64,000 bases of DNA, from sequence record PX393110.1; one strand, written 5' to 3'. This document shows, piece by piece, positions 1 through 64,000 of this stretch. The translations under genes were made by a program, and so were the position numbers. The DNA comes from a phage. The number at the start of each line of letters is the position of its first letter. Within the stretch, counting starts at the first letter, position 1. Below the pieces are notes generated by a model. It did no database searches, had not been told where the DNA came from, and saw only the letters and a list, made by a program, of their open reading frames with translations.

Positions 1-1675
1 CCAGCTCAGGAGCATGGATGAGGAAGATTGAACTGATGAGATTACTGATGTGCTGACCATCCACATCCAGGTCAGTCATAATGATGACCTTACCGTAGCG
101 TGCTTTATCCAGGTCGAACATAGAACCCATGCCGCAGCCGATAGTGTTAATGATCGCCAGCAGTTCTGGGTTATTCACGAACTCCATAATATCCATGGAA
201 GCCGAGTTACGCATCTTACCACGGAGCGGAAGCACCGACTGATACTCGTTACGCAGTTTGATGATGTTACCCGAAGCAGACGGACCCTCTGTGATGAACA
301 GTTCACGAAGATCCCAGCGGTCAGACGGAGATTCGTAGATCTTCGCCATGTCTCCGTCCATAGCGGCCTTACGATGATCGTCACCCATCACCAGCTTGGA
401 TTTAATGAAGTCCATGTTGGAGAGTTTATTCAGGCTGGCTTTGTAAGCCAGGATCTTGGCAATCAGAGCATCGAAGAACTGCTTATTCTGCTCATAAACC
501 AGGCTGAAGTAGAATGTGAGCTGACTAAGGCATTCTTTCTCATAGAAGAAGTACTCGCCATAATAGTCGTAATCATTGATCTGCTCATCATCCAGCATCA
601 GCTGATTCTTGGCATAGATTTCCCAGTCGCTCCAGGACATACCGAGACCAGTCAGCTTCTCCTTAGTCTGGGAGGAGAATGCAGTACGGTAGCTGGAGAA
701 GACGTTAGTGAACACGATCAGACCCAGCTTAGCATCACCAACAGTGATGGCCGAGTTGATTTTATTCAGCATGCCGCCGAGCGCTCTCGTGACCAATTTC
801 TCATGCAGACCACCATGCGGGTTATTGATCAAGTTGATCATGTCCACGTGGGAGTAAGACATATTCTTATCAGAATAGCCCAGCTCTCCGGAGAATGTCA
901 GACGATCGTTGAACGAGAACTCATACTTAACAGTAGAGTCCAGGAACAGCTTCTCATTTTCGGCAACATCCGCACGGAAGTCCCAGGTAGCCAGAGCTTC
1001 ACCATTTACGGTGATAGTGGCATCTCGACCAATCAGGGAGATCTTCAGAGGAACCGTGTCCACATCAGACCAGATGCTGCGGTACAGAGTAGCATCAGGA
1101 ACCAGGAAGACTGCTGTAGAGAAGTCAGTAGCCTTTAAGGTCTCCAGCACTTCATCCGGAATACCGTCATCGTGAAGATCGTTCAGATCATTGATTACGG
1201 CATCAATCTGCATGATACCACGACGGAAGCCAAGCACGTAGAACTGACCAGGCTCCATAGGGATGTGTGCCTTATCACCCTGCATAACACGGCGAATCAC
1301 GATAAAGCGCTCAGACACTGCGTTAACAGCAGAGCTACCTACACCGTGAGTACCGGAAGTGATTTCGCGGTTATCACCCAGCTTGGAACCTGCGTGAAGA
1401 TCTGTTACAGTAGAGAACAGGATTGACTTAGTCGGATCTTCCGGATCAGCGTAGATAGGAATGCCGCGACCGTTGTCGGTAACCAATTTATAGGATTCAC
1501 GGTTAATGATCTGCACCAGGTTGGCATGACCATTAAGCAGCTCATCCTCCGCGTTATTGATTATTTCCTGGAGAGGATGAGTGTAGTTAATCGGGTCGCC
1601 CAGATACATCGACACGTTCTGACGAACGTTATCAGGGTAACGCAATCTTGTGATTTCAATAGCATGTTCTGACAT
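1..1675 (-). CDS. DNA topoisomerase II ATPase/Toprim subunit (GyrB / T4 gp39-like); 3' end lies outside the window
   Basis: Minus-strand ORF open to the window edge, so absent from the ORF track. ATG at 1675-1673 preceded by GGAGAA. Translation MSEHAIEITRLRYPDNVRQNVSMYLGDPINYTHPLQEII... verified by hand at both ends; contains DNGRGIP (GHKL ATPase), EGPSASG (Toprim), PLRGKMRN and IMTDLDVDGQHI motifs. Confidence 0.8.
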   Translation of the reverse strand, partial: MSEHAIEITRLRYPDNVRQNVSMYLGDPINYTHPLQEIINNAEDELLNGHANLVQIINRESYKLVTDNGRGIPIYADPEDPTKSILFSTVTDLHAGSKLGDNREITSGTHGVGSSAVNAVSERFIVIRRVMQGDKAHIPMEPGQFYVLGFRRGIMQIDAVINDLNDLHDDGIPDEVLETLKATDFSTAVFLVPDATLYRSIWSDVDTVPLKISLIGRDATITVNGEALATWDFRADVAENEKLFLDSTVKYEFSFNDRLTFSGELGYSDKNMSYSHVDMINLINNPHGGLHEKLVTRALGGMLNKINSAITVGDAKLGLIVFTNVFSSYRTAFSSQTKEKLTGLGMSWSDWEIYAKNQLMLDDEQINDYDYYGEYFFYEKECLSQLTFYFSLVYEQNKQFFDALIAKILAYKASLNKLSNMDFIKSKLVMGDDHRKAAMDGDMAKIYESPSDRWDLRELFITEGPSASGNIIKLRNEYQSVLPLRGKMRNSASMDIMEFVNNPELLAIINTIGCGMGSMFDLDKARYGKVIIMTDLDVDGQHISNLISSIFLIHAPEL

Positions 1676-1710
1676 AGTTTCTCCGGTCAGGTTTAAATAA
1701 GCTCGCACAG

Positions 1711-1742
1711 TTTAACAGCCTTTGGAGGGCTCAAAGGAGCGG
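1711..1742 (-). promoter_or_regulatory. Conserved promoter-like motif, copy 1 (TTTAACAGCC...AAAGGAGCGG on plus strand)
   Basis: About 35 nt upstream of the topoisomerase ATG at 1675; on the minus strand reads TGTTAAACT, an extended -10-like element. Confidence 0.5.
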
Positions 1743-1994
1743 TTCTGGAAGAGCGTACCAACCAGACAGCTCAAAGAACTCATCCAGAGTTCCATTAAAG
1801 AAGGAGTCCAACTCCTTAGCCATTTCCCTGGCGAAGCGACCAGATTCGGTCGACATAACCACACGAGCTTCCTTCATGGGCTCCTTAACCACTTCGTACT
1901 GATCCTGGTTAGGGTAATATACAATGGCGCATTTCAGGTTTACCGACATAACCACCACCGTATTGAATTTAGTGACTTCGAGAAGCTTAACCAT
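1731..1994 (-). CDS. hypothetical protein (87 aa)
   Basis: ORF track; co-oriented with neighbours, abuts the next ORF; no recognisable motif. Confidence 0.4.
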   Translation of the reverse strand: MVKLLEVTKFNTVVVMSVNLKCAIVYYPNQDQYEVVKEPMKEARVVMSTESGRFAREMAKELDSFFNGTLDEFFELSGWYALPEPLL

Positions 1995-2236
1995 TATGCA
2001 GCTTCCCCTGTGACTTTCAGGAACTCGGCCACTTCTTCTGCATCAAATTTGCAGGAAAACTTAGCGCATTCCATAACCGCTTCGAACAGGGTATTGAAGC
2101 TGGAGTCATAACCACCGATTTGGCTAGAGAAGTGAACATTGAACTTTGTATCGAGGCCTGGGGTGTGCTGAATTTCAGCAGAGTTAGCGATTGCAACCAG
2201 AACAGCACCACCACGTGAACTTTTGATTATAGCCAT
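1994..2236 (-). CDS. hypothetical protein (80 aa)
   Basis: ORF track; co-oriented; start/stop overlap with the downstream ORF at 1994. Confidence 0.4.
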   Translation of the reverse strand: MAIIKSSRGGAVLVAIANSAEIQHTPGLDTKFNVHFSSQIGGYDSSFNTLFEAVMECAKFSCKFDAEEVAEFLKVTGEAA

Positions 2237-2354
2237 GATTTTATCCCAAATTAGAAGAGCCGCAGCGGGAACGCCCCGCCACCCAAAAGAACGGGCTTAA
2301 AGACGGCTCATAAATCGTTTTATTTTTCATTATTTGAAAAATAAAATAATCTAC

Positions 2355-2378
2355 ACAAAAATGGGGTCCGAAGACCCC
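2355..2378 (-). terminator. Rho-independent terminator (GGGGTC-loop-GACCCC with T-run on minus strand)
   Basis: Perfect 6-bp GC-rich stem 2363-2368/2373-2378 with a 4-nt loop, followed on the minus strand by ATTTTTG; lies directly 3' of the 921-aa gene. Confidence 0.6.
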
Positions 2379-2384
2379 ATCTAA

Positions 2385-5150
2385 CTACTCTTCCATAAAC
2401 GTAGTTACGTTATTGGAAAGGTAGGCACCGATTTTAGTATTATATCTCTGGAACGTAGGTACATGAGTAACCAGGATGATGTGATTAACCGGAATGTCCT
2501 GGAGAGCATCGATAGCTATGTCCAGAGTATTCACATCCAGATTCTTCAACGACTCATCCAGAATCAGGCATCCAGCACCTTTACTAAGGCTAATCAGCTT
2601 ACCGATGAACAGTACGTCCACCAGGTTCTGCTGACCACCAGAGAGATCAGAATACGGAATCAGGAACTCACCGACTTTGTATTGAACATCAAAGTCAATC
2701 TTGATATTTCCATTAGCCTGTTCACGAACGGTAGAGATGACCATATCACCACCAGTCATCATCGCAGCCACTTCCTTAAAGATAGAAGCAGTTACGTCAC
2801 CGCTATTAGTGAACAGATTCTGATACTCCACCAGCTTCTGATACTTAGGCTGAAGAGTAGCCAGCTCAGAGTTAGCCTTATCCAGCTTCGTCTGAGCATC
2901 GTCCATACGAGACTTAAGACTACGAAGAGTAGCCATAGCTCCGATAGTGGAGTTAATCTCGATAAGCTCTTGTTCCAGCTTAGCGACTTCCTCTTCCAGA
3001 ACTTGCACGGAGGAATAGGACTTAGTCTTATTCTTAAGCACTTCCACATCGCTATTGACGGTATGAATCTTCTGGCGAAGAGTGGCCACATCGTTTAGCA
3101 GACCGGACTTACGACGGAGTTCGACTAATTCGTTATTCTTAAGAGCCAGCTTCTGTCGGATTTCATCAGACTTAGGAGCCTTACTTATCTCAGCTTCCAC
3201 AGCATCCAACTTAGACACAGATACAGATCCCTGTGTCTCGAGCTCATCCATCTTACTTCTGATAGAGCTCTGTACCTGCTTAATGTCCTCTTCCTTAAGA
3301 GACTGTTTACAGGTAGGACAGGTAGTGGGAATATTCCGCATTTCTGTCTCTAACTTAGTCAACTCCTGTTCCAGACGAGTCAACTCCTTAGTTAGAGATT
3401 CGCTCTGGTTATGGAGCGAACGAATATTCCCTTCTACTTCCGACACTTCGGCATCTAGCAGAGTAATTTCGCCACGGACATTAGCGAGTGCGGAGTTAAC
3501 CTCTTCTTCGCTAAAGTCTATATTGAACGCAGCCAGCGAGTCTTCCAACATCTGAAGACTCTGTAGCTTACTATCCAAATTACCCAGCTCCCGGATCTTC
3601 TGACGAATATCATCAATCTGAGGAAGGATTCGGGATTTAGCCTCTTCCAGATCACTTACGTCCTTGAGTCTGGAGAAATCGTGATCCTCCATCGTCTTAA
3701 GGACTTCTTCCTGAGCAGTAACCTGAGTCTGGAGATTACCGATCTCTACCTTACAGTTCTTAGCCGAGGCCTTTGCGACAGCTTCGTACTGGTTAATTAC
3801 GGTAAGACCAAGCATCTTCGTTATCAGGTTGATACGCTCGTTGAATCCGAACTGGCTAAGGAACGGAGGACTGTTCTGGGAGCGGTACAGAAGATCGAAG
3901 TGTTCGAGGAATGGCAGCATCTCCCAGAGCTTAGCTTCACGCTCACGAATACTTCCGCCATCCATCTCATCGCCATCAATCCAGACTCGGAACGTCTGAC
4001 CACCAGCCCAATGGCGACTGATCAGGAATTCACGACCACCATACTCCAGCATCACTTCTACCAGAAGATGGTCCTGACCGAGTCTCACCACGTTACGAGG
4101 ACTGTCGCTACCAGTTAAGCAGTAGTTCAGAGCTCGTAACAGCGAGGATTTACCATTACCGGTTTCGCCGTAGAGATAAGTCAGACCTTTCTTAAAGTCC
4201 AGCTCCAACTTATCGATGCTACGGAAGTTCTCTACCTTAATGCTATTTAAGGTAAAGTTGAGGTCGAATACCGACTCGGAACGATCAACGTGGGTAGACA
4301 TCTCATCATGGATATCTTTAAGACCTTTAGCCCGAACGACTTTATCGATAACTTCTTCGACATCAATAGACTTAACCGAGATGCGTGAAGCATCCATCAT
4401 CTGAGCTCGTTCACGAACTACCAGATGTGGGTAATTGTCCAATCCGACAGGAACCTCATCTTCCCAGTACATCTTTAAGTACTTAAAGGAATCAGACTCT
4501 ACCGGAACCCGCTGCCAGGAAAGATCTTTGAGATCCAGCAGTACCAGACTGCCTTCCTGACTATCACCCATCCCATGAGGAATAGGCACGTTCACCGAGT
4601 GAGTATGACCGATGCTGATAGGACGGTGGATGTCACCCGCAAATCCCAGATCGTACTTAGTATCGTCGAACTCCTGACCGAACATCGAGGACAGGGTAAT
4701 ATGGCCGATTAGGACATCTACTTTATCCTGGATGAAGCTAAAGTCCTGAGTCGGACGCCAGTCGCTGAAGGCGACCTTACGGCCACCTAAGTTCAGGATC
4801 TTACCATCGACATACTCCGCCTTACCAGCCAGGATCGGCACCAGCGAGTTCTGATAGTGATCAGCATCTACCGATTTGGAGTTAATGTCGTGGTTACCCA
4901 GAATGTAGTAAATCTCGGAGAACTGCTCACCGAGGATGTCCATAAACTGGGAAGTAGCATGTGCAATCTTAGGCTCGTGCTGAGCCTTATGCACCAAGTC
5001 GCCAGCGATAGATAGGCAAGTAACTTTATGTTCCTTACCCATCTCCACCATACGATGAGCCAATCTGATAAACTGCTTTAGCCGAAACCCTTCCGAGTTA
5101 TGTTGCTGAAACTCATGAATATGAATATCAGCAGCAATTAACATTTTCAT
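2385..5150 (-). CDS. Fused Mre11/SbcD-like nuclease and Rad50/SbcC-like ATPase (single 921-aa polypeptide)
   Basis: N-terminal calcineurin-like phosphoesterase motifs (DIHIHE, GDLVH, GNHD, GDIHRP, GHTH); then Walker A GETGNGKSS, a long heptad-rich region with a CPTC zinc-hook, ABC signature LSGGQQ, Walker B CLILDE and H-loop VTHV. RBS GGAG before the ATG at 5150. Confidence 0.75.
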   Translation of the reverse strand: MKMLIAADIHIHEFQQHNSEGFRLKQFIRLAHRMVEMGKEHKVTCLSIAGDLVHKAQHEPKIAHATSQFMDILGEQFSEIYYILGNHDINSKSVDADHYQNSLVPILAGKAEYVDGKILNLGGRKVAFSDWRPTQDFSFIQDKVDVLIGHITLSSMFGQEFDDTKYDLGFAGDIHRPISIGHTHSVNVPIPHGMGDSQEGSLVLLDLKDLSWQRVPVESDSFKYLKMYWEDEVPVGLDNYPHLVVRERAQMMDASRISVKSIDVEEVIDKVVRAKGLKDIHDEMSTHVDRSESVFDLNFTLNSIKVENFRSIDKLELDFKKGLTYLYGETGNGKSSLLRALNYCLTGSDSPRNVVRLGQDHLLVEVMLEYGGREFLISRHWAGGQTFRVWIDGDEMDGGSIREREAKLWEMLPFLEHFDLLYRSQNSPPFLSQFGFNERINLITKMLGLTVINQYEAVAKASAKNCKVEIGNLQTQVTAQEEVLKTMEDHDFSRLKDVSDLEEAKSRILPQIDDIRQKIRELGNLDSKLQSLQMLEDSLAAFNIDFSEEEVNSALANVRGEITLLDAEVSEVEGNIRSLHNQSESLTKELTRLEQELTKLETEMRNIPTTCPTCKQSLKEEDIKQVQSSIRSKMDELETQGSVSVSKLDAVEAEISKAPKSDEIRQKLALKNNELVELRRKSGLLNDVATLRQKIHTVNSDVEVLKNKTKSYSSVQVLEEEVAKLEQELIEINSTIGAMATLRSLKSRMDDAQTKLDKANSELATLQPKYQKLVEYQNLFTNSGDVTASIFKEVAAMMTGGDMVISTVREQANGNIKIDFDVQYKVGEFLIPYSDLSGGQQNLVDVLFIGKLISLSKGAGCLILDESLKNLDVNTLDIAIDALQDIPVNHIILVTHVPTFQRYNTKIGAYLSNNVTTFMEE

Positions 5151-6004
5151 GCCGACTCCAGTATCTTAGCCGTAACGCATCTGTTGTACTTACCCAGTAC
5201 ACCATGGAAATACGGAGGAAATCTGTGACCTGGACAGAACTCTTCCAGAGTCGGTAAGATACGCTGTTGCATCTGTACCTTAGACTCCTGCTCCTTAATG
5301 ATGTTGTGGACTTCGGTATCAGTCAGAATCCTGTCGAGTCGCATTAGCTCCATATTGGAACGAACACGGAACTCTACCGATTGGCTTAGCGAACCATCTT
5401 TGTAAGCGTTAATCGCTTCCTTAACAGTCTTCAAGCCAGTAGCCACTCCTGGAATGTTGTCGGAGCCGTCCCCGACGATGGCTTTGTAGATGAGGTAATC
5501 CTTATGATCATCCAGATCGTAGGTCTTCATCAACCAGGGAAGATCTACTAAACCATCATCCGGATTCAGGACACAAGTATTCTCATTAATGGATAAGTAC
5601 CAGTCTCGGTCTCGTGAGTGTAACATGACCGGACGACCAGAATGAGCATAGTAGTAGCCTAAATCATCGGCTTCCACACCAGACACCTGGATACATTTAA
5701 TACCCAGCGACGGGAAGATCTGCTCGTGAAGAACATTCATAGCAGCCCACAATGCTTCGAAACTCTCGTCGTACTCACGATTGGCCTTATACTCTGGATT
5801 CTTATCCTTAGGTCTGTATCGCCACTTACCCCGATCGTACAGCATGATTAGTTCGGAGCTATATCCGTCTTCCTTAATCAACTTCGCTACACTACCGATA
5901 GTAGAGGCGACTGTAGGACCTAAATCCTGAGACTTACCGGCTGCGAACCAGTTACGAAGCGTCAACCACTGACAATCGACTGGTATTAACGGTATATCAT
6001 TCAT
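5147..6004 (-). CDS. 5'-3' exonuclease / flap endonuclease (RNase H-like, FEN family)
   Basis: GVEADDLGYY and GDGSDNIPGV motifs typical of Pol I-type 5' nucleases (T4 RNase H / T5 D15 class). Confidence 0.75.
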   Translation of the reverse strand: MNDIPLIPVDCQWLTLRNWFAAGKSQDLGPTVASTIGSVAKLIKEDGYSSELIMLYDRGKWRYRPKDKNPEYKANREYDESFEALWAAMNVLHEQIFPSLGIKCIQVSGVEADDLGYYYAHSGRPVMLHSRDRDWYLSINENTCVLNPDDGLVDLPWLMKTYDLDDHKDYLIYKAIVGDGSDNIPGVATGLKTVKEAINAYKDGSLSQSVEFRVRSNMELMRLDRILTDTEVHNIIKEQESKVQMQQRILPTLEEFCPGHRFPPYFHGVLGKYNRCVTAKILESA

Positions 6005-6020
6005 AGTCTACCTAGAGCGT

Positions 6021-6047
6021 CAAAAATAAAGGGACCGAAGTCCCTTT
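6021..6047 (-). terminator. Rho-independent terminator (AAAGGGAC-loop-GTCCCTTT)
   Basis: Hairpin 6028-6047 with a 4-nt loop; T-run on the minus strand; directly 3' of the 6061-7095 gene. Confidence 0.6.
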
Positions 6048-6060
6048 ATTAGTTAATTAA

Positions 6061-7095
6061 TTATTTACGGAATTTGGCGAAGCGAGAGGCAGCACCACCT
6101 TCTTCTTTGTCTTCGTCAGACTTATCGTCGCCGGCATCTTCAGTTTTATCTTCAGATTTGGCGTCAGATTTGTCGTCAGCAGCGTCTTCTTTAGACTCGC
6201 CTTTATCTTCAGACTTATCTTCGGCAGAGCTCGCGTCGGACTTAACATCAGACTTAGCGTCAGATTTGTCGTCGGCTTTCTGATCACCGGACTCTTCCTT
6301 AGATTCTTCGGCCTTAGCCTCTTCTTCAGCTTTAAGCTCTTCGAAGCCATCTTCGCCAACCAGCGGCAGACCTTTAGCCTTACGCTGGGAACGAATTTCG
6401 TCCAGATCTTTACGGACACGCTTGACCAGACCTACGTATTTGTCTTTGTCGAAGCCTTCACGGATGTACGCCTGAGCCAGCGGCTGGTAGGTCTGATCTG
6501 CAACTACCGGATCAGCTTTGCTGAACAGCGGAGTGAAGGTTACAGAACCCTGATTACCACGTACTACGGTAATCTTAACCGGAGAGCCTTTGATGTCTTT
6601 ATCCAGCATACCTTCCAGAACTTCCGGAGAGTCTTCCGCCAGCGCCGTAATGAAGTCGGTCAGTGCGTTAGCCACCTTACCGTTACCGATCACCGCATAC
6701 AGAGTATTCGGCTTCCAGTTATCAGACGGAGTGTCGGTTTTCTGCAGGAAGAAGTAGAACAGGATGTTGTACTTCAGACCGTATTTCCAGTGATTGTATT
6801 CGTTCAGCTCGTCGAGCATGTCATCCAGCTCGGCATAGTTGAAGTTTTCCGGCAGATCTTCACAGTCGGACGGAGTCTGAATACCATAGCTGAAGTAACC
6901 GTGAGTACGGACTTCACGATACAGGTTACCGACGGGGTCAGTTATGATACGACCCTGATGGCTACCTTCCGGAAGGAAAGTCGCGTTAGGGAAGTTACCG
7001 GTACCACCGGATTTCTCTTTACGCTCTTTCATTTTACCTGCGAGGGCTTTGATACCAGCTACGTCTAACTTCTTAACTTGAACTTGTTCAGTCAT
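6061..7095 (-). CDS. Putative ssDNA-binding protein with a long acidic K/D/S/E low-complexity C-terminal tail
   Basis: 344 aa; position between nuclease and helicase genes; C-terminal 90 aa is a repetitive KSD/KSE acidic tract like SSB tails. No zinc-binding motif seen, so function is inferred. Confidence 0.35.
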   Translation of the reverse strand: MTEQVQVKKLDVAGIKALAGKMKERKEKSGGTGNFPNATFLPEGSHQGRIITDPVGNLYREVRTHGYFSYGIQTPSDCEDLPENFNYAELDDMLDELNEYNHWKYGLKYNILFYFFLQKTDTPSDNWKPNTLYAVIGNGKVANALTDFITALAEDSPEVLEGMLDKDIKGSPVKITVVRGNQGSVTFTPLFSKADPVVADQTYQPLAQAYIREGFDKDKYVGLVKRVRKDLDEIRSQRKAKGLPLVGEDGFEELKAEEEAKAEESKEESGDQKADDKSDAKSDVKSDASSAEDKSEDKGESKEDAADDKSDAKSEDKTEDAGDDKSDEDKEEGGAASRFAKFRK

Positions 7096-7154
7096 CTTTG
7101 TGATCTCTATTTAAACAATGTTTTAACAATCTTAATCAGAGTTGCCCTCTGACA

Positions 7155-7187
7155 CCTTAACAGCCTTTCGACCCTCCAAAAGAGCGG
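7155..7187 (-). promoter_or_regulatory. Conserved promoter-like motif, copy 2
   Basis: CCTTAACAGCCTTTCGA...AAAAGAGCGG; intergenic, about 60 nt upstream of the ATG at 7095. Confidence 0.5.
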
Positions 7188-7191
7188 CGGA

Positions 7192-8232
7192 CTACACCTT
7201 ACGCAGTCGGTCTATCATTTTAGCCCGATGCTGCTCTTCTGTATTGATGATCGAGTACATACGAACCAATACTGACGGATCATTATCTACTCGGTTGGCT
7301 AACTTATCCAGAGCACCTAAGTAGATACTGGTCTCTTCCTTGATTACCTTACGAACTGAGTCAGCAAAGGTAAATCCAATACTGTCTGGGTTGAACGTAA
7401 TACCGTCCAGCATCACAGCCAGCATCACATTGTCCTGGAAGATGTCCGATTTAATAGAATCCAGTACACTATTCTTGCGGACTGTTTCCAATATCGAGAC
7501 GACCTTAGACACCTTCGGGAACCCTTTCCGGCCATTCAGTAGTTCCAGGAAGGTAAAGAATTTGCCTATGTCTTTGATAGATGTAAGCAGCAGGAATAGT
7601 TCAGGATGGTGCTCTGCCAGAATCGACAGGAACATCATCTTCTCTGTATTCGTCTTAGGAATCAGATCCTGTATCGCTTTAATATCTACGTCGGTCACGA
7701 TTGCTCCCATATGTTCGAGTATACGAGTCACGATGATCCTGTCTGTCAGATCAAGATGCTCGACCATAACCACTCCCCAGTCTAAATATAGCTGGATGAT
7801 AGGTTTGAATCGGTTAGGGAGGAACTGATTCCAAAGATTAACATAGCGATGGACAGCCACTTCCTGTCTAACGCTGTAACTATTGCCTAACTCCAGAGCC
7901 TTGTAAAAATCTGAGTTCTCGGCTAATTCGGGTTCTAGCATGTCGATCGATACTTGCTTTACTTCTTTCTTAATTATCGACTCGAGATGATCCCGTGTAA
8001 CTTCTTCTGTGGTAGTGAGCAGCATGTAGGTTAAGCTGGTCACTGCAGAAGATAATGCCTCTTCGGTCTGTCCTCTGAATTTATAATAGGTACACACCCG
8101 TCGGACTATGGCTAGTGATAAGGTGAATAGGGTACGAGAATCCCTCTTCACAGAATTGATCTCCCTATTCACCAATTCAACTAGCTTTTCGACGGTAGCG
8201 TTCTCGAGGATCTCTACCATCTCTTTTATCAT
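7192..8232 (-). CDS. hypothetical protein (346 aa), replication-module context
   Basis: ORF track; RBS GGAAGA; no diagnostic motif recognised. Confidence 0.5.
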   Translation of the reverse strand: MIKEMVEILENATVEKLVELVNREINSVKRDSRTLFTLSLAIVRRVCTYYKFRGQTEEALSSAVTSLTYMLLTTTEEVTRDHLESIIKKEVKQVSIDMLEPELAENSDFYKALELGNSYSVRQEVAVHRYVNLWNQFLPNRFKPIIQLYLDWGVVMVEHLDLTDRIIVTRILEHMGAIVTDVDIKAIQDLIPKTNTEKMMFLSILAEHHPELFLLLTSIKDIGKFFTFLELLNGRKGFPKVSKVVSILETVRKNSVLDSIKSDIFQDNVMLAVMLDGITFNPDSIGFTFADSVRKVIKEETSIYLGALDKLANRVDNDPSVLVRMYSIINTEEQHRAKMIDRLRKV

Positions 8233-8456
8233 TTAAATATCTTCCTCAGACCAGCATCCGGATCACCCTCATCCACGAAATCCTGCTTAATGCTAACTGC
8301 ATCGTTGATAGATATTTTGAACTCCTCGTCGGAAACACGAGTAATAGTTCCGTATTTACTCTCTATGGAGTTGCCTGGACTTATGGAACTCAGCACCATA
8401 AATACCATGGCTTCGTTGGGTAGGGTACCTACGATATCGGACAGCTTTACACTCAT
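8229..8456 (-). CDS. hypothetical protein (75 aa)
   Basis: ORF track; overlaps downstream gene by 4 nt; N-terminus MSVKLSDIVG resembles the N-terminus of the helicase at 11818. Confidence 0.4.
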   Translation of the reverse strand: MSVKLSDIVGTLPNEAMVFMVLSSISPGNSIESKYGTITRVSDEEFKISINDAVSIKQDFVDEGDPDAGLRKIFK

Positions 8457-8459
8457 ACA

Positions 8460-8909
8460 TTACCCCATACTTGATAAAGAGATAGACTTTTCGTCTAGTT
8501 CGCATACCTCCGTGATTAAAATCAGGTATTCGTAATTATCTTTATCATTGATTAGTTTATCCATATTCAAGGTGATCGTGAATCGATCATCTATGCTAAT
8601 AGCTTCCTTGACCGCATCTTCCACTGCTTTAATCAGGTTAGATACATCGCGAGTCCAGAATGATTGGCTGAACGAGAATATCATGCGGATATTCAACATC
8701 ACGGACTTACCTTTATATGGCAGAAATGCTTCTCTAGCTCCCTGCATATCTAAGGAGGATTTCACCCACTCCTTAAAGTCCTTGATGCTAGGGTCGAGAT
8801 AGACCCACGATCTTCCTCCACGAGCCCTCCCGACTTTATACATTTCGTTCACGGAGGGGAAATTCCCTCCGTATTGCAGAATGTAGTTATGAGTTCCTAA
8901 TACTTCCAT
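8460..8909 (-). CDS. Possible RusA-like Holliday junction resolvase
   Basis: 149 aa; NEMYK and RDVSNLIKAVEDAVKEA...IDDRF segments resemble RusA catalytic-region motifs, but the D-x-D is D-x-S here. Strong RBS GGAGGAA. Confidence 0.4.
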   Translation of the reverse strand: MEVLGTHNYILQYGGNFPSVNEMYKVGRARGGRSWVYLDPSIKDFKEWVKSSLDMQGAREAFLPYKGKSVMLNIRMIFSFSQSFWTRDVSNLIKAVEDAVKEAISIDDRFTITLNMDKLINDKDNYEYLILITEVCELDEKSISLSSMG

Positions 8910-10168
8910 TAGTTCCTCCGACCACCTCTGCCACCATAAGTCTGTAGGCGAGAATACACATCACGAGTAATCTGTTCGATTTCACCATGAGCTCTCATGA
9001 TCCAAGGTGAGCTAATTCCGTCCTTACCACGACGGCACTTAGCCACTTTAAGAATACCGCAGTGCTTCTCACTACGAGGACTCAGACCGACCGTAACCAT
9101 CATATCTACGTTCTGCTGCTTACGAGCAGATTCACCAGCAGAATCGATATTCAGTTCTTCCTCTCCCCAGTATTGAATCTTAGGCTGAGAGGCAACGAAC
9201 ACCAGGCGAGCAGGTTCGTAGATAGGTTTAGCTATGGAAGTCAGGATGTCATAGATATGACCACCATCGTCATACATACTTCCTGTTTCCGGACGCTTAA
9301 GGTTGGAGTCATAGTCCACTACCAGACAGTCGTAGCGCTTCTTACCTCGACAACTATCCAGGTATTCTTCCAGATCTTCAGCACCGAGACTACGAGAAGG
9401 CACTGTAATCAGGTCGATATAGTTCAGGATCTCACGAACGTCGTCGGTAAGGTGTTTATTCAGTTCGGCGACAACCTTAGCATAAGGAGTACCGGTGATC
9501 ACCGCCGTAGCACGAGATAAGAAGTCGTAGCGAGTTAAGTCGCCAAGAGCTACCCATAAAGTGCGACGACCCTGTGTAGCGAATCCGAGGACTTCCTGTA
9601 GCATGATAGCAGATTTACCACCACCAGGACGACCTACGAACTGAATTACCTGACCAGGAATATAGCCATTAAATACCGAGGCTTCAGTAACCACATCCAG
9701 AGTAGACTGGAATACGCCATCTAAGCCACCGATGTCATGTTCCATTACAGTATCTACATCCAGACCACCCAGAGTATGTACCGGAATAGTCGAAGTCAGA
9801 CTACGTGGAATATCACGAATCAGATCAATCAACATACCGGTATCTTCGGAGTTAGCTTTCATGATCTCTGTCAGTTTACGCTCCTGATAGAATCGGAAGA
9901 AGTTATTCACAATCTTCTCAATTTCTTTAGGATCGTTAACCAGACGGAAATTCTCGGCCAACTCAACAAAGTTAGATATGTCCTCTGCAGGACATACCTC
10001 ACCAAGTATCGAGTGAATTACAGCTGGGGTGGCATCCTGTAACTTAATACCGGACTCCACGAGGGTTCTTGCAATCTCAGTAGACCAGGGAAGATCATTA
10101 ATCGTGAGTCCCATAGACTCTTTGATCTTAGGGTTAAACAAACTTGCTACGTGTGTGATCTCTGACAT
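8909..10168 (-). CDS. DnaB-like replicative DNA helicase
   Basis: Walker A GRPGGGKSAIML, Walker B-like CLVVDYDSNL, RecA-fold C-terminal domain. Confidence 0.7.
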   Translation of the reverse strand: MSEITHVASLFNPKIKESMGLTINDLPWSTEIARTLVESGIKLQDATPAVIHSILGEVCPAEDISNFVELAENFRLVNDPKEIEKIVNNFFRFYQERKLTEIMKANSEDTGMLIDLIRDIPRSLTSTIPVHTLGGLDVDTVMEHDIGGLDGVFQSTLDVVTEASVFNGYIPGQVIQFVGRPGGGKSAIMLQEVLGFATQGRRTLWVALGDLTRYDFLSRATAVITGTPYAKVVAELNKHLTDDVREILNYIDLITVPSRSLGAEDLEEYLDSCRGKKRYDCLVVDYDSNLKRPETGSMYDDGGHIYDILTSIAKPIYEPARLVFVASQPKIQYWGEEELNIDSAGESARKQQNVDMMVTVGLSPRSEKHCGILKVAKCRRGKDGISSPWIMRAHGEIEQITRDVYSRLQTYGGRGGRRN

Positions 10169-10177
10169 TTCTATGTC

Positions 10178-11818
10178 CTATTTGCGAAATGATACCTTAG
10201 TGTGACTGATTACTTTCAGTCTACTTTTAATAGTTTCCATCTTGGACTTCATCTGCTTATTCAGCATATAATTATGCTTATCGAAGAAGAGTCCTACCTT
10301 AACCGCATCACCACGAGCCGAACGACCGATAGTCTGGATTACGCTCTTGTATGACTTGCCAGTTAAGGGTATAATAGAATCTAAGTTAGGGATGTCGATC
10401 CCTTCGGTACCAACGGAAGTAGTGATCAGCACTTTGAATGCTAAATCCTCAGCCAGTTCCTTGAGCTCGTCAAGTCCTAACCCTTCCGCTTCGCCTACAG
10501 GTGTCCAAACTACCGAACTCGAGAAGAATACAGTATCGATACCGATAGCATTCAGATTTCTAGCCATCTGAACACCATCTTCGACCTGAACCATCGGGAT
10601 ATAGGTTATACCTTTACCACCGAATACTTCATTATAAGTTCGTTTAATAGCCTCAGCAGTCATCATGCTACCCATATGCAGGTACAAACTACCTAACATA
10701 TACTCGGGTCGCTCTTTCTGATACTTGGCAATAACAGATCTGTCTTCTGACATCTCAACTAATATTTCGGTTAACTCTACCGGAACAGGTAGGTCATGCT
10801 CGATAATAGATGGTCCACAGTATGCTAATACCGCCATCCCCTTACTCGAAGCACCAAACTTAAATCCCTCGACGAGTAAACTGACGCCCTCCAGAGAATC
10901 CCCAGTGGCCGTAGTTCCCCAGATATACTCGGGATCGATAAGTTCTGTAAGTCTCTGCCAACCAGATGCAGAGAAGTGGTGAGCCTCGTCGGCTATAATA
11001 CAGTTAACCTGATTAAAGAACTCGGAGTACTCACCTTTCTTGTACTTATTGGTTCTCTGGAGTCCCGCCGGATTAATAACGTTAATCGGACTATTTACAT
11101 CCAGATCCCACGGAATAGTTACCCCGTACTTAGCAGCACGTAGAATAATCTCTTCCTTAACTCGGTTAGCGAAAGTATAGATCAACACTTTCTCTGTCAG
11201 ACCCGCTTCCAGTACAGACTCAGCAGTACCGATCAGCAGTTCTGTTTTACCAGCACCCGTATATAACCCGATGATCCCGAACTTAGAGTGACAGATAGCA
11301 TCTGCCGCACTCATCTGAATCTTACCCTTTTCAGGCTTAGGGTGATTTTCGAATACATCCAGCCATTTACGACTGAACTCGAATGCTGGCTCTTCCAGAC
11401 TATTATCGAACTGGGTAGGATCATCAGACGTAGCTATCGCAGTAGCACCAGGAATTACCTGAGCTCCTGAGTTGATCAGCTGATATAACATCTGACCTAC
11501 ACCGAGCTGGCAATTAACTTCACCAGCAAATAGACTCGTATATTTAATCTCTTTACGAGTCGGGAACATCCGTTTCATTCTCCAGTTATATTCCATCACA
11601 TCTTCGATGGCTGTGGAGAACATATGAATCTGTTTCAGTGCTTCCTGATCGTCAGCTGTGATCTTGCACAACATCCGAGACTCACGAGTAAAGTGTATAG
11701 TATACTCTTTACCAGCCGACTCGTTCTGAATCTTGGCTAATTCCATACGAATGGCTTTAGACACATCCGGATTTACCTTAGCCTTCTTCCCTACAAGATC
11801 CTCTAGCTTTACAGACAT
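10178..11818 (-). CDS. SF2 DEAH-box helicase (UvsW-like)
   Basis: Motif I GAGKTE, motif II IIADEAHH, motif III TTATG, motif V TTSVGTEGIDIP, motif VI QTIGRSARG; RBS AAGAGGAG. Confidence 0.75.
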   Translation of the reverse strand: MSVKLEDLVGKKAKVNPDVSKAIRMELAKIQNESAGKEYTIHFTRESRMLCKITADDQEALKQIHMFSTAIEDVMEYNWRMKRMFPTRKEIKYTSLFAGEVNCQLGVGQMLYQLINSGAQVIPGATAIATSDDPTQFDNSLEEPAFEFSRKWLDVFENHPKPEKGKIQMSAADAICHSKFGIIGLYTGAGKTELLIGTAESVLEAGLTEKVLIYTFANRVKEEIILRAAKYGVTIPWDLDVNSPINVINPAGLQRTNKYKKGEYSEFFNQVNCIIADEAHHFSASGWQRLTELIDPEYIWGTTATGDSLEGVSLLVEGFKFGASSKGMAVLAYCGPSIIEHDLPVPVELTEILVEMSEDRSVIAKYQKERPEYMLGSLYLHMGSMMTAEAIKRTYNEVFGGKGITYIPMVQVEDGVQMARNLNAIGIDTVFFSSSVVWTPVGEAEGLGLDELKELAEDLAFKVLITTSVGTEGIDIPNLDSIIPLTGKSYKSVIQTIGRSARGDAVKVGLFFDKHNYMLNKQMKSKMETIKSRLKVISHTKVSFRK

Positions 11819-11820
11819 AA

Positions 11821-12339
11821 TTACTCCTCTTTACTCTGGTAAAGTAACTGGACATCTGCCGCATTCTCGACATATTCCTGAGCTATACGAATAGCCCTAA
11901 CGACCATAGCCTTCTCTCCCCAGCTTAAGAACTCAGGAGTAGCGGCCATCTTAACGATCAACTCACGAGACAGATCTTCGATACACTTAATCTTGTTCGA
12001 GACCTTAGGAAACGCGAGTCTGTTATTGATGGTGATACGATCAGCAGGAATCTGGGTGAAGGTCTCGCCGAACAGTCTATCGAAATCTCCGATGTCGAGT
12101 TCAGTGAAGTAACCCTTACCTTCTTCCGTATCAAATATCCCATGAACTACTACGTTCTGTCGGATAGACACATTTAGTAAGTACTTAGAGTTCAGTAAGA
12201 TAACGTAGATACTCGAATAGCTTCGGAGATCACGTTTCCATGCTGATAACGACTCAGTAGGTGAGCCTTTGTATTCTACTCCCGAATTAAGAAGCATCTT
12301 AGCAAATGGGTCTAGGCTGTTAATTACTACAGTACTCAT
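11821..12339 (-). CDS. hypothetical protein (start refined to the ATG at 12339)
   Basis: Track ORF begins at a GTG at 12360, which would abut the promoter-like motif; the in-frame ATG at 12339 has an AAGGAG RBS 7 nt upstream. Confidence 0.45.
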   Translation of the reverse strand: MSTVVINSLDPFAKMLLNSGVEYKGSPTESLSAWKRDLRSYSSIYVILLNSKYLLNVSIRQNVVVHGIFDTEEGKGYFTELDIGDFDRLFGETFTQIPADRITINNRLAFPKVSNKIKCIEDLSRELIVKMAATPEFLSWGEKAMVVRAIRIAQEYVENAADVQLLYQSKEE

Positions 12340-12362
12340 TGTATTCTCCTTGGGTGCCACAG

Positions 12363-12395
12363 TTTAACAGCCTTTCGACGCTAATTAAAGGTGGT
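12363..12395 (-). promoter_or_regulatory. Conserved promoter-like motif, copy 3 (upstream half degenerate)
   Basis: TTTAACAGCCTTTCGA conserved; the AAAAGAGCGG half is replaced by AAAGGTGG. Confidence 0.4.
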
Positions 12396-12696
12396 CTTTA
12401 ACAGTTCCCAGAATATTATCTCTGGTATGGATTACGCCACTACGATTGGCTTCAATACGTGTGGTAGCTACTATTTCAAATACTTCTAATTGGATAGTAG
12501 GATGAATCATGCAAGTACGGATCAACATAGACAGAGCATCTTCGTAGCTCTGATAACCAGTCGCGTTCTTGTGATTATCCTGCCAAAGTCTATCTGTCGC
12601 CTGAGCTCGCTCCGAGATGTAAGAGATCTTACCATCTTTCATCTGACCAACACAATACTTAGCTTCAGAACTATCTGAAATATGTAACGTTTCCAT
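12385..12696 (-). CDS. hypothetical protein (103 aa)
   Basis: ORF track; co-oriented. Confidence 0.4.
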   Translation of the reverse strand: METLHISDSSEAKYCVGQMKDGKISYISERAQATDRLWQDNHKNATGYQSYEDALSMLIRTCMIHPTIQLEVFEIVATTRIEANRSGVIHTRDNILGTVKDHL

Positions 12697-12739
12697 AATT
12701 TCTCCTAATGGGGAGTTTTACCTCCCCTGAGTAAACATA

Positions 12740-12988
12740 TTAGAATGGGCGGTGACGAGATTCCGTTACCTGAAGACCTTCGAAGATCTTACCAACGAAG
12801 TCAAAGCTTACACCATCTTCTACCGATGTAATCTTGACACTATTGGTATCATCGATCTTCTGACCAGTCGCCAGGAGGCCGTTGGGGAGGACTACGCCTA
12901 CGAATTCACGAGTATCAGGTGGTCTACGGAAGTGTTTCTTCCCAGCAGGTTTCTTGTGTCTCGAGAACGGATTATTATTATAAGGCAT
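12740..12988 (-). CDS. hypothetical protein (82 aa, basic N-terminus)
   Basis: ORF track; co-oriented. Confidence 0.35.
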   Translation of the reverse strand: MPYNNNPFSRHKKPAGKKHFRRPPDTREFVGVVLPNGLLATGQKIDDTNSVKITSVEDGVSFDFVGKIFEGLQVTESRHRPF

Positions 12989-13349
12989 TGTCTAGCTCCT
13001 CTTTTATAGTATGATCTTTGTACATTCTTAAACTATACGGGTTCTCTATCTCTTCGAATTGAAGACCATCGAATCCATGTATCATGTTAGCGAATCGCAT
13101 ATTATACATGGTAATCCTGATCTGCCAAATCATAGAATTAGAGGCTTTACGGAATACTTTACACGGCTCACTAACTACAGCACCCTGGATCTTCTTTAGC
13201 TCGTTAACGATGTTCGACACATCTTCAAGTTCGCAATATGACTGAAAGATCCGTGATGGACATCGTCTTATTTGACTAACGTCTGAACCATACATAATTT
13301 TTACACAACGAGTAGATTGAACACAGAAGGACGTTGGATACGCCTCCAC
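12978..13349 (-). CDS. hypothetical protein (start uncertain)
   Basis: ORF track; the GTG start abuts the promoter-like motif, and an internal ATG at 13295 lacks a clear RBS. Confidence 0.3.
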   Translation of the reverse strand: MEAYPTSFCVQSTRCVKIMYGSDVSQIRRCPSRIFQSYCELEDVSNIVNELKKIQGAVVSEPCKVFRKASNSMIWQIRITMYNMRFANMIHGFDGLQFEEIENPYSLRMYKDHTIKEELDNAL

Positions 13350-13352
13350 CGC

Positions 13353-13383
13353 TTTAACAGCCTTTTAGGTCATTAAAACGGCG
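13353..13383 (-). promoter_or_regulatory. Conserved promoter-like motif, copy 4
   Basis: TTTAACAGCCTTTTAGG...AAAACGGCGG. Confidence 0.45.
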
Positions 13384-13392
13384 GAGTTCAGA

Positions 13393-14184
13393 TCAATACC
13401 GTGGGTCGGTATCCTGATAATCGCGAATCAAGTCATAGACGAGCACATCCAGACGAGTAGCATCTTCACGCTTCATGCGGGTAGGTCTGTACATATGAAT
13501 ACATACACAGTGCTTAGACCATACCTTAGCAGTCTGACGTTCCGTAAGTTCTTTACGGTCGACGATGTACTTCTCGAATGCGTGATAAGAGATAGGCTTT
13601 GATACTTCGATATATTGGCACATATCGAGGAATTGCGGGTAGTCGTCAGTCAGGTAACGACTGAATACATCCTGGTAATAGGAGTAGTTAGGGAACTTAC
13701 CACCATTTTCCAGAGATAAAGCATGAGTCTCTATCTCCTTCAGCATCAGAGACATGAATGCCTGATTATTGCTGGGGGAGGTCCACATGTTGATTTCGCA
13801 GTAGTCTAACCGAGGGGAATAAACGCGTACCTGAGTCTCGTGAGGAGTGTAGGTTTCGTGAGGGCTTCGGATAAAGAGTGTATCAGCATCAACATAGGAG
13901 TAACCACGAAGATCCATCATTACCTGAATCTTGAGTCGCAGGTAATCACATACAGAGGCCATCTTAGCCTTAGTCTTCAGGATATTATACGCTTTCTCCA
14001 TGATAGGATCTCTGGCGAATAAATCCTGGATCATAATGCATCGGCACCCTTCGATAATGTTTTCAGTATTATCGATCACCAGCACATGGTCCTTAGGTCC
14101 ATATTTCTGTAAGGATTTAATGCATTCCCGAACATGGATAGGCATCTTTGGTCCTACCCAAAGCTGGAAATAATTCTGACTCAT
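13393..14184 (-). CDS. Putative glycosyltransferase (GT32 / Gly_transf_sug-like)
   Basis: SVCDYLRLKIQVMMDLRGYSYVDADTLF matches the D-x-x-R-x-x-x-L...G-x-Y-x-D-x-D signature of GT32-type sugar transferases; RBS AGAGGTAA. Confidence 0.5.
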   Translation of the reverse strand: MSQNYFQLWVGPKMPIHVRECIKSLQKYGPKDHVLVIDNTENIIEGCRCIMIQDLFARDPIMEKAYNILKTKAKMASVCDYLRLKIQVMMDLRGYSYVDADTLFIRSPHETYTPHETQVRVYSPRLDYCEINMWTSPSNNQAFMSLMLKEIETHALSLENGGKFPNYSYYQDVFSRYLTDDYPQFLDMCQYIEVSKPISYHAFEKYIVDRKELTERQTAKVWSKHCVCIHMYRPTRMKREDATRLDVLVYDLIRDYQDTDPRY

Positions 14185-14817
14185 AGTTACCTCTATGTTA
14201 TTTATTTTAAACTGGATAGGGACCTAATAGAGTAAATTAGTAAATAAATACTTATTAGTTACCTCTTACCTATGCTAAGGGAAGCGTACTCGAGGAGTAC
14301 AGAGGCTTAGCGAAAGAGCGGAGTAACACCTTTATCCCAATTAGTCAAAGTAGAGAGCGAAGGAGTCGCGCCCGCTTGAGGCGGCGCGACCTCCGCTTCA
14401 CCAATCCTACCGGATGAGCGCCTGCGACCACCCGAGCCTACCCCTGCATCACTCTCTAAAGCCACTTCGGGCTTTACCTCGTTCTGCTACGCGATACGCA
14501 GGCGATAGCTACACTAAGTCCCCTGGAGATGGCTAGTAAGCATCCGCTACCAGTCATATCCAACCTAACATTGGCGAAGCCAGGGACTAGGCACTCCGCG
14601 CCAATAAGCTACATTAGGATTTATGTCCGTATTCGAAGATAGGCCGATCGGTGAGACTATGCATTCATCTCTGCTCAACCAGGAAGCGCCGATTAGGGTA
14701 AATACCCAAACTACCTTCTTAATGTCACTCCTCCCAGACCGCTTCGGGACTTAGCTTAAGTCATATCCGAATAATCTGGCATCTACGACGGACCGTAGTG
14801 TATGGAGCGTACTGCAA

Positions 14818-14849
14818 TTTAACAGCCTTTCGATTCATCAAAAGAGCGT
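14818..14849 (-). promoter_or_regulatory. Conserved promoter-like motif, copy 5
   Basis: TTTAACAGCCTTTCGATTCATCAAAAGAGCG; faces about 600 nt of ORF-free sequence before the glycosyltransferase gene. Confidence 0.5.
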
Positions 14850-14978
14850 AATTAGGGACCCGATTATTCCACTTAGCTGCCATCCGTTCGGGTCAACACA
14901 GATCGTTCCAGGTCTTAGGCATCATACCAGACCGTTTCAGTACACTCGGATTATTAGTTCCCGGTGACCATTTAAAGA

Positions 14979-15054
14979 TGGTGGCCCATACTGGTTTCGA
15001 ACCAGTGACCAATCGATTATGAGTCGACTGCTCTCACCACTGAGCTAATGGGCC
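14979..15054 (-). tRNA. tRNA-Met (anticodon CAT; elongator-type, or Ile2 if lysidinylated), CCA encoded
   Basis: Hand-folded cloverleaf: acceptor GGCCCAT/ATGGGCC, D-stem GCTC/GAGC, anticodon stem GTCGA/TCGAT, loop CTCATAA, T-stem ACTGG/CCAGT, T-loop TTCGAAA, 3' ACCA; 76 nt. Confidence 0.85.
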
Positions 15055-15199
15055 GAACTGGTCGGGACCGTGGCCCACACTAGAGGATTTGCCAAACTCC
15101 CCATTATCATGGCCTAAGCCATCCAGACAGCCGTGACTACCCTGCTCCGGTACATGTGATAATGGGGACGTATCCAAAAATGTGGAGATCCCGTTAAGG

Positions 15200-15276
15200 T
15201 GGTACTCCCTACAGGATTCGAACCTGTGACCAATAGCTTAGAAGGCTACTGCTCTATCCAGCTGAGCTAAGGGAGC
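15200..15276 (-). tRNA. tRNA-Arg (anticodon TCT), CCA encoded
   Basis: Hand-folded cloverleaf: acceptor GCTCCCT/AGGGAGT (G1-U72), D-stem GCTC/GAGC, anticodon stem GTAGC/GCTAT, loop CTTCTAA, T-stem ACAGG/CCTGT, T-loop TTCGAAT; 77 nt. Confidence 0.85.
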
Positions 15277-15457
15277 TTATTAATTCTTCTACCTGCTTAA
15301 CAGATTTATTCATGCCTGTTCCGTGACACTCCCCGCAGACCCAAGTCCGACAGAAGATATCACCAGGCTCAGCATCGTCACACTCTCCTAAACCTCCACA
15401 TTCTGGACATTTAGCTTCATTAACAATACTTCTTAGCTTATGAAAAGTAGTTTCCAT
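15254..15457 (-). CDS. Small zinc-ribbon protein (CPEC...CGEC)
   Basis: 67 aa with two CxxC pairs; RBS GGAGGA before the ATG at 15457; the 3' end overlaps the tRNA-Arg 5' end by 23 nt. Confidence 0.45.
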   Translation of the reverse strand: METTFHKLRSIVNEAKCPECGGLGECDDAEPGDIFCRTWVCGECHGTGMNKSVKQVEELISSLSSAG

Positions 15458-15473
15458 AAATCCTCCATTTTAG

Positions 15474-15541
15474 GATGACCTCTTAGCTTACCATCGCGAA
15501 AAGCTACATGGAGTGTAGTTAACGTGAACTAAGAGGTCATC
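15474..15541 (-). promoter_or_regulatory. Structured element closed by a 13-bp perfect inverted repeat
   Basis: GATGACCTCTTAG (15474-15486) pairs with CTAAGAGGTCATC (15529-15541); the enclosed 42 nt hold two further hairpins (TAGCTT/AAGCTA and CTACA/TGTAG). Lies directly 5' of the RBS of the zinc-ribbon gene. Confidence 0.4.
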
Positions 15542-15547
15542 ATAAAA

Positions 15548-15649
15548 TCAGCTATTGAAAGCTAATATAATACTGTCCCAACCATCTACATAAATTGCGT
15601 TGGCTACATATAATACGAAGAATATAGCAACGACTATTGGATTAATCAT
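15548..15649 (-). CDS. Possible small hydrophobic membrane peptide (33 aa)
   Basis: Track ORF 15548-15757 has an Arg-rich N-terminus with no RBS; the internal ATG at 15649 has AGGAGAG 7 nt upstream and encodes MINPIVVAIFFVLYVANAIYV..., a single predicted TM helix. Confidence 0.3.
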   Translation of the reverse strand: MINPIVVAIFFVLYVANAIYVDGWDSIILAFNS

Positions 15650-15989
15650 CGTACTCTCCTGAGAAATATTATCCTGCTTACTGTTACAGGGACGCCGTTC
15701 GTCGCGCCAGATTACCAATCGGCGATTAAGCCGATCTCGCCAACCGCGTAACGCCATTGGCTGGTATCACATAGGCTTGTAGCCCTCAGTCAACCTGTCC
15801 TGAGGAGGTAGGAAGAGCCATACGCCAAATCCGGGATTGATAGTCCCATATAGCTTCCTACTTTGCCATTCTCGTATGGCCTCGGATACGACTGTCTCTG
15901 GGTAAGGAGTCCCGACAGCTGATACGGTTTAGTTTATTTTTAATTTGAGTCCCACTCATACCTTACAGACTCAAGCACTGCAGACCACC

Positions 15990-16019
15990 GAAAAACCGAC
16001 TGGTACGCTAGCAGTCGGT
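15990..16019 (-). terminator. Rho-independent terminator about 30 nt downstream of promoter-like motif copy 6
   Basis: Stem ACCGACTG/CAGTCGGT (8 bp) with a 9-nt loop, followed on the minus strand by TTTTT. Confidence 0.5.
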
Positions 16020-16049
16020 CCCACGGATCCCATGAACAACTTATGACAA

Positions 16050-16080
16050 TTTAACAGCCTTTCGAGTCATCAAAAGAGTG
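16050..16080 (-). promoter_or_regulatory. Conserved promoter-like motif, copy 6
   Basis: TTTAACAGCCTTTCGAGTCATCAAAAGAGTG; no ORF of 60 aa or more within about 290 nt downstream. Confidence 0.5.
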
Positions 16081-16231
16081 TTAAGTTGCCCGCTCCCTAT
16101 CACCGAGCACTGTGATGATGGGAAATAGGGAGCGAAACGATTCCTAAGTTTTATCTTCTTCTCTAAGTGATTAACCGTTACATACGATATACCTTCTTAG
16201 TTAGATAAGCCGGAATTGGCACTTCGAACAC

Positions 16232-16263
16232 TTTAACAGCCTTTCGACCGTACAAAAGAGCGG
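16232..16263 (-). promoter_or_regulatory. Conserved promoter-like motif, copy 7
   Basis: TTTAACAGCCTTTCGACCGTACAAAAGAGCGG; tandem with copy 8, 58 bp apart. Confidence 0.5.
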
Positions 16264-16268
16264 CGTAA

Positions 16269-16811
16269 TTAGACGCTCGCCTCAGACACTTTAACAGCCT
16301 TTGGAACTGTAAAAAGAGCGGGTTTATACCATTCGGGAGTGCGGTAGAAAGTAATGGTACGACCCTCTTTCTCCCAGATATAGTATTTATCGTTCAGGTA
16401 GTTACGATACTTCTCGTAAACTGTTTCGCCAGGAGCACCTGCCACACACGCATAAGGTGTCATGTCAGTCTCCGGACCGACCTTCAAGTTCTTAGGCAGT
16501 TTGCTGAGTCGCGACAGAATAATATCTGTGGCATGCATACGACCGGTACGTTCATAGAACAGGATACACAGATAGTTAGCCAGCTCTTTAACGAAGTTGT
16601 AGTTACCGGAAGATTCACGGACCCAGCGTGCTGATGGGTGATTTACGTGAGTCTGTTTGTAAATACCCTCGATAGCTTGATCGCCATCCAGAACATGATG
16701 AGCTGTGGACAACAGCTGAGCACATTCGATAATCATTTTATTCTGGTGCATTGGCATACAATGGTCCATAGCACATTCTAACGCATCTTCGTGAGTACGG
16801 AAAATATTCAC
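16269..16811 (-). CDS. hypothetical protein (180 aa; GTG start)
   Basis: ORF track; AGGAG 8 nt upstream of the GTG at 16811. Confidence 0.5.
   Translation of the reverse strand: MNIFRTHEDALECAMDHCMPMHQNKMIIECAQLLSTAHHVLDGDQAIEGIYKQTHVNHPSARWVRESSGNYNFVKELANYLCILFYERTGRMHATDIILSRLSKLPKNLKVGPETDMTPYACVAGAPGETVYEKYRNYLNDKYYIWEKEGRTITFYRTPEWYKPALFTVPKAVKVSEASV
16290..16321 (-). promoter_or_regulatory. Conserved promoter-like motif, copy 8 (overlaps the 3' end of the upstream CDS)
   Basis: TTTAACAGCCTTTGGAACTGTAAAAAGAGCGG; the last codons of the 16269-16811 ORF read through it. Confidence 0.45.
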
Positions 16812-16896
16812 TATAATTACTCCTAACGTGGTTTGCTTACTTTAAGTCTCTCGTAAAAGATTTAGAGTAAGCATCGGAGGTAACCACCTCCGACAC

Positions 16897-16928
16897 TTTA
16901 ACAGCCTTTCGACGGTACAAAAGAGCGG
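16897..16928 (-). promoter_or_regulatory. Conserved promoter-like motif, copy 9, followed by a 5' hairpin GGAGGTGGTTACCTCC
   Basis: TTTAACAGCCTTTCGACGGTACAAAAGAGCGG; the hairpin at 16876-16891 would sit at the predicted 5' end of the transcript. Confidence 0.5.
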
Positions 16929-16930
16929 TT

Positions 16931-17086
16931 TTAAATCTTACATGCGTCCCCGCAGTCGTCGTCACCAGGCTGGCTGATAACTTCGTCTACGTTAACCATG
17001 CGATCTTCGACACGCTTAGATGCTTCGTCGAGTTCTTCCTGAGAAGGAATATTATTGAAGTCCAACTCTTCAGCAGATTTGCTCAT
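16931..17086 (-). CDS. Small acidic protein (51 aa; start refined)
   Basis: The track ORF 16931-17299 overlaps the neighbouring gene in another frame; the ATG at 17086 has GAGGAA upstream; product MSKSAEELDFNN...DDDCGDACKI. Confidence 0.4.
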   Translation of the reverse strand: MSKSAEELDFNNIPSQEELDEASKRVEDRMVNVDEVISQPGDDDCGDACKI

Positions 17087-17093
17087 AGTTTCC

Positions 17094-17429
17094 TCATAAG
17101 AACATTTTGACAAGATGTTTAGTACCGTTGATAGCAGCTTTCTTAGCAGCCGACTTAACATGAGCTTTAACTTTCTTATGTAAAGTCTTGGACTTAGCCT
17201 TATTTTTAAGGAGTCGTCCGGCAGCTTTAGCCCTACGCTTGATTCTGTTAGCTGATTCGGAAATAGCAATACCTTCCTCATCAGTAACATCATCAACATT
17301 AGACGAAGCTATCATCAGTAACTGATCATCGGTTAAACCAGCTGCTATGGTTTTGACGAATATTCCTTCATCGACATCACCAACAGCATTAAGGAGATCC
17401 TGTGATTTTGACATAATCTTCCCATACAT
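17094..17429 (-). CDS. hypothetical protein (111 aa, lysine-rich C-terminus)
   Basis: ORF track; AAGGAAG 7 nt upstream of the ATG at 17429. Confidence 0.45.
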   Translation of the reverse strand: MYGKIMSKSQDLLNAVGDVDEGIFVKTIAAGLTDDQLLMIASSNVDDVTDEEGIAISESANRIKRRAKAAGRLLKNKAKSKTLHKKVKAHVKSAAKKAAINGTKHLVKMFL

Positions 17430-17883
17430 TAATTACTTCCTTACCCAGAGATTTAGCATGGGTTACACAGTTACCTGTACCACCCTTGCTGCCATCCCAT
17501 AAGGCTAATCCCTTCTGACTACGGTTAACCATGTAACGGTTACGCACCATCATCTTGAAAGAATCATACCCAGGCTCGGAAACTATAATTGTGCGACGAC
17601 TTCTCCTGCAGAGCTCAGTCCATTTTTCTACATCTGCAGATCGCCACATCTTGGGCTGGTCAATCATAGGGACTGCTGCGAAATATGGTATTCCGAGGTT
17701 AGCACATGCTTGAGCACATGCCATGTCCCATCCTAAAGCCATACCCACGAACCAGCAGTCGACCTTATTTTCTTCGGTCAACCTCTGGATATGATGTTCG
17801 GCAAACTGGGTAAGCTGATCATGGCTAAAGATATCCCAGCCACCCAGTTTATCTGGCCTATGACCAGTGACGAACATAAACAT
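17389..17883 (-). CDS. Possible SLOG/YpsA-like Rossmann-fold protein
   Basis: 164 aa; TGHRP near the N-terminus and WDGSKGGTGN near the C-terminus, recalled as typical of YpsA/DUF1273-type SLOG domains; assignment from memory only. Confidence 0.3.
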   Translation of the reverse strand: MFMFVTGHRPDKLGGWDIFSHDQLTQFAEHHIQRLTEENKVDCWFVGMALGWDMACAQACANLGIPYFAAVPMIDQPKMWRSADVEKWTELCRRSRRTIIVSEPGYDSFKMMVRNRYMVNRSQKGLALWDGSKGGTGNCVTHAKSLGKEVINVWEDYVKITGSP

Positions 17884-18224
17884 TACTTCTTCTCTATCTT
17901 GGCCTGCTTAGCCTTAACTAAAGCCAATGCGTTAGCCAGTTTAGCAGAAGTATCCTGCGGACCATCTTCTTCGAGCTGTTTCTTCAGGGACTCCATACGA
18001 TCGGTAGTCCCTTTAGTATCCATCTCGATTAATTCGTTGATGGTCGACCCGCCGACGTTAGGTAACTTGCCGAGTTGCGACAAATCCTTAACTTCGGGGA
18101 TCTTAACGTGAAGTTGAATAGACTGGGATGCTCTCGCGAATGACCCAGCACGACGATTGTCTCCTACCTTATTATATAGGGAAGATAGGTTACCCAGGAA
18201 CGTAATGATATCAGCAGTTTTCAT
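17883..18224 (-). CDS. hypothetical protein with a helix-hairpin-helix-like motif (start refined)
   Basis: Track start at 18239 is a TTG; the ATG at 18224 has GGAGGA 6 nt upstream; LGKLPNVGGSTINELIE is HhH-like. Confidence 0.45.
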   Translation of the reverse strand: MKTADIITFLGNLSSLYNKVGDNRRAGSFARASQSIQLHVKIPEVKDLSQLGKLPNVGGSTINELIEMDTKGTTDRMESLKKQLEEDGPQDTSAKLANALALVKAKQAKIEKK

Positions 18225-18242
18225 ATTTGATTCCTCCAACGG

Positions 18243-18274
18243 TTTAACAGCCTTTGGACCTTACAAAAGAGCGG
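18243..18274 (-). promoter_or_regulatory. Conserved promoter-like motif, copy 10 (at the strand-switch region)
   Basis: TTTAACAGCCTTTGGACCTTACAAAAGAGCGG, about 20 nt upstream of the ATG at 18224. Confidence 0.5.
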
Positions 18275-18420
18275 TTTTTATTCAAAAAGAGTGTTAAAAT
18301 TAGGTTTTTGAGCTTTACAGGACGCCCCTGCGCTCTAAAGATAGGCCTCAAAAGGGTGTTTTTGTGAAGGTTGTCCGAGCCCCGTCCGGGACGTCTTCAA
18401 CTATAAACAGGAGAAATACA

Positions 18421-18894
18421 ATGGGCGAGTTAGCTAAGCAAAACTTAAGTACTATTCAAAAGGGTCTTTCCTTAGTTAATTCGGAGGGTTCTGAATCCGT
18501 TAACGTCAAAGCCCTACAAGGTAAAGAGATAGGCTTACAGATTCTCCAGCTAGGTCTGGCTGAGTCTGAGGCTAACCGAGTAGCCAAGCTTAACGGGATT
18601 ATCGAGATCCTCGAAAAGAAAATCTTTGATCCTGAGCGTCTGGACAGACTCACCGAGAAGGAGCAGATCGAGAGATATCAACTGGCATTAGCTAGTGCAT
18701 CTCAGTCGGCAGCATTCGTTAAATCGACCATTGGTTCGATTAACTGGACAGCTATCGAAGTATCTCTGCTGAGTCTGGCTTCCGCCATAGAGACTGCCAA
18801 TGAAGGTCAGTCTCCTAAGGATCGTAAAGATATGTCTACTATCGCCAATAACTTGATTAAGCAATTGGCGGAAGGCATTGGTCCTAAGGGGTAA
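18421..18894 (+). CDS. Putative terminase small subunit (by position)
   Basis: First gene of the plus-strand block, immediately upstream of the large terminase; ATG at 18421 with AGGAGA RBS (the track start at 18364 lacks an RBS). Confidence 0.35.
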   Translation: MGELAKQNLSTIQKGLSLVNSEGSESVNVKALQGKEIGLQILQLGLAESEANRVAKLNGIIEILEKKIFDPERLDRLTEKEQIERYQLALASASQSAAFVKSTIGSINWTAIEVSLLSLASAIETANEGQSPKDRKDMSTIANNLIKQLAEGIGPKG

Positions 18895-18897
18895 ACC

Positions 18898-20724
18898 ATG
18901 ACTGATGCATTAGATGAGTTTATTGAAGCATGTGGCTCTAGACTCGAAGCTATGCATCAGTTAGCGTTGATGAGTGGCTACGAGGAGCGGGTTCCGACGA
19001 TCCAGGATTTCATAATGGATCCGTACTACCTGGGTAAGTCTCTGGTAGATGCTGACGGTGTCTGCTCGGTCTATCCTATATGGATGGATGCTCTAGCTAA
19101 GATTTACCCTACTCCTTACACTTCACCAGCTGTAGAGATTTATCTAACTGGTGGTATCGGTCTGGGTAAGTCAACTGCTGCTAAGATTATCACTCTCTAC
19201 GACCTGTGCAAATTGCTATGTCTTAGAGATCCTCGCGCTCATTTTAAACTTCTGCCATCCACAGTAATTCGTTGGATGTTGATGAACGCCACTAAAGGTC
19301 TATCCTACGATGTACTCTACGCAGAGATCATCGAGTGGATAGAGAACAGTCCATTCTTCAAAGGTAAGATGACTGGTGGTAAGAATCCTCGTACTTTGTT
19401 CATTAAGAATGTGGACTTAGGATTCGGTTCTCGTGGTCAGGATGCTCTGGGGCAGGCTACCGTAGGTGCTATCTTCTCAGAGATAAACGACATGACCGTA
19501 GTTCATGGTCAGGCAGAAGATAACTTCGACACCATCTATACTCGTATGAACTCTCGTTTCGGGGGTAAAGGGGTAGAGATGATTGGCCACTTGATTCTAG
19601 ACTCTTCGAATAAGGGAAACCGTTCCTTTATCGATGTTCGTCTAGAGGATAAAGCCAAGAAAGGAATTAACGACTATCTGTTATTCAGATATGCCCACTG
19701 GGAAGCTAAATGGCACCTCGGAGGGTATTCTGGGGAAATGTTCTACGTCTATGCTGGTGACCAGTATCGAGATCCGTTTATCTTTGATGAGAATACTCTC
19801 AAGATTAAAGACGGTCTGGAGCCATCTCGTATTATCTCTGTACCTGTTGAACATAGACAGGAATTCGAGACTAACATTGTTAAGTCTCTCAGGGATCTTG
19901 CTGGTGTGTCTACATTCGGTACATGGTCGTTCATCTCGTCCTACGAGGTGCTTAACCGAGCAGCTGACCACATTAACCCTACTGAATCTAACGTGGTAGT
20001 TCTGGACTTCTTCGATAAGGAGCAGACTCTTCACCAGACTATAGATGTCCCCAGACTTGCCTTCCTTAATAAGAAGGATCGGTTCATCCATATTGACTTG
20101 GGTCTTAAGAACGACTCAACTGGTATAGCCTGTTCTTATCTCGATGGTTATGTAGACCAAGAGACCTATGATCCTCTGACCAGTACTCGCATGGTTACTC
20201 GTGAACCTAAGATTGTTACTGAGTGGGCATTAGAAATTACCTGCCAGCCTGGTCAGGAAGTCCCTATCTACAAGATTAAGAACTTCTTAATAGAAGCATC
20301 TCAGCAAGGTTACCCAATTAAAATGGTAACCACAGATGGATACCAATCCACGAACTTACGTCAGGATTTAACTCTGGCTGGGTTCGAGACTGCTCTGCTA
20401 TCTGTAGACCGGACTAAAGACCCGTATAACTACTTAAGAAACTCGATTCTCGAAGGTCGCAGCACTATTCCTGCTGTACCTAAACTGATCAAGGAGCTTA
20501 AAGAGTTGGAGGAAGGAGAAGGTAAGTTCGACCACCCTCCGTCGGGGAGTAAAGATATCGCGGATGCTGTCTGCGGATCTCAGTGGTCAGTTAAAGAGAA
20601 TATCCATAAGATAGGGTCTACTGCCACGGTTGAAGATCTTCAAGTTGCACTCCACGAACTTAATAAGTCTAGGGATGCGAAGGAGATGTTTCGGAACATT
20701 ATTAAGCAACGAGTGGGTGGCTAA
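18898..20724 (+). CDS. terL: Terminase large subunit
   Basis: 608 aa; Walker A GGIGLGKST in the N-terminal ATPase domain; C-terminal nuclease-like domain with conserved acidic residues (HIDLGLKNDSTG, VTTDGYQS). Confidence 0.8.
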   Translation: MTDALDEFIEACGSRLEAMHQLALMSGYEERVPTIQDFIMDPYYLGKSLVDADGVCSVYPIWMDALAKIYPTPYTSPAVEIYLTGGIGLGKSTAAKIITLYDLCKLLCLRDPRAHFKLLPSTVIRWMLMNATKGLSYDVLYAEIIEWIENSPFFKGKMTGGKNPRTLFIKNVDLGFGSRGQDALGQATVGAIFSEINDMTVVHGQAEDNFDTIYTRMNSRFGGKGVEMIGHLILDSSNKGNRSFIDVRLEDKAKKGINDYLLFRYAHWEAKWHLGGYSGEMFYVYAGDQYRDPFIFDENTLKIKDGLEPSRIISVPVEHRQEFETNIVKSLRDLAGVSTFGTWSFISSYEVLNRAADHINPTESNVVVLDFFDKEQTLHQTIDVPRLAFLNKKDRFIHIDLGLKNDSTGIACSYLDGYVDQETYDPLTSTRMVTREPKIVTEWALEITCQPGQEVPIYKIKNFLIEASQQGYPIKMVTTDGYQSTNLRQDLTLAGFETALLSVDRTKDPYNYLRNSILEGRSTIPAVPKLIKELKELEEGEGKFDHPPSGSKDIADAVCGSQWSVKENIHKIGSTATVEDLQVALHELNKSRDAKEMFRNIIKQRVGG

Positions 20725-22302
20725 ATGGCAGAAAACGAAGTGGTCTCTAAGCAAGACTTAGATGACAAACCTGGTTCTCGCCAGGAGGTCTTAGCAAAGT
20801 TGCTAGACGATACCATCACTATGAAGCATAGCGATGGATTGTTGGGCACGGTACAGGCTTACCTTACCGATCGCCTTACCAATATGGTAACCACTCGTGA
20901 AAAGTATTTCAACGAGCTGGCGAGATTTCGCTATAACTATATCACAGCTGGTATCTATGATATCATCTGTAATGACGTGCTCACCAATACGGATGATGGT
21001 GGATTCGTCATAGAAATTGAAGGTGATGAAGAACTGACTCGGGAGGCAAATGAGCTAATTAAAGCTCTAGCTATCCCAGACTTCCTCACTTCCATTTTGC
21101 CGGAGTTACTGCATTATGGATCATACCCCTTAAGACCGTCACTGGAAGATGGCGAGGGATTGATTGGGTTGGTGGATGATTTTGATCCTCGTGATGTTAT
21201 CGCAGTAACTGATTCATCCGGCCTTCCTATTTTCTTCTTCGTAAACTATACGACGAAGGATGCTGGGTATATAGACTATGAGTCTCGTCAGAAAATGGAG
21301 TATCTAGGCCCTCAAGAGGTATCTTACCTCTCTCTGGATCAGAACTTCATTAAGCTGCCGATTCCCGATAAAGTCACTGCCCAGATGAAGCGTAAAATCA
21401 CGGAAGAGCTGGGTGAAGATGAACCCATGGTTAAGCTCATGGGTAAGTCGATTAAAATTCGTTCGTCCTTATCATTCTTATGGGGATCTCTGGATAAGCT
21501 CAAGAATATCTTGATGCTGGATAAGGTTAACGTCTATAAGACGCTGGCTAACCTCCTAAGTCCGTCTGTAATCGGTGTTCCTCTTCCGAACAATAACGAC
21601 ATTAAGCAGATGAAGTCTATAGTCAACGACTATGACCAAATCATTAACAGTACTAACCTGTTTGCTGCTGATATGAGTAACCTCCAGTTTAATCTGCAGG
21701 ATATCGTATCAGTTAAAGTCGTTCCTATCTCTGGAGATCGGTCTGTACCTCAGATCCTGGATACTGGTAAGTCGGATAACACTATCGATCCGGAGAAGAT
21801 CAGATCCGAGTTAGAGGTTCTGTTACAGTCCTATGGTATTCCTCTGGAATTATTCCTTGGAAGCCTTTCCTCTAAGGATAACCTAAGGACGAATATTCGT
21901 TACGCTAAGAAGATCAAGCGCATCGGTAAGAGTCTGTGTAAATGGCTGCAGTATCTGCTGCTGTTACACTTCGGCTTTAAATACGAAAATCTGGATCTAG
22001 AGTTATCTGAAATTAAGGTAACCCTGAAGTCCTCGATTAACGTAGATGCTCTTGAGAATATGGAGACTCAAGATCTTCTTATCACAAGTATTAATGGTAT
22101 GACTGGAATGCTGGATTCTCTGAAGAACGAGATCGAGAACTCCAATTATACTATTGATAACGATGCTCTGCTTAAGGTAGTCGCGGATACTCTCGCAGAT
22201 ATAGGCTCTCCGTTCCATGGAGTAATTAAGCTTAAGTCTGAGGTACCAGTAACCCAGCAGACTCCTCCTGCTCCCCCAGAAGATGGTGAAGAGAATGAAT
22301 AA
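20725..22302 (+). CDS. Portal protein
   Basis: 525 aa, directly downstream of the large terminase with start/stop overlap; acidic C-terminus; assignment by size and synteny. Confidence 0.6.
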   Translation: MAENEVVSKQDLDDKPGSRQEVLAKLLDDTITMKHSDGLLGTVQAYLTDRLTNMVTTREKYFNELARFRYNYITAGIYDIICNDVLTNTDDGGFVIEIEGDEELTREANELIKALAIPDFLTSILPELLHYGSYPLRPSLEDGEGLIGLVDDFDPRDVIAVTDSSGLPIFFFVNYTTKDAGYIDYESRQKMEYLGPQEVSYLSLDQNFIKLPIPDKVTAQMKRKITEELGEDEPMVKLMGKSIKIRSSLSFLWGSLDKLKNILMLDKVNVYKTLANLLSPSVIGVPLPNNNDIKQMKSIVNDYDQIINSTNLFAADMSNLQFNLQDIVSVKVVPISGDRSVPQILDTGKSDNTIDPEKIRSELEVLLQSYGIPLELFLGSLSSKDNLRTNIRYAKKIKRIGKSLCKWLQYLLLLHFGFKYENLDLELSEIKVTLKSSINVDALENMETQDLLITSINGMTGMLDSLKNEIENSNYTIDNDALLKVVADTLADIGSPFHGVIKLKSEVPVTQQTPPAPPEDGEENE

Positions 22303-22549
22303 ATCTGAGCTGCTTATGCAAGCTGTTGATGAGTCTGCTGCTACTACGTACACGCTGACTCGCCTTGCAAAAGATAACAGCGATACCGTAAATGGTGTGC
22401 TGGATAACTTCCTCCGTGACGTGCAGATCCACGATGCTGGCGCTACTGCATCTATCGATGACAATGGCGATCTCATAGTAACTACTCGCCTCGGCGATGG
22501 TCTGACTTATATCATGGAAAAGTACGGCTTCGGCTACACTAAGTCGTAA
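22295..22549 (+). CDS. hypothetical protein (84 aa; start refined)
   Basis: ATG at 22295 overlaps the portal stop; the track ORF begins upstream inside the portal gene. Confidence 0.4.
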   Translation: MNKSELLMQAVDESAATTYTLTRLAKDNSDTVNGVLDNFLRDVQIHDAGATASIDDNGDLIVTTRLGDGLTYIMEKYGFGYTKS

Positions 22550-22561
22550 TAAGGAACCGCT

Positions 22562-23998
22562 ATGGAAGTAGTAGACTCGGTCAATGCTGTTGACTTAGTT
22601 GAGGTATCCGAGGCAGTCCAATTCGACGTAGTTGAAAATGCATCCGAAGTTGATGGAAAATACGTCCTAGCTAAAGCCGTAGGTCCTGCGTTCTTTCCTG
22701 GTCAAACCTCTGGTAATAAAGTTTATTACCCAGAGGCGCTCTGGGAAAAAGTGCTGGCTGATGGGGACGTTAATTCCCGGCTGCAAAACCGTACCATGTT
22801 TGGTACGATTGGTCACGACATTGAAGATATCAATGACGAGGTCATCCGTCGAGGCGAACTGTCTCATATCGTAACTAAACTTTTTGTAGATGATGCTGGT
22901 GTAGGTCGAGCTGAGTATCTGGTAGTCAATACCCCGACTGGTCAGATTCTCAACACGCTACTCCGAGCAGGCTCTAAGCTGCGGGTGTCTACAAAGGCTA
23001 AGGGAGCGCTATCCCATCCAGATGAGAATGGGGTCAAAACTCTCAGAAGCTACTATCTTAAAAGGATAGACTTCGTACTTACCCCCGGATTCGAGCAGGC
23101 ACTGCCCGAAGTAGCAGAGTCTCTGAACAAAATCCGTAACCAACTACCAGATCCCGTCGAGGAGAGTAAAATGGAACAGAACGAATTCATTGAGCACCTT
23201 AAGACTGAGAATGCTCAGCTGAAGGCTCAGGTTGATGAATCTAAACAGGCCAATACGGTCCTGAAAACTCAGCTGGAAGAAGCGAAGACCCAACTGGCTA
23301 CCGCTACCACCCAGCTGGCCGAAGTTAGCGAGTCCCTGGCTAAATACCAGACTCTGGGCACCTTCGAGCAGGTAGATGAGGCATTGACTAAAGGTGCTGA
23401 AACTATCACTTCTCTGAAAGAATCTCTGAACGAGACTATTGAAGAGTCTGCTCACGACATCCACGATCTGGAAGTCGTAGAAGAAGCTCTGGAGAAATAT
23501 AAAGAGCTGGGTACTCCAGAAGAGATCTCTGAAGCTATCGCCACCCTGAATGGACTGATCGAAGAGAAAGAGACCCAGGTCTGCGAATCTCTGGCCAAGA
23601 AATTCAAACGTAGCCCTAACATGATTAAAACCATGCAGACTGCGTTGGGTGGTCTGGATAAAGTCGAAGAAGCTCTGTTAGCCGAAGCTGCTGAACTGGG
23701 CATCAAAATCGACGAATCCGACGATGGCGAAGATAAAGGCGACGGTAAAGACGATAAGGGTGATGACAAATCCGACAAGAAAGATGGTGGGGATGACAAA
23801 GGCGACGACGCTGATGAATCCAAGAAAACTCCATCTAAAGTCGAAGAGTCTCTGAATCGCGTAAATCGCCTGGGTTCTCTGATGTCTACCAGACAGATCC
23901 GTACCAATCTGATTAATACTCAGAAAGTAGACGAGTCTGCCGGTAAAACTGCCGACGCACCTCAATCTCGTGCCGGTAAACTGATGTCTCGTCGATAA
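22562..23998 (+). CDS. Prohead protease / scaffold protein (N-terminal protease-like domain, C-terminal coiled-coil and acidic repeats)
   Basis: 478 aa; position between portal and capsid; central heptad-rich helical region; D/G/K-rich repeat DKGDGKDDKGDDKSDKKDGGDDKGDD. Confidence 0.5.
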   Translation: MEVVDSVNAVDLVEVSEAVQFDVVENASEVDGKYVLAKAVGPAFFPGQTSGNKVYYPEALWEKVLADGDVNSRLQNRTMFGTIGHDIEDINDEVIRRGELSHIVTKLFVDDAGVGRAEYLVVNTPTGQILNTLLRAGSKLRVSTKAKGALSHPDENGVKTLRSYYLKRIDFVLTPGFEQALPEVAESLNKIRNQLPDPVEESKMEQNEFIEHLKTENAQLKAQVDESKQANTVLKTQLEEAKTQLATATTQLAEVSESLAKYQTLGTFEQVDEALTKGAETITSLKESLNETIEESAHDIHDLEVVEEALEKYKELGTPEEISEAIATLNGLIEEKETQVCESLAKKFKRSPNMIKTMQTALGGLDKVEEALLAEAAELGIKIDESDDGEDKGDGKDDKGDDKSDKKDGGDDKGDDADESKKTPSKVEESLNRVNRLGSLMSTRQIRTNLINTQKVDESAGKTADAPQSRAGKLMSRR

Positions 23999-24053
23999 CA
24001 GACTCAGTATCCGTAAGTGTAATTTGACTTTCCATGATTAAGGACTAATTTTC

Positions 24054-25481
24054 ATGACTAAGCAGAATATCGTGCTGTCTAACGTCGACGAGGCTTCCGC
24101 AGATGTAATGGCTAACGCCTACTTCGACAAATACAGCGAACAAATGGATGCATACGCATCTAACTCCATCCTGGCTCGCGTTAACGAAAGCCTGTCTCCG
24201 TTCGAAATGATCGCTGTAGGTCAGACTCTGGACCAGTACCAAGGTTACCAGAAGTATGTCAACGAATCCATGAGCGGCCTGGCATCTATGGGTGCTATTC
24301 CGGCAATCGCTCTGGATGTTATCACCGCATCTGTCGGTAACTCTATCCTGCCTCTGGTCTGCTCTATCCAGCCGATCCCTGAAGAGCATGGTATTGTTTA
24401 CTATCGCCAGATTAAAGCATCCCAGACCTCCGGCGGTTACACTGCAGGCGACGTGATCCGTGATCCGCTGTCTCGTGATAATCCTGGTGAAGGTACCCTG
24501 GGTGCCCAGCGTCGTCAGCAGGTAATTGGTACCGGTAACGGCAGCGAAACTAACTTCGCCGCTACTCTGGAACTGTATCCGGTTCGTCCGAACATGGTCT
24601 TCGTCAACATCCCTGGTGTTGGTAACGGTCAGGACGACGGTAACGGTAAGATCCTGGGCTTCGGCTTCGATGGTACCATCAACTACAAAACTGGCGCGAT
24701 CACTATCGCAGCTAAAGCAGCTGTTCCTAACACTGCTCAGGTTGCTGTTCGCTTCGACGTTGATGTTGATCTGCTGGATAACCTGGATAAAATCCAGGCT
24801 GGCCTGATCTCCAAAGATATCCGTGCGGAAATCTGGACCCTGGCTGCTGATATCGGTACCTTCGCTAACTTCGCCTTCCAGAACCGCTTCGGTCGTTCTG
24901 CAGAAGATGAAGTCGCATCCGATCTGTCCAACGAAATCACTAACGTTCTGAACGTTCGTGCTATCAAACAGATCGCTGCGATGGCTATCGGCGAAACTAT
25001 CTGGGATCAGACTCCTCCTGCTGGTGTTTCCTATGCGGAACACAAACTGACTCTGGTTGATACCTTCGCTCGTGCTGAATCCGTGTTGCACAACAACGCT
25101 GGTGTAGGCTCGGTGAACCGTATCATCTGCGGTCGCTCTGCTGCTGCGGTATTCCGTGGTATGCCTGAGTTCACCCCAGCAGGTCAGTCTGTCGGTACTT
25201 CCGTATCTCTGTATGGCTTCTACGACGGCGTGCCGGTAATTCGTGCAACTGGTGTTATCGAAGATAACGCTGCTTATCTGATCTGCAACCCGGACGGTTA
25301 TTTCAACTGCCCGCTGGCATACTCTCCGTTCATGCCGCTGATCGTTACCGATACCATCCAGAACCCGAACAACCCGTTCCGCGGTACTAAAGCTGCTGGC
25401 GTTTGGGCTGGTATGACCCAGCTGAACCCGAACCTGGTAACCAAACTGACCTTCAAACTGGCTAACTTCTCTGGTAGCTAA
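24054..25481 (+). CDS. Major capsid protein
   Basis: 475 aa immediately after the scaffold and followed by a strong terminator; codon usage biased toward a highly expressed gene. Confidence 0.7.
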   Translation: MTKQNIVLSNVDEASADVMANAYFDKYSEQMDAYASNSILARVNESLSPFEMIAVGQTLDQYQGYQKYVNESMSGLASMGAIPAIALDVITASVGNSILPLVCSIQPIPEEHGIVYYRQIKASQTSGGYTAGDVIRDPLSRDNPGEGTLGAQRRQQVIGTGNGSETNFAATLELYPVRPNMVFVNIPGVGNGQDDGNGKILGFGFDGTINYKTGAITIAAKAAVPNTAQVAVRFDVDVDLLDNLDKIQAGLISKDIRAEIWTLAADIGTFANFAFQNRFGRSAEDEVASDLSNEITNVLNVRAIKQIAAMAIGETIWDQTPPAGVSYAEHKLTLVDTFARAESVLHNNAGVGSVNRIICGRSAAAVFRGMPEFTPAGQSVGTSVSLYGFYDGVPVIRATGVIEDNAAYLICNPDGYFNCPLAYSPFMPLIVTDTIQNPNNPFRGTKAAGVWAGMTQLNPNLVTKLTFKLANFSGS

Positions 25482-25507
25482 GATTTGATGCGTTAAGTTG
25501 GCATTAG

Positions 25508-25537
25508 CTACGGCCTCTTATTGAGGCCGTAGTTTTT
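25508..25537 (+). terminator. Rho-independent terminator after the capsid gene
   Basis: Stem CTACGGCCTC / GAGGCCGTAG (10 bp), loop TTATT, followed by TTTTT. Confidence 0.75.
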
Positions 25538-25630
25538 CTTGTTTTAATTTACTTTGACATATCTCGATTAGTCAAACTAAATTTAGTCAGGACGACACAC
25601 TAGCACTAACCACCAACCAAAGAGGTAGAT

Positions 25631-26341
25631 ATGTATAAGGTAACTAATAAGTCCGAGTACACTGTTCAAGCTAACCTGTCCGCAGACGGTCCGGTAAGCA
25701 TCGCTCCTAAAGAGAGTCTGACCATTCGTAACCCGTCTCGCGATTTCGTTAAAGAGATCGGTCGCGTATCTAACCTGCTTTCCTATACGGAAGTAAGTGG
25801 TGATGCGTCTGGCGATCAGACCGATAAAGACGAAGTGGTCGCAGCTGAGCCTGAACATCCGAACTCTCTGGACAAAGAGCCAGGTACTGTTATCCAGGGT
25901 ACTGCTCTGACCAAAGAAGAAATTAACACTGCTGCTGAGCGCTCTGATCATAAGATCAATGACAAAGTGCCCGATACTGCGGTAGTTGGCGCTAACCAGG
26001 ATGCTGCTGCACCTAAAACTGGTGGCGAGTCTAACGTCGCTCCTAAAGAAGTGACCGACGCAGAATTAAATAACGCTGGCGCTGCTGCTGGTGGTGAAGA
26101 TCAGGGTGCTGGTAATGCGGAAGATGCTTCTGCAGATAAATCCGACTCTGGCATCCGTCAGTTTACCGGTGAAGAACCCACCAAATCTGAAGAAGATGGC
26201 GAAGGTGAGCAGTACACTCGCGAAGAGCTGGAATCTACTCACTGGGCCACCGTTAAGAGCATCGCGGAATCTAACGGTATTGATTACACCAACAAAGGTG
26301 AAGCGATCACCGCTATTCTGGATGCTAAAGTAACCAAGTAA
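25631..26341 (+). CDS. Acidic low-complexity structural protein, possibly capsid-associated
   Basis: 236 aa; Ala/Asp/Glu-rich; C-terminal ELESTHWATVKSIAESNGIDYTNKGEAITAIL resembles a small helical Rho-N/SAP-like module. Confidence 0.35.
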   Translation: MYKVTNKSEYTVQANLSADGPVSIAPKESLTIRNPSRDFVKEIGRVSNLLSYTEVSGDASGDQTDKDEVVAAEPEHPNSLDKEPGTVIQGTALTKEEINTAAERSDHKINDKVPDTAVVGANQDAAAPKTGGESNVAPKEVTDAELNNAGAAAGGEDQGAGNAEDASADKSDSGIRQFTGEEPTKSEEDGEGEQYTREELESTHWATVKSIAESNGIDYTNKGEAITAILDAKVTK

Positions 26342-26374
26342 TAGCTAAAATTCAACGAGCCTACGGAGCATAGT

Positions 26375-26911
26375 ATGGATATTCGCAGTTTAGTTCTCCA
26401 GGGAACAGATACTCTCAGGAAGAATCAATATCCTACTGGTAAAGTAGGCTCGTTCGATTTTAACTATGTTATGAGAAATAAACAGCTCATCGTTAAATCT
26501 CAGGCACGCCCTTCCAGTGGTGAATCGTATTCGGCATATCAGTCCCAGATTGTATTCTCTGGAGTAGGTTATTCTGATGTTCCGTCTCCTGATTTCCCTC
26601 TGACGTACAATTCTCCTAACGGGAAGATTTATCTTCAGAAGCCTACCACTCGGAATACTGTCCAGATCAGATGTTCTTGTAAGGACGATTATTTCATGTG
26701 GCAGTACCCTAATAAGTCTAAGGGTGCTCTCCTGGGTAGATTTAAGCCGTATGTACGTAAAACAACGGATCGTCCTCCTAGAAACCCAGGCAACGTACCA
26801 GGAATGTGTAAACATGCTCTGGCTCTCGTGAAGAATCTGTTTTCTATGGGAGTTCTCCAGCCTGATTCTCAGGTACAAGAGTACTTATCAAGACCAACTA
26901 GGAGTATATAA
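26375..26911 (+). CDS. hypothetical structural protein (178 aa)
   Basis: ORF track; RBS; head-to-tail packing with neighbours. Confidence 0.45.
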   Translation: MDIRSLVLQGTDTLRKNQYPTGKVGSFDFNYVMRNKQLIVKSQARPSSGESYSAYQSQIVFSGVGYSDVPSPDFPLTYNSPNGKIYLQKPTTRNTVQIRCSCKDDYFMWQYPNKSKGALLGRFKPYVRKTTDRPPRNPGNVPGMCKHALALVKNLFSMGVLQPDSQVQEYLSRPTRSI

Positions 26912-27198
26912 TGGTAACTGCAGCAGAAGTTCTTTCGTCTGTTGACGAAGCCACTTATACGATCAAGCGCATCAAACAGATTCGTGACGGTCGTCTGGTG
27001 ATTCGTCAGAAGCGTCAGTACGCTGGTCCGGCACCTAAGCCAGGATTTAAGCGTAATCCTCAGACTGGCAACATCGAGAAGATGACAGCTACTGAGCACC
27101 GTAAGCGTTCTAAAGCTGTCCGTAAGGTACAGCGTAAGGCCACGGTTAAGCTGAAACGCGCTAAATCAATTCGTCGCAGAGAGGCTATGGGGTTATGA
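26911..27198 (+). CDS. hypothetical protein (95 aa, basic)
   Basis: ORF track; start/stop overlaps on both sides. Confidence 0.45.
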   Translation: MVTAAEVLSSVDEATYTIKRIKQIRDGRLVIRQKRQYAGPAPKPGFKRNPQTGNIEKMTATEHRKRSKAVRKVQRKATVKLKRAKSIRRREAMGL

Positions 27199-27824
27199 GT
27201 CTGAGCTATGATGAACTCGTTGAATCGTTCCTGTTAGAATCAGGGCAATTTATTCTGGATAGTCTGGATGATACTGCTCTTACGCAGGACCGAGTGGAGC
27301 TTATCATAGCTAAAGAGCTGGCCACCTACTCCAGATATAAACCTAATCTGGTTACTGGAGCTTTGAATCTCTGGAATAACCGAAGATTTACTGGTAAGGA
27401 TGAGCACGGTAATCCTGAGCCCATCCCTATCGTAATTCACCGACTATTCGTTAATGGTGGTTTTACTCGCTTGATCACCAACAATAGATTCGGTACCATC
27501 TCCCAGAACTACTGGCGCTTCGATAACGGGGTGTTCAATATGTATATGGAAGATGGGCAGTACTTGTGTGAGTATGCAGTAGCGCACGCCTATAATAAAG
27601 AAACTAAGTTAATCGACTCCTTAGACTTAACAGCAACTACGTTCATGAGCATGGTTCATGGTAAGATGATGCAAGTCTTAGGCAGGTCCCGACGAGCCTT
27701 CCAGATTAGTGATAGTCCTATACTGATGGATGGTGATGCACTAATAGCGGACGGCCAACAGATGTATGATCAGGCTATGGAAGATCTTAAAACCCAGAGC
27801 GATTACATGTTGGCTTCTATGTAA
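27195..27824 (+). CDS. hypothetical structural protein (head-tail connector region)
   Basis: ORF track; ATGA overlap with the upstream gene. Confidence 0.45.
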   Translation: MSLSYDELVESFLLESGQFILDSLDDTALTQDRVELIIAKELATYSRYKPNLVTGALNLWNNRRFTGKDEHGNPEPIPIVIHRLFVNGGFTRLITNNRFGTISQNYWRFDNGVFNMYMEDGQYLCEYAVAHAYNKETKLIDSLDLTATTFMSMVHGKMMQVLGRSRRAFQISDSPILMDGDALIADGQQMYDQAMEDLKTQSDYMLASM

Positions 27825-27833
27825 GAGGCTTTT

Positions 27834-28397
27834 ATGGAGAAGAGAACTCACCAGGATAGACTGGAGGAGGCTTCCCGCAAGTTCGCATTAGTTCAAATAC
27901 CGTTAGCAGTGAAAACTGCTGGTATATATTGTCGGTTGTACCGTAAAGTCAACGACCTACGTGATGAGGTCTACGGCAATTACGGCGGAGTCGACGAACT
28001 AATCCCCATTACAGCGAACTCGGTGTATTCTGGCATGGATAATGCCGTTGCATCGGCATCAGGTTCGTCGCTGGACTTATCCAGCTTGGGTACTTTAGAG
28101 GACGGTGCGCTAGCTCAGAACGAAATAGACGTCTCTTCTGGCTACGAAGTAGAAGACGAGTTCCGAGTACTGCTTACCGCATCTCAATGGCGAATAGTAG
28201 CGGGCTATGAGGGAGGCTTCCTCGAGGATAGCGGATATGCTTTTGCTCTTACCTCAAAGGACTTAAAGACAGGTGATGTCGTAGAGTTCGATAGGAAAGA
28301 CGGAGCTCTCGCGAGATTCCGAGTAATTAAGCCGGTATCTCTTGGTCGTAAGGTGGATATCGTAACCAGATTTCAATTATCGAACATAGGGGATTGA
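27834..28397 (+). CDS. hypothetical structural protein
   Basis: ORF track; RBS AAGAGG. Confidence 0.45.
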   Translation: MEKRTHQDRLEEASRKFALVQIPLAVKTAGIYCRLYRKVNDLRDEVYGNYGGVDELIPITANSVYSGMDNAVASASGSSLDLSSLGTLEDGALAQNEIDVSSGYEVEDEFRVLLTASQWRIVAGYEGGFLEDSGYAFALTSKDLKTGDVVEFDRKDGALARFRVIKPVSLGRKVDIVTRFQLSNIGD

Positions 28398-28398
28398 T

Positions 28399-29064
28399 AT
28401 GTCTAGCTTGTCAATTACCCCAGCTGATGTAGTGGCTGCTCTTAATAAGTGGATAGCTTTAAACTATAAAACTGTTAGGAGTATTGTGTTCGATCCTATG
28501 GCTGGTTACGAGACTTCCATAGAGAATGTAAGGTCCACGAGTGTCCAGCTGAATAAATATCGTGAACCTAAATCCACGATGCCTATTCTGTCGTGGAACC
28601 GGACGCCCTTCCGCAGAGGAGATATGGGTAAGACCATAACTCAGAAGATGAAAGGTGCCGATGGCAAATGGTACAACGTAACTGTAGCCATGATGAAGAT
28701 GGACTACAGATTCGTATTCTTCGCCACGAATATGAAAGATGTTGAGCAGTTTGAGGTTGACTGGTTAACGCAGCGTGGGTTAAACGGGATTACGAATGCT
28801 ACAGTGAACATGGGGCAGTCGCTAGGTGAATTTACCTTCGCCTTAAACTGGGGCATGTCTCTGGAAGATATAACCTTTAATCTGGAGACTAATTACTACA
28901 AAGCCTTAACTGGCTCTGCGGAGATTAGTGGACCGGTTATATCAGCCACGGAACTGGGTGAGGATGACCTCAATAACCTTATCGAGGTGGTTGAGTTCCA
29001 ACTCCAGTCCTGTAATGGCGGAGTACTTCCGGATAAGTTTACAATTACAGATCTCGGAGATTAA
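28399..29064 (+). CDS. hypothetical structural protein (neck / tail completion region)
   Basis: ORF track; RBS AGGGGA. Confidence 0.45.
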   Translation: MSSLSITPADVVAALNKWIALNYKTVRSIVFDPMAGYETSIENVRSTSVQLNKYREPKSTMPILSWNRTPFRRGDMGKTITQKMKGADGKWYNVTVAMMKMDYRFVFFATNMKDVEQFEVDWLTQRGLNGITNATVNMGQSLGEFTFALNWGMSLEDITFNLETNYYKALTGSAEISGPVISATELGEDDLNNLIEVVEFQLQSCNGGVLPDKFTITDLGD

Positions 29065-29066
29065 GA

Positions 29067-29257
29067 TGTCTGAACAAAATAAAACCGACGCCCCAGTTAG
29101 CGAAAAGGTTCGCCTGTTCTCTATTGTGGATCATGACGTCGAGATCACCATTAAAGGTGGTCAAACTATCCTCGTTCCTCCGAAGGGCATCCTGAAAGAT
29201 GTTCCTAAAGAGTGGCTGGAAGATGTCAAACTTCCCGCTGGCGTTAAGATGAAATAA
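29067..29257 (+). CDS. hypothetical small protein (63 aa; start refined)
   Basis: The track ORF begins inside the upstream gene; the ATG at 29067 follows the upstream stop and has a GGAGA RBS. Confidence 0.4.
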
Positions 29258-29267
29258 GGAGATTTAA

Positions 29268-31067
29268 ATGTCTGCACCACGCGTAAGCTATGCGGAGCGC
29301 GATCTGAGTGCGTACGTTCCTGCTACTGAGACTATTTATGCGGCTATCGTAGTTGATGCTGTTAAAGGTCCGGTAGAGAAACCGATCGTGCCTGGCAATG
29401 CTCCCAACTTCCTGAAAATCTTTACGCCAAATGAGCAAATCGACATCGGTATGTCTACTGCGCACTTCTCTGCGCTGACCGTGTTGGAGAAATACTCCAG
29501 CGTGGTAGTAGTCCGTGCTGCCTCTGCTGATGCTCGCTATTCCGGCGCTCTGGTAAATAACGACGGTACCGTCGTTACCGCCAGTGATATTAAAGATCCG
29601 TCTGCAGTGGATATGGACGATGAGTCCTTCCTGATTGCCGCAGCTAACCAGGGTCTTTGGGGTGATGAACTCCGCTTCCAGGTACTCGGCTATAAAGCTA
29701 CTGAGACTGTCTCTGTAACTGGCGGTATTCTTAAGTCTACCCAGAAATGGGGTGCTGGTTATCCGGTTAAGTTGGCTGGGTCTAACCTGCCTGCTGAAGT
29801 AAATGATTATACCACTTACTTCGCAGTTCCGGCTACCGGTGGTATTAAACTGGCTACCAGCCGAGCTAATGCTACTGCATCTACTCCGGTCACACTGACC
29901 GTGTCCGATGCCACTGGCGTTATCGTATCTCCGGCTGTGGAGTACACCAAGACTCCTAATACCTTCAATCTGCGGGTATTTAAAGCAGACGATCTGGTTA
30001 ATCCGGTGCTGGATGTAATCGGTTCTAAGATCAATGGTCTTAAGGATCCGGACAATAAGTCTCTGTACATCGAAGATGTTACTGCCGACAATATCTATGC
30101 TCAGGTGTTTAACAACCCTCTGAATACTGATCCGGTAGCCGACATCGTTATCCCAGCAGCATTGGGTGGTGGTTCTAACGGATCTCCGGTTACCGATGGC
30201 GACTGTATTCGTGCTCTGAACAAGCTCAACAACCCTCGTGAATTCGCCATTAAAGTGATCATGAACGGTGGCCGTACTTCTCAGGCTTACGGTTCGGCAA
30301 TCATCGCTCTGGCAGAGTCCCGTGCTGACTGCGTCGGTATTACCTCGGTTCCTCTGACTGCACAGGGTGGCGTATCTCCTGCTCAGTCTATGGTTAACTA
30401 TCGTAAGCACGACACTAACTGGGATACCAGTTATGCTGCCATGTATGCGCCTCACGTTAAGATCTACGATCGTTACAACGACCGTAATCTGTGGGTATCT
30501 CCGGACGGTGTTGCGACGAAGGCTATCTTCGATACTGCGTCTAACTTCGAGATCTGGTACCCAGTTGGTGGTAACAAGCGCGGTGTGGTTAACGTGCTGG
30601 ATACGTACGTACACCTGCTCGATTCTGACCAGGATCTTCTGTATGATGCGGGTATTAACCCTATCGTATTCGAAGAAGGCGAAGGTATCAAGATCTGGGG
30701 TCAGAAGACTCTTCAGTATGCCAGCTCCATGCTGGATCGTCTGAACGTCCGACTCCTGCTGGTTACCATCGGTCCGGCTATCCGTAAACTGTTGGCGAAC
30801 TTCCTGTTCGAATTCAACGATGCGGATACTCGTGCACTGGCTAAAGGTATGGTCGATACCTATATGGATTCGATCATGGCTCGTCGTGGTGTTACTAAGT
30901 ACGTCACTATCTGTGATGATACCAACAACACTGCAAGCGATGTGGATAACCATATCCTGAGAGTAAGCCTGCTGGTTTGCCCGAATAATTCGACCGAATA
31001 CATCCCTCTGACTATTGGTATTACCAATAACAGTGTGGACTTCGATCTGGCCGCGGAAGCACTGTAA
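29268..31067 (+). CDS. Tail sheath protein
   Basis: 599 aa, strong RBS AAGGAG, immediately upstream of a 174-aa tube-sized protein; myovirus synteny. Confidence 0.6.
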   Translation: MSAPRVSYAERDLSAYVPATETIYAAIVVDAVKGPVEKPIVPGNAPNFLKIFTPNEQIDIGMSTAHFSALTVLEKYSSVVVVRAASADARYSGALVNNDGTVVTASDIKDPSAVDMDDESFLIAAANQGLWGDELRFQVLGYKATETVSVTGGILKSTQKWGAGYPVKLAGSNLPAEVNDYTTYFAVPATGGIKLATSRANATASTPVTLTVSDATGVIVSPAVEYTKTPNTFNLRVFKADDLVNPVLDVIGSKINGLKDPDNKSLYIEDVTADNIYAQVFNNPLNTDPVADIVIPAALGGGSNGSPVTDGDCIRALNKLNNPREFAIKVIMNGGRTSQAYGSAIIALAESRADCVGITSVPLTAQGGVSPAQSMVNYRKHDTNWDTSYAAMYAPHVKIYDRYNDRNLWVSPDGVATKAIFDTASNFEIWYPVGGNKRGVVNVLDTYVHLLDSDQDLLYDAGINPIVFEEGEGIKIWGQKTLQYASSMLDRLNVRLLLVTIGPAIRKLLANFLFEFNDADTRALAKGMVDTYMDSIMARRGVTKYVTICDDTNNTASDVDNHILRVSLLVCPNNSTEYIPLTIGITNNSVDFDLAAEAL

Positions 31068-31077
31068 GGAGATCAGG

Positions 31078-31602
31078 ATGCCGCCTATTACTTTGGATCA
31101 AGTCCGCAATCTGGGAGACTTCGCCACGATCGTCGACTGGGAATTACAGTTCATCACTGTACCTTCCGGCCTGAATAATCTGTCGGATGCAGTCTTCCTG
31201 CGTTGCGAATCTTCGGATATTCCGAAAAAGACTGGTACTTCCACATCTATCCAGATTCGTGGTCTGGTACCGGTTAAACAGCCTGGGATTTACGCTCCTC
31301 CGCAGACTCTTACACTCACCTGTAACGAAACTGTGGATAACGCAATCGCTCAGCAGATTGCTAACTGGCGTGAAATGTGCTATCAGACTGGTACTGGCGT
31401 TGCTGGTCGTACTCAGGATGTTAAGGCGAAACTGCGTCTTAAACGTCTGAATCGTCAGAAAGTCGGTATCTGGTATTATGATCTCGAAGGTGTATTCCTG
31501 GAAGATTATGATGCTGGTGGCCAGCTGGGCTCTACTTCGGCTGACGTACTGAAACCAGTCCTGACGTTGTCCTACGACGACTTCAAGGAAGGAGCTCTTT
31601 AA
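31078..31602 (+). CDS. Tail tube protein
   Basis: 174 aa from the ATG at 31078 (RBS AGGAGA); the track start at 31015 lies inside the sheath gene. Confidence 0.5.
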   Translation: MPPITLDQVRNLGDFATIVDWELQFITVPSGLNNLSDAVFLRCESSDIPKKTGTSTSIQIRGLVPVKQPGIYAPPQTLTLTCNETVDNAIAQQIANWREMCYQTGTGVAGRTQDVKAKLRLKRLNRQKVGIWYYDLEGVFLEDYDAGGQLGSTSADVLKPVLTLSYDDFKEGAL

Positions 31603-31616
31603 TAGAGAGGTAGACC

Positions 31617-32093
31617 GTGTTTTTGAATAATGTTCAACAAGTACGGTCTATCGAATGGGGACAAATGCACTTATGGGATGTAAGATTCCCTGATGCTCCG
31701 TCCCCATTCTCCGACTGGTTTCCTGCTACGGATTATCAGTTGAACTCAGTAACTGGGCTAGCTATGTCTCAGCAGTTTTACATGCGAGATTTTAAGTTCC
31801 CCCAGAGTAAAGGATCTCCGGATTTAACTTTCCAGGTATTGGACGATGAGAAGATGACACTCCACGAGTGGTATCATCATTGGTTCGACGAAATATACCA
31901 GGAGTCTTCCGGAGTACTTACTTTAGCTGAGTGCGTTAGACCAGTTATAGTAGCTACCCTAAATCGTCAGAGACAGAGAGTGTTGTTAGAGACATTCTAT
32001 GTATTCCCAGACGGTGCGGTAAATAGAAGTGGCTCGTCCAATTCGGACCAAGTCAACTTCACAATGAACTTCATCATAGCAGGTAAGAACTAA
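31617..32093 (+). CDS. hypothetical protein, possible tail assembly chaperone (GTG start)
   Basis: Position between tube and tape measure. Confidence 0.35.
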   Translation: MFLNNVQQVRSIEWGQMHLWDVRFPDAPSPFSDWFPATDYQLNSVTGLAMSQQFYMRDFKFPQSKGSPDLTFQVLDDEKMTLHEWYHHWFDEIYQESSGVLTLAECVRPVIVATLNRQRQRVLLETFYVFPDGAVNRSGSSNSDQVNFTMNFIIAGKN

Positions 32094-32099
32094 GGATCA

Positions 32100-32930
32100 A
32101 TGATGGAAACTGTATCTCGTGAAGAATTAGCGTCCCAGAAGGCTTCCGAGGAAGTCGTTGCTGCGACTCCTGTAGTCGATCCGGCTACGTCAGACTCTAC
32201 TGGTATTCTGATTACCGCGGAACAGCTTCCGTCTAGGTTCTTAGCTTACCCTGCTGGTACCACTATTTCGTATAAGCCCTACAGCTTCGGCGAAGTAGAA
32301 AGATGGTCCCACGGTAAGATGACTCTTGAGCAGAAGATTGAACTAACCTTCGCCAACATCGAAACTCGCGGTATCACTAAGGGACAGATCGTATTCGAAG
32401 ATCTCCTCCTTATTATGGTACTCCGTAAGTTAACCACGTTTTCTAAGAACGAGTGGCGTCTTTCCTACACATGCCCAGGTTGCCAGGAATATATCTCCTC
32501 TAGCCGTAGCTTAAGCGAGATTATCTTCCAGGACTTAACCGAAATAGAAGAATTGCCTATTATCCTCGATCTTCCTAATGGGGATACTCTGGAATTCACT
32601 CCGTTTACTGTTGATGATATGATGGTGTGCCGTCGTATCTCTCCAGAGCGCTCTGCGGAAGTAGAGTTGCCTAAGATGGTCCGTAATAAGACCTACGAAG
32701 AAGCCAAGAAGATTATCCTCGAGAATAAAGACTCTGATGTAATTCAGGCTCTCCAGATGATCGACGAAATTCTTGACTTTGGTCGCCAGTATATCGAATG
32801 TGCTTGCCCTAAGTGTGGACATAAGGCCGAAGTAACGGTCAAGGGGGTAAGCCAGCTGGCGGAACCGTTTCGTAGAGATGAAGTCTCTATTAAACATCTC
32901 ATCTCTTTTGGCAAGAAGAAACATGGTTGA
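32100..32930 (+). CDS. Zinc-ribbon-containing protein, possible tail assembly chaperone
   Basis: CPGC and CPKCGH pairs; position immediately upstream of the tape measure. Confidence 0.35.
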   Translation: MMETVSREELASQKASEEVVAATPVVDPATSDSTGILITAEQLPSRFLAYPAGTTISYKPYSFGEVERWSHGKMTLEQKIELTFANIETRGITKGQIVFEDLLLIMVLRKLTTFSKNEWRLSYTCPGCQEYISSSRSLSEIIFQDLTEIEELPIILDLPNGDTLEFTPFTVDDMMVCRRISPERSAEVELPKMVRNKTYEEAKKIILENKDSDVIQALQMIDEILDFGRQYIECACPKCGHKAEVTVKGVSQLAEPFRRDEVSIKHLISFGKKKHG

Positions 32931-33008
32931 TCTTTACCACGTGAAAAGGATGGACTTTTCCGAGGCATTCCACCATTATCAAGAAATAGTTGCTGCGGAG
33001 AGTAAATA

Positions 33009-35930
33009 ATGGTTAGCATAGTTAGAGGCATATCTGGGATTGCTCGTACAGAAGCTACCGATCCGGTTAAGGATGCCTCTGATTACGAGCATGCCAGGTC
33101 TAAATTGGAAGAAGATCTTATCGGGATTCGTTCTACTGTTAAGATACTCTCCAGCAACGATGTAGATGTAGGTCTTAGCTCTGATGAAGTTAAGACCCTG
33201 AATACACTGATGGGTAAGTTTTATGGTAGGGCTAAGTTCTCTACCCAGGAAGCTGAGCAGCTGATCTCCTTAAGAGATAAAGTCGGCCAGGTTGCGGATA
33301 TGTACGCTACTGCCGAGGATCAAAAGGCCATCGCTGCAGAATCTTTACTCGACACCTATCAGTCAATACTGAATGACTCTAGACTTACTCGTGGCGTCCG
33401 TATGACTGCTATGAGAGAACTGAGTGGGTTACTTCGGGTACTTAACGTATCCAATTCCTCACTCAGTACTATCAATATGCGGAAGAATAACCGCATTATT
33501 GAGCAAGCTAGAGCCGAGTTAGCCAACCAGAACGTAAAGATTAAGTATTCTGATACGGTAAAAGTTGCTAACTTAACGAACAGGAGTAAGGATGAGAGGG
33601 ATACTCTTGACAGATTTAACATACGTCAAACTGGCCGTAATTTAAGGGACTCGTTCCTTAATACCCCATCGCAGTTTTCCGTAGGTTCTGTCCGCAAGGA
33701 AGCACTCTCATCTGGTCTAGGTGCCCTAGGTTTAGGAGACCTGGATAGTGTATTCGGTATATCTGATAAATTGGATGGTGCTATATCATCCATGTTCCGT
33801 AAAAGGAAAGATGAACCGGATACTACTGACGAAGAATTAAAGGCCATATCTCGAGAGATTCTTAAATCGGAAAATAAGCCCGATGGAGAATCTTCCACTG
33901 AGGCCTCTGCTAAAGTTGACGGTAAAGAGACTAAGGTCGAGATTACCACTCCAGATGCTACTGTAAATCCAAAACCCAGTTTCGGCCCTACTCCAGAAGA
34001 GGAGCAGAATCAGAAGCTGGATGAGATTAACAATAGCATTCGAGAGTTAATTAATGAGACTAGGTCTGGTCAGGACGAAATGTCCCGTAAGCAGACTCAG
34101 CTAATTAATGGTCAGTCTACTTTGGTGGATATCGACGAGCAATTGGTGTCGGTAACCAGAGCTAATGGAAGAGCTAACCATGAAGAAATTGATCCTTTCG
34201 CTAACGAACAGAAGCAGGGTGCTGCTGATTCTATCTTTGATGATCTTCTCGGTGGTGATGAGCGTGGCCGTAGAGGTAGAAGAGGTCGTGGAAGAAGAGG
34301 CAGGACTCGTCTCGGTCGTGGACTCAGTAAGTTCGGTAGACTCGGTAGGATGGCAGGCGGAGCAGTCGACGCAGCTGCCACCGGAGGACTTGCGAGAGGT
34401 GCTGCTCGTGGAGGCGGCGCGCTTCTGAGAGCTGGTCTTAAGGGAGCTAAGTTCATCCCAGGAATAGGGTTAGCCGTAACTGCTGGTATGGGAGTTTACG
34501 ATGCTGTCTCTGGATGGGATGGAGATAAGGCTAAAGAGCTATTCGGTAGGGACGATAACTGGGCTAAGGCTGGCTCGTCGGCAGCTTCATTAGCGTCTGG
34601 GTTAACTTTCGGGTTAGCATCTCCAGAGGATGTGGTGAATGTCGCTAAGTCTGCTGTAGATACTGTACAGAAGACATACGAAGGTGCGGTTAATATTGCA
34701 AATAACCTGACGGCATCATTCTCGGGGATGTATAAGAATGCATCTGACTGGCTTTCCCAGACCGCCTCCGATACATCTAAGTGGTTCTCCGATAAGTATA
34801 ATGATTCAGCTAACTGGTTATCCAGTAAGATGGATGATACGACTAAATGGTTTTCCGATAGTTACGATTCGGTAACCAAGTCCATAACAGGAGAAATCAG
34901 TGAATTATCTAACTTGGTTACAGAATTTATCAATGACCCTATGAAGTCTATAGGCGAGGGTATTGGTGGATTGTTCGACTGGCTATCAGACTTACCAGTA
35001 GTCGGTGACTTCTTTAAAGGACTTAAGAAAGGAGCTGCTGCGGTATCCAATGGGATTATCGGAGCAGGTGCCTCCATAGTTAATGGCGCAAGAACTGTTG
35101 GTGGTATAATCTCCAATGGTTATGATAGTGCTGTTGATGCTGGTGGCGGTATCCTACAGTCCGCTATGCAGAATGCCTCTCGATACCTCCCCAGCTCTAA
35201 AGAGCAGACGGAGCGTAAGAATAATCTGGCAGAGTATGCTAAGCAGCAAGGAATCGACGATAAAGAACTGGCTCTATTCATGGGTCAGGTTCAGCACGAA
35301 TCTGGTAACTTCCGTTATAATAAAGAGCTAGCCTCTGGTAGAGCGTACGAAGGTCGTAAAGATCTGGGTAATGTAAATGCTGGTGACGGGGTTCGTTATA
35401 AGGGTCGTGGATGGATACAGCTGACTGGTAGAGCTAATTACCAGAAATATGGTAAGATGCTGGGTATAGATCTCGAGAATAATCCTGAGATGGCCGAAGA
35501 TCCCGAAATCGCCAATAAACTGGCGGTCGCATACTGGAAAGACCGTGTGCAACCTCAGCTGGAGAAGAAAGGAGCTACTGTTGAAGTGGCAACTAAGGCA
35601 GTCAATGGTGGGTATAATGGGTTAGCAGACCGTGCTGCATACACTGCAGAATGGATGAAGAATGGCTCTGATGCTGAGGCATCTAAGTCAGGAGCTACCC
35701 AGGTTGCTCAGAACGTACCTCTCGAGGTTCCTAAAGCTCCTACCCCTACAGACGATGTTAATAAACAACGTCAAGATCAGAATAATCAATTGGCTGCTAT
35801 GGCTGCTGGTTCCACCAGGAACCAGGATCCTGCTGCTACAACTCCTAACGTACCATCAGTGGTTACGGATAAGAGTGACACTATTGATGACTATGGTCTG
35901 GCGTTCTTCAACAAGATGGTGTTCTCATAA
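33009..35930 (+). CDS. Tail tape measure protein with a C-terminal GH19-type lysozyme-like domain
   Basis: 973 aa; long helical region; Arg/Gly tract GRRGRRGRGRRGRTRLGRG; internal repeats (SKWFSDKYNDSANWLSSKMDDTTKWFSDSYDS); C-terminal QVQHESGNF...YKGRGWIQLTGRANY matches the GH19 catalytic region. Confidence 0.65.
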   Translation: MVSIVRGISGIARTEATDPVKDASDYEHARSKLEEDLIGIRSTVKILSSNDVDVGLSSDEVKTLNTLMGKFYGRAKFSTQEAEQLISLRDKVGQVADMYATAEDQKAIAAESLLDTYQSILNDSRLTRGVRMTAMRELSGLLRVLNVSNSSLSTINMRKNNRIIEQARAELANQNVKIKYSDTVKVANLTNRSKDERDTLDRFNIRQTGRNLRDSFLNTPSQFSVGSVRKEALSSGLGALGLGDLDSVFGISDKLDGAISSMFRKRKDEPDTTDEELKAISREILKSENKPDGESSTEASAKVDGKETKVEITTPDATVNPKPSFGPTPEEEQNQKLDEINNSIRELINETRSGQDEMSRKQTQLINGQSTLVDIDEQLVSVTRANGRANHEEIDPFANEQKQGAADSIFDDLLGGDERGRRGRRGRGRRGRTRLGRGLSKFGRLGRMAGGAVDAAATGGLARGAARGGGALLRAGLKGAKFIPGIGLAVTAGMGVYDAVSGWDGDKAKELFGRDDNWAKAGSSAASLASGLTFGLASPEDVVNVAKSAVDTVQKTYEGAVNIANNLTASFSGMYKNASDWLSQTASDTSKWFSDKYNDSANWLSSKMDDTTKWFSDSYDSVTKSITGEISELSNLVTEFINDPMKSIGEGIGGLFDWLSDLPVVGDFFKGLKKGAAAVSNGIIGAGASIVNGARTVGGIISNGYDSAVDAGGGILQSAMQNASRYLPSSKEQTERKNNLAEYAKQQGIDDKELALFMGQVQHESGNFRYNKELASGRAYEGRKDLGNVNAGDGVRYKGRGWIQLTGRANYQKYGKMLGIDLENNPEMAEDPEIANKLAVAYWKDRVQPQLEKKGATVEVATKAVNGGYNGLADRAAYTAEWMKNGSDAEASKSGATQVAQNVPLEVPKAPTPTDDVNKQRQDQNNQLAAMAAGSTRNQDPAATTPNVPSVVTDKSDTIDDYGLAFFNKMVFS

Positions 35931-36565
35931 TGGCAGTATTAGACATCGAGAAGCTATACGCGAATCCAGATGCTAGAATTGTCTTAGTCCATCCTGGTAA
36001 CAAAGCCCGTACTGTAGGTCTGATAGAGACGGATTTCGGATTCGATATTTCGTCTCTGTTTGAATCTGGTGAGAACCTGATGGCTGGCACCTTAACTCGT
36101 GGTGCTAATGCGGTAGCTAATACCGTAGGTATGGATCAGATGGTTATACGAAATATTCGTGAGACCATCGCTCAGTGGCGTGGGAGTACTAAACCGGTAT
36201 TCCCTATACCTCTGACAATTATCTCATACAATCCATCCATCAGACCTCTGGACATAGTTAAAGAGTTCCTGGCTGGGGTAACTTACACCACCAGGAACGG
36301 ACTTATGTTCGGAGCTCCTAATGGGTACTCTGTAACCAAGGCGACTGGTAATTTCAATCCGGATACCGCTATAACAGGTACATGGACTCTGCAGATCGGC
36401 CAGTGGTTCAGGGCAACTAGCCTTATACTCGTGAACGTGTCGACTCAGTACAGCAAGGAAATAGCTCGCTCTACTGGTCAGCCGTTATGGGCTAAGGTTC
36501 AACTGTCCTTTACCCCAGCATATCTGCCGGATGAGGATCATGTAAGATCCTGGTTTATTAAATAG
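35930..36565 (+). CDS. hypothetical baseplate/tail protein
   Basis: ORF track; start overlaps the tape measure stop. Confidence 0.45.
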   Translation: MAVLDIEKLYANPDARIVLVHPGNKARTVGLIETDFGFDISSLFESGENLMAGTLTRGANAVANTVGMDQMVIRNIRETIAQWRGSTKPVFPIPLTIISYNPSIRPLDIVKEFLAGVTYTTRNGLMFGAPNGYSVTKATGNFNPDTAITGTWTLQIGQWFRATSLILVNVSTQYSKEIARSTGQPLWAKVQLSFTPAYLPDEDHVRSWFIK

Positions 36566-36572
36566 GTGACTT

Positions 36573-36950
36573 ATGTTCAAGATAGACTCAGACAAATTGG
36601 CTCAGAGATATGATATCTCTAAATTCATGTCTAATGAGAATGGGTCTATCTTGGACTCTGTCGATTCTGAATTTATGTACAAACTGAAGAATCTTTCTCG
36701 GTATGGTACATATACAGTGATCTCAGAAGTGGGTAGACCCGACCTCCTCTCAGAACGAATCTATGGTGCTGGATTGACTCAGTACTGGTGGATTCTTATG
36801 ATGGTGAATGAGTTGCGGTTCCCATGGGACTTAACCATGAACTTAGTTCTGAGATATCCACTGATTGACGATCTGGAAGATATTTACTTCTCGCTAACTC
36901 CAGATGTGTCATCTGTCTCCGCTACTGCTAAAGTGGAGAGCTTATCATGA
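36573..36950 (+). CDS. Possible LysM-like tail protein (P2 gpX-like)
   Basis: YTVISEVGRPDLLSERIYGAGLTQYWWILMMVNEL resembles a LysM fold segment; baseplate synteny. Confidence 0.3.
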   Translation: MFKIDSDKLAQRYDISKFMSNENGSILDSVDSEFMYKLKNLSRYGTYTVISEVGRPDLLSERIYGAGLTQYWWILMMVNELRFPWDLTMNLVLRYPLIDDLEDIYFSLTPDVSSVSATAKVESLS

Positions 36951-38071
36951 TAGGTGTAAAAGGTCAATATGTTGCCATGTTCAAGATTGGCGACTTTAAA
37001 GACTTCATCGGCCCTAGAGATCTTATCCAGTTTAAGATCATCGAAGAGGCTGGTAACGTTATGCCTACATATGAGCTAGTTTTCGAGTGCCGAGATGAGC
37101 AAATAGTTTCGGTACTTAAGGAAGGTAACTTCATTTATGCTAGTTTCGGTCGTAACGAAGCCAGCATGATTAACGTTAAGTTAGCTATCCTAAAACGTCA
37201 GAAAACTAATTTCGGCGTAGGGTCTCAAATCCTCAGAGTCCTGGGAGTCTTCGGAGCTGTTCCGTACAGAATAGATTCCCAGGCAGCAAGTCATACTGGT
37301 ACCTCGATAGAGGTAATGAAGTCTATAGTCTCTAAGTATTTTAAGGCTGACTTCAACTGCCCAGCATCTGATAACAAGATGAACTGGTTGCAGAATAACA
37401 TTAACGATCGAGATTTCGTTAACCAGTTATGGCTTCACAGTAATTTAAACTCCGATACGCCATTGGTGGGTATTACTACCGATGGTTTGTTTAGGGTCCG
37501 GTCTATCTCTACAGCAGTGGACAGGAATAATCCTAACTGGAAGTTAACTTCCCTAGAGACCAAAGATGCTGGTGCTATCTATTATGACAAGCCACCTAAC
37601 ATCTATAGCGATTCAGGGGCAGTAAATGCTCTTGGTGGCTATGCCAAATCCAGGATTGTTCACAATCAGAGCGACAATCAGTCGTTCTACTCCACTCCTC
37701 AGGGATCCCCTATCCTATCAGTATCGAGTAATCAGGAAGTCTCGGATACGGGACGGCGTCTGGGAGGAGTGTCTATCCTTAATGAGAATGTACATTCTTC
37801 CTACCATTCGTCCTTCGATTACAACATCCGAAACCTCCTCCGATTATCCATGATGAAAGCTAAAGTCGAGATTACTGGGTATTATTTCAACATCCGAGTT
37901 CTCGATTCTGTATTACTTAAAGAAGACTCCGATGCTCGTCGTAAGGAAGCCAACATGGATTCGTCAGGTCTTTGGCTAACCCAGAAGGTGTGCAGGATCT
38001 TCACTAATAAAGACTTATGTACCGTCCTTACGTTGTGCAGAGATGGGATGAATAATTCCAGAGAGGTTTAA
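36947..38071 (+). CDS. Baseplate hub / late-control-D-like tail protein
   Basis: 374 aa; located between the gpX-like and gpV-like genes as in P2-type baseplate clusters. Confidence 0.35.
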   Translation: MIGVKGQYVAMFKIGDFKDFIGPRDLIQFKIIEEAGNVMPTYELVFECRDEQIVSVLKEGNFIYASFGRNEASMINVKLAILKRQKTNFGVGSQILRVLGVFGAVPYRIDSQAASHTGTSIEVMKSIVSKYFKADFNCPASDNKMNWLQNNINDRDFVNQLWLHSNLNSDTPLVGITTDGLFRVRSISTAVDRNNPNWKLTSLETKDAGAIYYDKPPNIYSDSGAVNALGGYAKSRIVHNQSDNQSFYSTPQGSPILSVSSNQEVSDTGRRLGGVSILNENVHSSYHSSFDYNIRNLLRLSMMKAKVEITGYYFNIRVLDSVLLKEDSDARRKEANMDSSGLWLTQKVCRIFTNKDLCTVLTLCRDGMNNSREV

Positions 38072-38073
38072 GT

Positions 38074-38733
38074 ATGATAAATATGATAGACCTCATGCGC
38101 AATGGTCAGGATCCTCTGAAGGCCATCCATAAGGGAGTAGTCGTTGATAATAACGATCCTGCCCAAAAGTGTAGAGTAAAGGTTAGGGTTCCTGGGGTAC
38201 TCGATGGCGAGGGTATCCCATGGGCCATGCCTATTGCATCTGCATTCCTGGGGGATGGGGAATCTGACCGTGTGGAAATACCAGAAGTAGGTACCGAGGT
38301 ATCTGTATCGTTCCCCACGGGAGATCAGCATTTCCCATTCTACACTGGGAGATGGCACTCTAAGGAAGTGCCAGAAGAGTTTAAAGAGAATTATCCTAAC
38401 AGGTACGGATTTAAGGATTCTACCGGCACTGTATTCTATATAGATAAAGTGTCTAAGGAAGTTCATTTTAAGCACTGTTCTGGATTTCAGTTCGATATTG
38501 ACCAAGAGGCTAATTGGACTCTCACCACTCCAGGAGGAGGTAAGGTCGATATCGCTAAAGCTCTGGAGATAATCGCCAAAGAGCATATCAAACTGGATAC
38601 TCCTCTTGTCGATGGAACAGGAGAGATCAAGGACAAGGTTCGCAAGATGTCGGAAGATCGCGCTATCTACAACGGTCACGATCATGTTGGCGATAGTGGT
38701 GGTAGCACATCTCCGCCTAACTCTAAACAGTAG
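38074..38733 (+). CDS. Baseplate spike protein (gpV / gp5 OB-fold-like)
   Basis: N-terminal GVVVDNNDPAQKCRVKVRVPGVLDGEGIPWAMP matches the conserved gpV/Mu gp45 spike N-terminus. Confidence 0.55.
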   Translation: MINMIDLMRNGQDPLKAIHKGVVVDNNDPAQKCRVKVRVPGVLDGEGIPWAMPIASAFLGDGESDRVEIPEVGTEVSVSFPTGDQHFPFYTGRWHSKEVPEEFKENYPNRYGFKDSTGTVFYIDKVSKEVHFKHCSGFQFDIDQEANWTLTTPGGGKVDIAKALEIIAKEHIKLDTPLVDGTGEIKDKVRKMSEDRAIYNGHDHVGDSGGSTSPPNSKQ

Positions 38734-38737
38734 GTTC

Positions 38738-39109
38738 ATGATGGTTCAGCCAATTTATCGAGATATAGACCAGACTCTTAAGCGTAACTCGCTTAAGGAT
38801 GGTGATGCAGTATTTCAGTCCATAGTTAATGTACTGAAGACTCGCAAAGGTACCAGAATGTTTAATATGGAGTTTGGTTCTAATCTCGAAGATATCATCA
38901 TGGAACCATGCGACGATATAACTGGTCTGCAGGTTTACGCAGAGGTGGTCGACGCTGTTACGAGATGGGAGCCAAGAGCCCTGTTAGACAGAGGTAAAAC
39001 TAAGGTTACTCCTGATCCGGATAATCACATATTCTGGGTAGACTTATGGTTCTCTGTTAAAGGAATCGATGGTCAAGAATTTAACTATGAGGTGGGTCTG
39101 AAACGATGA
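38738..39109 (+). CDS. Baseplate wedge protein (gp25 / gpW-like)
   Basis: 123 aa from the ATG at 38738; KGTRMFNMEFGSNLEDIIMEP resembles the GPW/gp25 core motif; the track start lies inside the upstream gene. Confidence 0.5.
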   Translation: MMVQPIYRDIDQTLKRNSLKDGDAVFQSIVNVLKTRKGTRMFNMEFGSNLEDIIMEPCDDITGLQVYAEVVDAVTRWEPRALLDRGKTKVTPDPDNHIFWVDLWFSVKGIDGQEFNYEVGLKR

Positions 39110-40479
39110 ACATAATTCAAGATTCCTCTCTATCCTTCGACCAGATCAGAACGGATTTAGAGAACTATATTAAGTCTCTGCCAGATTATGAGACTAAGTG
39201 GAAGGACTTCTACGAAGCTGGTGCTGGTGAAACGGTACTTAATACTGGTGCTGGTATTACCGCATTCCTGGCCTATGCTGCCTATATGAACCGCCGAGAT
39301 TCATTACTGGATTTCGGCAACATGACTTCGACCATCGTGTCGATTGGTTCAGCATTAGGTTATGTATATAATCGTAAATCTGCTCCTCTTCTCCAGATTA
39401 CGTTCACATCTACGGAGCAAGTTTACTGGGATAAGGAAGATCCCATCGGTAACTACATGGGCCGCTCCATGGTTCTCACCAGCTCTACCCAAATAGAAGT
39501 CGGTGTGAATACTATTGTAGTTGCTATCGGTGATTGGGTCTCTCAAGAGATAACCATCACAGATGCTAAGGATTTTAAAGGTATCAACGTACCTATCCAG
39601 CCTGATAACAACCTGGTTAACCTGTATATTGATGGAGAGAAGATCTCCTACACTACAGCTGCTGAAGATATGGATTCGGATAATGTCCTAATTCGTTCTT
39701 ACTTCTCGGGAATATTCATTATCTTCGGGAACGGCGCACTGGGCAGGAAGGCTGCTGTTAACCAGGTACTTAAGATAGAGTACGTTGCTCCTGCTGATAA
39801 ATTAGATGGGTTAACTCTGGATCCTACCAAGATTCAGTTATACGTTGAAAATACGAGTAACTCATCTGAAGTTAAATACCCTGGATCAGATCCTGATAGT
39901 CCTGAGAAAATCGTCGCTATTGCTCCTGGTTATTATTCAGCCAAGAGACGTCTGGTTACTCTGGACGATTACGCCTCGATAGGTGCTTCTTATCAGGGTG
40001 TGGTAAGTGCTAACGCTGCTCTTCCGACTACTTCTTGCTGCTCGGTTAACGTCTCGTACCTACGAGCCGACGAATTAACCATGAATGATGCTATGAAGGC
40101 AGATTTCGAGAAGTACATGCTTCAGTACGCCATGTTGGGTTCTAATATAAATGTTATAGACCCTATCAGGATCATGGTCGATGTTAAGATGCGAGTGGTT
40201 ATTGATTCCGGAGCTGATACGGACGCCATTACCAAGAAGATTCGCGAAACCATCAATAAAAAGTGCATGACTAGCGGTGCATTCTTTACGGTTAACGATA
40301 TGACTCTGCCAGAGTCTCTTCGCGTTAGACGTATCTACATTAAGCAGCCTATTCTCGACAGACAGGCTAAGTACAATGAGTACTATAAGCTCCGCAAACT
40401 GGAGATAAGTTATACGGAAGATCGAACTCTGGTAGATTCCGGAGGCACAGATAAGAATGCGGGGTATGAGTATGGCTAA
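39106..40479 (+). CDS. Baseplate wedge protein (gpJ / gp6-like)
   Basis: 457 aa directly after the gp25-like gene with ATGA overlap. Confidence 0.45.
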   Translation: MNIIQDSSLSFDQIRTDLENYIKSLPDYETKWKDFYEAGAGETVLNTGAGITAFLAYAAYMNRRDSLLDFGNMTSTIVSIGSALGYVYNRKSAPLLQITFTSTEQVYWDKEDPIGNYMGRSMVLTSSTQIEVGVNTIVVAIGDWVSQEITITDAKDFKGINVPIQPDNNLVNLYIDGEKISYTTAAEDMDSDNVLIRSYFSGIFIIFGNGALGRKAAVNQVLKIEYVAPADKLDGLTLDPTKIQLYVENTSNSSEVKYPGSDPDSPEKIVAIAPGYYSAKRRLVTLDDYASIGASYQGVVSANAALPTTSCCSVNVSYLRADELTMNDAMKADFEKYMLQYAMLGSNINVIDPIRIMVDVKMRVVIDSGADTDAITKKIRETINKKCMTSGAFFTVNDMTLPESLRVRRIYIKQPILDRQAKYNEYYKLRKLEISYTEDRTLVDSGGTDKNAGYEYG

Positions 40480-41950
40480 GTTCAACACTCTAGATTACTT
40501 CTCTCCTAACCTTAGAGGGAACGAGTTATATAAGTTCTTCTCGCAGGTGCTGGATCATGGTCTAGAGACTGTTGTCTTTCCGGAGATGGATAAAAATACG
40601 GCGATTTATGATCCTAGTAAACCGTCGTATGATCCGATTTACATCCTGGAGCTACTGGGTCAACCAGACTTAGCAGATCTCATAACTACCGAGGTAGACC
40701 AGAACTCAGTATCTGTACTCCTCCCAAGTATCCTAGATAATAAGGGTATGAAGGATGGGGTTGATCTTATCTTTAAACTGATAAATGTAGAGATAGACGA
40801 GATCCTGTATCAGAAGACTCCGGAAGGGTGCTCACTAGCAACCATCCTGCTTCCTAAGAACGTGATCTTGTCTACTCGACAAATTAAGCTAATTGATCGT
40901 CTGTCGCGTAAGGTATTTCCGATATGCGTCAGACTTACCGGTATCGCTAACTGTCTTCCAGATGGTGTTGAGTCTCTCGGAAGCGCCTCGCTGGACACCA
41001 GCTGGTTGTTGGACACATCAATCCTGGATGGTTCGGTAGGTATACGAGTACCTGATATTTCAGATACTCTATGGTTAAGATTCTGTCTCGACATTATGTC
41101 AGAGATGGAAGTACCTCTTGAAGTGCTGATTGATCGCTTCTCGGATCGTCTGATTAACTCTTATCTGACCGTATTCGACAGAAGAACTATCAGATTGGAT
41201 AATGGTCTTATTCTGGACATGGGTACGTACTATGATCTCCAGAATACTGACACTACTCATAGCAGGCTTTATAGCTCATTAGCTGAGTTTAATGTCGATT
41301 TAAGCACCGACTCTAGAACTACCGAGATTGAGTCCTTACTGGACTTATCAGACCTGGTAGCTGGTCTGGAGTTTAAGTCCTCTATGCTGCGTGAGATCTT
41401 CCTATTCTTGGATATCGACCTCTCAGAGTTCGGATTCGGGAATTACATGGATAGGAAGATAGAGCACTTATCCAAGGGGATAGAGCAAGTAAATTACGGC
41501 TATGAGGGTGGTAATTACGCTGATGGTTACGATTTAACTAACTATCAGAGTTTCGAATACGAGAACTTATACGTAATCCAATCTCATCATGATGGCCAAA
41601 CTCAGCGTAGCGGGATGGCTTATTACGGATTGCCGGAAATAGACTGGCTACACTTCGAAGGTATGGACTTCATTAATGGGTCTTACCTGCTGGATGGTAC
41701 TCGCTATCTTCACCAGGAGTTCATTAAAAAGATCAAAGTGTACGATTGGTATACTCATTGGTCTAGCTACCGAGAAGCTATGTTCCTAACCACTCATAAG
41801 ACCGAAAGACTCTTAGAGAAACGGGATGGGACTATTCTCCATGACGGAACTTATAATCGCGGTGAGAAAGTAACTCGTTACGGATTCGAACCTCTGTACA
41901 ACGACGTTATTAGTCACGATGATACTTACTATCGCGATGCCAATCTATAG
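40457..41950 (+). CDS. Baseplate/tail fibre-associated protein (start uncertain among ATGs at 40457, 40466, 40472)
   Basis: 497 aa; position between baseplate genes and fibre genes. Confidence 0.4.
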   Translation: MRGMSMAKFNTLDYFSPNLRGNELYKFFSQVLDHGLETVVFPEMDKNTAIYDPSKPSYDPIYILELLGQPDLADLITTEVDQNSVSVLLPSILDNKGMKDGVDLIFKLINVEIDEILYQKTPEGCSLATILLPKNVILSTRQIKLIDRLSRKVFPICVRLTGIANCLPDGVESLGSASLDTSWLLDTSILDGSVGIRVPDISDTLWLRFCLDIMSEMEVPLEVLIDRFSDRLINSYLTVFDRRTIRLDNGLILDMGTYYDLQNTDTTHSRLYSSLAEFNVDLSTDSRTTEIESLLDLSDLVAGLEFKSSMLREIFLFLDIDLSEFGFGNYMDRKIEHLSKGIEQVNYGYEGGNYADGYDLTNYQSFEYENLYVIQSHHDGQTQRSGMAYYGLPEIDWLHFEGMDFINGSYLLDGTRYLHQEFIKKIKVYDWYTHWSSYREAMFLTTHKTERLLEKRDGTILHDGTYNRGEKVTRYGFEPLYNDVISHDDTYYRDANL

Positions 41951-41958
41951 GTGATTAG

Positions 41959-42726
41959 ATGAGCAATTATACTGGGGCATTTAACTTCCCTGCTCAGGTG
42001 TACCAATTTGAAGAGAGTGATGTGGTTAAAGGTGGTCCGGACGGCGTTGATAACGTGCCTCTTACCCAGCTTTCCGACCGTACGTTTTATCTTAAGGCTC
42101 TTGCAGATTTCACATTCCTTAAGCTGTTCAATCTGAACCCTCTCGGATCATTCAAAGAAGGATTCCAGATTAACGTGGCTGGGTATGCAGTCTTCGACGA
42201 GGCCTCCGGTAAGTGGTTTAAGTGGACAGGATCTCTGCCTAAAGTGGTGGTTAAGTCTTCTAAGCCCGAAACTACTGGCGGTATCTATGATCCGGTCACT
42301 AATCCGAGCGGTAAGTGGGTGGCTATTGACTTCAGTGTTCTAGACCTTGGCGCTGGGGTTAAGATCCCTACAGCAGCTGCTCTTGGTAATCTGTATAGCG
42401 GTAAGTACAATCCTGCCTTCGTTAAGATTGAGAATGTCTCCAATCTGGACATAGCAGAAGCTACATATACCCGACTCGGGAATGTAGTTACTGTTAATGG
42501 CAAGATCACTGCTTCTGCTACTGATGCTGGAGAAGTAATGAAAATCGGAATTGGCTTACCTATTAACTCTACCTTCTCAGATGACTCAAGTCTCTCAGGA
42601 GTTGGTGTTGGTGTAGTAGCTGGTCAGATTTATGCCGATGTGGACAGTAGCGTGGCTGTTCTTGAGATTAATCAGGGTAGTACAGACGAGCTGTCTCTGA
42701 GATACACGTTCTCTTACACTGTATAA
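41959..42726 (+). CDS. Tail fibre protein carrying the shared N-terminal module
   Basis: N-terminal segment (GGPDGVDNVPLTQLSDRTFYL...SGKWFKWTGSLPKVVVKSSKPETTGGIYDP) is shared with the 42739 protein. Confidence 0.55.
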   Translation: MSNYTGAFNFPAQVYQFEESDVVKGGPDGVDNVPLTQLSDRTFYLKALADFTFLKLFNLNPLGSFKEGFQINVAGYAVFDEASGKWFKWTGSLPKVVVKSSKPETTGGIYDPVTNPSGKWVAIDFSVLDLGAGVKIPTAAALGNLYSGKYNPAFVKIENVSNLDIAEATYTRLGNVVTVNGKITASATDAGEVMKIGIGLPINSTFSDDSSLSGVGVGVVAGQIYADVDSSVAVLEINQGSTDELSLRYTFSYTV

Positions 42727-42738
42727 TAGGATATCGAA

Positions 42739-45648
42739 ATGGGTGCTTATCAGGGTAAAAATCAGTACGTAGAGGACATCTATACCTTCGAACGTACTGA
42801 CAAAGTGTCGGGTGGAGATGACGGTATTGATAACGTACCCATTAAGAATCTCACCGACAGAACTACATATCTCCGTAGTTTAGCATTGAATTCATTCCTG
42901 GATATCTATGGGGTTAATCCTGTAGGTACTTTCGGAATAGGGTTTGATCTTCAGGAATCTGGGGACGGAGTGTACGATGAGGTATCTGGCAAATGGTATT
43001 ACTGGCTGGGCTCCTTCCCCAAATCTGTTGCCGAGAACTCATCTCCGGAAGATACTGGAGGTATTTTCGACCCAGAAAGTAATCCTGATGGGTTATGGAC
43101 TGAGGTAATTCCGGTAAACCAGCGTCAGGTGGACATGATAGCTCGGGCATTCAGAGTTAAGACAGAGGAAGTCCAGTTCATGAAAGTAGGTCGTCCTCTC
43201 GACGGCTTTCGTGTACTGTATGACTTAACTTCTCAGGAAGCCTATCGTTTGCCGATGGATATTCCAGAAGGATCAACTGTCGTCAGTCTAACAGCTGGTG
43301 GATGGCTCGTACACAGCAATGGTGGGGTGGACTTATCTGCCTATGCTGTTGAATTAGAAGAGTACAAGCACTTTACTGGGGGAGACTTCAGTACTGGCTT
43401 TACTCTACGTCAGAACCACTGCGTAGTTATGTATGACGGTGTTATGTATCGCTGGGATGGGGATTTTCCTAAAACAGTAAATGACAACAGTACTCCCGAA
43501 GAAGATGGTATCGGTGAAGGTAAATGGGTGGCGGTGGGTCCAAATTCCAAATTGCTTTATAACATTACCTGGGATGGATCATATCCAGATCAACCAGTTA
43601 TGGACGACCGCACCCAGAGATTAAATCTACCACTACCGGTTCAAACTAATAAACTGGTGGATGACGTTGTACGTCTGCGCGAGACCATTTCAACTCTGGA
43701 CGAGAAGGTGGCTACCGTTGGAAACGATGGTAAGATCCCGGTCGAGCAGATCCCAGCAGTAGCTATAACTGAAACATTTCCTGTCTCGAGCCAGGATGAG
43801 ATGTTGGCTCTCAATGCCCAGAAGGGAGACATTGCCATCCGTGACGACAATAGCCTGAGCTACATTCTGATGAATGAGCCAGCTTCCACGTTGGAAAACT
43901 GGAAGAAGTTCAAGAATGACGCTCTGGTGCAGTTAGGTAAGAACGGCGGTGTGAATCTGGTTAGTGGAGCTATCCATGCAGCCACGGATCAGGATTCACT
44001 TACTTTCGAGAACATAACAATTTCCGGTGAAGTATATAGTCACGACCCTAGCATATCTGGATTGGTTGAAGGATTCTCTGTCTATAACGGTAATTTATAT
44101 CTCACTCGCAATCAGATATCTTACAAGCTGTTGTCCAAAAGAAATAAGTTGCGCTGGCCTGGTCTGTACCTCTCTGGTGTAACTGATATGAAATCTTCGA
44201 TTGAGGCCATTATGAGCCATGGCCTCCACGTTGATCTTGATGGGAATGCTATCAGCGTATCTACCTTAAATATCACCAAAAATCTTTATAATGGTGAAAT
44301 CATTGCTACTGGAGATACCGGCTCGTTCATTACTGTGAACTCGTGCAAGCTGCTTAGAACCAGGATCAACTGTAACAATAAGGCTATACGCCGTGCTGTG
44401 CATCTGAAAACTGGTTCAATCCGTCCTACTTTGAAAAACACTGAGATTTTTGACAGTTCCGGAGCTACTAATGCAAATGGTGTCTTTATTGACGCGAATA
44501 ACATCACCGATTTCCTAGTAGAGGGCGTGTATGTCCATAATCTCACCTCTGTAGCTAATGGATCACAGGGAGATGCAGATGGTCCGTGCCGTGGGATTAT
44601 CGTTGGCACGGCTCTTGACCCAGCGCCATCTGAGGCCACGGTATCTAGCGGAGAAATTAATAATGTACGTATCCGCGACTTGGCACCTTTCGAGGACTGC
44701 GATGGTGTTGTGGTTCAGATTTACGATGCCTCGTCTGTAATGCTTAGAGCATCTAAAATCCGCGTCAAAAACGTTGATACTCACAATGTCAGGAAGAGAG
44801 CCGTCAAGATTCAGGCGAACGATGTCACCGTGAGCAACGTCTATGCTTATTGCGATACAACCGATACAGCAATGTATTCAATCGTCAGTCTATATGGTGA
44901 TAATGGGTATGCTGAGAATGTCACCGGACGAGGACGCATCAGTAATGGCATAGATTGCGCTTACGGCTTCAACAGAGTTAGCACACTTCACCTTAAAACC
45001 GAACGCACGGGTGCCGATACCCTTGCTGGGATTGGAGCAGGGTTGCTTATCAACTCCGGGCAAGTGGAAGCCAGTGGTATCTATTCCGAAGGTGCGGAAT
45101 ATGTTCTTGCTATCAGGGATGCCCTTGGCGTGACACCTTACGTCAAAGTCTCTGGTCTTCGCGGGCAGGGTTACAGCGGAGTGGCTCGTTTCCAGATACG
45201 AGCCGGAAACTCTATCGGCAGCGTTTACATTGACGACGTTTCGGCAAATTCCTCGGCAACAAATAAATCGGCGATATCCGTAGACATAACGTCCAATGGA
45301 ATAGGACTGGTAAATATCTCGGACGTGAAACGACTAAGTCAGCCATTCACCGGAGCAGACATTAATATGTCTGGGGCTGTCACGGAGGCAATTTTCCGCG
45401 ATTGTATTCTAAATTCTGGAAGCTCTACTGTTGGTATTTCCATGGCAACAGGAAAACTGACTGTTGAGAATATCAGTGCCCCTAGTAAGACGTATGCAGT
45501 TCAAGCTGTTCAGACGAGTAATTCATGGCTGAATAATATCGACGGAATAGTGCGTCTTGAGAATACGGCGAACACCAGACTTGGCCTCTATCGCGGAGTT
45601 TCTTCAGCTGGCACAAACACTGGTCTTCTCACGTTGAATTATGCGTAA
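42739..45648 (+). CDS. Tailspike protein (969 aa) with shared N-terminal module and beta-helix-like C-terminal region
   Basis: N-terminus GGDDGIDNVPIKNLTDRTTYL...SGKWYYWLGSFPKSVAENSSPEDTGGIFDP; long repetitive region consistent with a depolymerase-type spike. Confidence 0.55.
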   Translation: MGAYQGKNQYVEDIYTFERTDKVSGGDDGIDNVPIKNLTDRTTYLRSLALNSFLDIYGVNPVGTFGIGFDLQESGDGVYDEVSGKWYYWLGSFPKSVAENSSPEDTGGIFDPESNPDGLWTEVIPVNQRQVDMIARAFRVKTEEVQFMKVGRPLDGFRVLYDLTSQEAYRLPMDIPEGSTVVSLTAGGWLVHSNGGVDLSAYAVELEEYKHFTGGDFSTGFTLRQNHCVVMYDGVMYRWDGDFPKTVNDNSTPEEDGIGEGKWVAVGPNSKLLYNITWDGSYPDQPVMDDRTQRLNLPLPVQTNKLVDDVVRLRETISTLDEKVATVGNDGKIPVEQIPAVAITETFPVSSQDEMLALNAQKGDIAIRDDNSLSYILMNEPASTLENWKKFKNDALVQLGKNGGVNLVSGAIHAATDQDSLTFENITISGEVYSHDPSISGLVEGFSVYNGNLYLTRNQISYKLLSKRNKLRWPGLYLSGVTDMKSSIEAIMSHGLHVDLDGNAISVSTLNITKNLYNGEIIATGDTGSFITVNSCKLLRTRINCNNKAIRRAVHLKTGSIRPTLKNTEIFDSSGATNANGVFIDANNITDFLVEGVYVHNLTSVANGSQGDADGPCRGIIVGTALDPAPSEATVSSGEINNVRIRDLAPFEDCDGVVVQIYDASSVMLRASKIRVKNVDTHNVRKRAVKIQANDVTVSNVYAYCDTTDTAMYSIVSLYGDNGYAENVTGRGRISNGIDCAYGFNRVSTLHLKTERTGADTLAGIGAGLLINSGQVEASGIYSEGAEYVLAIRDALGVTPYVKVSGLRGQGYSGVARFQIRAGNSIGSVYIDDVSANSSATNKSAISVDITSNGIGLVNISDVKRLSQPFTGADINMSGAVTEAIFRDCILNSGSSTVGISMATGKLTVENISAPSKTYAVQAVQTSNSWLNNIDGIVRLENTANTRLGLYRGVSSAGTNTGLLTLNYA

Positions 45649-45653
45649 CAGTG

Positions 45654-45673
45654 CCCCCGCTGCTTGGCGGGGT
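45654..45673 (+). terminator. Possible terminator or structural hairpin after the tailspike gene
   Basis: CCCGC-TGCTTG-GCGGG hairpin immediately after the stop; no clear U-run. Confidence 0.3.
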
Positions 45674-45863
45674 CCCACCAACCGGAGGTCAACTACACTT
45701 ATGAATAAGGTATCCATAAAGTTTAGTAGCCTGATTTATGGCAGGTTCACGCTATCTACAAAAAGTGAAAATCATAGTCATAATGTAGGTGATTATGATT
45801 TTAACCAAGAGGAACTTACTCTCTGGTTTGGGAATTAGTATATAATATATTATAGGTGAATAA

Positions 45864-48848
45864 ATGTCTTATAATCCGATCTTAGAAGGATCAACCTGGC
45901 CGGAGACTATTCGTCGCTTAGAAAAGACGGATAGGGCGGAAGGTGGGCCACTAGTTACTAATTCTGAGGATGAACCAGTATCTGGACATATTAATCATCC
46001 AATAACTCAGTTAGCTACCAGAACTTCCATTTTAAAAAAGTATAATTTATCGATAATTAATAACACTAAAGAACAGTGGAAATTATTACTCGGTGACTTA
46101 GGACTAACTCTTGTTGGTACTTTTGAAGAAGGCGCTACTACTAACAGCAAGACTGATGCTGTTTGGCATATTGCTGGTGGTCAGTGTTACGTGTGGGGTG
46201 GTTTACTCCCTAAGACTGTATATGCTAACTCCACACCGCTAACTACTGGTGGTATCTCTGCTGATGCTTGGGTTAGTATTGGTGATGCCGCACTGCGAGG
46301 GCAAATATCAGACCCGGACGGTGCGACAAAATACCCTGAATTGCAGATTGCTAGATGGCGTGACACTTTTGACCCTCGCGGTTGGGGAGCTAAAGGTGAT
46401 GGATTAGTTGATGATACTGTGGCTCTTAATAATCTGTTAAACGCTGCGCCAGTGGGTCAGAAAATTAATGGTAACGGTAGAACCTATAAAGTATCTGTGC
46501 TTCCAGATATTAGCCGATTCGTCAACACTCGTTTCGTTTATGAGCGTATTCCTGGCCAGACGCTTTATTATGTGTCTGACGAGTTTGTTCAGGGTGAGTT
46601 AATTAAAATAACCGACACGCCTTATTACAATGCCTGGCCGCAGGATAAAGCGTTCGTTTACGACGATGTTATTTACTGTCCGTTCATGGCTAGCGATCGG
46701 CACGGGGTTAGCAGGCTGCATGTATCCTGGGTTCGCTCAGGTGATGACGGACAGACCTGGACGACCCCGGAGTGGCTAACCGACCTGCACCCTAATTACC
46801 CGACAGTTAACTATCACTGTATGAGTATGGGTGTGATGCGCAACCGCCTATTTGCGATGATTGAAACCCGTACATTGGCATCTAACGCACTGGTGACTTG
46901 CGAGTTATGGGATCGGCCCATGTCCCGTAACTACCATCCGACAGGTGGCATCACAAAAGCCGCCAACCAGCCTGTGGCTGTAATTACCATCCCTGAACAC
47001 GGTCTTTTTGCTGGGGATTTTGTTAACTTCTCAAACTCTGGGGTGACTGGCGTTTCAGGGAATATGACTGTAACTTCAGTTATTGACCGCAACACGTTTA
47101 CAGTTACCACGCCAAATCAACAAGCATTCGACCAAAATAACTCTACCAGCCGCTGGCATATGGGGACATCGTTCCATCAGTCACCATGGCGTAAAACCAG
47201 CCTTGGATTGATCCCCATGGTTACCGAGGTTCACAGTTTTACCGCCATCAATAACGATTCATTCATGATGGGATATCACCAGGGTGATGTTGCTCCGCGT
47301 GAAGTCGGTATGTTGTATTTTCCGGATGCGTTCAACAATCCTGGGCTTTATCAGAAACGGCATATTCCTGCTGAATATGAGCCAGATGCGGCAGAACCCT
47401 GCGTTAAGTATTTTGACGGTGTTCTTTATGTTGTAACCCGTGGAACCAGGTCTGATCGTCTTGGTAGTTCTCTGCATCGCAGTAGCGACCTGGGGATTAC
47501 CTGGCAATCACTGAGGTTTCCGAATAACGTCCACCACTCTACCCTGCCATTCGCTAAGGTAGGAAACGAACTGATTCTTTTCGGCACCGAACGCGCCGAC
47601 AACGAGTGGGAAGCAAACGCACCGGATCAACGATATTTCAGTTCTTACCCACGGACGTTCTACACGAGAGTGAACCTCGACACCTGGAACCTGAATAATA
47701 CTCAGTGGGTAAATATCACTGATCAGATTTATCAGGGTGGTATTGTTAACTCTGGCGTCGGTGTCGGATCGGTCGTCGTGAAAGATAGTTATATCTATTA
47801 CATGTTCGGTGGGGAAGACCATCTGAACCCATGGACATATGGAGATAACTTAGAGAAAGACCCATTCAAATCAGACGGTCATCCCTCAGATTTGTATTGT
47901 TACAAAATGCAGATCGGTCCAGACAATCGTGTTTCTCGTGATTTCAGGTACGGTGCTGTACCTGACAGAGCGGTTCCAGTGTTTTTTGATACGAATGGAA
48001 TTCGCACTGTTCCTGCGCCTATGGAGTTCACCGGTGATTTAGGGTTAGGTCATGTGACCATTAGAGCCAGCACCAGTAATAACGTTCGCTCTGAAGTTTT
48101 AATGGAAGGTGAGTATGGGTTTATTGGGAAATCTGTACCTACTAATAACCCAGCAGGACAGCGCACCATATTTTGCGGTGGCGAAGGAACCAGTTCTTCT
48201 ACTGGTGCACAGATTACGCTTTATGGTGCTAATAACACAGCTTCTCGCAGGATAGTTTACAACGGAGCTGAGCATCTGTTCCAGACTGCTGACGTTAAGC
48301 CTTATAACGATAACGCGATTGCGCTCGGTGGGCCTAGCAACCGATTCACTACTGCATACCTCGGAAGCAACCCTATTGTTACTTCTAACGGGGAGAAGAA
48401 AACAGAGCCGGTATTTTTTGACGATGCTTTTTTAGATGCTTGGGGCGACGTTCATTACATCATGTACCAGTGGTTGGATTCTGTACACTTGAAAGGAAAT
48501 GACGCTAGAATTCATTTTGGCGTAATTGCTCAGCAGATCCGCGATGTATTCATTGCTCACGGTCTGATGGATGAGAATAGCACGGATTGCCGCTATGCCG
48601 TTCTGTGTTACGACAAATATCCTCGCATGACAGACATGGTGTTCTCTCACAATGAAATCGTTGAACACACTGACGAGGAGGGTAATGTAACTACCACGGA
48701 AGAACCTGTATACACCGAGGTGGTTATTCACGAAGAGGGTGAGGAGTGGGGTGTGCGGCCTGATGGAATTTTCTTTGCTGAGGCAGCATTCCAGAGAAGA
48801 AGACTGGAGAGAATCGAAGCCAGACTTTCCGATCTTGAAAAGAAATAG
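45864..48848 (+). CDS. Endosialidase-like tailspike with C-terminal intramolecular chaperone domain
   Basis: 994 aa; N-terminal W-G-P-K module variant (GQCYVWGGLLPKTVYANSTPLTTGG); two Asp-box (BNR) repeats SGDDGQTW and SSDLGITW; C-terminal DDAFLDAWGDVHYIMYQW...IHFGVIAQQIRDVFIAHGL typical of peptidase S74-type chaperone domains. Confidence 0.65.
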   Translation: MSYNPILEGSTWPETIRRLEKTDRAEGGPLVTNSEDEPVSGHINHPITQLATRTSILKKYNLSIINNTKEQWKLLLGDLGLTLVGTFEEGATTNSKTDAVWHIAGGQCYVWGGLLPKTVYANSTPLTTGGISADAWVSIGDAALRGQISDPDGATKYPELQIARWRDTFDPRGWGAKGDGLVDDTVALNNLLNAAPVGQKINGNGRTYKVSVLPDISRFVNTRFVYERIPGQTLYYVSDEFVQGELIKITDTPYYNAWPQDKAFVYDDVIYCPFMASDRHGVSRLHVSWVRSGDDGQTWTTPEWLTDLHPNYPTVNYHCMSMGVMRNRLFAMIETRTLASNALVTCELWDRPMSRNYHPTGGITKAANQPVAVITIPEHGLFAGDFVNFSNSGVTGVSGNMTVTSVIDRNTFTVTTPNQQAFDQNNSTSRWHMGTSFHQSPWRKTSLGLIPMVTEVHSFTAINNDSFMMGYHQGDVAPREVGMLYFPDAFNNPGLYQKRHIPAEYEPDAAEPCVKYFDGVLYVVTRGTRSDRLGSSLHRSSDLGITWQSLRFPNNVHHSTLPFAKVGNELILFGTERADNEWEANAPDQRYFSSYPRTFYTRVNLDTWNLNNTQWVNITDQIYQGGIVNSGVGVGSVVVKDSYIYYMFGGEDHLNPWTYGDNLEKDPFKSDGHPSDLYCYKMQIGPDNRVSRDFRYGAVPDRAVPVFFDTNGIRTVPAPMEFTGDLGLGHVTIRASTSNNVRSEVLMEGEYGFIGKSVPTNNPAGQRTIFCGGEGTSSSTGAQITLYGANNTASRRIVYNGAEHLFQTADVKPYNDNAIALGGPSNRFTTAYLGSNPIVTSNGEKKTEPVFFDDAFLDAWGDVHYIMYQWLDSVHLKGNDARIHFGVIAQQIRDVFIAHGLMDENSTDCRYAVLCYDKYPRMTDMVFSHNEIVEHTDEEGNVTTTEEPVYTEVVIHEEGEEWGVRPDGIFFAEAAFQRRRLERIEARLSDLEKK

Positions 48849-48968
48849 TAAATAAAGCTTTTTTACCGTAGGTAGGGGGGCTTCAATTTAAGATTTAACT
48901 TAAACCAATTACCACTCTAAAGTTACTAAGTATTTGTACATCATGTAATATTTTTATGGAGATCACCA

Positions 48969-51590
48969 ATGGGCGGTCGTTCTAGGTTATTTAGCGAACT
49001 GGGCGGAGCTCCTCTTAATACTTATCAGCATGATAATCAGACTCTCGATATTCGCGAGTTAGAGAGTCAGCAGAAAGTATTAGACGAGACTCTTGCCGAA
49101 ACAATCGGCGATGTTAGCGAACTACAGCAGACTGCTGGACAGTCTATGTATATCCTCGGTAACTACGCTGCTGGAATGGTGATCGAGAACGACCGCCAGT
49201 ACGTCAGACATGAGAATCTGCTGTACTACTGGACTGGTCCTGTACCGTTTACCACTACTGGTAACTTCTACGAAGAATCCTACTGGACTGGTGGGGTGCA
49301 GAGTGGTATCGAATGGAGCTACGAAGTACAGGAAGATGGTGAGTTTGAGTTTGAAGTACCATACTCCTTCACCAGCGTACGCCTGTTCGTGGGTGGCGCT
49401 CGCCTTACTCGCGTAGAAGATTACACTATCGATGTGATTAATCGCAAGATCACTCTGACTAAGATTAAACTGTCGAAGGGCGTCCTGGTAACTGCCGAGC
49501 TGAATTCTCGTGATGCTCTCAGCGTTACCCAGGATCGCATCGATAGCCTTACCAGAGAGATCTCAGAGAAAGTAGGCTTTGTTAACTACAAACTTACTGA
49601 TCTGTCGGAAGGTCAGAGCCTTACCCTAACTACCAGAGTTCAGACTGTAAGCTTCTCACTAAATGGGGAGTATTACAAATGGGATGGTGTTCTTCCTAAA
49701 GTCGTTAACTATGGAGATCCGGAACCAGCTCAATCTGAGCAGGGTACTGGTAAGTGGATTCCTGTAGGTTCTGGCGCCTTGAAATCAGAACTGGGCAAAG
49801 TCAGCGACACTACTGGAGCGGTTCTTGTAGCTCTACCACAAGGCGGTAACGTGGCGAACGGTATTCGCTATGTAACTCCCGAAATGGCTGGTGCTAAAGG
49901 AGATGGTACCACTGATGACACCACAGCCGTTCGTAACGTTGTAGCTCTCGCCAAATTAACTGGTCTTAAAATCACCGGTGGAGCGAACTATAAGATCTCG
50001 AATGCTTCAATCGATATCTCTGGTACTGTCATTGAGAACCTACGTCTTAAAGGAAGTGGGTCTAGCTCTATACTGCTAGTTAATGGCAATACTGCCATAT
50101 CTAATCTAACCCTAAATAGGGTAGGTATTAGACACACTAACGGTATCTTAAACCTGGACAAATTTGAGATCAATGACTGTAGTGCTACTGCGGCTATTTT
50201 AAGCCTTCAGCTAACATCACCTGGACAAATATTTCTCACCAATGGTGTTATGCGTCGTTGTAATTACGGTTACCTTCGTCAGGGATCTCCAGCTTCTTCC
50301 CAGCCGCTGACTACTTCATTACTTCGGAATTTACAATTCTTCGATATGAAGGGTGATCCAATCGAGATCAATCTGGCGATAGCTGATACCAACACTACTA
50401 TCGATCAAATAACCATAGATAACGTGGACTCCACAGCTACCGGGAATACTAACTGGGGTATTGCTATAGGCTTAGCTGGGATGGGTAACTACTCACCCAC
50501 TGCCGCAGACTCAGAGTACATGTCTGATGTAACCATAAGTAATATTAAGATTACCGGAGCCAAACAGTGTCTGCACTTGGAGAAATGCAGAAACATTAGA
50601 ATCAGAAATATCGACATACATCCGGATTCCACTAAGTCAACCGGAGTTGGGTTGGATACTGGTGGTTTCATAGCTTATGGATGTAAAGAGATATACGTGG
50701 ATGGTGTAACTGGGTCTCCAACCAACGGAACGGAAGATATGATTCGTTTCGCTTGGGGATCTGTTAACAATGCGTTTACCTTCGCTCATCGAAATGTGCA
50801 CTTAAGAAACGTCAATGTAACAGGTACTGTTAAAGTGGAGGTTAGCTGTTCTGATACCCTAGCTTCGACTGTAGAGATGAGAAATATCAATGCAACAACG
50901 ATATCTCTCCAAGGCATGGCGTCTGAATACCAGCTGTCAGATTGGTCCGCTGAGAAGATGGTGTTGGATTTCAGATATGTTAGCGGAGATGCTAGAGATA
51001 ATTACCGTAGAAATGCGTGGTCAATTGCTACCATCAGTAATTTGAAATGCCTGAATTCTAACACTGGCGCTCCTGAGGTTACTGTACAGAACATCACTGT
51101 GGATACATTGGAAGTTTCTGGGTGTAACTTCCCTATCCAGAAGACTTTAACTGCTACCCATTGGAGAGGAACTCCTGCATGGCGGCAGAATGGTATTATT
51201 TACCACTCTAAGACCGGAACTCCTTATGGCATGGCTCTTCTTGCTGGTGACACTATCGTTGCTAGTGACGGAACTATGTTCACGGTGACCTCCCCTGGAG
51301 CTCTGTTCTACTCAAACGAAACTGTTGCGGCCGCTACTGCTGGGTCTAACGCTATTCGTTCTAAAACTAACCTTAACTGGACTGGTCAGTATTATAAGAC
51401 TGCTGGGTGTAAGGTTAAAATAGCAGGAGGTGGAGGTGCTGACGGCTCTGATTACATCGGTACTATTGTCCGCAGTGGTTATATTAACAGTGGTAATTAC
51501 TACTTTGATGTTTACCCACCACTTCAGTCTAACGTACCTGATGGCGCAGTATTAACTTCCGTAGAAGTACCAGCCTTTAAAACAGTTTAA
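48969..51590 (+). CDS. Tailspike / tail fibre protein (873 aa), beta-helix-like
   Basis: W-G-P-K motif (YYKWDGVLPKVVNYGDPEP); repeated short beta-rung-like segments. Confidence 0.5.
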   Translation: MGGRSRLFSELGGAPLNTYQHDNQTLDIRELESQQKVLDETLAETIGDVSELQQTAGQSMYILGNYAAGMVIENDRQYVRHENLLYYWTGPVPFTTTGNFYEESYWTGGVQSGIEWSYEVQEDGEFEFEVPYSFTSVRLFVGGARLTRVEDYTIDVINRKITLTKIKLSKGVLVTAELNSRDALSVTQDRIDSLTREISEKVGFVNYKLTDLSEGQSLTLTTRVQTVSFSLNGEYYKWDGVLPKVVNYGDPEPAQSEQGTGKWIPVGSGALKSELGKVSDTTGAVLVALPQGGNVANGIRYVTPEMAGAKGDGTTDDTTAVRNVVALAKLTGLKITGGANYKISNASIDISGTVIENLRLKGSGSSSILLVNGNTAISNLTLNRVGIRHTNGILNLDKFEINDCSATAAILSLQLTSPGQIFLTNGVMRRCNYGYLRQGSPASSQPLTTSLLRNLQFFDMKGDPIEINLAIADTNTTIDQITIDNVDSTATGNTNWGIAIGLAGMGNYSPTAADSEYMSDVTISNIKITGAKQCLHLEKCRNIRIRNIDIHPDSTKSTGVGLDTGGFIAYGCKEIYVDGVTGSPTNGTEDMIRFAWGSVNNAFTFAHRNVHLRNVNVTGTVKVEVSCSDTLASTVEMRNINATTISLQGMASEYQLSDWSAEKMVLDFRYVSGDARDNYRRNAWSIATISNLKCLNSNTGAPEVTVQNITVDTLEVSGCNFPIQKTLTATHWRGTPAWRQNGIIYHSKTGTPYGMALLAGDTIVASDGTMFTVTSPGALFYSNETVAAATAGSNAIRSKTNLNWTGQYYKTAGCKVKIAGGGGADGSDYIGTIVRSGYINSGNYYFDVYPPLQSNVPDGAVLTSVEVPAFKTV

Positions 51591-51614
51591 TAGATTAAAC
51601 TGAGGAGATTATTG

Positions 51615-53066
51615 ATGTCCACCCAATTGCCAGATAGTCTGCAGCCAAGCAGCCTTAAGTATAAAGGTGACTATGCGGCTGGTATTTACCTTAACGGAAA
51701 CCACTGCATCCTTCGCTTTGTACGCACTGATGGTAAGAAGGTGTTGGTTAAGTGGGTGGGGGAAGTCCCCCACACCACCGACGGCGAGACTCCGTATACC
51801 GATACCGACCAAACTACTCTTAAAGCTGGTTACGAGCTCTTCTCCCAGACGAATGCAGTAGACTTCATTATTTCAATGTTCAGTTCCTCCACATCCTGGC
51901 GCTATATCGGCCAGGTTAACTCTGTGGAAGATCTGAAGACTATCACTCCTAAGGATGGCGATCGAGTGATAGTTAAAGGCTACTTCGGGGAAGGTACTCC
52001 CGGAGGTGGTGAGTTCCGAGTTAAGACTACCAATGACTCTATTCCTTCGGACAGTAAGGATGTAGTCAATGGTTGGGTACGAGTTCGTCGTAGCAAGGAG
52101 TATCACGCTACCGAGTTTGGTGCTGTTCCTGATAAGTTAACTGACTCTACTGGTCAGGTTCAGGATATGCTCACTACTATCACCACTGGTCTGGCTATAA
52201 TTGATCCTGGTGTTAAGTATACCCTAGCTAACTTAACTATCAAGCCTGGCGTCCAGATTCTGGATATGTCTGGATGGGACGGTAGTTCATGGACGGCTGC
52301 AGTGAGATTCATCAGTAACTCTACTGATGGGTTGATAATCTCTTCTGCATCCAATGCTAACCTTAACCTCAACAGTAACAACGGGTTAGCCAGAGCTAAG
52401 GTATCTTACAGCGTAAGCGGAACTAAGATCTGGGAATCGGGTATGAGCGATGACTCTAACCGAGACTGGCATGTTCTTCGAGGATCTGAGTCTCGTTACC
52501 GTGTGGTATCTGCTTCCCAGGCTCACGCATGGAACAGAGATACCATAGTTGAAGGTGTCGATTACCACTACGGTAAGAGAGCATCTGAGAATCATGTTCT
52601 TCGCTACGATGCAGTGAGTACTGGCTATGATATCATTCATACCTATTACCACGGTACCACTCTCACCTCTAAGATAACCCATAAAGGCGATGGATCAGTA
52701 ATCCTGACCCAGAATGGTAAGGATACCATCAAGATAGTAGATGGTGTAATGACTGGTGCCCTGAAGAAGATCATCACGTCTACAGCTAACGTAACTCTTA
52801 CTGCAGCTGATACTGGTGCTATTTGCACTACTGATGGTGCCACTTCTTCGGTTACCATTACCCTGCCAGTAGCTGTTCCTGGTATGACCTATGATGTACT
52901 CGTAGGTGCCAACTACAGCGTATCAGTGAAAACTGGCGGTACAGATCTCTTCCGTAATGGGAACGCTACTGTTTCTAACTCGGATAAGGGATCCTGGTTA
53001 CGCTTAGTTTGCGCTATCTCCGGTTACTGGGAGATGGATACTGTTCAGGGTACCTGGGCAAGTTAA
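51615..53066 (+). CDS. Tail fibre protein (484 aa)
   Basis: ATG at 51615 with GAGGAG RBS (the track begins 3 nt earlier at a TTG); Ser/Thr/Gly-rich fibre-like composition. Confidence 0.45.
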   Translation: MSTQLPDSLQPSSLKYKGDYAAGIYLNGNHCILRFVRTDGKKVLVKWVGEVPHTTDGETPYTDTDQTTLKAGYELFSQTNAVDFIISMFSSSTSWRYIGQVNSVEDLKTITPKDGDRVIVKGYFGEGTPGGGEFRVKTTNDSIPSDSKDVVNGWVRVRRSKEYHATEFGAVPDKLTDSTGQVQDMLTTITTGLAIIDPGVKYTLANLTIKPGVQILDMSGWDGSSWTAAVRFISNSTDGLIISSASNANLNLNSNNGLARAKVSYSVSGTKIWESGMSDDSNRDWHVLRGSESRYRVVSASQAHAWNRDTIVEGVDYHYGKRASENHVLRYDAVSTGYDIIHTYYHGTTLTSKITHKGDGSVILTQNGKDTIKIVDGVMTGALKKIITSTANVTLTAADTGAICTTDGATSSVTITLPVAVPGMTYDVLVGANYSVSVKTGGTDLFRNGNATVSNSDKGSWLRLVCAISGYWEMDTVQGTWAS

Positions 53067-53082
53067 TTAAACGGAGACTACT

Positions 53083-53904
53083 ATGTCCTTTATGGTATTG
53101 GCCGAAAGTGGCCACATAGCTTTAGCTAAAACGGTGCATGATGCAAATCTGCACTTTGCATGGGGCACCATCCCAGATGCTGTAGCTGCTCCAGAAACCA
53201 TGTCTGCCTCCGCGGTAGATGGTGGTACTCTGGATCCTGCCACGTATACTTATGTGGTTACTGCAGCCAACAAATTCGGTGAAACCACCGCATCCATGGC
53301 TGCTACTGCTACTATCGTTGCTTCGGCTTCTCAGCAGTCTATTCAGTTAAACTGGGGTGCATCTGCGAATGCTGAGAAATACATCATCTATCGCCAGGGC
53401 ACCAACTCCTATGATAAAATTGGTGAGTCTACTTCTAATACTTTTACTGATAACGGCAGCACTACTCCAGATAGCTCGGTTAATCCTCCTACGACGAACA
53501 CTACATTCCCGTCTGCATGGACTAAACCAGCACCTAACCCGGACCCGTCGCTACCTGATATGTATGCTGAAGTCGGACGCCGTAAGATCCTCACCAAGGA
53601 ATATGTGAAACAGGATCCTAATGGTACCATCGAGACTTCAGAAGGAAAGTGGTCTATCTCCGATAAGCCAACTAAGCATCTGTATCTGCATGTTCAGTTT
53701 AACTATACTGATGCTCCAGATGACATGATCTACCAGTTCGCTATCTTCATAGGGACTGTACCTACTGATGGTAATGAGAATGCTCTTTACCTCACCCCAG
53801 ATATGATTAAGGAAAAGGGAGAGATGCTCGGAATTGAGAACCATACCCTGATTATTCGTGAGTCCACTACCCGCGAAGGTCATTCCGTCATCCTCACGTT
53901 CTAA
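53083..53904 (+). CDS. Tail fibre-associated protein with an FN3-like segment
   Basis: 273 aa; YTYVVTAANKFGETTAS...QSIQLNWGASANAEKYIIYRQ resembles a fibronectin type III beta-sandwich. Confidence 0.35.
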   Translation: MSFMVLAESGHIALAKTVHDANLHFAWGTIPDAVAAPETMSASAVDGGTLDPATYTYVVTAANKFGETTASMAATATIVASASQQSIQLNWGASANAEKYIIYRQGTNSYDKIGESTSNTFTDNGSTTPDSSVNPPTTNTTFPSAWTKPAPNPDPSLPDMYAEVGRRKILTKEYVKQDPNGTIETSEGKWSISDKPTKHLYLHVQFNYTDAPDDMIYQFAIFIGTVPTDGNENALYLTPDMIKEKGEMLGIENHTLIIRESTTREGHSVILTF

Positions 53905-53915
53905 CGGAGTAATAA

Positions 53916-56900
53916 ATGGCAACTTTACCGTCTGATTACTTTAACAGATTCGCGGCTAAGAAGAACTATGCCAAGCATCTGTTTATCGCGGACAGACCGC
54001 TCCAGAGCTCGGAGCTAAATGAAATTCAGGATCAGCAGCTCAATAACGTCTCTACACTGTCCGGCTTCTTGGTCGGTGATGGTGCCATTACTGATGGGGC
54101 GGATATTTCCGCTCTTGGGGACGGTGTGATCTCTATCACTGAGGGTACGTTAATCTATGCCGGTATGGCTATGAACGTACCCGCTGTTACGGATGCATCG
54201 TTCCCGACTGCTGGAGAGGCTGTTTTAGGTGTATCTATCTCTGATAAGGTAATCACCTATCTCGATGATCCTGAGCTTCTCATGCAGTATCAGAACTCTC
54301 CGAGCTATGGTTCAGCTGGTGCTGACCGTCTCCAGAAGGTGACTACTTGGCTGTTAGCCGATGATGTCCCAGAGGGAGATACCTTCTTCCCAGTATTCTA
54401 CTTCAAGAATGGCGTACTGGTAAAAACCACTAAGTCTCGTAACGATCTCGACCAGTTCTCTGGTCTTCTGGGTCGCTACGACTCTGATACCCATGGTAAC
54501 TACGTACTGGATGGCCTTACTCTGTCCTATGCAGGTATCGATGGTTCCACCCAGCAGATCATGTTGAACATGGCTGCGGGCAAGGCTCGTGTACTTGGCA
54601 ACGAAGCACTGTTCGCCTATGAAAGTACCGTGCGTCTGGACCCTATCAACGATACCGGTAACGTAGCTTCCGAGCCGTATGTGTTTACAGCAGGTACTTA
54701 TACCTATCAATTGCGCTACTCTGTAATTGATCAGGTAACTGCTGTTTCTGGTACTAAGCAGGTAACTCGTACGGTAACTCATGGCTCCGCAACGGGTTCG
54801 TCTGACTTACTTCCGGATACTCCTGTTCTGCAGATTATTTCTGTGCAGCAGGGTGGTACTGTCTACGTTAAAGGTAGTGACTATGTACAGAACGGGGACT
54901 CTGTAGACTGGTCACCTACTGGTAACGAACCATCTCCTGGTTCTACTTATCAGGTTACGTACCAGTACATTGACCAGTTCATCCCGACCTGGAACGATAC
55001 CTCTATCACTATTTCCACCAGTGATGCTCTGGTATCTGGGTCTACGTTCTACGTAACCTACTCTTACTTCCTGTCTCGCTATGACCGTGTATCTATCGAT
55101 GCCTCCGGCGCGGTGCAGATTACTAAGGGTATTCCAGCAATCCTGGCGAATGCTCAGTTGCCAGGTACTTCCGCTACGTTGCTGTCCATTGCAACTATTC
55201 GTCTGACTAAAGGTCAGGATCCGGTCATCAACAATGATCGTATCGAAGTAGTTACTTATAATGAGCTGAAAGATCTGATGTCTCTGGTAAGCGACATGCA
55301 GTACAACATCGCCCAGCTTTCGCTTCGTGATGAAACTCGCTCTACCGATCCGACTACGACTAAGAAAGGTGTGGTAGTTGACTCTCTGCTTAACGGTAAC
55401 ATGCGTGATGATGGTCTTACCAACAACGCCATCGTTGATGAAGGTCAGCTGTTCATCGGAGCATCTTTCTCTCGTCAGTCTAGCCTGGCTCCTGATGGTC
55501 TTATGTTATCGTTTACCGATACCGTAATTCAGTCTCAGGAATTCCGTACCAAGGATACTCGCATCAACCCGTATGCTGGTTCCGGCCAGGTACCTCAGGC
55601 GATGATCTCTGTGTCTCCAGCTAAGATCGATACTCGTGGCTTCTGGTCGTACTTCCATGGTGGATTCCTGCCAGTGGATACTACGATTACGATTAAGCTG
55701 TCTGGGTATGCTGCTAATGAGCAGATTGATCTTACGTTCCGTAACCTCGCAGTGGTTACCTTGGTTGCGGATGACAACGGTACAGCACAGTATGCTCATA
55801 TGCTATCTGGTGGCTTGATTAACGGTACGTATCAGTATGTTGCTACCGGTAAGACTACTAAGGCTGTGACTCGCGGTACAGTAACCATCTACAACTCCGG
55901 TAGGGTCGACTACGGTCAGAACTGGACTGGTGGTGCTGTGCCATGGGGTTACGACCCAGTAGCTCAGACTTTCACTATCCAGGCTACTCGTGATATTAAC
56001 GCAGTGTCTATCTACCTAACTGAACTGCCTACTAACACGCTCCAGATTAAACTGGTTCCGACTAAGGTCGGTATTCCGGACTCTACCCAGCTTTACGGCT
56101 TCGGTGAAGTTCCGGCTAATAAATGCGTGCTGGGATGGAACAAGATCAATCTTCGTTATCCAGTAACGGTAACTGGCGGTACTGAGTACTCCATCATCGT
56201 CGCTACGGCTAACTATCAGGGTAAGGTGGCTACAGCTAAGATTAACGGGTACGATACCGATAAGAAACAGTATGTAGTGAATCAGCCAGCGCAGGGTGTA
56301 CTGTTAACTTCTGCGAACGAATCTACCTGGTCTCCGGTTCAGGATGAAGACTTGATGTATCGTCTCCATGCCACTAACTATGGCTCTACCCGTACCGTGA
56401 ACTTAGGTTCTGTAACAGTAGCTAGCAATACCAACAGTCTGTCACTGACTGCTGATATTGAGACTCCGGCAAATACCTCCGTGAGATTCTACCTCACTAA
56501 CGGTACTGATAACATTAACCTCAACGTTAACTCTGAAACGTACACTGAGAACTTCTCTGGTACTTTCAGTCTGATGGCAGAGTTTAATACTGGTGATCCT
56601 ACTGTATCTCCGAAGGTCTTCGGTGGCGTCATCTTCCGTTCTGGCACTACTGATACTCCTGGGGTATATACCCAGCGTCAGTTCAGTATTCCTAACGGTA
56701 ACGTTACTCCGGTAACGCTTAACGTCATCCTGGATCAGTATGTGCCATCTGGTGCCAGCGTAACTGTTCAGTACCAGAATGGTAGTAACTGGGTAGCCTT
56801 GACTGGGGGCACCGGAACCGCTCTGGGAGATGGGTGGTATACCGTACCTTACAAACTGTCAGGAGTCAATGTGGCTAATACCCGCATCCGTATCATCCTG

Positions 56901-56960
56901 TCTCTGTCTAACCCAGTTAACCGTCCGTTCGTTAAGAACGTTCGCGCATACTTTAGCTAA
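53916..56960 (+). CDS. Large tail fibre / tailspike protein (1014 aa)
   Basis: Largest ORF of the fibre cluster; Thr/Ser/Gly/Val-rich beta-type composition. Confidence 0.5.
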   Translation: MATLPSDYFNRFAAKKNYAKHLFIADRPLQSSELNEIQDQQLNNVSTLSGFLVGDGAITDGADISALGDGVISITEGTLIYAGMAMNVPAVTDASFPTAGEAVLGVSISDKVITYLDDPELLMQYQNSPSYGSAGADRLQKVTTWLLADDVPEGDTFFPVFYFKNGVLVKTTKSRNDLDQFSGLLGRYDSDTHGNYVLDGLTLSYAGIDGSTQQIMLNMAAGKARVLGNEALFAYESTVRLDPINDTGNVASEPYVFTAGTYTYQLRYSVIDQVTAVSGTKQVTRTVTHGSATGSSDLLPDTPVLQIISVQQGGTVYVKGSDYVQNGDSVDWSPTGNEPSPGSTYQVTYQYIDQFIPTWNDTSITISTSDALVSGSTFYVTYSYFLSRYDRVSIDASGAVQITKGIPAILANAQLPGTSATLLSIATIRLTKGQDPVINNDRIEVVTYNELKDLMSLVSDMQYNIAQLSLRDETRSTDPTTTKKGVVVDSLLNGNMRDDGLTNNAIVDEGQLFIGASFSRQSSLAPDGLMLSFTDTVIQSQEFRTKDTRINPYAGSGQVPQAMISVSPAKIDTRGFWSYFHGGFLPVDTTITIKLSGYAANEQIDLTFRNLAVVTLVADDNGTAQYAHMLSGGLINGTYQYVATGKTTKAVTRGTVTIYNSGRVDYGQNWTGGAVPWGYDPVAQTFTIQATRDINAVSIYLTELPTNTLQIKLVPTKVGIPDSTQLYGFGEVPANKCVLGWNKINLRYPVTVTGGTEYSIIVATANYQGKVATAKINGYDTDKKQYVVNQPAQGVLLTSANESTWSPVQDEDLMYRLHATNYGSTRTVNLGSVTVASNTNSLSLTADIETPANTSVRFYLTNGTDNINLNVNSETYTENFSGTFSLMAEFNTGDPTVSPKVFGGVIFRSGTTDTPGVYTQRQFSIPNGNVTPVTLNVILDQYVPSGASVTVQYQNGSNWVALTGGTGTALGDGWYTVPYKLSGVNVANTRIRIILSLSNPVNRPFVKNVRAYFS

Positions 56961-56969
56961 GGAGTAAAC

Positions 56970-57146
56970 ATGTCTAGCAACGAACCATGGTTCAAGACTG
57001 GATTCGAAACCGAGATACCGGCCGTAGCGCCGGTAAACTCAATCTTCCAGTCCTTACAGGGTAAAAGATGGAGATTTGATGGCCAGGGATGGGTCGAAAT
57101 AGAGTCTCTACAGGCGGCTCTCCAGAGAAAACAGGCTCAGAAATGA
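56970..57146 (+). CDS. Small protein (58 aa), below the ORF-track threshold
   Basis: ATG at 56970 preceded by AAGGAGTAAAC; translation MSSNEPWFKTGFETEIPAVAPVNSIFQSLQGKRWRFDGQGWVEIESLQAALQRKQAQK; fills the gap between the fibre and endolysin genes. Confidence 0.4.
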   Translation: MSSNEPWFKTGFETEIPAVAPVNSIFQSLQGKRWRFDGQGWVEIESLQAALQRKQAQK

Positions 57147-57170
57147 GTCTTAACTAGGTAGGGGTATAAT

Positions 57171-57818
57171 ATGGGCGTTACACTTGACCAGCTGAAGAAG
57201 TTCCTCCCAACGACTTCAACGGAAGTACTGGAAAAGCTACTGCCTGCCATTAATACTACTATCGAGCGTTACGGTATCAATACCAATCGTCGTCTGCGCT
57301 ATTTTATGGCGCAGACTGCTTTTGAAACTCGGGACTACACTAAATTTGTGGAGTCCCTGTATTATACCACTGCGTCTCGTCTGGTAGATGTATGGCCGAG
57401 CAGATTTACTCTTCGTGGCGAGCCTGGGAAGCTTAATGCGACTGCTTATATACGCGATTCAGAGAAATTGGCTAATCAGGTATATGCTAATCGCATGGGT
57501 AACGGGAATCCGGCCAGTGGTGATGGGTACAAGTACATTGGTCGTGGCGCGATGCATCTAACTGGCAAAGCAAACTATCGTGAAGCCTCATTGGATATCT
57601 TCGGCGATGACCGTTTGGTAGAAGACCCAGAGTTAGTCGCGACGGATTTCGAGACGATCATGCTTACTGCAGGATGGTTCTGGGATAAAAATAAATTAAA
57701 TCAATTAGCAGATCAGGACGCATTCACCAAAGTAACCCAGAAGATAAATGGGTCTGCTGCGACCGTACCTGACCGACTGCCTGTACTACGCAGAGCAAAT
57801 CAGACTTTAACTCTTTAA
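57171..57818 (+). CDS. Endolysin, GH19-type (chitinase-class lysozyme)
   Basis: FMAQTAFETRDY and GDGYKYIGRGAMHLTGKANY match the GH19 catalytic core. Confidence 0.7.
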   Translation: MGVTLDQLKKFLPTTSTEVLEKLLPAINTTIERYGINTNRRLRYFMAQTAFETRDYTKFVESLYYTTASRLVDVWPSRFTLRGEPGKLNATAYIRDSEKLANQVYANRMGNGNPASGDGYKYIGRGAMHLTGKANYREASLDIFGDDRLVEDPELVATDFETIMLTAGWFWDKNKLNQLADQDAFTKVTQKINGSAATVPDRLPVLRRANQTLTL

Positions 57819-57832
57819 TATGGTGATCAATA

Positions 57833-58249
57833 ATGGACAATATCCTGGATGTAATTGATGGCACCAAGATCGATGATTACATCGCTCTTGCACTAGCCAT
57901 CATCGGCTTCGCATCAGTGCTGGTGCAAGCTCTGGAGAAGATCGCTAAGATCACTCCTAATACTAAAGACGACGAATACATTGGGGTAATTAAGAAATAC
58001 CTCGGTTATGCATCGTCCATCTTAAACTTCGTCGCTCTGAACTTGCCTAAATCAGCTGCCAGGGTAGATAAGAAAGCTGCCGCTCAGGATGAGCAGAAAG
58101 TGCAGACCATGGATAAAGCTAAGCAGGTTCTTTCCGACGTAGTCCAAACTCAGGATGATCCGCACCTAGTGAGTAAGGCTACCCAGGCTATTGATGCCCT
58201 TGATTACGGTAAGTCTCTGATCAAAAATCCAGAGGGTAAAAAGGAGTAA
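57833..58249 (+). CDS. Membrane protein, holin candidate
   Basis: 138 aa with one hydrophobic segment (YIALALAIIGFASVLVQAL); directly downstream of the endolysin. Confidence 0.35.
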   Translation: MDNILDVIDGTKIDDYIALALAIIGFASVLVQALEKIAKITPNTKDDEYIGVIKKYLGYASSILNFVALNLPKSAARVDKKAAAQDEQKVQTMDKAKQVLSDVVQTQDDPHLVSKATQAIDALDYGKSLIKNPEGKKE

Positions 58250-58252
58250 GGT

Positions 58253-58483
58253 ATGAAAGCTCTTACTCTTATTCTTCAGCTTATTACCCTACTCGTATCT
58301 GCTATGCAGACTCGCTCTCGGGAGAAGAAAGATGAAGAAATTAAAAATGACCCTACTGGTGCTTGGGAGTCTAAGTTTGGTAAGCTGCAACAGCCTACCG
58401 GTACAGATGCAGACGCCGAAGGTAAGGTGCGACCGTCCACCGATAGCAGCGATAGCGGAAAAAGACGGGATCAGGATTCCTAA
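58253..58483 (+). CDS. Putative i-spanin (N-terminal TM segment)
   Basis: 76 aa; N-terminal hydrophobic helix ALTLILQLITLLVSAM; strong RBS AAGGAG; overlaps the lipoprotein ORF in another frame. Confidence 0.4.
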   Translation: MKALTLILQLITLLVSAMQTRSREKKDEEIKNDPTGAWESKFGKLQQPTGTDADAEGKVRPSTDSSDSGKRRDQDS

Positions 58484-58541
58484 CGCTGAATTAGCTAAAT
58501 TGGTATCTTATATAGATTGCCTAGAGAGCAATCAGAAGTGA
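58332..58541 (+). CDS. Putative o-spanin (lipoprotein, lipobox LVSC)
   Basis: 69 aa; signal peptide MKKLKMTLLVLGSLSLVSC with lipobox cysteine; starts inside the i-spanin candidate in the +1 frame and extends beyond it. Confidence 0.45.
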   Translation: MKKLKMTLLVLGSLSLVSCNSLPVQMQTPKVRCDRPPIAAIAEKDGIRIPNAELAKLVSYIDCLESNQK

Positions 58542-58551
58542 GGAATCTTGT

Positions 58552-58884
58552 ATGCGCGAGAGGGAAGAGTCTGAGTTCGGTGGACACCAACTCGATAGGC
58601 TAGCGAGACTTGAATCTAACCAGAAGTTTCAGGGAGTAATCCTTGATCAACTTATGGAGTCTTCTCGTAAGCAGACGGAGATATTAGCGGATATCCGTGA
58701 GCTAGTCGTTGCACAGAATTTCATGTCTAAGAAGATTTCTGACCTTGAAGATGAGCAGGATGATCTAAGGAAGGAGATTAAGGAAGTAAATGACAAGATT
58801 AAATTCTGGAGTGGTGCGTTAGCAATTATTAGTGTACTGGTAGGATTGTTTAACGACGCCATCATCGGCATCTTTAAGCACTAA
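58552..58884 (+). CDS. Coiled-coil protein with C-terminal transmembrane anchor (lysis-associated?)
   Basis: 110 aa; heptad-rich N-terminal region, C-terminal hydrophobic segment WSGALAIISVLVGLF; last gene of the plus-strand block. Confidence 0.35.
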   Translation: MREREESEFGGHQLDRLARLESNQKFQGVILDQLMESSRKQTEILADIRELVVAQNFMSKKISDLEDEQDDLRKEIKEVNDKIKFWSGALAIISVLVGLFNDAIIGIFKH

Positions 58885-58890
58885 ATAAAT

Positions 58891-58925
58891 GGGACTCACT
58901 CGTGATAGAGTGAGTCCCATTTTTG
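58891..58925. terminator. Bidirectional rho-independent terminator at the convergent junction
   Basis: 11-bp stem GGGACTCACTC / GAGTGAGTCCC with a 7-nt loop; TTTTT on the plus side and an A-rich run on the other side. Confidence 0.7.
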
Positions 58926-58936
58926 TGTAGATTAAT

Positions 58937-59179
58937 TTAGTTATGACGATTCCACATCTCGACCATAAGCCCCAGCTCACGATCAGCAACTGCTTCATCT
59001 TCCATATCTAAATCAGTAACCACTTCATGGTCGTCCCATTTACAGTTAGGACACTCCAGATGTAAGTGGTTATTCTCGTCAAGACGTAGAGTGGGGTGCT
59101 CTTTACAGTTATAGCATACCTTCACTATCCCTGCCTTACACACTCCCTCTAGTTTGATGTTTAATTTCATCAAGTCCAT
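58937..59179 (-). CDS. Small zinc-ribbon protein
   Basis: 80 aa; CYNC...CPNC pairs. Confidence 0.45.
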   Translation of the reverse strand: MDLMKLNIKLEGVCKAGIVKVCYNCKEHPTLRLDENNHLHLECPNCKWDDHEVVTDLDMEDEAVADRELGLMVEMWNRHN

Positions 59180-59733
59180 CAGATACTCCGTACAAATAAT
59201 TCCCGGAATGGTTTAATTACCTTCTCTACTTCAGCATCCATCTTGGTTTCTGACTTACCAGATAAGATATTGAAAAGAGATACACGAACGGCCTCCCGAA
59301 CCGACTCTTGAGTCATATCGACCTTGCCTTCATACGCTGAATAAATAGTCTGGCAGTTGCTAAGTAAAAATACTAGCTCTACCGCCTGATGAACGACTTC
59401 TTGATACTGCTGGTCGCGCTCGATAGCTTCGTTCATCTTAGGAGTGTGTGGATTATCGCAGATTTCCCAGGTCTTTACGATATCAGGATTAGCGAATACA
59501 TCGGACGATTTAATACCTATCGACACTTTAAGTAGACGGTGCTTAATACCGTTATTGGTAATAGTCAGATCGTGCATAGCATGACGAAGAGCTTGCTCGA
59601 ATTCAAAGCTAGACTCTCGGACTACTATATCATAGCTCTCAGCCTGGTCGATAGGACGGACTGTTAGAACGAGTACTGCTGTACCTCCCAACATACCGAT
59701 TAGGTTGTCTATATCCATATTACTCAAAGTCAT
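59179..59733 (-). CDS. hypothetical protein (184 aa)
   Basis: ORF track; start/stop overlaps with neighbours. Confidence 0.45.
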   Translation of the reverse strand: MTLSNMDIDNLIGMLGGTAVLVLTVRPIDQAESYDIVVRESSFEFEQALRHAMHDLTITNNGIKHRLLKVSIGIKSSDVFANPDIVKTWEICDNPHTPKMNEAIERDQQYQEVVHQAVELVFLLSNCQTIYSAYEGKVDMTQESVREAVRVSLFNILSGKSETKMDAEVEKVIKPFRELFVRSI

Positions 59734-60092
59734 TTCTTTACCTTCTTATAGAACTTGTGGTCGCCTATTCTGGCTGTCATTCTATAGCCCTTCCAGTTAG
59801 GCCTAACCTTTACATTATGAAAGTGAGTAGCCCCGAATGTGGGATCTTCACTGTATTTAACTCTTGCCGCAATATGAATAGCAGATGCCTTAGATTTAGG
59901 ATCTTTCATATTCTGGTAAGAGATGTGACGGTACCACGGAAAGGTATTCCTGTTTTTAACTACCTTACATGGGCTTATACCGTATTTCTTCGCTCGGTTG
60001 AGTACCACGTGGGCTACAGCTAACTGCCCACGTTCCGACTCTCCCCTGGCCTCATAGTAGACGACCATAGCTACGCAATCGGCAGAAGTCAT
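59730..60092 (-). CDS. Cell-wall hydrolase, SleB/CwlJ-like (Hydrolase_2 family)
   Basis: MVVYYEARGESERGQLAVAHVVLNR matches the conserved N-terminal motif of SleB-type hydrolases. Confidence 0.55.
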   Translation of the reverse strand: MTSADCVAMVVYYEARGESERGQLAVAHVVLNRAKKYGISPCKVVKNRNTFPWYRHISYQNMKDPKSKASAIHIAARVKYSEDPTFGATHFHNVKVRPNWKGYRMTARIGDHKFYKKVKK

Positions 60093-60123
60093 AGTTCATT
60101 CCAAATTAATCATCCGTGACGGA

Positions 60124-60501
60124 TTACAGAGATTTCTCTGTGGTGGGCTCTTCCAGTAGCCCACCCAGAGCTGAGAATACCATGTTCACCGAGTCGTCAA
60201 TCTCTTTGATTAACGATTGGAGATTATTGGTATCTGCGACCATGCCTCTGACCTGGTCGCTAATATCAGCCGCACCCAACTTAGTACCTTCACCAGCCAG
60301 ACTGTCGATTAAACGAACTTTGGCCTTATTTAACTGGTCGATTTTATCCTGGATAGCAGCTTTACGCTGATTACATGCCAGAACTATGATTTGTTTTAAA
60401 TCAACCTGGCTAGCATAGCTCTCGCGGAAGCGCTTTACCAGATTAGCTTCGTCGATTACCGGCAGAGCCTCTGGATGAGGTCCGTTGAATGCGTTGTACA
60501 T
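60124..60501 (-). CDS. hypothetical protein (125 aa)
   Basis: ORF track; co-oriented. Confidence 0.4.
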   Translation of the reverse strand: MYNAFNGPHPEALPVIDEANLVKRFRESYASQVDLKQIIVLACNQRKAAIQDKIDQLNKAKVRLIDSLAGEGTKLGAADISDQVRGMVADTNNLQSLIKEIDDSVNMVFSALGGLLEEPTTEKSL

Positions 60502-60513
60502 AATTTCTCCTAA

Positions 60514-61137
60514 TTAGAAACGATCGCGACCTATGATTGGTGCGACTGGTTTAAAGTCAGTCTGGTCGTAACCTTTGTAAAGGTCGTAGCCACCACCAGC
60601 AACCTCAGTAAAGTAAATCTGACCGATGCGCATGTTAGAACGCAGTCGGATAGTGTTAGGGCTTAGGTTAACAATCTCTAGAGTAAATGCTCCCTTGAAT
60701 CCAAAGTCCCCGAAACCTGCACTGACATGGCTCAGTATTCCCAGACGACCCATAGTGCTGCGACCGTCGTAATGCTGACAGAATGCCACACCACGGTCTA
60801 CAGTGCTGTTACGGTATCGTGGGTCATAATGCTCGAACCACTTCTCAGGCAACATGGTAGTACAGTCGATACGTTCAGATGCTGAGCCTAAGATGAACTC
60901 CCCAGGTTTAAGATCGTAGTATAGTGCCTCTACCTCGCGATACTCCGGAAGAGTACATGGTTTATAGGGATCTACTACATGGCCATCAGGCATCTTTTGA
61001 GGAACCAGGAAGAACGGAGCTAAGCGTACATCTACACTATTCTGTCCGATTCGTGGTTCCTGATTGTCCAGATAACTGTGATAGGTCCATAATCCTTGAG
61101 TAATTGCCTGCTCAATATAAGATTTACCAAGGATCAT
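60514..61137 (-). CDS. dcd: dCTP deaminase family protein
   Basis: VDVRLAP and GRSTMGRLGILSHVSAGFGDFGFKGAFTLEIVNLS align with the dCTP deaminase/dUTPase-fold signature. Confidence 0.65.
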   Translation of the reverse strand: MILGKSYIEQAITQGLWTYHSYLDNQEPRIGQNSVDVRLAPFFLVPQKMPDGHVVDPYKPCTLPEYREVEALYYDLKPGEFILGSASERIDCTTMLPEKWFEHYDPRYRNSTVDRGVAFCQHYDGRSTMGRLGILSHVSAGFGDFGFKGAFTLEIVNLSPNTIRLRSNMRIGQIYFTEVAGGGYDLYKGYDQTDFKPVAPIIGRDRF

Positions 61138-61340
61138 TACGGATGCTCCAGCATGTTCTTAACAGATTCTTCATCTGTAGCTTCTACAGTAGCATTATTA
61201 TTATTATTATTATTATTATTCTTGAATGTGCCCCAGATATCATCAGACACGATCATAGTCTTGGGAGCTAAGTGCTCCGAACGAATAACCGTAATCTGGT
61301 TACGATTAAGATCCTTAGTTAGTTGCTCAATATCCATCAT
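61137..61340 (-). CDS. Small protein with a 9-residue poly-Asn tract (start refined)
   Basis: The track ORF begins at a TTG at 61391; ATG-ATG at 61340 has GAGGAA upstream; the poly-N is encoded by (AAT)9. Confidence 0.35.
   Translation of the reverse strand: MMDIEQLTKDLNRNQITVIRSEHLAPKTMIVSDDIWGTFKNNNNNNNNNATVEATDEESVKNMLEHP
61184..61210 (-). repeat. Perfect trinucleotide repeat (AAT)9, i.e. (ATT)9 on the plus strand, inside a CDS
   Basis: 27 bp of uninterrupted ATT units read directly from the sequence. Confidence 0.95.
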
Positions 61341-61422
61341 ATTCCTCGGTTCTATGGTAGAATAACATTGACCTCTCCGCAAAGAGGTCAATAGTAATTA
61401 CCGTAGTCTAACTACCCCAGGA

Positions 61423-61893
61423 TTACTTAATCCCGGAATGGCCAAACCCACCGTCGCCACGTTCAGAAACATCAGAGAATTTATCCACAAGCTGGAGCTC
61501 TGGATGGATAACGGGAAGAAACACCATTTGAGCGATACGGTCGCCGTGGTTAATAACGAAAGATTCGTTACTACGGTTCCACACAGACACCATCAGTTCT
61601 CCTTGATAGCCGGAGTCGATAAGACCAACCAAGTTACCCAGTACGATGCCATTTTTATGGCCGAGGCCGCTGCGGGGAAGAATCACAGAAGCGATGTTCG
61701 GATCGCCGATGTTGATCGCTAGACCGGTAGGGACCAGGATAGTTTCGCCAGGATTTACAGCGATTTTATCGATTTCGTCAGTCTTAATCATCGCACGAAG
61801 ATCAAGACCAGCATCACCAGCTTTAGCGTATTTCGGTAACTCCAGAGAGTCGTCCCAGTTAATAGTTTTCTTTACTTGAACTACGGTCATCAT
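61423..61893 (-). CDS. dut: dUTPase (deoxyuridine 5'-triphosphate nucleotidohydrolase)
   Basis: Canonical motifs [30 protein letters not shown] and C-terminal [10 protein letters not shown]. Confidence 0.9.
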
Positions 61894-62270
61894 GATGCCC
61901 TTTTGTACTGTTTAATGAATGCTGCGCAGATGCTGGTGAAGAGGTGATCTTTGACTCGATGCTCTTCCGGCAACCGTGAATATGGAACCATACACGGGTG
62001 CGTCTTAGCTGCGAGATCTTTGATTTCTCCATACTTCCAGCCCTGCTCCTTTTTAGTTTTAACCCAGAATTCATGGGACTCTTCTGGGCTGATACGGTTA
62101 TTGTGTAAGCAGTTATACGCTCCATCAATAGCCGACTGTTTTATTTCATCGGATGTTGCTTCCCAGCTTAATTGGGTGAAGTCTCCGATAGAATGGCAGT
62201 ATGCACGATTAGCTTCGTGACACACCTTAGCCACCATCAATACGATTTCTTCTCGGGTCATATGAGACAT
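61890..62270 (-). CDS. hypothetical protein (126 aa)
   Basis: ORF track; ATGA overlaps on both sides. Confidence 0.45.
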
Positions 62271-62494
62271 TATTTACCCTTGTGACGTTGCTTATTAACC
62301 TTACGGCCTTTAGCCTTCTTAGCCGCACGCTTTAATGCAGATGCTGTAGTAGTCTTAGGGCAGCTTACCTTGGTACAGGCGCGACGGAATCCGTCATAGC
62401 CTTTAGCAGACACTGCTGGGGTGGGCCACATATGACCTAATCCAGCCAGAACCATACCGATACCGCTTAACAAACCAATACGACGTGATTGCAT
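62270..62494 (-). CDS. Small basic protein with N-terminal hydrophobic segment
   Basis: 74 aa; RBS AAGGAAA; promoter-like motif directly upstream. Confidence 0.45.
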   Translation of the reverse strand: MQSRRIGLLSGIGMVLAGLGHMWPTPAVSAKGYDGFRRACTKVSCPKTTTASALKRAAKKAKGRKVNKQRHKGK

Positions 62495-62514
62495 AGAGAT
62501 TTCCTTTCCAACAG

Positions 62515-62546
62515 TTTAACAGCCTTTGGAGGCTACGAAAGAGCGG
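62515..62546 (-). promoter_or_regulatory. Conserved promoter-like motif, copy 11
   Basis: TTTAACAGCCTTTGGAGGCTACGAAAGAGCGG; its -10-like element lies about 25 nt upstream of the ATG at 62494. Confidence 0.5.
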
Positions 62547-62856
62547 AATCTTCGTCAGGTAATGAATTAACGAAGTCAGCTATAACTTGAGCATGACATG
62601 GTAACGGTAAGCAGGAGCACCCTAAAGTCTTACCCTTAAGAGTCCGTAAGTAGGAGATGCTTATGTGGCCATCTTTTACTTGCTGGTGGAACCATAGTCT
62701 GTATTTCGCGATGGCTAATGTTCGGGAACCTACGTTAATAGCGTTAGGTAAATCTTTATGGCTCCACTTATTCCCGAATATAGTACCTCTCCCAACATAT
62801 AAATCGTAGTTAGGATTGGTACGTATATTAACCACCCGACAAAGCTTACTCTCCAT
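62533..62856 (-). CDS. Possible DUF4326-like protein (start uncertain: ATG 62856 or TTG 62883)
   Basis: YDLYVGRG...GNKW...LGCSCLPLPCHAQVI pattern recalled from DUF4326-type phage proteins; the 3' end overlaps promoter-like motif copy 11. Confidence 0.3.
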   Translation of the reverse strand: MESKLCRVVNIRTNPNYDLYVGRGTIFGNKWSHKDLPNAINVGSRTLAIAKYRLWFHQQVKDGHISISYLRTLKGKTLGCSCLPLPCHAQVIADFVNSLPDEDSALS

Positions 62857-63559
62857 CTTCCACAGAGTTACCCTGCATAGCAATCATGGTATTCACCTCG
62901 TGCTCCAGATCCTGTAACTCTTTTACACGATTGATGGTGCGAACCCAAGTCTTAGCTTCCAGCATCGCATCGAACAATGCATGGTGATCAGACATAGACT
63001 CGTGCTGGCTACTCAGTTCTTCTTTAATCATGCGACGATCATCGAATGAGATCAGCTGCAGACTAGCCAGAGTGCGGTAATCTCGATTCATCCAGTGTAG
63101 GAACGGGGTCTTACGTCCTTTAGCCTTAAAGTACCAATCCAGGAATCCCTGGTCGAACTCTGGTGCGTTACCGATGAAGTTCAACATCTGGCAACCAGGA
63201 TCCTGTAGTACCTTAGCTACGTACTCTTCGATGATATCCAGAGCTTCGTCAACAGATACTGGATTAGCATATGCAGCATCACGGACGGGTTTCGGGAGAG
63301 TGTTGAGCCATTCAACTACGTTAGGGTCAGACTTCATACCCAGAGCCAGCGACTCTTCTCGATCAATAGTGAAGTAGACGTGGGAGTAGTGATCAGGACC
63401 AACCGTCACCATACCTACAGATAGAACTACCCCAGGCTCTTTAAAATCGAGATACTCGGTCTCGATGTCAATTGCGCAGTGGTAGGAGTCGTGATATGAC
63501 AGGAATCGGTTAAACAGTTTATTCGGAGCCAGATGGTGTGGCATCATCTTAGTAGACAT
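62846..63559 (-). CDS. DEDDh-type 3'-5' exonuclease (DnaQ/RNase T-like)
   Basis: Exo I motif AIDIETE near the N-terminus and Exo III-type HHALFDA near the C-terminus; RBS AAGGATAA. Confidence 0.55.
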   Translation of the reverse strand: MSTKMMPHHLAPNKLFNRFLSYHDSYHCAIDIETEYLDFKEPGVVLSVGMVTVGPDHYSHVYFTIDREESLALGMKSDPNVVEWLNTLPKPVRDAAYANPVSVDEALDIIEEYVAKVLQDPGCQMLNFIGNAPEFDQGFLDWYFKAKGRKTPFLHWMNRDYRTLASLQLISFDDRRMIKEELSSQHESMSDHHALFDAMLEAKTWVRTINRVKELQDLEHEVNTMIAMQGNSVEDGE

Positions 63560-63588
63560 CGGTTATCCTTATCAGTTGAGGTGCAACA

Positions 63589-63620
63589 ATTTAACAGCCT
63601 TTCGAGGGTAAGAAACGGCG
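63589..63620 (-). promoter_or_regulatory. Conserved promoter-like motif, copy 12
   Basis: TTTAACAGCCTTTCGAGGGTAAGAAACGGCGG, about 30 nt upstream of the ATG at 63559. Confidence 0.5.
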
Positions 63621-63623
63621 GAA

Positions 63624-63977
63624 TTAATCCTTATCCACAGTATACCCTAGACTGGTTAATAATGTATCTACTTCAACGGCATCATATACTGGAGATGCCT
63701 TACCTATTGTGATATGATCTGTGTAATGAATTTTAGGGGTAGTTACTTTACGCTCTCTACCCGATAGGAATTTTACTGCATCCTCAACATTACTATTATG
63801 ATCACCAGTCCAGCCATCATCAATAGCCATCTGAATAATACGATGATGCATAGCTCGGTTTTCAGCATTCTCTACTCTAGCCTTACTCAGATTAGCCTTA
63901 GTAGTGTCTAATTCCTGTCGTACTGAGTTATATCGATCTTCCCAGCGTCCGTCATGAATCCCAGTATCTTCAGCCAT
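63624..63977 (-). CDS. hypothetical protein (117 aa)
   Basis: ORF track; RBS AAGAAGG upstream of the ATG at 63977. Confidence 0.45.
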   Translation of the reverse strand: MAEDTGIHDGRWEDRYNSVRQELDTTKANLSKARVENAENRAMHHRIIQMAIDDGWTGDHNSNVEDAVKFLSGRERKVTTPKIHYTDHITIGKASPVYDAVEVDTLLTSLGYTVDKD

Positions 63978-64000
63978 TACGTGCCTTCTTAAGATGCCAT

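Follow-up and report, generated by a model that had tools for sequence, protein, structure and literature searches.

A putative GT32-like glycosyltransferase of a phage-only family with relatives in 5-hmdU hypermodification clusters

A gene in a 64,000-nucleotide stretch of phage DNA (record PX393110.1, hereafter the window) very probably encodes a retaining-type nucleotide-sugar glycosyltransferase, as judged from its predicted structure, and we give a probability of roughly 0.55 to the proposal that this enzyme acts in DNA hypermodification. GT32L (GT32-like) is the label given here to the window protein together with its very small, phage-only family. The open reading frame is found exactly where the initial annotation had placed it, on the minus strand, with an ATG start and a product of 263 aa. 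That annotation regarded the target (DNA, a protein or a host glycan) as undecidable from the sequence. Comparative genomics favors DNA, without proving it, because most of the homologues with enough contig around them lie in or beside 5-hmdU hypermodification clusters.

The GT32L gene is functional and constrained, since its dN/dS is 0.05-0.06 at dS values of 0.2-0.5 across the window phage and the Escherichia phages IME392 and EP_H11. The protein is devoid of transmembrane or hydrophobic segments. Its pI of 6.7 is near neutral and carries no obvious DNA-binding bias, although the pI is an uninformative indicator of DNA binding here, as the cluster proteins are all acidic or neutral, the DNA kinase included.

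AlphaFold run from the single sequence yielded an unusable model (pLDDT 35), and an alignment of eight sequences was needed; with this alignment, the AF2 model reached a pLDDT of 82.6 and a pTM of 0.82. A Foldseek comparison of the model with the PDB returned 129 matches at E<=1e-3, with YeGT, PaToxG, LtpM, SetA, glycogenin (GT8) and Lgt1 as the top neighbours and E values of 4e-8 to 1e-5 for the leading matches. The IME392 orthologue ranked first in a viral structure library, followed by giant-virus glycosyltransferases and Caudovirales proteins annotated 'Glycosyltransferase, DXD sugar-binding motif'. The predicted fold is that of a DXD GT-A nucleotide-sugar transferase, which bears out the glycosyltransferase call of the initial annotation; the lack of a nucleotide-sugar fold, named there as grounds for abandoning the call, is not what the structure prediction gave. 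The GT-A fold is similar to that of a solved GT32 enzyme. The model also has the catalytic core fold of the LCT/SetA/YeGT enzymes with their W, D-x-x-R and Y-x-D-x-D residues, and it resembles enzymes of this type more than the GT32 enzyme Och1. The one indication of retaining alpha-glycosyl transfer comes from the fold neighbours, all of which are retaining enzymes, so that this stereochemistry would be expected for GT32L as well.

The peptide that had been quoted for the putative active site, DYLRLKIQVMMDLRGYSYVDADTLF, comprises residues 80-104. The signature proposed for it, D-x-x-R-x-x-x-L...G-x-Y-x-D-x-D, holds for the D-x-x-R and Y-x-D-x-D elements, but its register is off: position 87 is Q instead of L, and the actual motif is G94-x-x-Y97-x-D99-x-D101. 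D80, R83, D99 and D101 are invariant in all eight family members and Y97 is retained in seven of the eight. The motif is thus not due to chance, because both elements are conserved family-wide. In total, 16 positions are invariant in the family (W9, P15, H17, V18, C21, D80, R83, D99, D101, L103, P108, Y200, H230, P234, R239 and D246). An alignment with SetA brings the F-x-x-W-V-G, D-x-x-R and Y-x-D-x-D motifs into register, and W9 appears on this basis to correspond to the uracil-stacking Trp of LCT/SetA-type enzymes. H230 is a candidate third metal ligand. The positions of these residues and of the other features are collected in Table 1.

Table 1. Coordinates of GT32L, its conserved residues and the surrounding features in the window
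Feature	Position	Strand	Evidence or remark
GT32L gene (GT32-like)	13393..14184	-	ORF, AF2 model, fold matches, dN/dS
W9 codon, N-terminal F-Q-L-W-V-G motif	14158..14160	-	invariant; aligned to SetA 'IHFIWVG'
D80-Y-L-R83 codons (D-x-x-R)	13936..13947	-	D80 and R83 invariant; SetA 'SDMLRL'
Y97-V-D99-A-D101 codons, putative DXD metal and diphosphate site	13882..13896	-	D99 and D101 invariant; SetA 'YLDSD'
H230 codon, H-[LM]-[YW]-[RK]-P motif	13495..13497	-	H230 and P234 invariant; region in P0005 matches Gb3_synth
Shine-Dalgarno AGAGG, 5 nt before the GT32L ATG	14190..14194	-	read from sequence
Early-arm promoter-like motif AAAGGCTGTTAAA, nearest copy upstream, 634 nt before the GT32L ATG	14818..14830	-	
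AAAGGCTGTTAAA copy immediately past the GT32L stop; the next putative transcription unit would begin here	13353..13365	-	
ORF-poor leader, ~625 nt, between the upstream motif and GT32L	14185..14808	-	conservation equals that of coding DNA
tRNA Met-CAT	14979..15054	-	
tRNA Arg-TCT	15200..15276	-	
Phage gyrB, N-terminal 558 aa	2..1675	-	Pfam HATPase_c, DNA_gyraseB, Toprim; 76% aa identity to L014 gyrB
dCTP deaminase-like gene	60514..61137	-	Pfam DCD, 84.7 bits
dUTPase	61423..61893	-	Pfam dUTPase, 121.9 bits

The assignment to GT32 and PF04488 stands in part. The motifs are GT32-like, but the window protein has no PF04488 match, and the HMM check suggested earlier thus formally failed. Four relatives (P0002, P0003, P0004 and P0007) score 14.3, 14.3, 21.4 and 19.1 bits against PF04488, below its curated gathering threshold of 23 bits. 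'GT32-like' is therefore a fair description of the working mode, whereas membership in GT32/PF04488 fails the threshold. Against Pfam, the window protein gave only Caps_synth (12.2 bits, E=0.12); NCBIfam gave nothing, PHROGs nothing meaningful, and a single-sequence phmmer search of the PDB no match. P0005 matches Gb3_synth, a GT32-clan Pfam, over its C-terminal region (E=0.003), and the family profile matches the glucosyltransferase domain of Legionella SetA (E=0.0013-0.0022, 21 bits). Matches to GT32-clan Pfam models, all of them sub-threshold, thus come up repeatedly in the family: PF04488 and Gb3_synth in the relatives, Caps_synth in the window protein.

An exhaustive phmmer search of 1.84 billion cluster representatives recovered only four distant relatives of 21-29% identity, profile and word-indexed protein searches added only P0006 and P0007, and IMG/VR scans with the alignment and four single queries yielded no additional member. 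GT32L accordingly comprises no more than about 8 distinct sequences among roughly 15 billion proteins and, as far as these searches reach, is an extreme sequence orphan. With four family members as tblastn queries, only IME392 and EP_H11 were found among the isolated phages searched, and neither YerA41 nor SP-15 gave a GT32L homologue. Several candidates were rejected. P0008 and P0009 (E about 0.02-0.05) are located in bacterial polysaccharide loci, and tblastn matches to Staphylococcus baseplate genes (E about 0.5) are noise. The 496-aa protein L008, considered as a fusion of GT32L with a JGT-like domain, has no match to the profile of the JGT-like hyp344 family described below; its N-terminal domain is generic GT32/Caps_synth-like, with 20 bits to the family profile.

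The six metagenomic homologues all lie on phage contigs among replication genes, most of them among DNA-modification genes, and a 5-hmdU DNA kinase (HMUDK) is encoded within 10 kb in four (L002, L004, L012 and L014). The homologue comes immediately after gyrB and topoIV in L002, L004, L009 and L014, the L009 contig being too short to reveal more than gyrase. Downstream in L002, L004 and L014 there are genes, often with overlapping stop and start codons, for a JGT-like protein of ~340 aa, a PS-decarboxylase-like protein, an ATP-grasp protein and a PIG-L deacetylase, and further on for a 340-aa paralogue, a 359-aa protein, the 5-hmdU DNA kinase (Pfam HMUDK_hel) and an AAA_28 kinase; the L002 cluster additionally includes, farther downstream, a thymidylate-synthase homologue and an HD phosphohydrolase. 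The L012 homologue overlaps the HMUDK stop codon by 4 nt and is followed by a GATase, the amino acid:DNA transferase ADDT, a GT-B-like protein and a second hmdU kinase, HMUD2. That of L010 overlaps a short-chain dehydrogenase (SDR) and a ThyX-like gene, and a GT-B gene adjoins topoIV there. The family neighbourhood hence includes hydroxymethylpyrimidine genes (HMUDK, the thymidylate-synthase homologue, ADDT and the ThyX-like gene), with the qualification that four of the contexts represent one phage lineage and the independent arrangements number about three or four.

The invariant residues of the 340-aa family (alignment A4) are R14, D106-D107-D108 and G187-E188-D189-x-Y191. R...DDD...ED[YF] is the signature of phage JGT-like GT-A DNA glycosyltransferases (bioRxiv 10.1101/2023.12.21.572611), and we call the 340-aa/hyp344 family JGT-like because the R...DDD...GED-x-Y motif is present. 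Its profile weakly matches GT2 structures.

Among isolates, the window DNA matches only the Escherichia phages vB_EcoM_IME392 and EP_H11 (about 87-92% identity), whose GT32L orthologues are 96% and 94% identical to the window protein, respectively. A cluster at 3-16 kb of the EP_H11 record begins with gyrB, topoIV, a SAM methyltransferase, a 302-aa protein, a BCCT transporter and PIG-L, and continues with a JGT-like 344-aa protein (hyp344), a 359-aa protein (hyp359), HMUDK (121.8 bits), AAA_28, a thymidylate-synthase homologue and an HD protein; a primase, a helicase and a 1095-aa PolA come after it. The window stops inside gyrB, with orientation and gene order as in EP_H11, and by this synteny the hypermodification cluster of the window phage would start about 1.6 kb past the left edge. 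GT32L itself lies outside the cluster in all three phages, 12.5 kb upstream of gyrB and in the same transcriptional direction. The slot that holds GT32L, the JGT-like gene, PSD and ATP-grasp in L014 is occupied by the methyltransferase in EP_H11. The window GT32L is just 20-29% identical to the in-cluster homologues, whereas the backbone genes are 60-89% identical to those of L014 (BCCT 89%; gyrB as in Table 1). Because of this disparity, the window GT32L is not merely an orthologue that was moved, and it may have a different specificity.

At its other end, the window carries a dCTP deaminase-like gene and a dUTPase gene. The EP_H11 orthologue of the former, WBU87719.1, is listed as a dCTP deaminase (PMC12686479), and the enzyme would supply dUTP/dUMP toward 5-hmdUMP synthesis. 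EP_H11 and IME392 have been placed in the 'RP13-like'/SP-15-like group, which is defined by a UDG-fused PolA and 5-hmdUMP synthesis genes (Sieskind et al. 2025, PMC12686479; bioRxiv 10.1101/2025.03.26.645540), and this group is already listed as predicted to be thymidine-hypermodified (PMC12686479). The thymidines of SP-15, YerA41 and Carin-5 carry a linker, a phosphate and several sugars, and Carin-5 has a glycosyltransferase block and a GlcNAc-type deacetylase beside its polymerase (PMC12686479; 10.1101/2025.03.26.645540). Neither of these two papers mentions the glycosyltransferase described here, the Lee et al. papers on thymidine hypermodification (PMC5889632, PMC8989533) mention neither glycosyltransferases nor PIG-L, and a full-text literature search for glycosyltransferases together with the 5-hmdU DNA kinase found nothing. 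A paper on BME3 in which IME392 is cited proved unrelated.

The placement of the gene in an early/replication arm is confirmed by its minus-strand neighbours, which encode two helicases, a FEN-type 5'-3' exonuclease, an Mre11-Rad50 fusion and gyrB. The 'tRNA block' said to lie beside it does contain tRNAs, but it consists of only two genes, situated 0.8-1.1 kb upstream on the same strand. The motif AAAGGCTGTTAAA belongs to a 51-nt repeat family and is found 12 times in the window, always on the minus strand; 0.07 occurrences would be expected. GT32L appears to be the sole protein-coding gene of its own putative unit, which is bounded by two of these copies. The leader that precedes it aligns continuously to IME392 and EP_H11 at about 87% identity. 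An Rfam search of this leader gave no match, its RNA folding (z-score -1.2) does not support a structured RNA, and a scan for sigma-70 promoters and terminators remained at chance level.

We suppose that GT32L takes part in a thymidine glycan hypermodification. The dCTP deaminase, dUTPase and thymidylate-synthase homologue would make 5-hmdUMP, which would take the place of T during replication. After replication, 5-hmdU would be decorated by the 5-hmdU DNA kinase, the JGT-like GT-A enzyme, a possible GT-B enzyme, the PIG-L deacetylase and a methyltransferase. GT32L would contribute as a soluble, Mn2+/DXD-dependent enzyme of retaining-type GT-A fold, most likely with UDP-hexose or UDP-HexNAc as the donor. 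The UDP-sugar would be held via W9, D80/R83 and D99-x-D101, the last of which would coordinate Mn2+, probably together with H230 as a third ligand, and the sugar would be added with retention of configuration, probably in alpha linkage. The most plausible acceptor would be the sugar placed by the JGT-like enzyme, i.e. chain extension; the hydroxymethyl group of 5-hmdU itself or the kinase-installed phosphate could be used alternatively. The finished glycan is presumed to shield the phage DNA from host nucleases. We prefer the DNA pathway with chain extension because the operons of the relatives combine the hmdU kinase and a GlcNAc-type deacetylase with a JGT-like GT-A and a possible GT-B, and because thymidines bearing several sugars are known from the wider phage group.

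Several observations speak against a DNA role: in the window phage the gene stands outside the cluster, in its own putative unit; every one of the nearest solved enzymes acts on proteins instead of DNA; the divergence from the in-cluster homologues is such that the function could have changed; several of the contexts come from a single lineage; the pI is near neutral; SP-15, YerA41 and the other isolated phages searched gave no homologue; and the cluster of the window phage would lie beyond the window, as predicted from relatives of 87-92% identity.

TcdB, Lgt1, SetA and YeGT glycosylate proteins in eukaryotic cells. The main rival is a toxin/effector-like protein glycosyltransferase, because the nearest solved structures are protein glycosyltransferases; it would modify Ser/Thr/Tyr of a phage protein or of a host one, for instance a translation or defence factor, and thereby take over or disarm the cell. 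We regard both this target and this purpose as unlikely. The top structural neighbours LtpM, YeGT, TcdA/B, SetA and Lgt1 all modify proteins, GT32L is minimal in size like YeGT and PaToxG, and the window gene sits by itself in the early/replication arm, past the tRNAs and at a distance from the modification cluster. However, the six metagenomic contexts are replication/DNA-modification operons in which most of the homologues overlap or abut DNA-modification genes, and GT32L is devoid of the extra helical and target-binding subdomains found in the toxins, with an alignment that spans only about 180-190 residues.

A different chemistry within the same DNA pathway is improbable. GT32L would then act on the kinase-installed phosphate or transfer a sugar-1-phosphate in the manner of Stealth/GlcNAc-1-phosphotransferase-type enzymes, and the product, with similarly low probability, would be a phosphodiester-linked sugar as reported in SP-15, YerA41 and Carin-5. 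Phosphotransferases match with lower scores than the classical retaining enzymes, the conserved motifs correspond to sugar transferases of the LCT/GT32 type, and the Pfam search of the window protein gave no Stealth family match. We consider an acceptor that is neither DNA nor a cellular protein target (a host envelope glycan, an LPS precursor or a small molecule), or alternatively the virion proteins, to be quite improbable, given that GT32L has no membrane anchor, the phage appears lytic and the gene never adjoins structural or lysis genes in the contexts examined. Finally, displacement from the cluster and high divergence from the in-cluster copies might suggest a decayed, non-functional remnant of a moved cluster gene, but this is hardly tenable in view of the dN/dS of about 0.05 at dS 0.2-0.5, the retention of all 16 invariant residues and the intact RBS.

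GT32L differs in several respects from the enzymes that it resembles in structure. TcdA and TcdB belong to GT44 and Lgt1 to GT88. Sequence identity between GT32L and the LCT/effector enzymes (TcdA/TcdB, Lgt1, SetA, LtpM and YeGT/PaToxG) is only 11-15%. In contrast to these enzymes, GT32L is free of accessory domains of the helical or targeting kind, is encoded by a phage and located in the bacterial cytoplasm, probably with an acceptor other than a protein, and keeps the genomic company of DNA-modification genes rather than secretion substrates. Relative to CAZy GT32 and PF04488 with Gb3_synth (Och1, A4GALT), all family matches fall below the curated threshold, and GT32L lacks a membrane anchor and is structurally nearer to the LCT type. 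GT8 (glycogenin, LgtC) differs in its N-terminal motif and gives no sequence-level match.

Among the related phages, EP_H11 and IME392 are grouped with SP-15, YerA41 and Carin-5 by PolA and the 5-hmdUMP synthesis genes (PMC12686479), and share with them several glycosyltransferases and a GlcNAc-type deacetylase near the replication genes. Unlike EP_H11 and IME392, those phages have no detected GT32L homologue, and the presence of a 5-HMUDK suggests the hmdU-kinase route described by Lee et al. (PMC5889632, PMC8989533).

JGT-like GT-A enzymes occur in 5mYOX/ThyS clusters (bioRxiv 10.1101/2023.12.21.572611). Like these and T4 alpha/beta-GT, GT32L is proposed to transfer a sugar post-replicatively to a hydroxymethylpyrimidine-derived base, and like the known phage DNA glycosyltransferases its relatives are clustered with thymidylate-synthase homologues and further glycosyltransferases. 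It nevertheless represents another structural class, lacks the R...DDD...ED[YF] motif that is present in the neighbouring hyp344 family, and is associated with 5-hmdU kinase clusters; homology to an experimentally proven DNA glycosyltransferase (T4 alpha-/beta-GT or JGT-like GT-A) was not found. To our knowledge, phage DNA-modifying glycosyltransferases are known in two forms, T4 alpha- and beta-GT, which have the GT-B fold, and the inverting JGT-like GT-A enzymes. We found no description, in the literature searched, of a retaining LCT/GT32-like GT-A enzyme tied to 5-hmdU kinase clusters. It is conceivable, at somewhat less than even odds, that GT32L represents the first known example of a third structural class among DNA-modifying glycosyltransferases (retaining, LCT/GT32-like GT-A); this reading, just as tentatively, includes an alpha-linked sugar on 5-hmdU or its glycan, or possibly on the kinase-installed phosphate.

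Hypermodifications of phage DNA stop restriction enzymes as well as certain nuclease defences, CRISPR among them. They also hinder sequencing and can yield new DNA-modifying enzymes. Phages of the EP_H11/IME392 group have E. coli as their host and are thus far easier to study than SP-15, YerA41 and Carin-5. If GT32L acts on DNA, it would provide a new enzyme class for the DNA-glycosylation toolbox and a defined target for knockout and biochemistry toward the thymidine glycan of the phage, and it would mean that toxin-like retaining glycosyltransferases have been recruited into nucleic-acid chemistry.

The motif AAAGGCTGTTAAA occurs 12 times in the window, as compared with 0.07 copies expected in the window scan. 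All of the copies lie on the minus strand, and they are confined to the two early/replication arms. The motif constitutes the core of an intergenic repeat of about 50 nt, CGCTCTTTTGTACCGTCGAAAGGCTGTTAAAGTG..GGAGG, whose 3' limit is the ribosome-binding site of the following gene. AAAGGCTGTTAAA is probably either a promoter for a phage-own RNA polymerase or a processing site. Pieces of a multisubunit RNA polymerase beta' subunit (Rpb1 domains 3-5) are encoded by the related Escherichia phage EP_H11 (L005, 26582-28096 and 29676-31244), the phages carrying such fragments being a 111-kb group, and their presence is consistent with a phage-specific, promoter-like motif in the window.

Repeat motifs and hypermodification-cluster genes, with their positions in the window or in related phage contigs
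Feature	Location	Strand	Evidence
AAAGGCTGTTAAA copies 1-4	window 1711-1723, 7156-7168, 12363-12375, 13353-13365	minus	motif match
AAAGGCTGTTAAA copies 5-8	window 14818-14830, 16050-16062, 16232-16244, 16290-16302	minus	motif match
AAAGGCTGTTAAA copies 9-12	window 16897-16909, 18243-18255, 62515-62527, 63590-63602	minus	motif match
BCCT transporter	L005 (EP_H11) 8174-9556; L014 8557-9939		Pfam
~340-aa family	L005 (EP_H11) 10261-11295		signature R...DDD...GED-x-Y
~340-aa family paralogues	L014 4446-5468; L002 4231-5256; L004 5418-6422		signature

Between the promoter-like motif and the ATG of the predicted GT32-like glycosyltransferase gene lie 625 nt (14185-14808, minus) devoid of a credible ORF. 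This leader is about 87% conserved in phage IME392 and in EP_H11, a level equal to that of coding DNA. An Rfam search of the leader gave no match, and folding it as RNA yielded a z-score of just -1.2. Farther upstream, a DnaJ-type CXXCXGXG zinc-finger motif (E=0.0017) occurs in a 67-aa ORF (15254-15457, minus). This ORF shares about 23 nt with the 5' end of tRNA-Arg (15200-15276), and either the ORF call itself or its stop region is open to doubt.

A 180-aa phrog_624 protein annotated as 'DNA binding protein' (16269-16811, minus) is encoded some 2 kb upstream of the window's GT32-like gene. Its homologue in the metagenomic contig L010 (7696-8220), 34% identical and located at an equal distance upstream of the contig's own GT32-like gene, scores above the Pfam threshold for Pyr_excise, i.e. 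a T4 endonuclease V-type DNA glycosylase. In the early arm, a 164-aa YpsA/SLOG-family protein (17389-17883, minus), which Pfam matches at 29.5 bits and a DprA-like model matches more weakly, is adjoined by a 118-aa helix-hairpin-helix protein (17883-18239). A single 921-aa ORF (2385-5150, minus) combines an Mre11-type metallophosphoesterase with a Rad50/SbcC ATPase bearing a zinc hook; only a 695-aa part is annotated in EP_H11 because that record begins inside the gene.

The EP_H11 hypermodification cluster contains a clear 5-hmdU DNA kinase (12422-13393; Pfam HMUDK_hel, 121.8 bits), and no Pfam match to ADDT/aGPT-Pplase was obtained among the cluster proteins tested. These results disagree with a preprint which reports that the aGPT-Pplase gene is present in EP_H11 and the associated kinase undetected (10.1101/2025.03.26.645540).

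One or two copies per cluster were observed of a protein family of about 340 aa without a Pfam match. Its invariant R...DDD...GED-x-Y is the signature reported for the JGT-like phage DNA glycosyltransferases (bioRxiv 10.1101/2023.12.21.572611). The GT32-like gene of the metagenomic relatives is immediately followed by one such copy. The 5-hmdU hypermodification cluster also harbors a BCCT transporter gene of full length (betaine/choline/carnitine type; 307 bits in Pfam), which in EP_H11 is adjoined by a SAM methyltransferase gene. A membrane transporter within a DNA-modification cluster is unusual; its role may be the uptake of a modification precursor.

Follow-up and report, generated by a model that had tools for sequence, protein, structure and literature searches.

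Directly downstream of a tRNA-Met gene in a lytic coliphage we found a 794-nt stretch free of open reading frames (ORFs) that, judging from comparison with its relatives, is non-coding and under purifying selection. The upstream part of the stretch is a tRNA trailer of ~120 nt whose strand and pseudoknotted fold are established by compensatory changes. Most of the remainder is a single GC-rich, almost invariant unit of ~0.55 kb behind a promoter-like motif of its own. The reading we favor, with a probability of roughly 45%, is that the locus is a new large phage RNA of an uncatalogued family, set in a context like that of the GOLLD and ROOL RNAs and acting as RNA.

The window, by which we mean the whole 64-kb stretch of DNA analyzed, comes from the genome of a lytic coliphage that shares ~91% identity with Escherichia phages vB_EcoM_IME392 (IME392) and EP_H11. 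These phages have been grouped among ‘RP13-like’ phages, a group with DNA polymerases of the SP15 type and thymidine that is probably hypermodified (PMC12686479; bioRxiv 10.1101/2025.03.26.645540). The genes around the ORF-free stretch all lie on the minus strand, and the locus sits inside a replication-gene module that includes helicases, a 5'-3' exonuclease, SbcCD-like proteins and a topoisomerase. Its main landmarks are as follows.

15276..15200, minus strand: tRNA-Arg(TCT), identified by ARAGORN and the Rfam tRNA model
Between tRNA-Arg and tRNA-Met, minus strand: spacer of 145 nt
14979..15054, minus strand: tRNA-Met (CAT), identified by ARAGORN and the Rfam tRNA model (72 bits)
14978..14185, minus strand: ORF-free stretch, 794 nt from tRNA-Met to the next gene
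13393..14184, minus strand: downstream 263-aa ORFan, from the ORF list

As the first-pass annotation had stated, 14185-14978 contains no ORF of at least 60 aa on either strand, the longest in the ORF list being 52 aa. Taken with the tRNAs (14185-15253), the stretch is the largest ORF-free gap of the window, the second being 15758-16268. Degenerate tRNA-like genes, which had been proposed as one possibility for the region, did not turn up: ARAGORN found no tRNA or tmRNA within 14185-14978, and ARAGORN and the Rfam tRNA model (E ≤ 10) identified only the two flanking tRNAs. Searches with Rfam, run at the gathering threshold and at E ≤ 10 over three nested ranges down to 806 nt on both strands, placed no family on the stretch; the families covered include tRNA, tmRNA, RNase P, group I and II introns, ribozymes, riboswitches, GOLLD and ROOL. 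Apart from the two tRNAs, Rfam returned chance matches to CC1840, Acido-Lenti-1 and Plastid-ycf2 (tRNA antisense). As a positive control, the same tool detected a group I intron in Acinetobacter phage Ab1-TPeters.

Five copies of the locus, all at least 91% identical, were available for comparison: the window, EP_H11 (L001), IME392 (L002) and two Logan contigs carrying the RNA, L013 (93.5% identical, partial) and L019 (98% identical), which were recovered via searches with neighboring proteins. The element is present in 5 of the 5 genomes. The tRNA island around it is rearranged between relatives, in which tRNA-like elements lie just upstream of the stretch, and the RNA itself is constant. In the GenBank records of the relatives, the locus is left blank or given a spurious 37-aa CDS.

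The best supported part of the locus is the trailer, which comprises the following elements.

14969..14847, minus strand: tRNA trailer of ~120 nt, two hairpins and an H-type pseudoknot, from covariation
14939..14969, minus strand: hairpin A, 9 bp with a conserved 11-nt loop, GAACWAAUAAU (A3 columns 22-52)
14911..14933, minus strand: hairpin B (A3 columns 58-80)
14857..14903, minus strand: H-type pseudoknot formed by helices C and C2, all cells paired
14903..14898 with 14887..14882, minus strand: helix C, double changes in 5 of 6 pairs
14894..14888 with 14863..14857, minus strand: helix C2, with an A-U to G-C exchange

Together, the trailer helices (A, B, C and C2) hold 31 pairs, and pairing is standard in 147 of 147 cells. 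Both sides have changed in 12 of these pairs, a level matched by 0 of 500 shuffles, and slid controls pair at 19-43%. Hairpin A has compensatory double changes in four pairs and no broken pair. Hairpin B has double changes in two, and in IME392 a shorter hairpin takes its place at the same position. Since helix C2 crosses helix C, the two make an H-type pseudoknot. The trailer diverges by 12-16%, more than the core described below, and its changes are compensatory, as is generally asked of a structured non-coding RNA. The G-U pairs of the trailer identify the minus strand as the RNA sense. A covariance model built on the trailer found one copy per genome and none elsewhere.

The position of the trailer is as constant as its fold. 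The 3' CCA of tRNA-Met adjoins it directly, and in every genome it starts right after a tRNA or tRNA-like 3' end, with such an end at the same junction in four relatives. The junction itself is conserved and AU-rich (...CCA/UCUUUAWAUGG). This pattern, a constant trailer next to rearranged tRNAs, fits a processed tRNA-operon trailer. The first-pass annotation had suggested stable structured RNAs beside the tRNAs, and for the trailer strong covariation bears out the structure; the set of small RNAs that it pictured is replaced, over most of the stretch, by one ~0.55 kb unit behind a promoter-like motif.

That motif belongs to a series found in front of genes across the window.

14815..14849, minus strand: gene-start motif CGCTCTTTTG-N6-TCGAAAGGCTGTTAAATTG, one of 12 exact core copies

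The motif core, AAAGGCTGTTAA, occurs in 12 copies in the window, all exact and all on the minus strand, versus 0.3 expected by chance, and the full motif reads CGCTCTTTTG-N6-TCGAAAGGCTGTTAAAnTG. A promoter-like motif had been noticed here from the outset and was placed at the upstream end of the stretch. Its presence holds; because the genes are on the minus strand, however, its location at 14849..14815 is ~130 nt below tRNA-Met, inside the upstream end, and it therefore splits the ORF-free stretch in two. The other copies lie 15–35 nt upstream of a start codon or ribosome-binding site. The motif resembles an extended -10 (TGnTAAAnT) preceded by a conserved block, and a consensus scan (-35/-10 hexamers, 16-18 nt spacing) found no sigma-70-type promoter at 14815-14849. 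A related motif, CAAAAGCTGTTTAAAGT, is found in Ab1-TPeters. From its position ahead of genes we infer that the motif has promoter activity, in which case transcription would start at ~14809.

Below this predicted start, the remainder of the stretch is made up as follows.

Roughly 14809..14263, minus strand: GC-rich core unit of ~0.55 kb, marked by low divergence
14352..14809, minus strand: conserved GC-rich core of the putative untranslated RNA, divergence 3-5%, no Rfam match
14324..14351, minus strand: variable linker (A3 columns 646-670)
14263..14323, minus strand: predicted 3' hairpin domain, GCUAAG...CUUAGC enclosing GUACUC/GAGUAC, from RNAalifold
14185..14262, minus strand: AT-rich spacer, ending in the Shine-Dalgarno sequence of the next gene (AGAGGU)

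We found that the core (14300-14808) differs from EP_H11 by 3.1% and from IME392 by 5.1%. Divergence at four-fold sites is 16-18% in the abutting gene and 28-32% pooled over six neighboring genes, with an overall range of 16-48%. The difference between core and four-fold sites is significant for the abutting gene (Fisher p = 5e-7 and 4e-4) and for the pooled genes (p ≤ 1e-23). Conservation of the core is thus 4–8 times that of the four-fold sites of flanking genes and close to that of first and second codon positions in conserved enzymes, and a sliding identity profile agrees. These comparisons indicate that the core is under strong purifying selection. No conserved long ORF runs through the core among the available copies, and 1-nt indels at A3 columns 358, 439, 490 and 596 break the frame, which argues that the core is non-coding; a protein-coding gene would be expected to show a conserved ORF and indels in multiples of three, and neither is seen. 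In the RNA sense, G exceeds C. With 56.7% GC, 14301-14600 ranks among the three most GC-rich 300-nt windows; the mean of the whole window is 45.8%. Within the linker, IME392 differs at 11 positions, all of them predicted to be unpaired.

The constraint on the core appears to act mainly on its sequence. RNAalifold predicted ~160 pairs, 142 of which are invariant; among the varying pairs, three have double changes, six have one-sided compatible changes and eight include unpaired cells. Comparison across relatives, which gave a clear signal in the trailer, yields covariation at only three core pairs, a level reached by 17 of 500 shuffles. Long-range helices differ between two RNAalifold runs, and 14 local helices are robust in three genomes. 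An 8-bp-stem hairpin that the first-pass annotation had drawn near 14365-14392 was recovered at ~14366-14389 (GTCGCGCC/GGCGCGAC) with high predicted probability in three genomes, and the 3' hairpin domain has a base-pair probability of 0.92 in three genomes. Columns predicted to be paired are less often variable (6.6% versus 15.6%, p = 5.5e-4; p = 0.02 when the IME392-specific linker is left out).

Two other structural claims did not hold up. The CTTCGG/UUCG-type tetraloops that had been reported are on the non-transcribed strand; the RNA sense reads CCGAAG, and its copies are located in a loop of 6 nt, in one arm of a helix and in one arm of a pseudoknot. Nor does thermodynamics support a density of hairpins beyond chance, folding z-scores being ordinary: -2.3 for the whole region on both strands, and -2.6 to +0.9 in sliding 150-nt windows, no better than neighboring coding sequence. 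Minimum free energies are -265.5 kcal/mol for the minus strand versus -232.9 kcal/mol for the plus strand, and low folding energies here are mostly due to GC content. With so little variation and ordinary z-scores, the core fold is unproven; near-invariance may stem from dense tertiary folding, from binding partners or from a role at the DNA level. A separate inverted repeat, 14769-14779 / 14859-14869, was considered as a helix and rejected because substitutions in EP_H11 break its pairing.

The element has a narrow distribution. Among GenBank phages, homologues were found only in EP_H11 and IME392, and E. coli genomes and plasmids contain no similarity to the stretch. IMG/VR, queried with a protein and three DNA patterns, gave no match, nor did GTDB genomes; a search of JGI metagenomes with the promoter pattern yielded seven chance matches and a single short relative that does not extend to the locus. 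The clade is itself isolated, in that the identity of neighboring proteins falls from ~85% to below 50% with nothing between. In two distant relatives, Ab1-TPeters and YerA41, tRNA-Arg is likewise followed by tRNA-Met. Blastn, nhmmer and the trailer covariance model found no homologue of the RNA in Ab1-TPeters, and YerA41 lacks the RNA and has a gene directly after the tRNAs. That both lack the RNA despite keeping the tRNA pair suggests that it was added to an ancestral tRNA island within this clade.

Next to the large RNA, the explanation that survives best is that the core serves as a long, structured 5' leader acting in cis to control the translation, timing or mRNA stability of the downstream ORFan, which we regard as unlikely but serious. 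We found no terminator-like site between the core and this gene, so that the core is at least physically the 5' part of the downstream mRNA, the ORFan is probably co-transcribed with the RNA, and a discrete RNA is an assumption. In addition, the motif at 14815-14849 is the nearest promoter-like copy upstream of the ORFan, and conservation extends through the AT-rich spacer (divergence 4-5%) and its Shine-Dalgarno sequence. Several observations nevertheless speak against a leader. Other copies of the motif are followed by leaders of only ~15–35 nt; some 560 nt constrained nearly everywhere, loops included, exceed the needs of known leaders; predicted folds leave the Shine-Dalgarno sequence free; and Rfam gave no match to a riboswitch or leader family. 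It is on the same grounds, namely a length and near-total constraint beyond what a leader needs, the short leaders behind every other motif copy and a Shine-Dalgarno sequence that is not sequestered, that we favor the large RNA.

The first-pass annotation had called the downstream ORFan a glycosyltransferase, a label that our searches did not confirm: the 263-aa protein has no Pfam, NCBIfam or PDB match, its only match in PHROGs is non-significant (E = 0.09) and to a family of unknown function, and its AlphaFold model is unusable at a pLDDT of 35. The ORFan and the next small protein were found only in this phage clade, and a DenV-like neighboring protein is widespread and not syntenic.

A DNA-level cis element such as a transcript-activated replication origin, in which a G-rich, structured pre-primer RNA would form an R-loop at the AT-rich stretch, appears improbable. 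The layout would suit it, with a promoter-like motif, ~0.55 kb of RNA with G over C and then ~75 nt at roughly 25-35% GC (35% over 14100-14299), and so would the location within a replication-gene module. Constraint at the level of sequence rather than covariation would also fit an origin. However, the stretch has no iterons or notable repeats, and the cumulative GC-skew minimum is away from it, at a divergent switch at 18.1 kb, although gene orientation confounds the skew. Moreover, the AT-rich stretch is at the same time just the region ahead of a gene, and the syntenic Ab1-TPeters and YerA41 do without the element.

We also considered that the conservation could reflect a small protein gene, possibly with others, together with untranslated flanks.

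14307..14465, minus strand: candidate 52-aa sense ORF with a GTG start, a rival reading

The ORF (14465..14307) is open in the window, L019 and EP_H11, and contig L013 ends 32 codons into it. EP_H11 has two separate frame-restoring indel pairs, and the GTG is preceded at 10 nt by an SD-like GAGGU. Yet the ORF accounts for only 159 of the ~550 conserved nt (under a third), is truncated and altered in IME392, and has its start codon inside a high-probability hairpin. Its peptide has no PHROG match and no small-ORF homology, and its low-complexity sequence, rich in Gly, Arg and Ala, is what a chance ORF at 57% GC would be expected to encode. We therefore consider a protein-coding origin of the conservation quite improbable. 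Least probable is a functionless remnant in decay, for instance of a dead gene or of tRNA genes since lost, kept similar by recent exchange: the tRNA island is recombinationally plastic between relatives and the genomes to compare are few and closely related, but the core is 4–8 times more conserved than flanking four-fold sites, those of the abutting gene included, the trailer shows compensatory evolution, and the element is in all five genomes.

Returning to the large RNA, we compared the locus with known systems. GOLLD and ROOL RNAs occur in phages near tRNA islands (PMC12286853; PMC5737381), and one GOLLD RNA, env-38, follows a Met-tRNA and is variable in its 5' region and conserved in its 3' region (PMC12286853). 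Like GOLLD (RF01998), a phage and prophage RNA of ~0.8 kb near tRNAs, the locus here spans ~0.79 kb after tRNA-Met, and its variable 5' module followed by an almost invariant 3' core parallels the less conserved 5' and conserved 3' parts of GOLLD. Unlike GOLLD, the locus gave no RF01998 match at E ≤ 10 (1.6 kb and 806 nt ranges), has a promoter-like motif separating its two parts and resides in a coliphage. ROOL RNAs average 581 nt, occur in phages and prophages near tRNAs and have a complex pseudoknotted fold and no known function (PMC5737381; PMC12286853). The core here, at ~0.55 kb and beside tRNAs, is similar in size and setting, and has no match to RF03087 at E ≤ 10. ROOL has few invariant nucleotides across phyla, whereas the RNA here comes from one narrow clade and is nearly all invariant, and because nearly all core positions are invariant the two folds cannot be compared. 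A further trait associated with ROOL and GOLLD is assembly into homo-oligomeric cages, which is examined by cryo-EM or native gels (PMC12286853).

Three further systems resemble parts of the locus. The T4 tRNA cluster ends in species 1 and 2 (RNA C and D), small structured RNAs at the end of the tRNA operon that are co-transcribed with the tRNAs and freed by processing. The 120-nt trailer fits this description and differs in having a pseudoknot and in being followed by a much larger RNA. The 3' external transcribed spacers of bacterial tRNA operons, 3'ETS-leuZ among them, are functional RNAs directly 3' of a tRNA, freed by processing, and act as sRNA sponges via short complementary stretches; the trailer too is directly 3' of a tRNA, but no target complementarity was found here, the stretch having no match in E. 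coli genomes. A CsrA-sponge-like role was also considered, and the 11 copies of GGA in the 624-nt RNA are not noticeably many, as judged without a computed expectation. Finally, ColE1 RNA II (~550 nt) and the promoter-dependent origins of T4 and T7 combine a promoter, a structured transcript of several hundred nt and an AT-rich region. The locus has the same layout with ~0.55 kb of RNA, the skew minimum of the window is elsewhere, and no sequence relation would be expected.

We propose that the locus is a minus-strand non-coding RNA locus appended to the tRNA-Arg/tRNA-Met operon. Read-through of the tRNA operon would produce the structured ~120-nt trailer, which would probably be released or protected upon tRNA 3'-end processing at the junction UCUUUAWAUGG. 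The early/middle promoter-like motif would start a second transcript at ~14809, the first ~0.55 kb of which would be the GC-rich, almost invariant large structured RNA. This RNA may then either be released from the mRNA by cleavage within the AT-rich spacer or be kept as its 5' domain. We infer the processing of these transcripts, the fold of the core and any trans-acting role from the features described above. A more specific version, that the locus represents a new class of elaborately folded phage RNA of 0.55–0.8 kb, linked to tRNAs, variable in its 5' domain and conserved in its 3' domain, analogous to GOLLD and ROOL in function but not related by sequence, and perhaps able to self-assemble or to bind ribosomes or tRNAs, is a tentative proposal that we consider possible but doubtful.

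GOLLD and ROOL have striking structures and no known function, and their hosts are hard to manipulate. A constrained, uncatalogued RNA in a lytic E. coli phage is, by comparison, directly testable. Besides the core, a pseudoknotted trailer with covariation support comes to light on a phage tRNA operon. Even as a leader or an origin, the locus would be an unannotated functional element, and if it does represent a new class of large RNA, it would provide a genetically tractable model for the role of such RNAs.

The gene downstream of the conserved untranslated RNA core (13393-14184, minus strand; 263 aa) had been labelled a glycosyltransferase in the first-pass annotation; it is an ORFan whose product has no match in Pfam, NCBIfam or the PDB. 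The PHROGs match to this product was non-significant (E=0.09) and was to a family of unknown function, the AlphaFold model was unusable, and the sole hint of a GT-A fold is a D-A-D motif (YVDADTLF). The ORFan is restricted to the clade of the window phage, with nine cluster members. Within the RNA core itself, the GenBank record of the relative EP_H11 (L001) annotates a 37-aa 'hypothetical protein' at 3548-3661, and the matching region of the coliphage IME392 carries no annotation; the EP_H11 CDS is probably spurious.

The tRNA island upstream of the core contains the following elements in the window and in relatives, where L019 is a Logan contig and the trailer module is the structured RNA of about 120 nt that follows tRNA-Met.

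Spacer and tRNA elements of the tRNA island
15055-15199, minus strand, window: spacer between tRNA-Arg and tRNA-Met
L019 2028-2215: tRNA-like element between tRNA-Met and the trailer module
L001 ~3801-3980, minus strand: tRNA-like element between tRNA-Met and the trailer module
L001 4662-4746, minus strand: 85-nt tRNA, Rfam match only

A perfect inverted repeat of 12 bp, formed by 15098-15109 with 15157-15168, lies in the spacer, which is shared at 91.5% identity by the window and L013, a second Logan contig; EP_H11, IME392 and L019 have other sequence in its place. The tRNA-like elements of the relatives, ~180-190 nt long, possess a tRNA-like acceptor stem, a T-arm, a CCA end and a large internal insert, and were called by neither ARAGORN nor Rfam. 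The order tRNA-Arg(TCT) then tRNA-Met(CAT) is kept in Acinetobacter phage Ab1-TPeters (L020 18399-18936) and in YerA41 (L023 7119-7464), distant phages whose helicase identity to the window phage is only about 23-38%. Ab1-TPeters also has a group I intron, identified by an Rfam match (L021 14135-14446), that extends over the end of an annotated CDS and over the next, small CDS.

Further features lie among the neighbouring genes of the window.

Features near the tRNA island
15758-16046, minus strand: second ORF-free segment, just behind a gene-start motif copy and upstream of a 69-aa ORF
~15463-15542: strong inverted repeat that separates the 69-aa ORF from the 67-aa ORF, GGATGACCTCTTAG ... CTAAGAGGTCATC
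16269-16811, 15254-15457 and 17389-17883, minus strand: three genes with family hints

In alignment A5, the second ORF-free segment shows blocks almost without change and a hairpin with compensatory changes (columns 28-34 with 46-52); this segment could represent another structured leader or RNA. The inverted repeat has a folding z-score near -4.5 on either strand, and no other site in the scanned 4 kb is as extreme. The family hints for the three genes are, in the order listed, a DenV-like pyrimidine-dimer glycosylase, for which PF03013 is present in homologues and Pfam gave no match to the window's own protein; a 67-aa CxxC zinc-ribbon protein weakly similar to the DnaJ zinc finger; and a YpsA/SLOG-family protein.

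The gene-start motif, a repeated promoter-like element, occurs in 12 copies.

Gene-start motif copies, window, minus strand
1712, 7157, 12364, 13354, 14819, 16051, 16233, 16291, 16898, 18244, 62516, 63591

Its first bases are CGCTCTTT, which is similar to the boxA antitermination element. A hairpin, CUUUUGA/UCGAAAG, can form in its 5' half and, judged by eye, variant copies seemingly retain this pairing. A cognate motif, CAAAAGCTGTTTAAAGT, is found three times in Ab1-TPeters (L020, at about 17575, 18255 and 19505). The gene-start motif may be a promoter, an RNA-level site, or both.

What the first reader, a model, noticed from the sequence alone, without database searches (positions are those of the whole stretch)
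15055..15199. Structured spacer between tRNA-Met and tRNA-Arg with an 11-bp long-range stem
CCCCATTATCA (15101-15111) is the perfect reverse complement of TGATAATGGGG (15157-15167), enclosing 45 nt that contain a TGGC-CTAA-GCCA hairpin. The element is tRNA-sized but lacks a canonical T-loop. It could be a degenerate tRNA, a processing signal for the polycistronic tRNA precursor, or a small stable RNA.
Basis: seen in the sequence. Interest (0 to 1): 0.45.

Follow-up and report, generated by a model that had tools for sequence, protein, structure and literature searches.

The report
New tRNA-like-ended phage small RNA gene
The whole 145-base gap between two phage tRNA genes encodes a conserved, roughly 135-base folded RNA with a tRNA-like end, found as a movable cassette in the tRNA clusters of three unrelated phage families and absent from the RNA family catalogue, with unknown function.

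Summary
No shuffle of 2000 reached 12 bp. It is only one helix (P4) of a larger element.

The tRNAs are on the minus strand. Between them, window 15193..15059 encodes a 135-nt RNA. It has a 7-bp terminal stem followed by A-CCA (a tRNA-like acceptor end), a long interrupted rod, and a three-way junction carrying a nearly invariant hairpin.

Homologues exist in three unrelated phage lineages:
- the window's own group (IME392, EP_H11);
- one Kuttervirus lineage (SenALZ1/selz/SeTs-2);
- one T4-like phage (Yersinia phage JC221).

All sit inside tRNA clusters. In JC221 the element is a precise insertion relative to RB16. Of 47 base pairs, 22 show compensatory changes and 95.7% of cells are paired; G·U pairs favour the tRNA-sense strand. 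There is no Rfam hit, no tRNA cloverleaf, no conserved ORF, and no homology to T4 RNAC/RNAD.

Best reading: a co-transcribed RNA excised like a tRNA, a new family of the T4 'species 1/2' kind. Its function is unknown and its expression has not been shown.

The parts
15200..15276 (-). tRNA-Arg (anticodon UCU), upstream neighbour in the transcript; ends in an encoded CCA
   Evidence: ARAGORN; Rfam RF00005, 70.5 bits
15194..15199 (-). 5' linker CCUUAA between the CCA of tRNA-Arg and the element; the inferred RNase P cut lies at its 3' edge
   Evidence: Sequence. The cleavage itself is inferred, not shown.
15059..15193 (-). The element: a 135-nt structured RNA with helices P1-P6 and a three-way junction
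   Evidence: MFE -56.6 kcal/mol, z = -3.42, 0/200 shuffles as good. Covariance models R1/R2 score 158.5/152.7 bits. 47 pairs, 22 with compensatory changes.
15187..15193 (-). P1 5' strand, CGGGAUC (acceptor-like stem)
   Evidence: Pairs with 15063-15069. 5 of 7 pairs change on both sides among lineages and 100% of cells are paired.
15063..15069 (-). P1 3' strand, GGUCCCG
15059..15062 (-). Single-stranded ACCA tail (discriminator A plus CCA), like a tRNA 3' end
   Evidence: ACCA follows P1 in the window, IME392, EP_H11 and SenALZ1. JC221 has UACA instead.
15179..15186 (-). P2 5' strand, UCCACAUU; pairs with 15074-15081. A 4-nt bulge (CCAC, 15070-15073) separates P2 from P1 on the 3' side.
   Evidence: helix 2: 92.5% paired, 3 pairs with compensatory change
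15158..15171 (-). P4 5' strand (AC-G-UCCCCAUUAUC).
   Evidence: helix 4: 13 pairs, 96.9% paired, 4 compensatory
15096..15108 (-). P4 3' strand (GAUAAUGGGGAGU).
15151..15157 (-). Junction strand J4/5, ACAUGUA. CAUGUA is invariant in all five sequences.
   Evidence: Alignment A4
15123..15150 (-). P5 hairpin, CCGGAGCAGGGUAGUCACGGCUGUCUGG: the conserved 'head'. The sequence is nearly invariant across three phage families. The stem changes that do occur are mostly compensatory (C-G to U-A, G.U to U.G); two cells are unpaired.
15109..15122 (-). The sequence is free but the pairing is kept.
   Evidence: All 5 pairs show compensatory changes (helix 6)
15089..15095 (-). Conserved asymmetric internal loop, UUGGCAA, on the 3' side between P4 and P3. 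Consensus GAGU-UUG(G/A)(C)AAA.
   Evidence: Alignment A4
15055..15058 (-). 3' linker GUUC between the ACCA tail and tRNA-Met
   Evidence: Sequence
14979..15054 (-). tRNA-Met (anticodon CAU), downstream neighbour
   Evidence: ARAGORN; Rfam, 72.2 bits

Best explanation
The tRNA-Arg/tRNA-Met spacer is a gene for a structured non-coding RNA of about 135 nt, transcribed from the minus strand as part of the tRNA precursor.

Its 5' and 3' ends pair in a 7-bp stem followed by a single-stranded A-CCA, which imitates a tRNA acceptor end. I infer that the host tRNA-maturation machinery excises it: RNase P at the 5' side of P1 using the RCCA interaction, then endonucleolytic cleavage in the short linker and exonucleolytic trimming back to CCA at the 3' side. 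This would release both neighbouring tRNAs and a discrete, probably stable RNA.

The body is an interrupted rod (P1-P4) ending in a three-way junction. One junction hairpin (P5) and the junction strand CAUGUA are almost invariant between unrelated phages. The other hairpin (P6) and the rod keep only their pairing. I infer that this 'head' is a specific binding surface for a factor common to enterobacterial hosts or to these phages.

The element behaves as a self-contained cassette that is gained or lost within phage tRNA clusters.

Shown here: the structure, its conservation and covariation, the strand, the tRNA-like terminus, and the cassette-like distribution. Inferred: co-transcription, processing by RNase P and 3' trimming, stability, and the protein-binding role. 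The biological function is unknown.
For: (1) Homologues in three independent lineages, all co-oriented with tRNAs inside tRNA clusters:
- IME392 and EP_H11, about 91% identical;
- Kuttervirus SenALZ1/selz/SeTs-2, 76% over the core, lying between a neighbouring structured RNA (here called module B) and tRNA-Tyr;
- the T4-like Yersinia phage JC221, after tRNA-Gly. The model built without JC221 scores it at 70.4 bits, E = 9e-16.

(2) Covariation on the 5-sequence alignment A4. 95.7% of 235 cells are paired and 22 of 47 pairs have compensatory changes. Structures slid by 1-3 columns give 2-4 such pairs, and 0 of 500 shuffles reach the observed values.

(3) Terminal 7-bp stem plus ACCA at a conserved length of 135-138 nt in four of five sequences, although P1 differs in sequence: CGGGAUC/GGUCCCG versus GGGUUCG/CGAACCC.

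(4) Strand. 22 G.U cells give 95.7% pairing on the tRNA-sense strand versus 86.4% on the opposite strand. The fold z-score is -2.76 versus -1.36.

(5) Not coding. No reading frame is open in all five sequences on either strand. EP_H11 carries +1 and +2 indels on the two strands of P4.

(6) No sigma-70-like promoter or intrinsic terminator on the minus strand between the tRNAs.

(7) Precedent. T4 has tRNA-Arg(tct), then rnaD (119 nt), then rnaC (139 nt), both small stable RNAs. Their roles are unknown (PMC3014915; PMC9697503).

(9) Cassette behaviour. JC221 versus RB16 shows a precise insertion of about 144 nt between tRNA-Gly and the next module. Within Kuttervirus only 11 of 220 matching records carry the element.
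Against: - No expression, end-mapping or stability data could be examined. Processing is inferred from sequence only.
- JC221 has UACA, not ACCA, after P1, so an encoded CCA is not universal. Post-transcriptional CCA addition, known from my own knowledge for some T4 tRNAs, would have to be invoked.
- There is no T-arm. P1 and P2 are interrupted by a 4-5-nt bulge, so recognition by RNase P is not guaranteed.
- Only three independent lineages are known (15 of 50,697 phage records).
- The alignment used for pair counts was fitted to the model, which favours the structure.
- P1 'covariation' could partly reflect recombination at the cassette borders. In SenALZ1 the element's 3' end is identical to that of the neighbouring module (ACCCACCAAAU).
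- No candidate binding partner was identified.
Confidence: 0.6

Rival explanations
1. It is purely a cis-acting spacer or 'punctuation' element. The tRNA-like end only directs RNase P and 3' processing so that the flanking tRNAs mature efficiently. The excised piece is then degraded and has no function of its own.
For: The acceptor-like stem plus ACCA is the most clearly tRNA-related feature. The element always lies directly next to tRNAs or other CCA-ended modules. Close relatives manage with different spacers: IME392 has 470 nt and three modules between the same two tRNAs.
Against: A processing handle needs only P1 plus CCA. Here a 34-nt head (CAUGUACC.GAG.AGG.U.GU..ACGGC..UC.GG) is nearly invariant between phages of three families whose stems have diverged. 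The length is held at 135-141 nt. tRNAs elsewhere in these clusters sit only 5-8 nt apart without such an element.
Confidence: 0.15
2. It is a small mobile DNA element (MITE-like, or carried by homing or recombination). The terminal inverted repeats act at the DNA level and the RNA structure is incidental.
For: The distribution is sporadic: 11 of 220 matching Ackermannviridae records and 1 of 184 matching Straboviridae records. JC221 has a precise insertion relative to RB16, flanked by the direct repeat CAAATT. In SenALZ1 the flanking repeat is ACCCACCAAAU. Homing endonuclease genes are common in these clusters: segB in T4 and an HNH gene in CBA120.
Against: The terminal repeats differ in sequence between lineages and contain G.U pairs that work only in the RNA of one strand. 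Internal helices P2-P6 covary. There is a single copy per genome region searched, and models R1/R2 find no second copy in the 64-kb window or in the other loci. The flanking 'repeats' are the generic CCA plus A/U-rich linker found after every module.
Confidence: 0.07
3. It is a new self-cleaving ribozyme or a ligand-binding aptamer. The conserved three-way-junction core carries out or controls processing of the tRNA precursor.
For: Conserved unpaired nucleotides concentrate at a three-way junction and in one hairpin loop while the surrounding stems covary, which is a pattern typical of catalytic or ligand-binding cores.
Against: No match to any Rfam ribozyme or riboswitch family even at E<=10. 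There is only one junction strand. No downstream ORF or expression platform exists, since the next gene is a tRNA. The tRNA-like end already provides a processing route.
Confidence: 0.05
4. It is a decaying tRNA pseudogene or a tRNA with large insertions.
For: A 7-bp acceptor stem, discriminator A and CCA are present. Related clusters do contain oversized tRNA-like RNAs that keep a T-arm: T4 rnaC, and IME392 at L001 3262-3448.
Against: There is no D-arm, anticodon arm or T-arm. ARAGORN and Rfam tRNA find nothing at E<=10. The non-tRNA architecture is conserved by compensatory change in three lineages, which is the opposite of decay.
Confidence: 0.03
5. It encodes a small protein: the 47-codon TTG ORF at 15177..15034 on the minus strand.
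For: the ORF listing reports the ORF.
Against: The ORF runs into tRNA-Met. No frame is open in all five homologues on either strand, and JC221 has at least 2 stops in every sense frame. EP_H11 has frame-breaking indels placed symmetrically on the two strands of a helix.
Confidence: 0.01

Closest known systems
Bacteriophage T4 small stable RNAs RNAC (species 1, 139 nt) and RNAD (species 2, 119 nt)
   Same: Both are encoded inside a phage tRNA cluster, co-oriented with the tRNAs, with no ORF. They are similar in size (119-139 versus 135 nt). The T4 RNAs lie directly downstream of tRNA-Arg(tct), exactly as in this window. rnaD is followed by a CCA-type end in the genome (sequence). Their function is still unknown.
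   Different: There is no detectable sequence or structure homology. R1/R2 find nothing in the T4 region at E<=10, and blastn-short finds nothing. T4 rnaC keeps a canonical T-arm (CCGGGUUCGAAUCCCGG) and this element has none. In the MFE fold of rnaD the 5' end is not paired with the 3' end.
Non-tRNA substrates of bacterial RNase P, for example the precursor of E. coli 4.5S RNA
   Same: Both are long hairpin-like RNAs whose paired 5'/3' ends plus a single-stranded 3' tail are the processing determinant. The RCCA-P15 interaction and cleavage of pre-4.5S RNA without the S-domain are documented (PMC11143913).
   Different: There is no sequence relation to SRP RNA (no Rfam hit). Cleavage of this element by RNase P is inferred, not tested.
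tRNA (RF00005)
   Same: A 7-bp terminal stem, discriminator A and CCA. The element is located in a polycistronic tRNA unit.
   Different: There is no cloverleaf and no T-loop. At 135 nt it has a rod plus three-way junction instead.
Bacterial and phage Y-RNA-like RNAs (YrlA, RF02553)
   Same: Both are tRNA-mimicking non-coding RNAs of about 100-130 nt with a long stem formed by the two ends (PMC4201824, listed).
   Different: There is no RF02553 hit on the element. In YrlA the tRNA-like part is the T/D/acceptor-like domain and the termini form the Ro-binding stem. Here the termini are the only tRNA-like part. No Rsr/Ro gene was seen near the element, though I did not search for one systematically.
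Large phage-associated ncRNAs found next to tRNA genes (GOLLD, ROOL)
   Same: These are structured, non-coding, phage-borne RNAs adjacent to tRNAs (PMC12286853, listed; the tRNA adjacency is from my own knowledge).
   Different: They are 4-6 times larger and their Rfam models do not match here.

Membership tests
tRNA (Rfam RF00005 / ARAGORN) | Cloverleaf with D-arm, anticodon arm and T-arm | tested here: not met
   ARAGORN calls only the two flanking tRNAs. cmscan at E<=10 gives no RF00005 hit in 15055-15199. The MFE and consensus folds are a rod plus three-way junction.
tRNA (Rfam RF00005 / ARAGORN) | 7-bp acceptor stem, then discriminator base, then CCA | tested here: met
   CGGGAUC/GGUCCCG plus A-CCA at 15193..15059. 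The same closure is found in IME392, EP_H11 and SenALZ1. JC221 has UACA instead.
tRNA (Rfam RF00005 / ARAGORN) | T-loop (GTTCRANNC) next to the 3' acceptor strand | tested here: not met
   The sequence 5' of the P1 3' strand is ...UAGUGUGGG-CCAC, with no T-loop.
T4 RNAC/RNAD (species 1/2 stable RNAs) | Non-coding gene inside a phage tRNA cluster, co-oriented with the tRNAs and downstream of tRNA-Arg(UCU) | tested here: met
   Adjacency to tRNA-Arg holds only for the window group. SenALZ1 and JC221 have other neighbours.
T4 RNAC/RNAD (species 1/2 stable RNAs) | Sequence or structure homology to rnaC or rnaD | tested here: not met
   R1 and R2 give no hit in L004 at E<=10. blastn-short gives no hit at E<=0.01.
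T4 RNAC/RNAD (species 1/2 stable RNAs) | Accumulates as a discrete stable RNA during infection | not testable with these tools
   No transcriptome data are available for this phage.
RNase P substrates | Helix formed by the 5' and 3' ends, with a 5' leader and a single-stranded 3' RCCA | tested here: met
   P1 is 100% paired in all five sequences. ACCA follows in 4 of 5. The RCCA-RPR interaction is described in PMC11143913.
RNase P substrates | Cleavage by RNase P at the 5' end of the helix | not testable with these tools
   Requires an in vitro or in vivo assay.
YrlA / bacterial Y RNA (RF02553) | Match to the family covariance model (Ro-binding stem plus tRNA-like domain) | tested here: not met
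   No RF02553 hit on the element at E<=10.
Known self-cleaving ribozyme classes in Rfam (hammerhead, twister, twister-sister, pistol, hatchet, HDV-like, hairpin) | Match to any class model | tested here: not met
   No such hit at E<=10 in window 14150-15500, nor at the E limits used in the homologous loci: E<=10 for L001 and E<=1 for L002/L003.
MITE-like mobile DNA | Multiple dispersed copies with conserved terminal inverted repeats and target-site duplications | tested here: not met
   There is a single copy in the 64-kb window and in every locus searched. The terminal stems differ in sequence between lineages. The flanking short repeats are ambiguous.

The most novel reading that the evidence does not exclude
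The element is the first recognised member of a class of horizontally exchanged, tRNA-end-mimicking RNA cassettes in phage tRNA islands. These would hijack the host tRNA-maturation machinery for their own biogenesis. Their invariant head would act in trans, for example as a decoy or inhibitor of a host tRNA-targeting defence nuclease or an RNA-processing or RNA-modifying enzyme. In that case the many other unannotated CCA-ended modules seen in Ackermannviridae and T4-like tRNA clusters, and T4 RNAC/RNAD themselves, would be functional analogues.
Probability: 0.15. Interest if true: 0.75.

Novelty: new member of a known kind. Interest (0 to 1): 0.5.

Why it matters
Small stable RNAs in phage tRNA clusters (T4 species 1 and 2) have been known for about 50 years, and no function has been assigned to them.

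This element is a new family of that kind, supported by covariation and not present in Rfam. Its anatomy is unusually clear: a tRNA-like terminus for biogenesis, plus a nearly invariant head shared by phages of three unrelated families infecting E. coli, Salmonella and Yersinia. That conservation across unrelated genomes points to a common host-side or widely shared target, and it gives a short, defined sequence to mutate or to use as bait.

The analysis also shows that the 'empty' stretches of tRNA clusters in hundreds of Ackermannviridae and T4-like genomes are filled with similar unannotated, sometimes mis-annotated, structured modules. These appear to be shuffled between phages as cassettes.

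Tried and rejected
- **Rfam.** Gathering thresholds on the whole window, and E<=10 on 14150-15500, found nothing on the element. Scans of the homologous loci (E<=10 for L001, E<=1 for the others) also found nothing.
- **Exact or degenerate core-motif scans of large collections.** Viral contigs was scanned four times: three scans gave no hit, and the fourth gave 7 hits that were chance matches with no flanking motif and no tRNAs. Metagenome contigs gave 45 hits, all chance, mostly in GC-rich coding DNA. Genome contigs gave no hit in the first scan and one chance hit in a MAG coding region in the second.
- **Host mimicry.** blastn of the element against 5,426 E. coli genomes at E<=10 gave no match. 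Complementarity shorter than about 15 nt could not be assessed this way.
- **Homology to other modules.** I tested T4 rnaC/rnaD and the other modules of these clusters (B, C, the ~190-nt module, IME392 modules 1 and 3). None is homologous.
- **Covariance-model search of other tRNA regions.** T4, CBA120, LIMEstone1, Menlow, phiEaP8, a T5-like Sugarlandvirus and RB16 contain no further copies.
- **Second CCA-ended module downstream of tRNA-Met.** A candidate at 14945..14803 was rejected because its closing stem is broken in IME392.
- **Coding potential.** Rejected.
- **Literature.** Full-text searches found no description of this element or of structured RNAs in Kuttervirus tRNA clusters.
- **Not attempted.** A genome-wide co-occurrence analysis to find a partner protein, and a search for short complementarity to host rRNA, tRNA or sRNAs.

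Full report
**The observation.** The window carries two tRNA genes, both on the minus strand: tRNA-Arg(tct) at 15276..15200 and tRNA-Met(cat) at 15054..14979. The transcribed order is therefore Arg, spacer, Met. The arms are 15098-15109 and 15157-15168, 12 bp, perfectly complementary, with 47 nt between them. The small TGGC-CTAA-GCCA hairpin lies at 15110-15121. In 2000 shuffles of the 145-nt spacer none reached 12 bp. Only four loci in the 64-kb window have such a repeat. The minus-strand RNA folds clearly better than its shuffles (z = -2.76 for the spacer, -3.42 for the 135-nt element). The plus strand does not (z = -1.36).

**Anatomy.** On the minus strand, after a 6-nt linker (CCUUAA), the RNA runs from 15193 to 15059 (135 nt).
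- P1 is CGGGAUC/GGUCCCG, 7 bp. It is followed by single-stranded A-CCA and a 4-nt linker to tRNA-Met.
- P2 (8 bp) is separated from P1 by a 4-nt bulge on the 3' strand.
- P3 is 4 bp. Between P3 and P4 on the 3' side lies an asymmetric loop with conserved UUGGCAA.
- P4 is 13 bp.
- The three-way junction has the strand ACAUGUA, hairpin P5 (CCGGAGCAGGGUAGUCACGGCUGUCUGG) and hairpin P6 (AUGGCUUAGGCCAU).

The terminal 7-bp stem, discriminator A and CCA are what a tRNA acceptor end looks like. Nothing else is tRNA-like. ARAGORN and the Rfam tRNA model find nothing there, even at E<=10, and no other Rfam family matches.

**Relatives.** The window belongs to a small group of E. coli phages (vB_EcoM_IME392 and EP_H11), about 92% identical over 24 kb. 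Both carry the element at about 91% identity. Their tRNA clusters are otherwise rearranged. In IME392 the Arg-Met spacer is 470 nt and holds two further modules, each closed by a stem.

More distant copies occur in two other phage families.
- Salmonella phages SenALZ1/selz/SeTs-2 (Kuttervirus, Ackermannviridae). The element lies between another CCA-ended module (here called module B) and tRNA-Tyr.
- Yersinia phage JC221 (Straboviridae, T4-like). The order is tRNA-Met, tRNA-Gly, the element, another module (here called module C), then a terminator.

A covariance model built without JC221 detects its copy at 70.4 bits, E = 9e-16. In total 15 of 50,697 phage records carry the element. Motif scans of IMG/VR, JGI metagenomes and GTDB genomes gave only chance matches. 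E. coli genomes contain nothing similar.

**Evidence for an RNA structure under selection.** On the five-sequence alignment A4, 95.7% of 235 pair cells are standard pairs. 22 of the 47 pairs show changes on both sides that keep the pair. Structures slid by 1-3 columns give 2-4 such pairs and 34-48% pairing. None of 500 column shuffles reaches the observed values.
- P1: 5 of 7 pairs compensatory, 100% paired.
- P6: all 5 pairs compensatory.
- P5: almost invariant in sequence, but its stem changes are mostly compensatory (C-G to U-A, and G.U to U.G in JC221); two cells are unpaired.

The 22 G.U cells give 95.7% pairing on the tRNA-sense strand against 86.4% on the other strand. No reading frame is open in all five copies on either strand. 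EP_H11 has +1 and +2 insertions placed on the two strands of P4.

Caveats: there are only three independent lineages. The alignment was fitted to the model. The sequence of P1 may partly track the neighbouring module, because in SenALZ1 the element and module B share the 3' end ACCCACCAAAU.

**Conserved sequence.** Between the three families the stems have diverged, but a 34-nt block is nearly invariant: AUC(R)CAUGUACC.GAG.AGG.U.GU..ACGGC..UC.GG. It covers the junction strand and P5. The ACG-UC and GAGU-UUG..AAA segments that flank P4 are also conserved. This goes beyond what a mere spacer or processing handle requires.

**Cassette behaviour.** In Pseudotevenvirus RB16, tRNA-Gly is followed directly by module C. 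JC221 has the element inserted precisely between them (about 144 nt), with CAAATT on both sides. Module C occurs in 183 other T4-like records without the element. In Ackermannviridae, module B occurs in about 220 records, but only the 11 SenALZ1-lineage records also have the element. R1/R2 find no copy in CBA120, LIMEstone1 or Menlow. The element is therefore gained or lost as a unit within tRNA clusters of unrelated phages infecting Enterobacterales.

**Most likely mechanism.** No promoter-like or terminator-like site lies on the minus strand between the tRNAs, so co-transcription with them is the simplest assumption. Bacterial RNase P RNA pairs with the 3' RCCA of its substrates and also cleaves a non-tRNA hairpin substrate, pre-4.5S RNA (PMC11143913). 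P1 plus ACCA provides exactly these determinants. I infer RNase P cleavage at the 5' edge of P1. At the 3' side I infer endonucleolytic cleavage in the short linker after CCA, followed by exonucleolytic trimming back to CCA, as for E. coli polycistronic tRNAs (this last point is from my own knowledge). The linker is A/U-rich in the relatives (CCA-AAUU, CCA-AAU) and GUUC in the window. The product would be a 135-nt RNA with a tRNA-like, nuclease-resistant end. Its conserved head presumably binds a specific partner.

None of these steps was observed. JC221's UACA tail shows that an encoded CCA is dispensable in at least one lineage. The absence of a T-arm leaves the efficiency of RNase P recognition open.

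**Comparison with known systems.** The closest functional analogue is the pair of T4 small stable RNAs. T4 has tRNA-Arg(tct), then rnaD (119 nt), then rnaC (139 nt), and their roles are still unknown. The element is not a homologue of either: R1/R2 and blastn-short find nothing. rnaC keeps a T-arm that this element lacks. It is not a tRNA, a YrlA-type Y RNA, an SRP RNA or a known ribozyme. I file it as a new family within a known kind: tRNA-cluster-encoded phage small RNAs that are presumably matured like tRNAs.

**Rivals.**
- Pure processing spacer, 0.15. It is weakened by the invariant head.
- MITE-like DNA element, 0.07. It fits the sporadic distribution and flanking repeats. It does not fit the strand-specific G.U pairs, the internal covariation or the single copy number.
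- New ribozyme or aptamer, 0.05. It is not excluded, but nothing specific supports it.
- Decayed tRNA, 0.03.
- Small ORF, 0.01.

**Verdict.** The feature is a real, conserved, structured RNA gene that is not in Rfam. It is moderately interesting on its own. It is more interesting as an entry point to the many unannotated structured modules in phage tRNA clusters.

Noticed in passing
window 14186-14978 (minus strand), especially 14270-14880: About 790 nt without a credible ORF lie between tRNA-Met and the next gene (start codon at 14184). GC is 0.50-0.54 against about 0.42 in the flanks. The predicted fold is dense: -218.9 kcal/mol for 611 nt, z = -2.4. The central roughly 600 nt appear more conserved in IME392/EP_H11 than the 92% genome average, judged by eye from alignment A6. 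The first ~100 nt contain three small hairpins with compensatory changes. There is no Rfam hit, and only the two close relatives have it. It is possibly a large non-coding RNA.
   Followed up: partly
window 15474-15541: A 13-bp perfect inverted repeat (GATGACCTCTTAG...CTAAGAGGTCATC) closes a 68-nt hairpin just upstream of the tRNA cluster. It is conserved in IME392 (L001 4080-4143) and partly in EP_H11. It is one of only four 12-bp-or-longer perfect inverted repeats in the window.
   Followed up: no
window 15254-15457 (minus strand): A 67-aa ORF matches PHROG 6060, 'anti-termination protein Q-like' (E = 1.6e-18). It lies between the hairpin above and tRNA-Arg, and its 3' end overlaps tRNA-Arg by about 23 nt. 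It is absent from IME392 at this position.
   Followed up: no
L001 3262-3448 (IME392) and L002 about 2145-2323 (EP_H11), minus strand: A tRNA-like RNA of about 180 nt sits just downstream of tRNA-Met and is absent from the window. It has a canonical T-arm (UAGGGUUCGAUUCCCUA), a GCCAC/GUGGC closing stem and ACCA, and a second T-arm-like hairpin near its 5' end. ARAGORN and Rfam do not call it. It is reminiscent of T4 rnaC.
   Followed up: no
L003 2603-2718 (SenALZ1); L057 1501-1614 (CBA120); L058, L059: 'Module B' is an A-rich RNA of about 115 nt with a terminal stem (GGGUGUG/...CACCC) plus ACCA. It is conserved at 78-87% in about 220 Ackermannviridae records (Kuttervirus, Taipeivirus, Limestonevirus and others). 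It is unannotated or overlapped by 'hypothetical protein' calls, and there is no Rfam hit.
   Followed up: partly
L060 2619-2760 (JC221); L064 4002-4131 (RB16): 'Module C' is a conserved sequence of about 135 nt after the last tRNA in 183 T4-like records (Pseudotevenvirus RB16/RB43, Klebsiella phage Matisse group, and Cronobacter, Citrobacter and Enterobacter phages). It is often unannotated or covered by dubious CDS or tRNA labels. It has no similarity to T4 rnaC/rnaD.
   Followed up: partly
L002 2767-3004 (EP_H11); L003 2162-2379 (SenALZ1); L057 1141-1350 (CBA120): A module of about 200 nt is shared between the window's phage group (EP_H11 only) and Kuttervirus, at 84.7% over 72 nt with conserved blocks such as CCAGAAAUGGU...GUAAAGUUCCAGGAGAUCGAACCAGAAGGCACUGG. 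It is a second example of a structured cassette exchanged between the two phage groups. The first ~60 nt after tRNA-Arg in IME392 also match kutterviruses at 81%.
   Followed up: no
L057 1640-1756 and 1362-1435 (CBA120); L058 1358-1431; L059 1431-1504: There are further uncalled tRNA-like pieces in Ackermannviridae clusters. One is a ~115-nt RNA with a T-arm (GGGGUUUGAAUCCCC) and a GUCGGGU/CCCGAC closure. Others are 74-nt units closed by a 7-bp stem plus NCCA but lacking a recognisable T-loop.
   Followed up: no
L001 3532-3636 (IME392 module 1) versus Erwinia phage phiEaP8 (L062 8001-8106): The ~100-nt module next to tRNA-Met in IME392/EP_H11 is closed by a 12-13-bp stem and has no CCA. It is 83% identical to a sequence immediately after tRNA-Tyr in a Schitoviridae phage. 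This is a fourth phage family sharing modules.
   Followed up: no
window 2318-2346 and 58887-58922: These are the two other perfect inverted repeats of 12 bp or more with short loops in the window. They are probably terminators but were not examined.
   Followed up: no

Follow-up and report, generated by a model that had tools for sequence, protein, structure and literature searches.

A conserved hairpin beside the tRNA genes of a phage: a possible intercistronic processing or stability element

The closest described counterparts of the element considered here, hairpin A, are the RNase III hairpins of the T7 early region (R1.1) and of the lambda sib and N-leader regions, which are irregular helices of about 20 bp lying between the cistrons of multi-gene phage transcripts in an E. 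coli host. For RNase III of E. coli, the idealised substrate has a length of about 22 bp (PMC6212723, PMC3867540), and a mismatch in the helix can confine cleavage to one strand, so that a 3' hairpin remains and stabilises the RNA (PMC3867540, PMC6212723). Hairpin A is likewise intercistronic, irregular and about 20 bp in length, and it is likewise interrupted by a mismatch of the kind that can leave a protective 3' hairpin (PMC3867540). It differs from these systems in being topped by a conserved, branched interior of 42 nt rather than by a simple loop, in adjoining tRNA genes instead of having mRNAs alone on its two sides, and in being a putative substrate.

Two further classes of structured RNA resemble it in part. 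Like the 3' stabiliser hairpins of bacterial and phage mRNAs, hairpin A is stable (about -33 kcal/mol) and begins at the stop codon of the upstream ORF, and it would become a 3' end once RNase P had cut the tRNA that follows. Stabilisers are usually simple stem-loops that need no conserved interior, whereas the interior of hairpin A is branched and invariant. The T4 RNAs rnaC (species 1) and rnaD (species 2) are likewise structured non-tRNA RNAs beside a tRNA-Arg(UCU) gene, with 5' and 3' ends that pair. The length of rnaC is 139 nt and that of hairpin A 68-82 nt; hairpin A lies upstream of the tRNA and shows no sequence similarity. It also lacks the tRNA-like T-arm (GGGUUCGAAUCCC) of rnaC, so that the resemblance is one of position only. 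A degenerate tRNA or T4 rnaC-like RNA was considered as a candidate in its own right and rejected, as there is no T-arm in 15467-15548 and neither ARAGORN nor the Rfam tRNA model gives a match there.

Intrinsic terminators share with hairpin A a strong hairpin downstream of a small ORF; hairpin A differs from them in having no U-tract and a loop region of 42 nt. The 3' flanks of the hairpin are CCUAAAAU on the minus strand and AUAAAAUC on the plus strand. Evident terminators of the phage represented by the window (the whole stretch of DNA analysed, 64,000 nt) are short-loop hairpins with T-runs, for example at 58874-58935 and 6025-6050. Termination was therefore rejected as a function: hairpin A is not among the terminators called by the scan, and a U-tract is missing from both strands (minus, CCUAAAAUGG; plus, AUAAAAUCAG).

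Promoter-early stem-loop (PeSL) cassettes flank mobile small genes in T4-type phages, where they occur in multiple copies and combine a terminator-like hairpin with a promoter. Hairpin A is similar in bordering a slot in which the small genes and tRNAs turn over between related phages, and dissimilar in being single-copy, the repeated promoter-like motif of this phage being a separate sequence. A MITE was rejected on the basis of the single copy and the lack of a target-site duplication, and a repeat of the REP/BIME-like, MITE-like or PeSL-like kind on the basis of the single copy and the absence of a match in the E. coli genomes searched.

Gene order at the locus and in its relatives

The features surrounding hairpin A in the window are the following.

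15474-15541, minus strand: hairpin A, the core element, a 13-bp perfect closing stem around a 42-nt structured interior, defined by its exact arms, its fold and its retention in relatives
15467-15548, minus strand: extended helix, in which a 6-bp lower stem (AUUUUA/UAAAAU) is joined to the core across a U.C mismatch
15502-15520, minus strand: apical hairpin with a CTACA/TGTAG core, found in predicted folds and without change in any relative
15548-15649, minus strand: ORF for a 33-aa hydrophobic peptide (MINPIVVAIFFVLYVANAIYVDGWDSIILAFNS), located inside a 69-aa ORF call, with a UGA stop codon that abuts hairpin A
15254-15457, minus strand: zinc-ribbon ORF of 67 aa with two CxxCxGxG motifs, its last 23 nt and stop codon inside tRNA-Arg
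15200-15276, minus strand: tRNA-Arg(UCU), the first tRNA downstream of hairpin A, from ARAGORN and Rfam
14979-15054, minus strand: tRNA-Met, from the tRNA search
16047-16081, minus strand: copy of the promoter-like motif GCTCTTTTG-N6-TCGAAAGGCTGTTAAAnTG, the putative driver of the transcript that contains hairpin A
1714, 7159, 12366, 14821, 16053, 16235, 16293, 16900, 18246, 62518 and 63593, minus sense: copies of the promoter-like motif, which precede leftward genes
18348-18360, plus strand: inverted copy of the promoter-like motif, at the divergent junction near 18350

Both tRNAs, every flanking ORF and the copies of the promoter-like motif in this region are on the minus strand, along which the order is the small membrane-peptide ORF, hairpin A, the zinc-ribbon ORF and tRNA-Arg. 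The sequence-only reading had described a 13-bp perfect inverted repeat in an intergenic gap of 90 nt, and both observations are correct: GATGACCTCTTAG (15474-15486) is the exact reverse complement of CTAAGAGGTCATC (15529-15541), from which it is separated by 42 nt, and the gap is bounded by the small ORF's stop codon (15548-15550) and the zinc-ribbon ATG (15455-15457).

The 33-aa peptide ORF has a good ribosome-binding site and is called as a 33-aa gene in the Logan contig L158. It is probably a real gene, because the substitutions found in the phage vB_EcoM_IME392 are conservative; in the phage EP_H11, the ORF is largely deleted and a startless remnant is left. The combination of a long structured leader and a small membrane peptide recalls type I toxins, but no conserved antisense promoter was found.

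The motif GCTCTTTTG-N6-TCGAAAGGCTGTTAAAnTG, also written CCGCTCTTTTG-N6-TC(G/C)AAAGGCTGTTAAAnTG, has 11 same-orientation copies in the leftward gene block, with 1.3 expected for its 13-mer core. It resembles a promoter of the extended -10 type to which a conserved upstream box has been added, may function as such, and possibly depends on a phage factor. The copies at 16053 and 14821 bracket the tRNA region. Several Logan contigs end exactly inside the motif. The transcript that contains hairpin A would begin at the putative promoter near 16050 and comprise a leader of about 375 nt, the 33-aa ORF, hairpin A, 7 nt, the GGAGG and zinc-ribbon ORF, tRNA-Arg, a 145-nt rod-like spacer and tRNA-Met.

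Only two deposited relatives exist, the Escherichia phages vB_EcoM_IME392 (L001) and EP_H11 (L002), with about 86-88% identity to the window; IME392 is described as genetically unique (Hu et al. 2021, as cited in PMC12210895). Four Logan contigs (L158, L159, L164 and L165), which were reached via neighbouring proteins in a protein database, also carry hairpin A and add no variation. Three arrangements are found in these sequences.

Arrangement 1 (window and L158): hairpin A, zinc-ribbon ORF, tRNA-Arg
Arrangement 2 (IME392, L159, L164 and L165): hairpin A with one loop base different, 10 nt, tRNA-Arg, with no zinc-ribbon gene
Arrangement 3 (EP_H11): 5' arm and interior retained, 3' arm replaced (GCAGGGUGCACAU), abutting tRNA-Gly(UCC)

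Neither IME392 nor EP_H11 has the approximately 300 bp at 17100-17400 (ORF region 17094-17429), which represent another small-gene insertion or deletion in the leftward block.

Searches of larger collections added no further relatives. A 20-mer from hairpin A has no match in GTDB genomes or IMG/VR, and the hairpin has none among 5,426 E. coli genomes. Scans of IMG/VR with a 16-mer and a 14-mer gave chance matches only, and a 20-mer from the conserved block beside the hairpin gave 28 chance matches in GC-rich JGI metagenome contigs and no relatives. When IMG/VR was approached via the neighbouring proteins, only distant DenV homologues in unrelated contexts were recovered. The 180-aa protein encoded at 16269-16811 on the minus strand has many homologues with PF03013 (pyrimidine-dimer DNA glycosylase, T4 endonuclease V family); the window protein itself has no Pfam match at E 0.01.

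Structure and conservation of hairpin A

The complementarity of the arms reaches outward from the perfect core, giving 25-nt arms that match at 88% of positions (15467-15491 and 15524-15548) and a full helix of about 20 bp, which consists of six A/U pairs, one U.C mismatch and the 13 perfect pairs. The 5' strand of the lower stem starts with the last base of the upstream stop codon, and the last base of its 3' strand precedes the GGAGG. The apical hairpin has 5 bp and a CUCCA loop when read as the minus strand, and 8 bp, including two G.U pairs, and a GGA loop when read as the plus strand. Two stems had initially been proposed inside the repeat. CTACA/TGTAG is present in the predicted folds and TAGCTT/AAGCTA is not; the two cannot both form together with the closing stem, because TAGCTT (15484-15489) uses the TAG of that stem and AAGCTA (15501-15506) overlaps CTACA (15504-15508) by 3 nt.

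Over about 103-106 nt, the minus strand folds at -32.9 kcal/mol (z -4.3 to -4.7) and the plus strand at -34.1 kcal/mol (z -5.2), and none of 200 shuffles folds as well as hairpin A. The plus strand thus folds equally well or slightly better, and three inner wobble pairs are G.U on that strand only, appearing as A.C mismatches on the minus strand (P = 0.125). Folding therefore does not discriminate between the strands of hairpin A; the orientation of the genes and of the putative promoters would settle the strand as minus.

The repeat had also been considered unlikely to arise by chance. This is true of one given 90-nt gap, for which the probability is about 3e-5 by our own estimate (about 2000 arm placements x 4^-13). 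At the scale of the whole window the inverted repeat is only moderately unusual, as a perfect repeat of at least 13 bp with a loop of up to 100 nt is present in 15 of 200 dinucleotide shuffles of the 64-kb sequence (7.5%). Hairpin A is taken as real because it is conserved in relatives and not because of these statistics, which by themselves are no more than suggestive. A second long-range inverted repeat, with 24-nt arms that match at 88% and are 79 nt apart, is found among the structural genes at 26341-26364 and 26444-26467, on either side of the point where the ORF 26375-26911 starts.

No second copy of hairpin A was detected in the window with up to 2 mismatches allowed, and the hairpin occupies one place in each relative genome. 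In a search of Rfam 15 at the gathering threshold, the two tRNAs alone pass and hairpin A is assigned to no family. Relaxing the threshold to E values of up to 10 gives chance matches to miRNA-precursor-like families on the hairpin, which score 22.9 bits where the cut-off is 100 bits.

The 5' arm and interior form an island of conservation. In 50-nt windows they are 100% identical to IME392 and 96% identical to EP_H11, and the flanks are 36-70% identical or unalignable. The hairpin is identical in L158, IME392, L159 and L164 apart from a 1-nt loop indel, and the only variation inside it is two single-base indels, both at predicted loop positions. The 42-nt interior is conserved as strongly as the stem. 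In IME392, the helix comprises an 8-bp lower stem with G.U pairs, a mismatch and 14 bp. Of the 13 core pairs, 8 are retained in EP_H11, including two as G.U, and the lower stem there is lengthened to 11 bp with flanking sequence of a different origin; on the minus strand this version folds weakly (z -1.4). As EP_H11 lacks five of the 13 core pairs and its fold is not significant, the perfect stem is dispensable in at least one viable phage. About 20 stacked positions are nevertheless kept in all three genome types, via A/U-rich sequence that is able to pair by chance.

A comparison with relatives for compensatory changes had been suggested as a check on the hairpin. It supports conservation of the element and provides no covariation: compensatory changes are found at 0 of 35 predicted pairs in relatives that hold little variation, the stem being invariant in six of seven sequences and partly destroyed in EP_H11.

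Structured modules and ORF-free stretches around the tRNA genes

Hairpin A is one of a set of closed-stem modules interleaved with tRNAs, which are accompanied by two longer stretches.

15055-15199, minus strand: module B, the whole spacer between tRNA-Arg and tRNA-Met, a rod-like fold with about 47 pairs, organised around a perfect inverted repeat of 12 bp (15098-15109 and 15157-15168)
L001 3309-3408 and the equivalent in EP_H11 (L002): module C, about 100 nt, closed by TTGAGCGATAGG/CCTATCGCTCAA, absent from the window
L001 3548-3695: module D, about 150 nt, with a closing arm of about 22 bp, found in IME392-type genomes only and absent from the window
15673-16046, minus strand: leader stretch of about 375 nt between the promoter-like motif and the small peptide ORF, conserved and with no credible ORF
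14194-14815, minus strand: ORF-free stretch (about 570-620 nt) that follows a promoter-like motif, with no credible ORF

Module B contains two compensatory pairs among relatives, and in the window it folds at -56.6 kcal/mol on the minus strand versus -45.0 kcal/mol on the plus strand. Module C shows a T-A to C-G compensatory change in EP_H11. Modules C and D exhibit clean presence or absence between genomes.

The leader stretch has six compensatory pairs, and one of its helices is wholly rewritten between lineages (GUAGGAAG/CUUCCUAC versus AGAUC/GAUCU). In L158, a peripheral domain is swapped for a longer, unrelated insert inside a conserved GAUACC/GGUAAUC closing helix. Near the 5' end of the leader there is a hairpin followed by a U-run (CCGACUG...CAGUCGGUUUUU). 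The stretch at 14194-14815 is 92-100% identical to IME392 and EP_H11, above the level of the flanking coding DNA; its consensus fold has 186 pairs, three of them compensatory, and a fold z-score of -1.2. The z-scores of the two stretches are only -1.2 to -1.6, and neither has a match in Rfam or in other phage records. Both are candidates for large phage noncoding RNAs beside tRNAs.

The relatives also contain tRNA-like pieces that ARAGORN does not call, at about 3085-3225 in L001 and at about 3085-3255 and 3925-4020 in L002. One has a T-arm and a CCA end (CCUCGGUUCGACUCCGAGGAAUCACCA), and another has a long variable arm. A tRNA-like gene with an oversized anticodon region is present in EP_H11.

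Possible roles of hairpin A

The preferred reading, to which we assign a probability of roughly 0.4, is that hairpin A may serve as an intercistronic RNase III-type processing hairpin or as a hairpin that protects a 3' end. It would act in cis as a structured RNA module of a polycistronic minus-strand transcript. The helix of about 20 bp, capped by the conserved branched interior, would present host RNase III with a double-stranded site spanning about two helical turns; in addition, or as an alternative, it may obstruct 3'-to-5' exonucleases after RNase P has excised the downstream tRNA. In either case the upstream RNA would be parted from the tRNA and cassette portion, and its 3' end would be set by the hairpin. 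An RNase III processing site was among the roles offered by the sequence-only reading, and a predicted helix of about 20-23 positions is compatible with one.

The position of the hairpin is consistent with such a role. It always starts at or next to the end of the small ORF or its remnant and immediately 5' of whatever follows, which makes it a boundary element. The next feature on its 3' side is tRNA-Arg at a distance of 10 nt in IME392-type genomes, tRNA-Gly in EP_H11 and the zinc-ribbon ORF in the window. A coaxial helix of the length expected for RNase III (about 20-22 bp) is present in the window and in IME392, and in EP_H11 only with bulges and mismatches. The minus-strand orientation, the island of conservation, the boundary position, the helix length, the restriction of indels to loops and the proximity of module B would all fit processing or stabilisation. 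Against it stand the lack of compensatory pairs, the damage to the core in EP_H11 and fold energies that do not identify a strand; moreover, a generic cleavage or barrier site would not need a conserved interior.

No phage-encoded RNase III was found among the 18 window ORFs scanned. The sole RNase-like domain in that scan is the following.

62846-63559, minus strand: ORF of 237 aa with an Rv2179c-like 3'-5' exoribonuclease domain (PF16473, E 1e-18)

Its product could be an exonuclease that trims RNA 3' ends, or it could act on DNA.

In the main rival reading, the conserved interior would itself be the functional part, presented by the stem, of a small RNA or protein-binding RNA module of about 70-90 nt that is released from the tRNA-region precursor and has a sequence-specific role. 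We regard this as a tentative alternative, less likely than the preferred reading. The interior and 5' arm do not vary even in EP_H11, which has lost the upstream ORF and the 3' arm, other closed-stem modules lie between the tRNAs (B in all genomes, C and D in relatives), and in T4 the tRNA-Arg(UCU) gene is immediately followed by those for two stable RNAs. However, hairpin A belongs to no Rfam family even at E values of up to 10, it lacks the tRNA-like T-arm of T4 rnaC, and a conserved complementary partner in the same transcript was not found beyond chance 7-mers. A broader version, in which hairpin A would be a discrete, sequence-specific RNA of an undescribed tRNA-linked noncoding-RNA island made up of the two large RNAs and the modules of 70-150 nt, is somewhat more doubtful.

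It is unlikely that hairpin A lacks a present function and is either a palindrome in decay or a scar left by recombination where it borders a variable cassette slot. All three genome types do diverge immediately 3' of the hairpin, with the EP_H11 junction falling inside the 3' arm, and both the frequency of 13-bp perfect repeats in shuffled windows and the lack of covariation are compatible with a scar. Decay would not account for 60 nt free of substitutions between flanks of 36-70% identity, in genomes that differ by about 13% on average, nor for the different flanking sequences that extend the helix in each genome type.

An element acting at the level of DNA is improbable to a similar degree. 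The two 13-bp arms would then be half-sites for a protein, as in the DNA palindrome that had been suggested at the outset, or the sequence would form a hairpin or cruciform for recombination or replication, marking a cassette boundary. The perfect Watson-Crick complementarity of the arms, the equal folding of both strands and the location of hairpin A exactly at a mosaic junction are in keeping with this. The separation of the arms by 42 bp is, however, unlike that of operator palindromes. In addition, the hairpin occurs once per genome, EP_H11 is missing one half-site, no nuclease or recombinase gene is nearby, and there are no target-site duplications.

Control of the hydrophobic peptide by a plus-strand RNA or hairpin that is antisense to the 3' end of its gene, in the manner of a type I toxin-antitoxin system, is very unlikely. 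In its favour, a long structured leader precedes the upstream ORF, which encodes a hydrophobic peptide of 30-33 aa, the plus strand folds slightly better and has three G.U pairs where the minus strand has A.C, and a weak sigma-70-like site (TTAACG-18-TAAAAT) is found on the plus strand at 15519-15548. Promoter-like matches of this kind number 3, against 4.7 in shuffles, and a stronger plus-strand site at 15585-15614 is not kept in IME392. Moreover, the known genes here are all on the minus strand, and the orientation of the three wobble pairs has a P of 0.125.

The role that fares worst is that of a translational operator or coupling device of the zinc-ribbon gene, which the sequence-only reading had implied and which now appears most improbable. 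That reading placed the element directly 5' of the zinc-ribbon ribosome-binding site; the position is correct, the core ending 7 nt 5' of the GGAGG on the minus strand, and the UGGAG of that site has its complement in the CUCCA of the apical loop. The functional link implied by the position is not supported, as the zinc-ribbon gene is found in the window and L158 only and is absent from IME392-type genomes and EP_H11, so that the element is kept without the gene in L001, L159, L164, L165 and L002. In addition, the Shine-Dalgarno sequence and AUG of the gene are unpaired in every predicted fold. Conversely, homologues of the protein, which are at most 60% identical, are mostly found in the tRNA regions of T5-like phages, and in phage STG2 the gene lies 17 nt after tRNA-Met with no hairpin. 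Because the gene and the hairpin occur apart, the gene is considered a mobile small cassette and not a partner of hairpin A. Bypass of the gene-60 kind, or coupling to the zinc-ribbon ORF, was also rejected; there is no matching landing codon, and the relatives have no downstream ORF.

The zinc-ribbon protein itself has a weak match to DnaJ_CXXCXGXG (E 0.0017, below the cut-off). The TAG stop codon of its gene sits in the D-loop of tRNA-Arg (overlap 15254-15276), and RNase P cleavage at the 5' end of the tRNA would consequently strip the stop codon from the zinc-ribbon mRNA. This overlap suggests either that the cassette junction is recent or that translation competes with processing of the tRNA.

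Taken alone, hairpin A is of modest significance, as one more phage example of a long helix that would shape a mixed mRNA and tRNA transcript. It most likely belongs to a kind already known, the intercistronic processing or stability hairpin, and is new as a member only. The correction outweighs the element: the zinc-ribbon gene, a cassette inserted recently, is incidental to the hairpin, and experiments on that gene would miss the point. The better lead is the approximately 2 kb of well-conserved, almost ORF-free minus-strand sequence around the two tRNAs. If these stretches are stable RNAs, they would make the large structured RNAs that phages, for unexplained reasons, encode beside their tRNA genes newly tractable in a phage with E. 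coli as its host.
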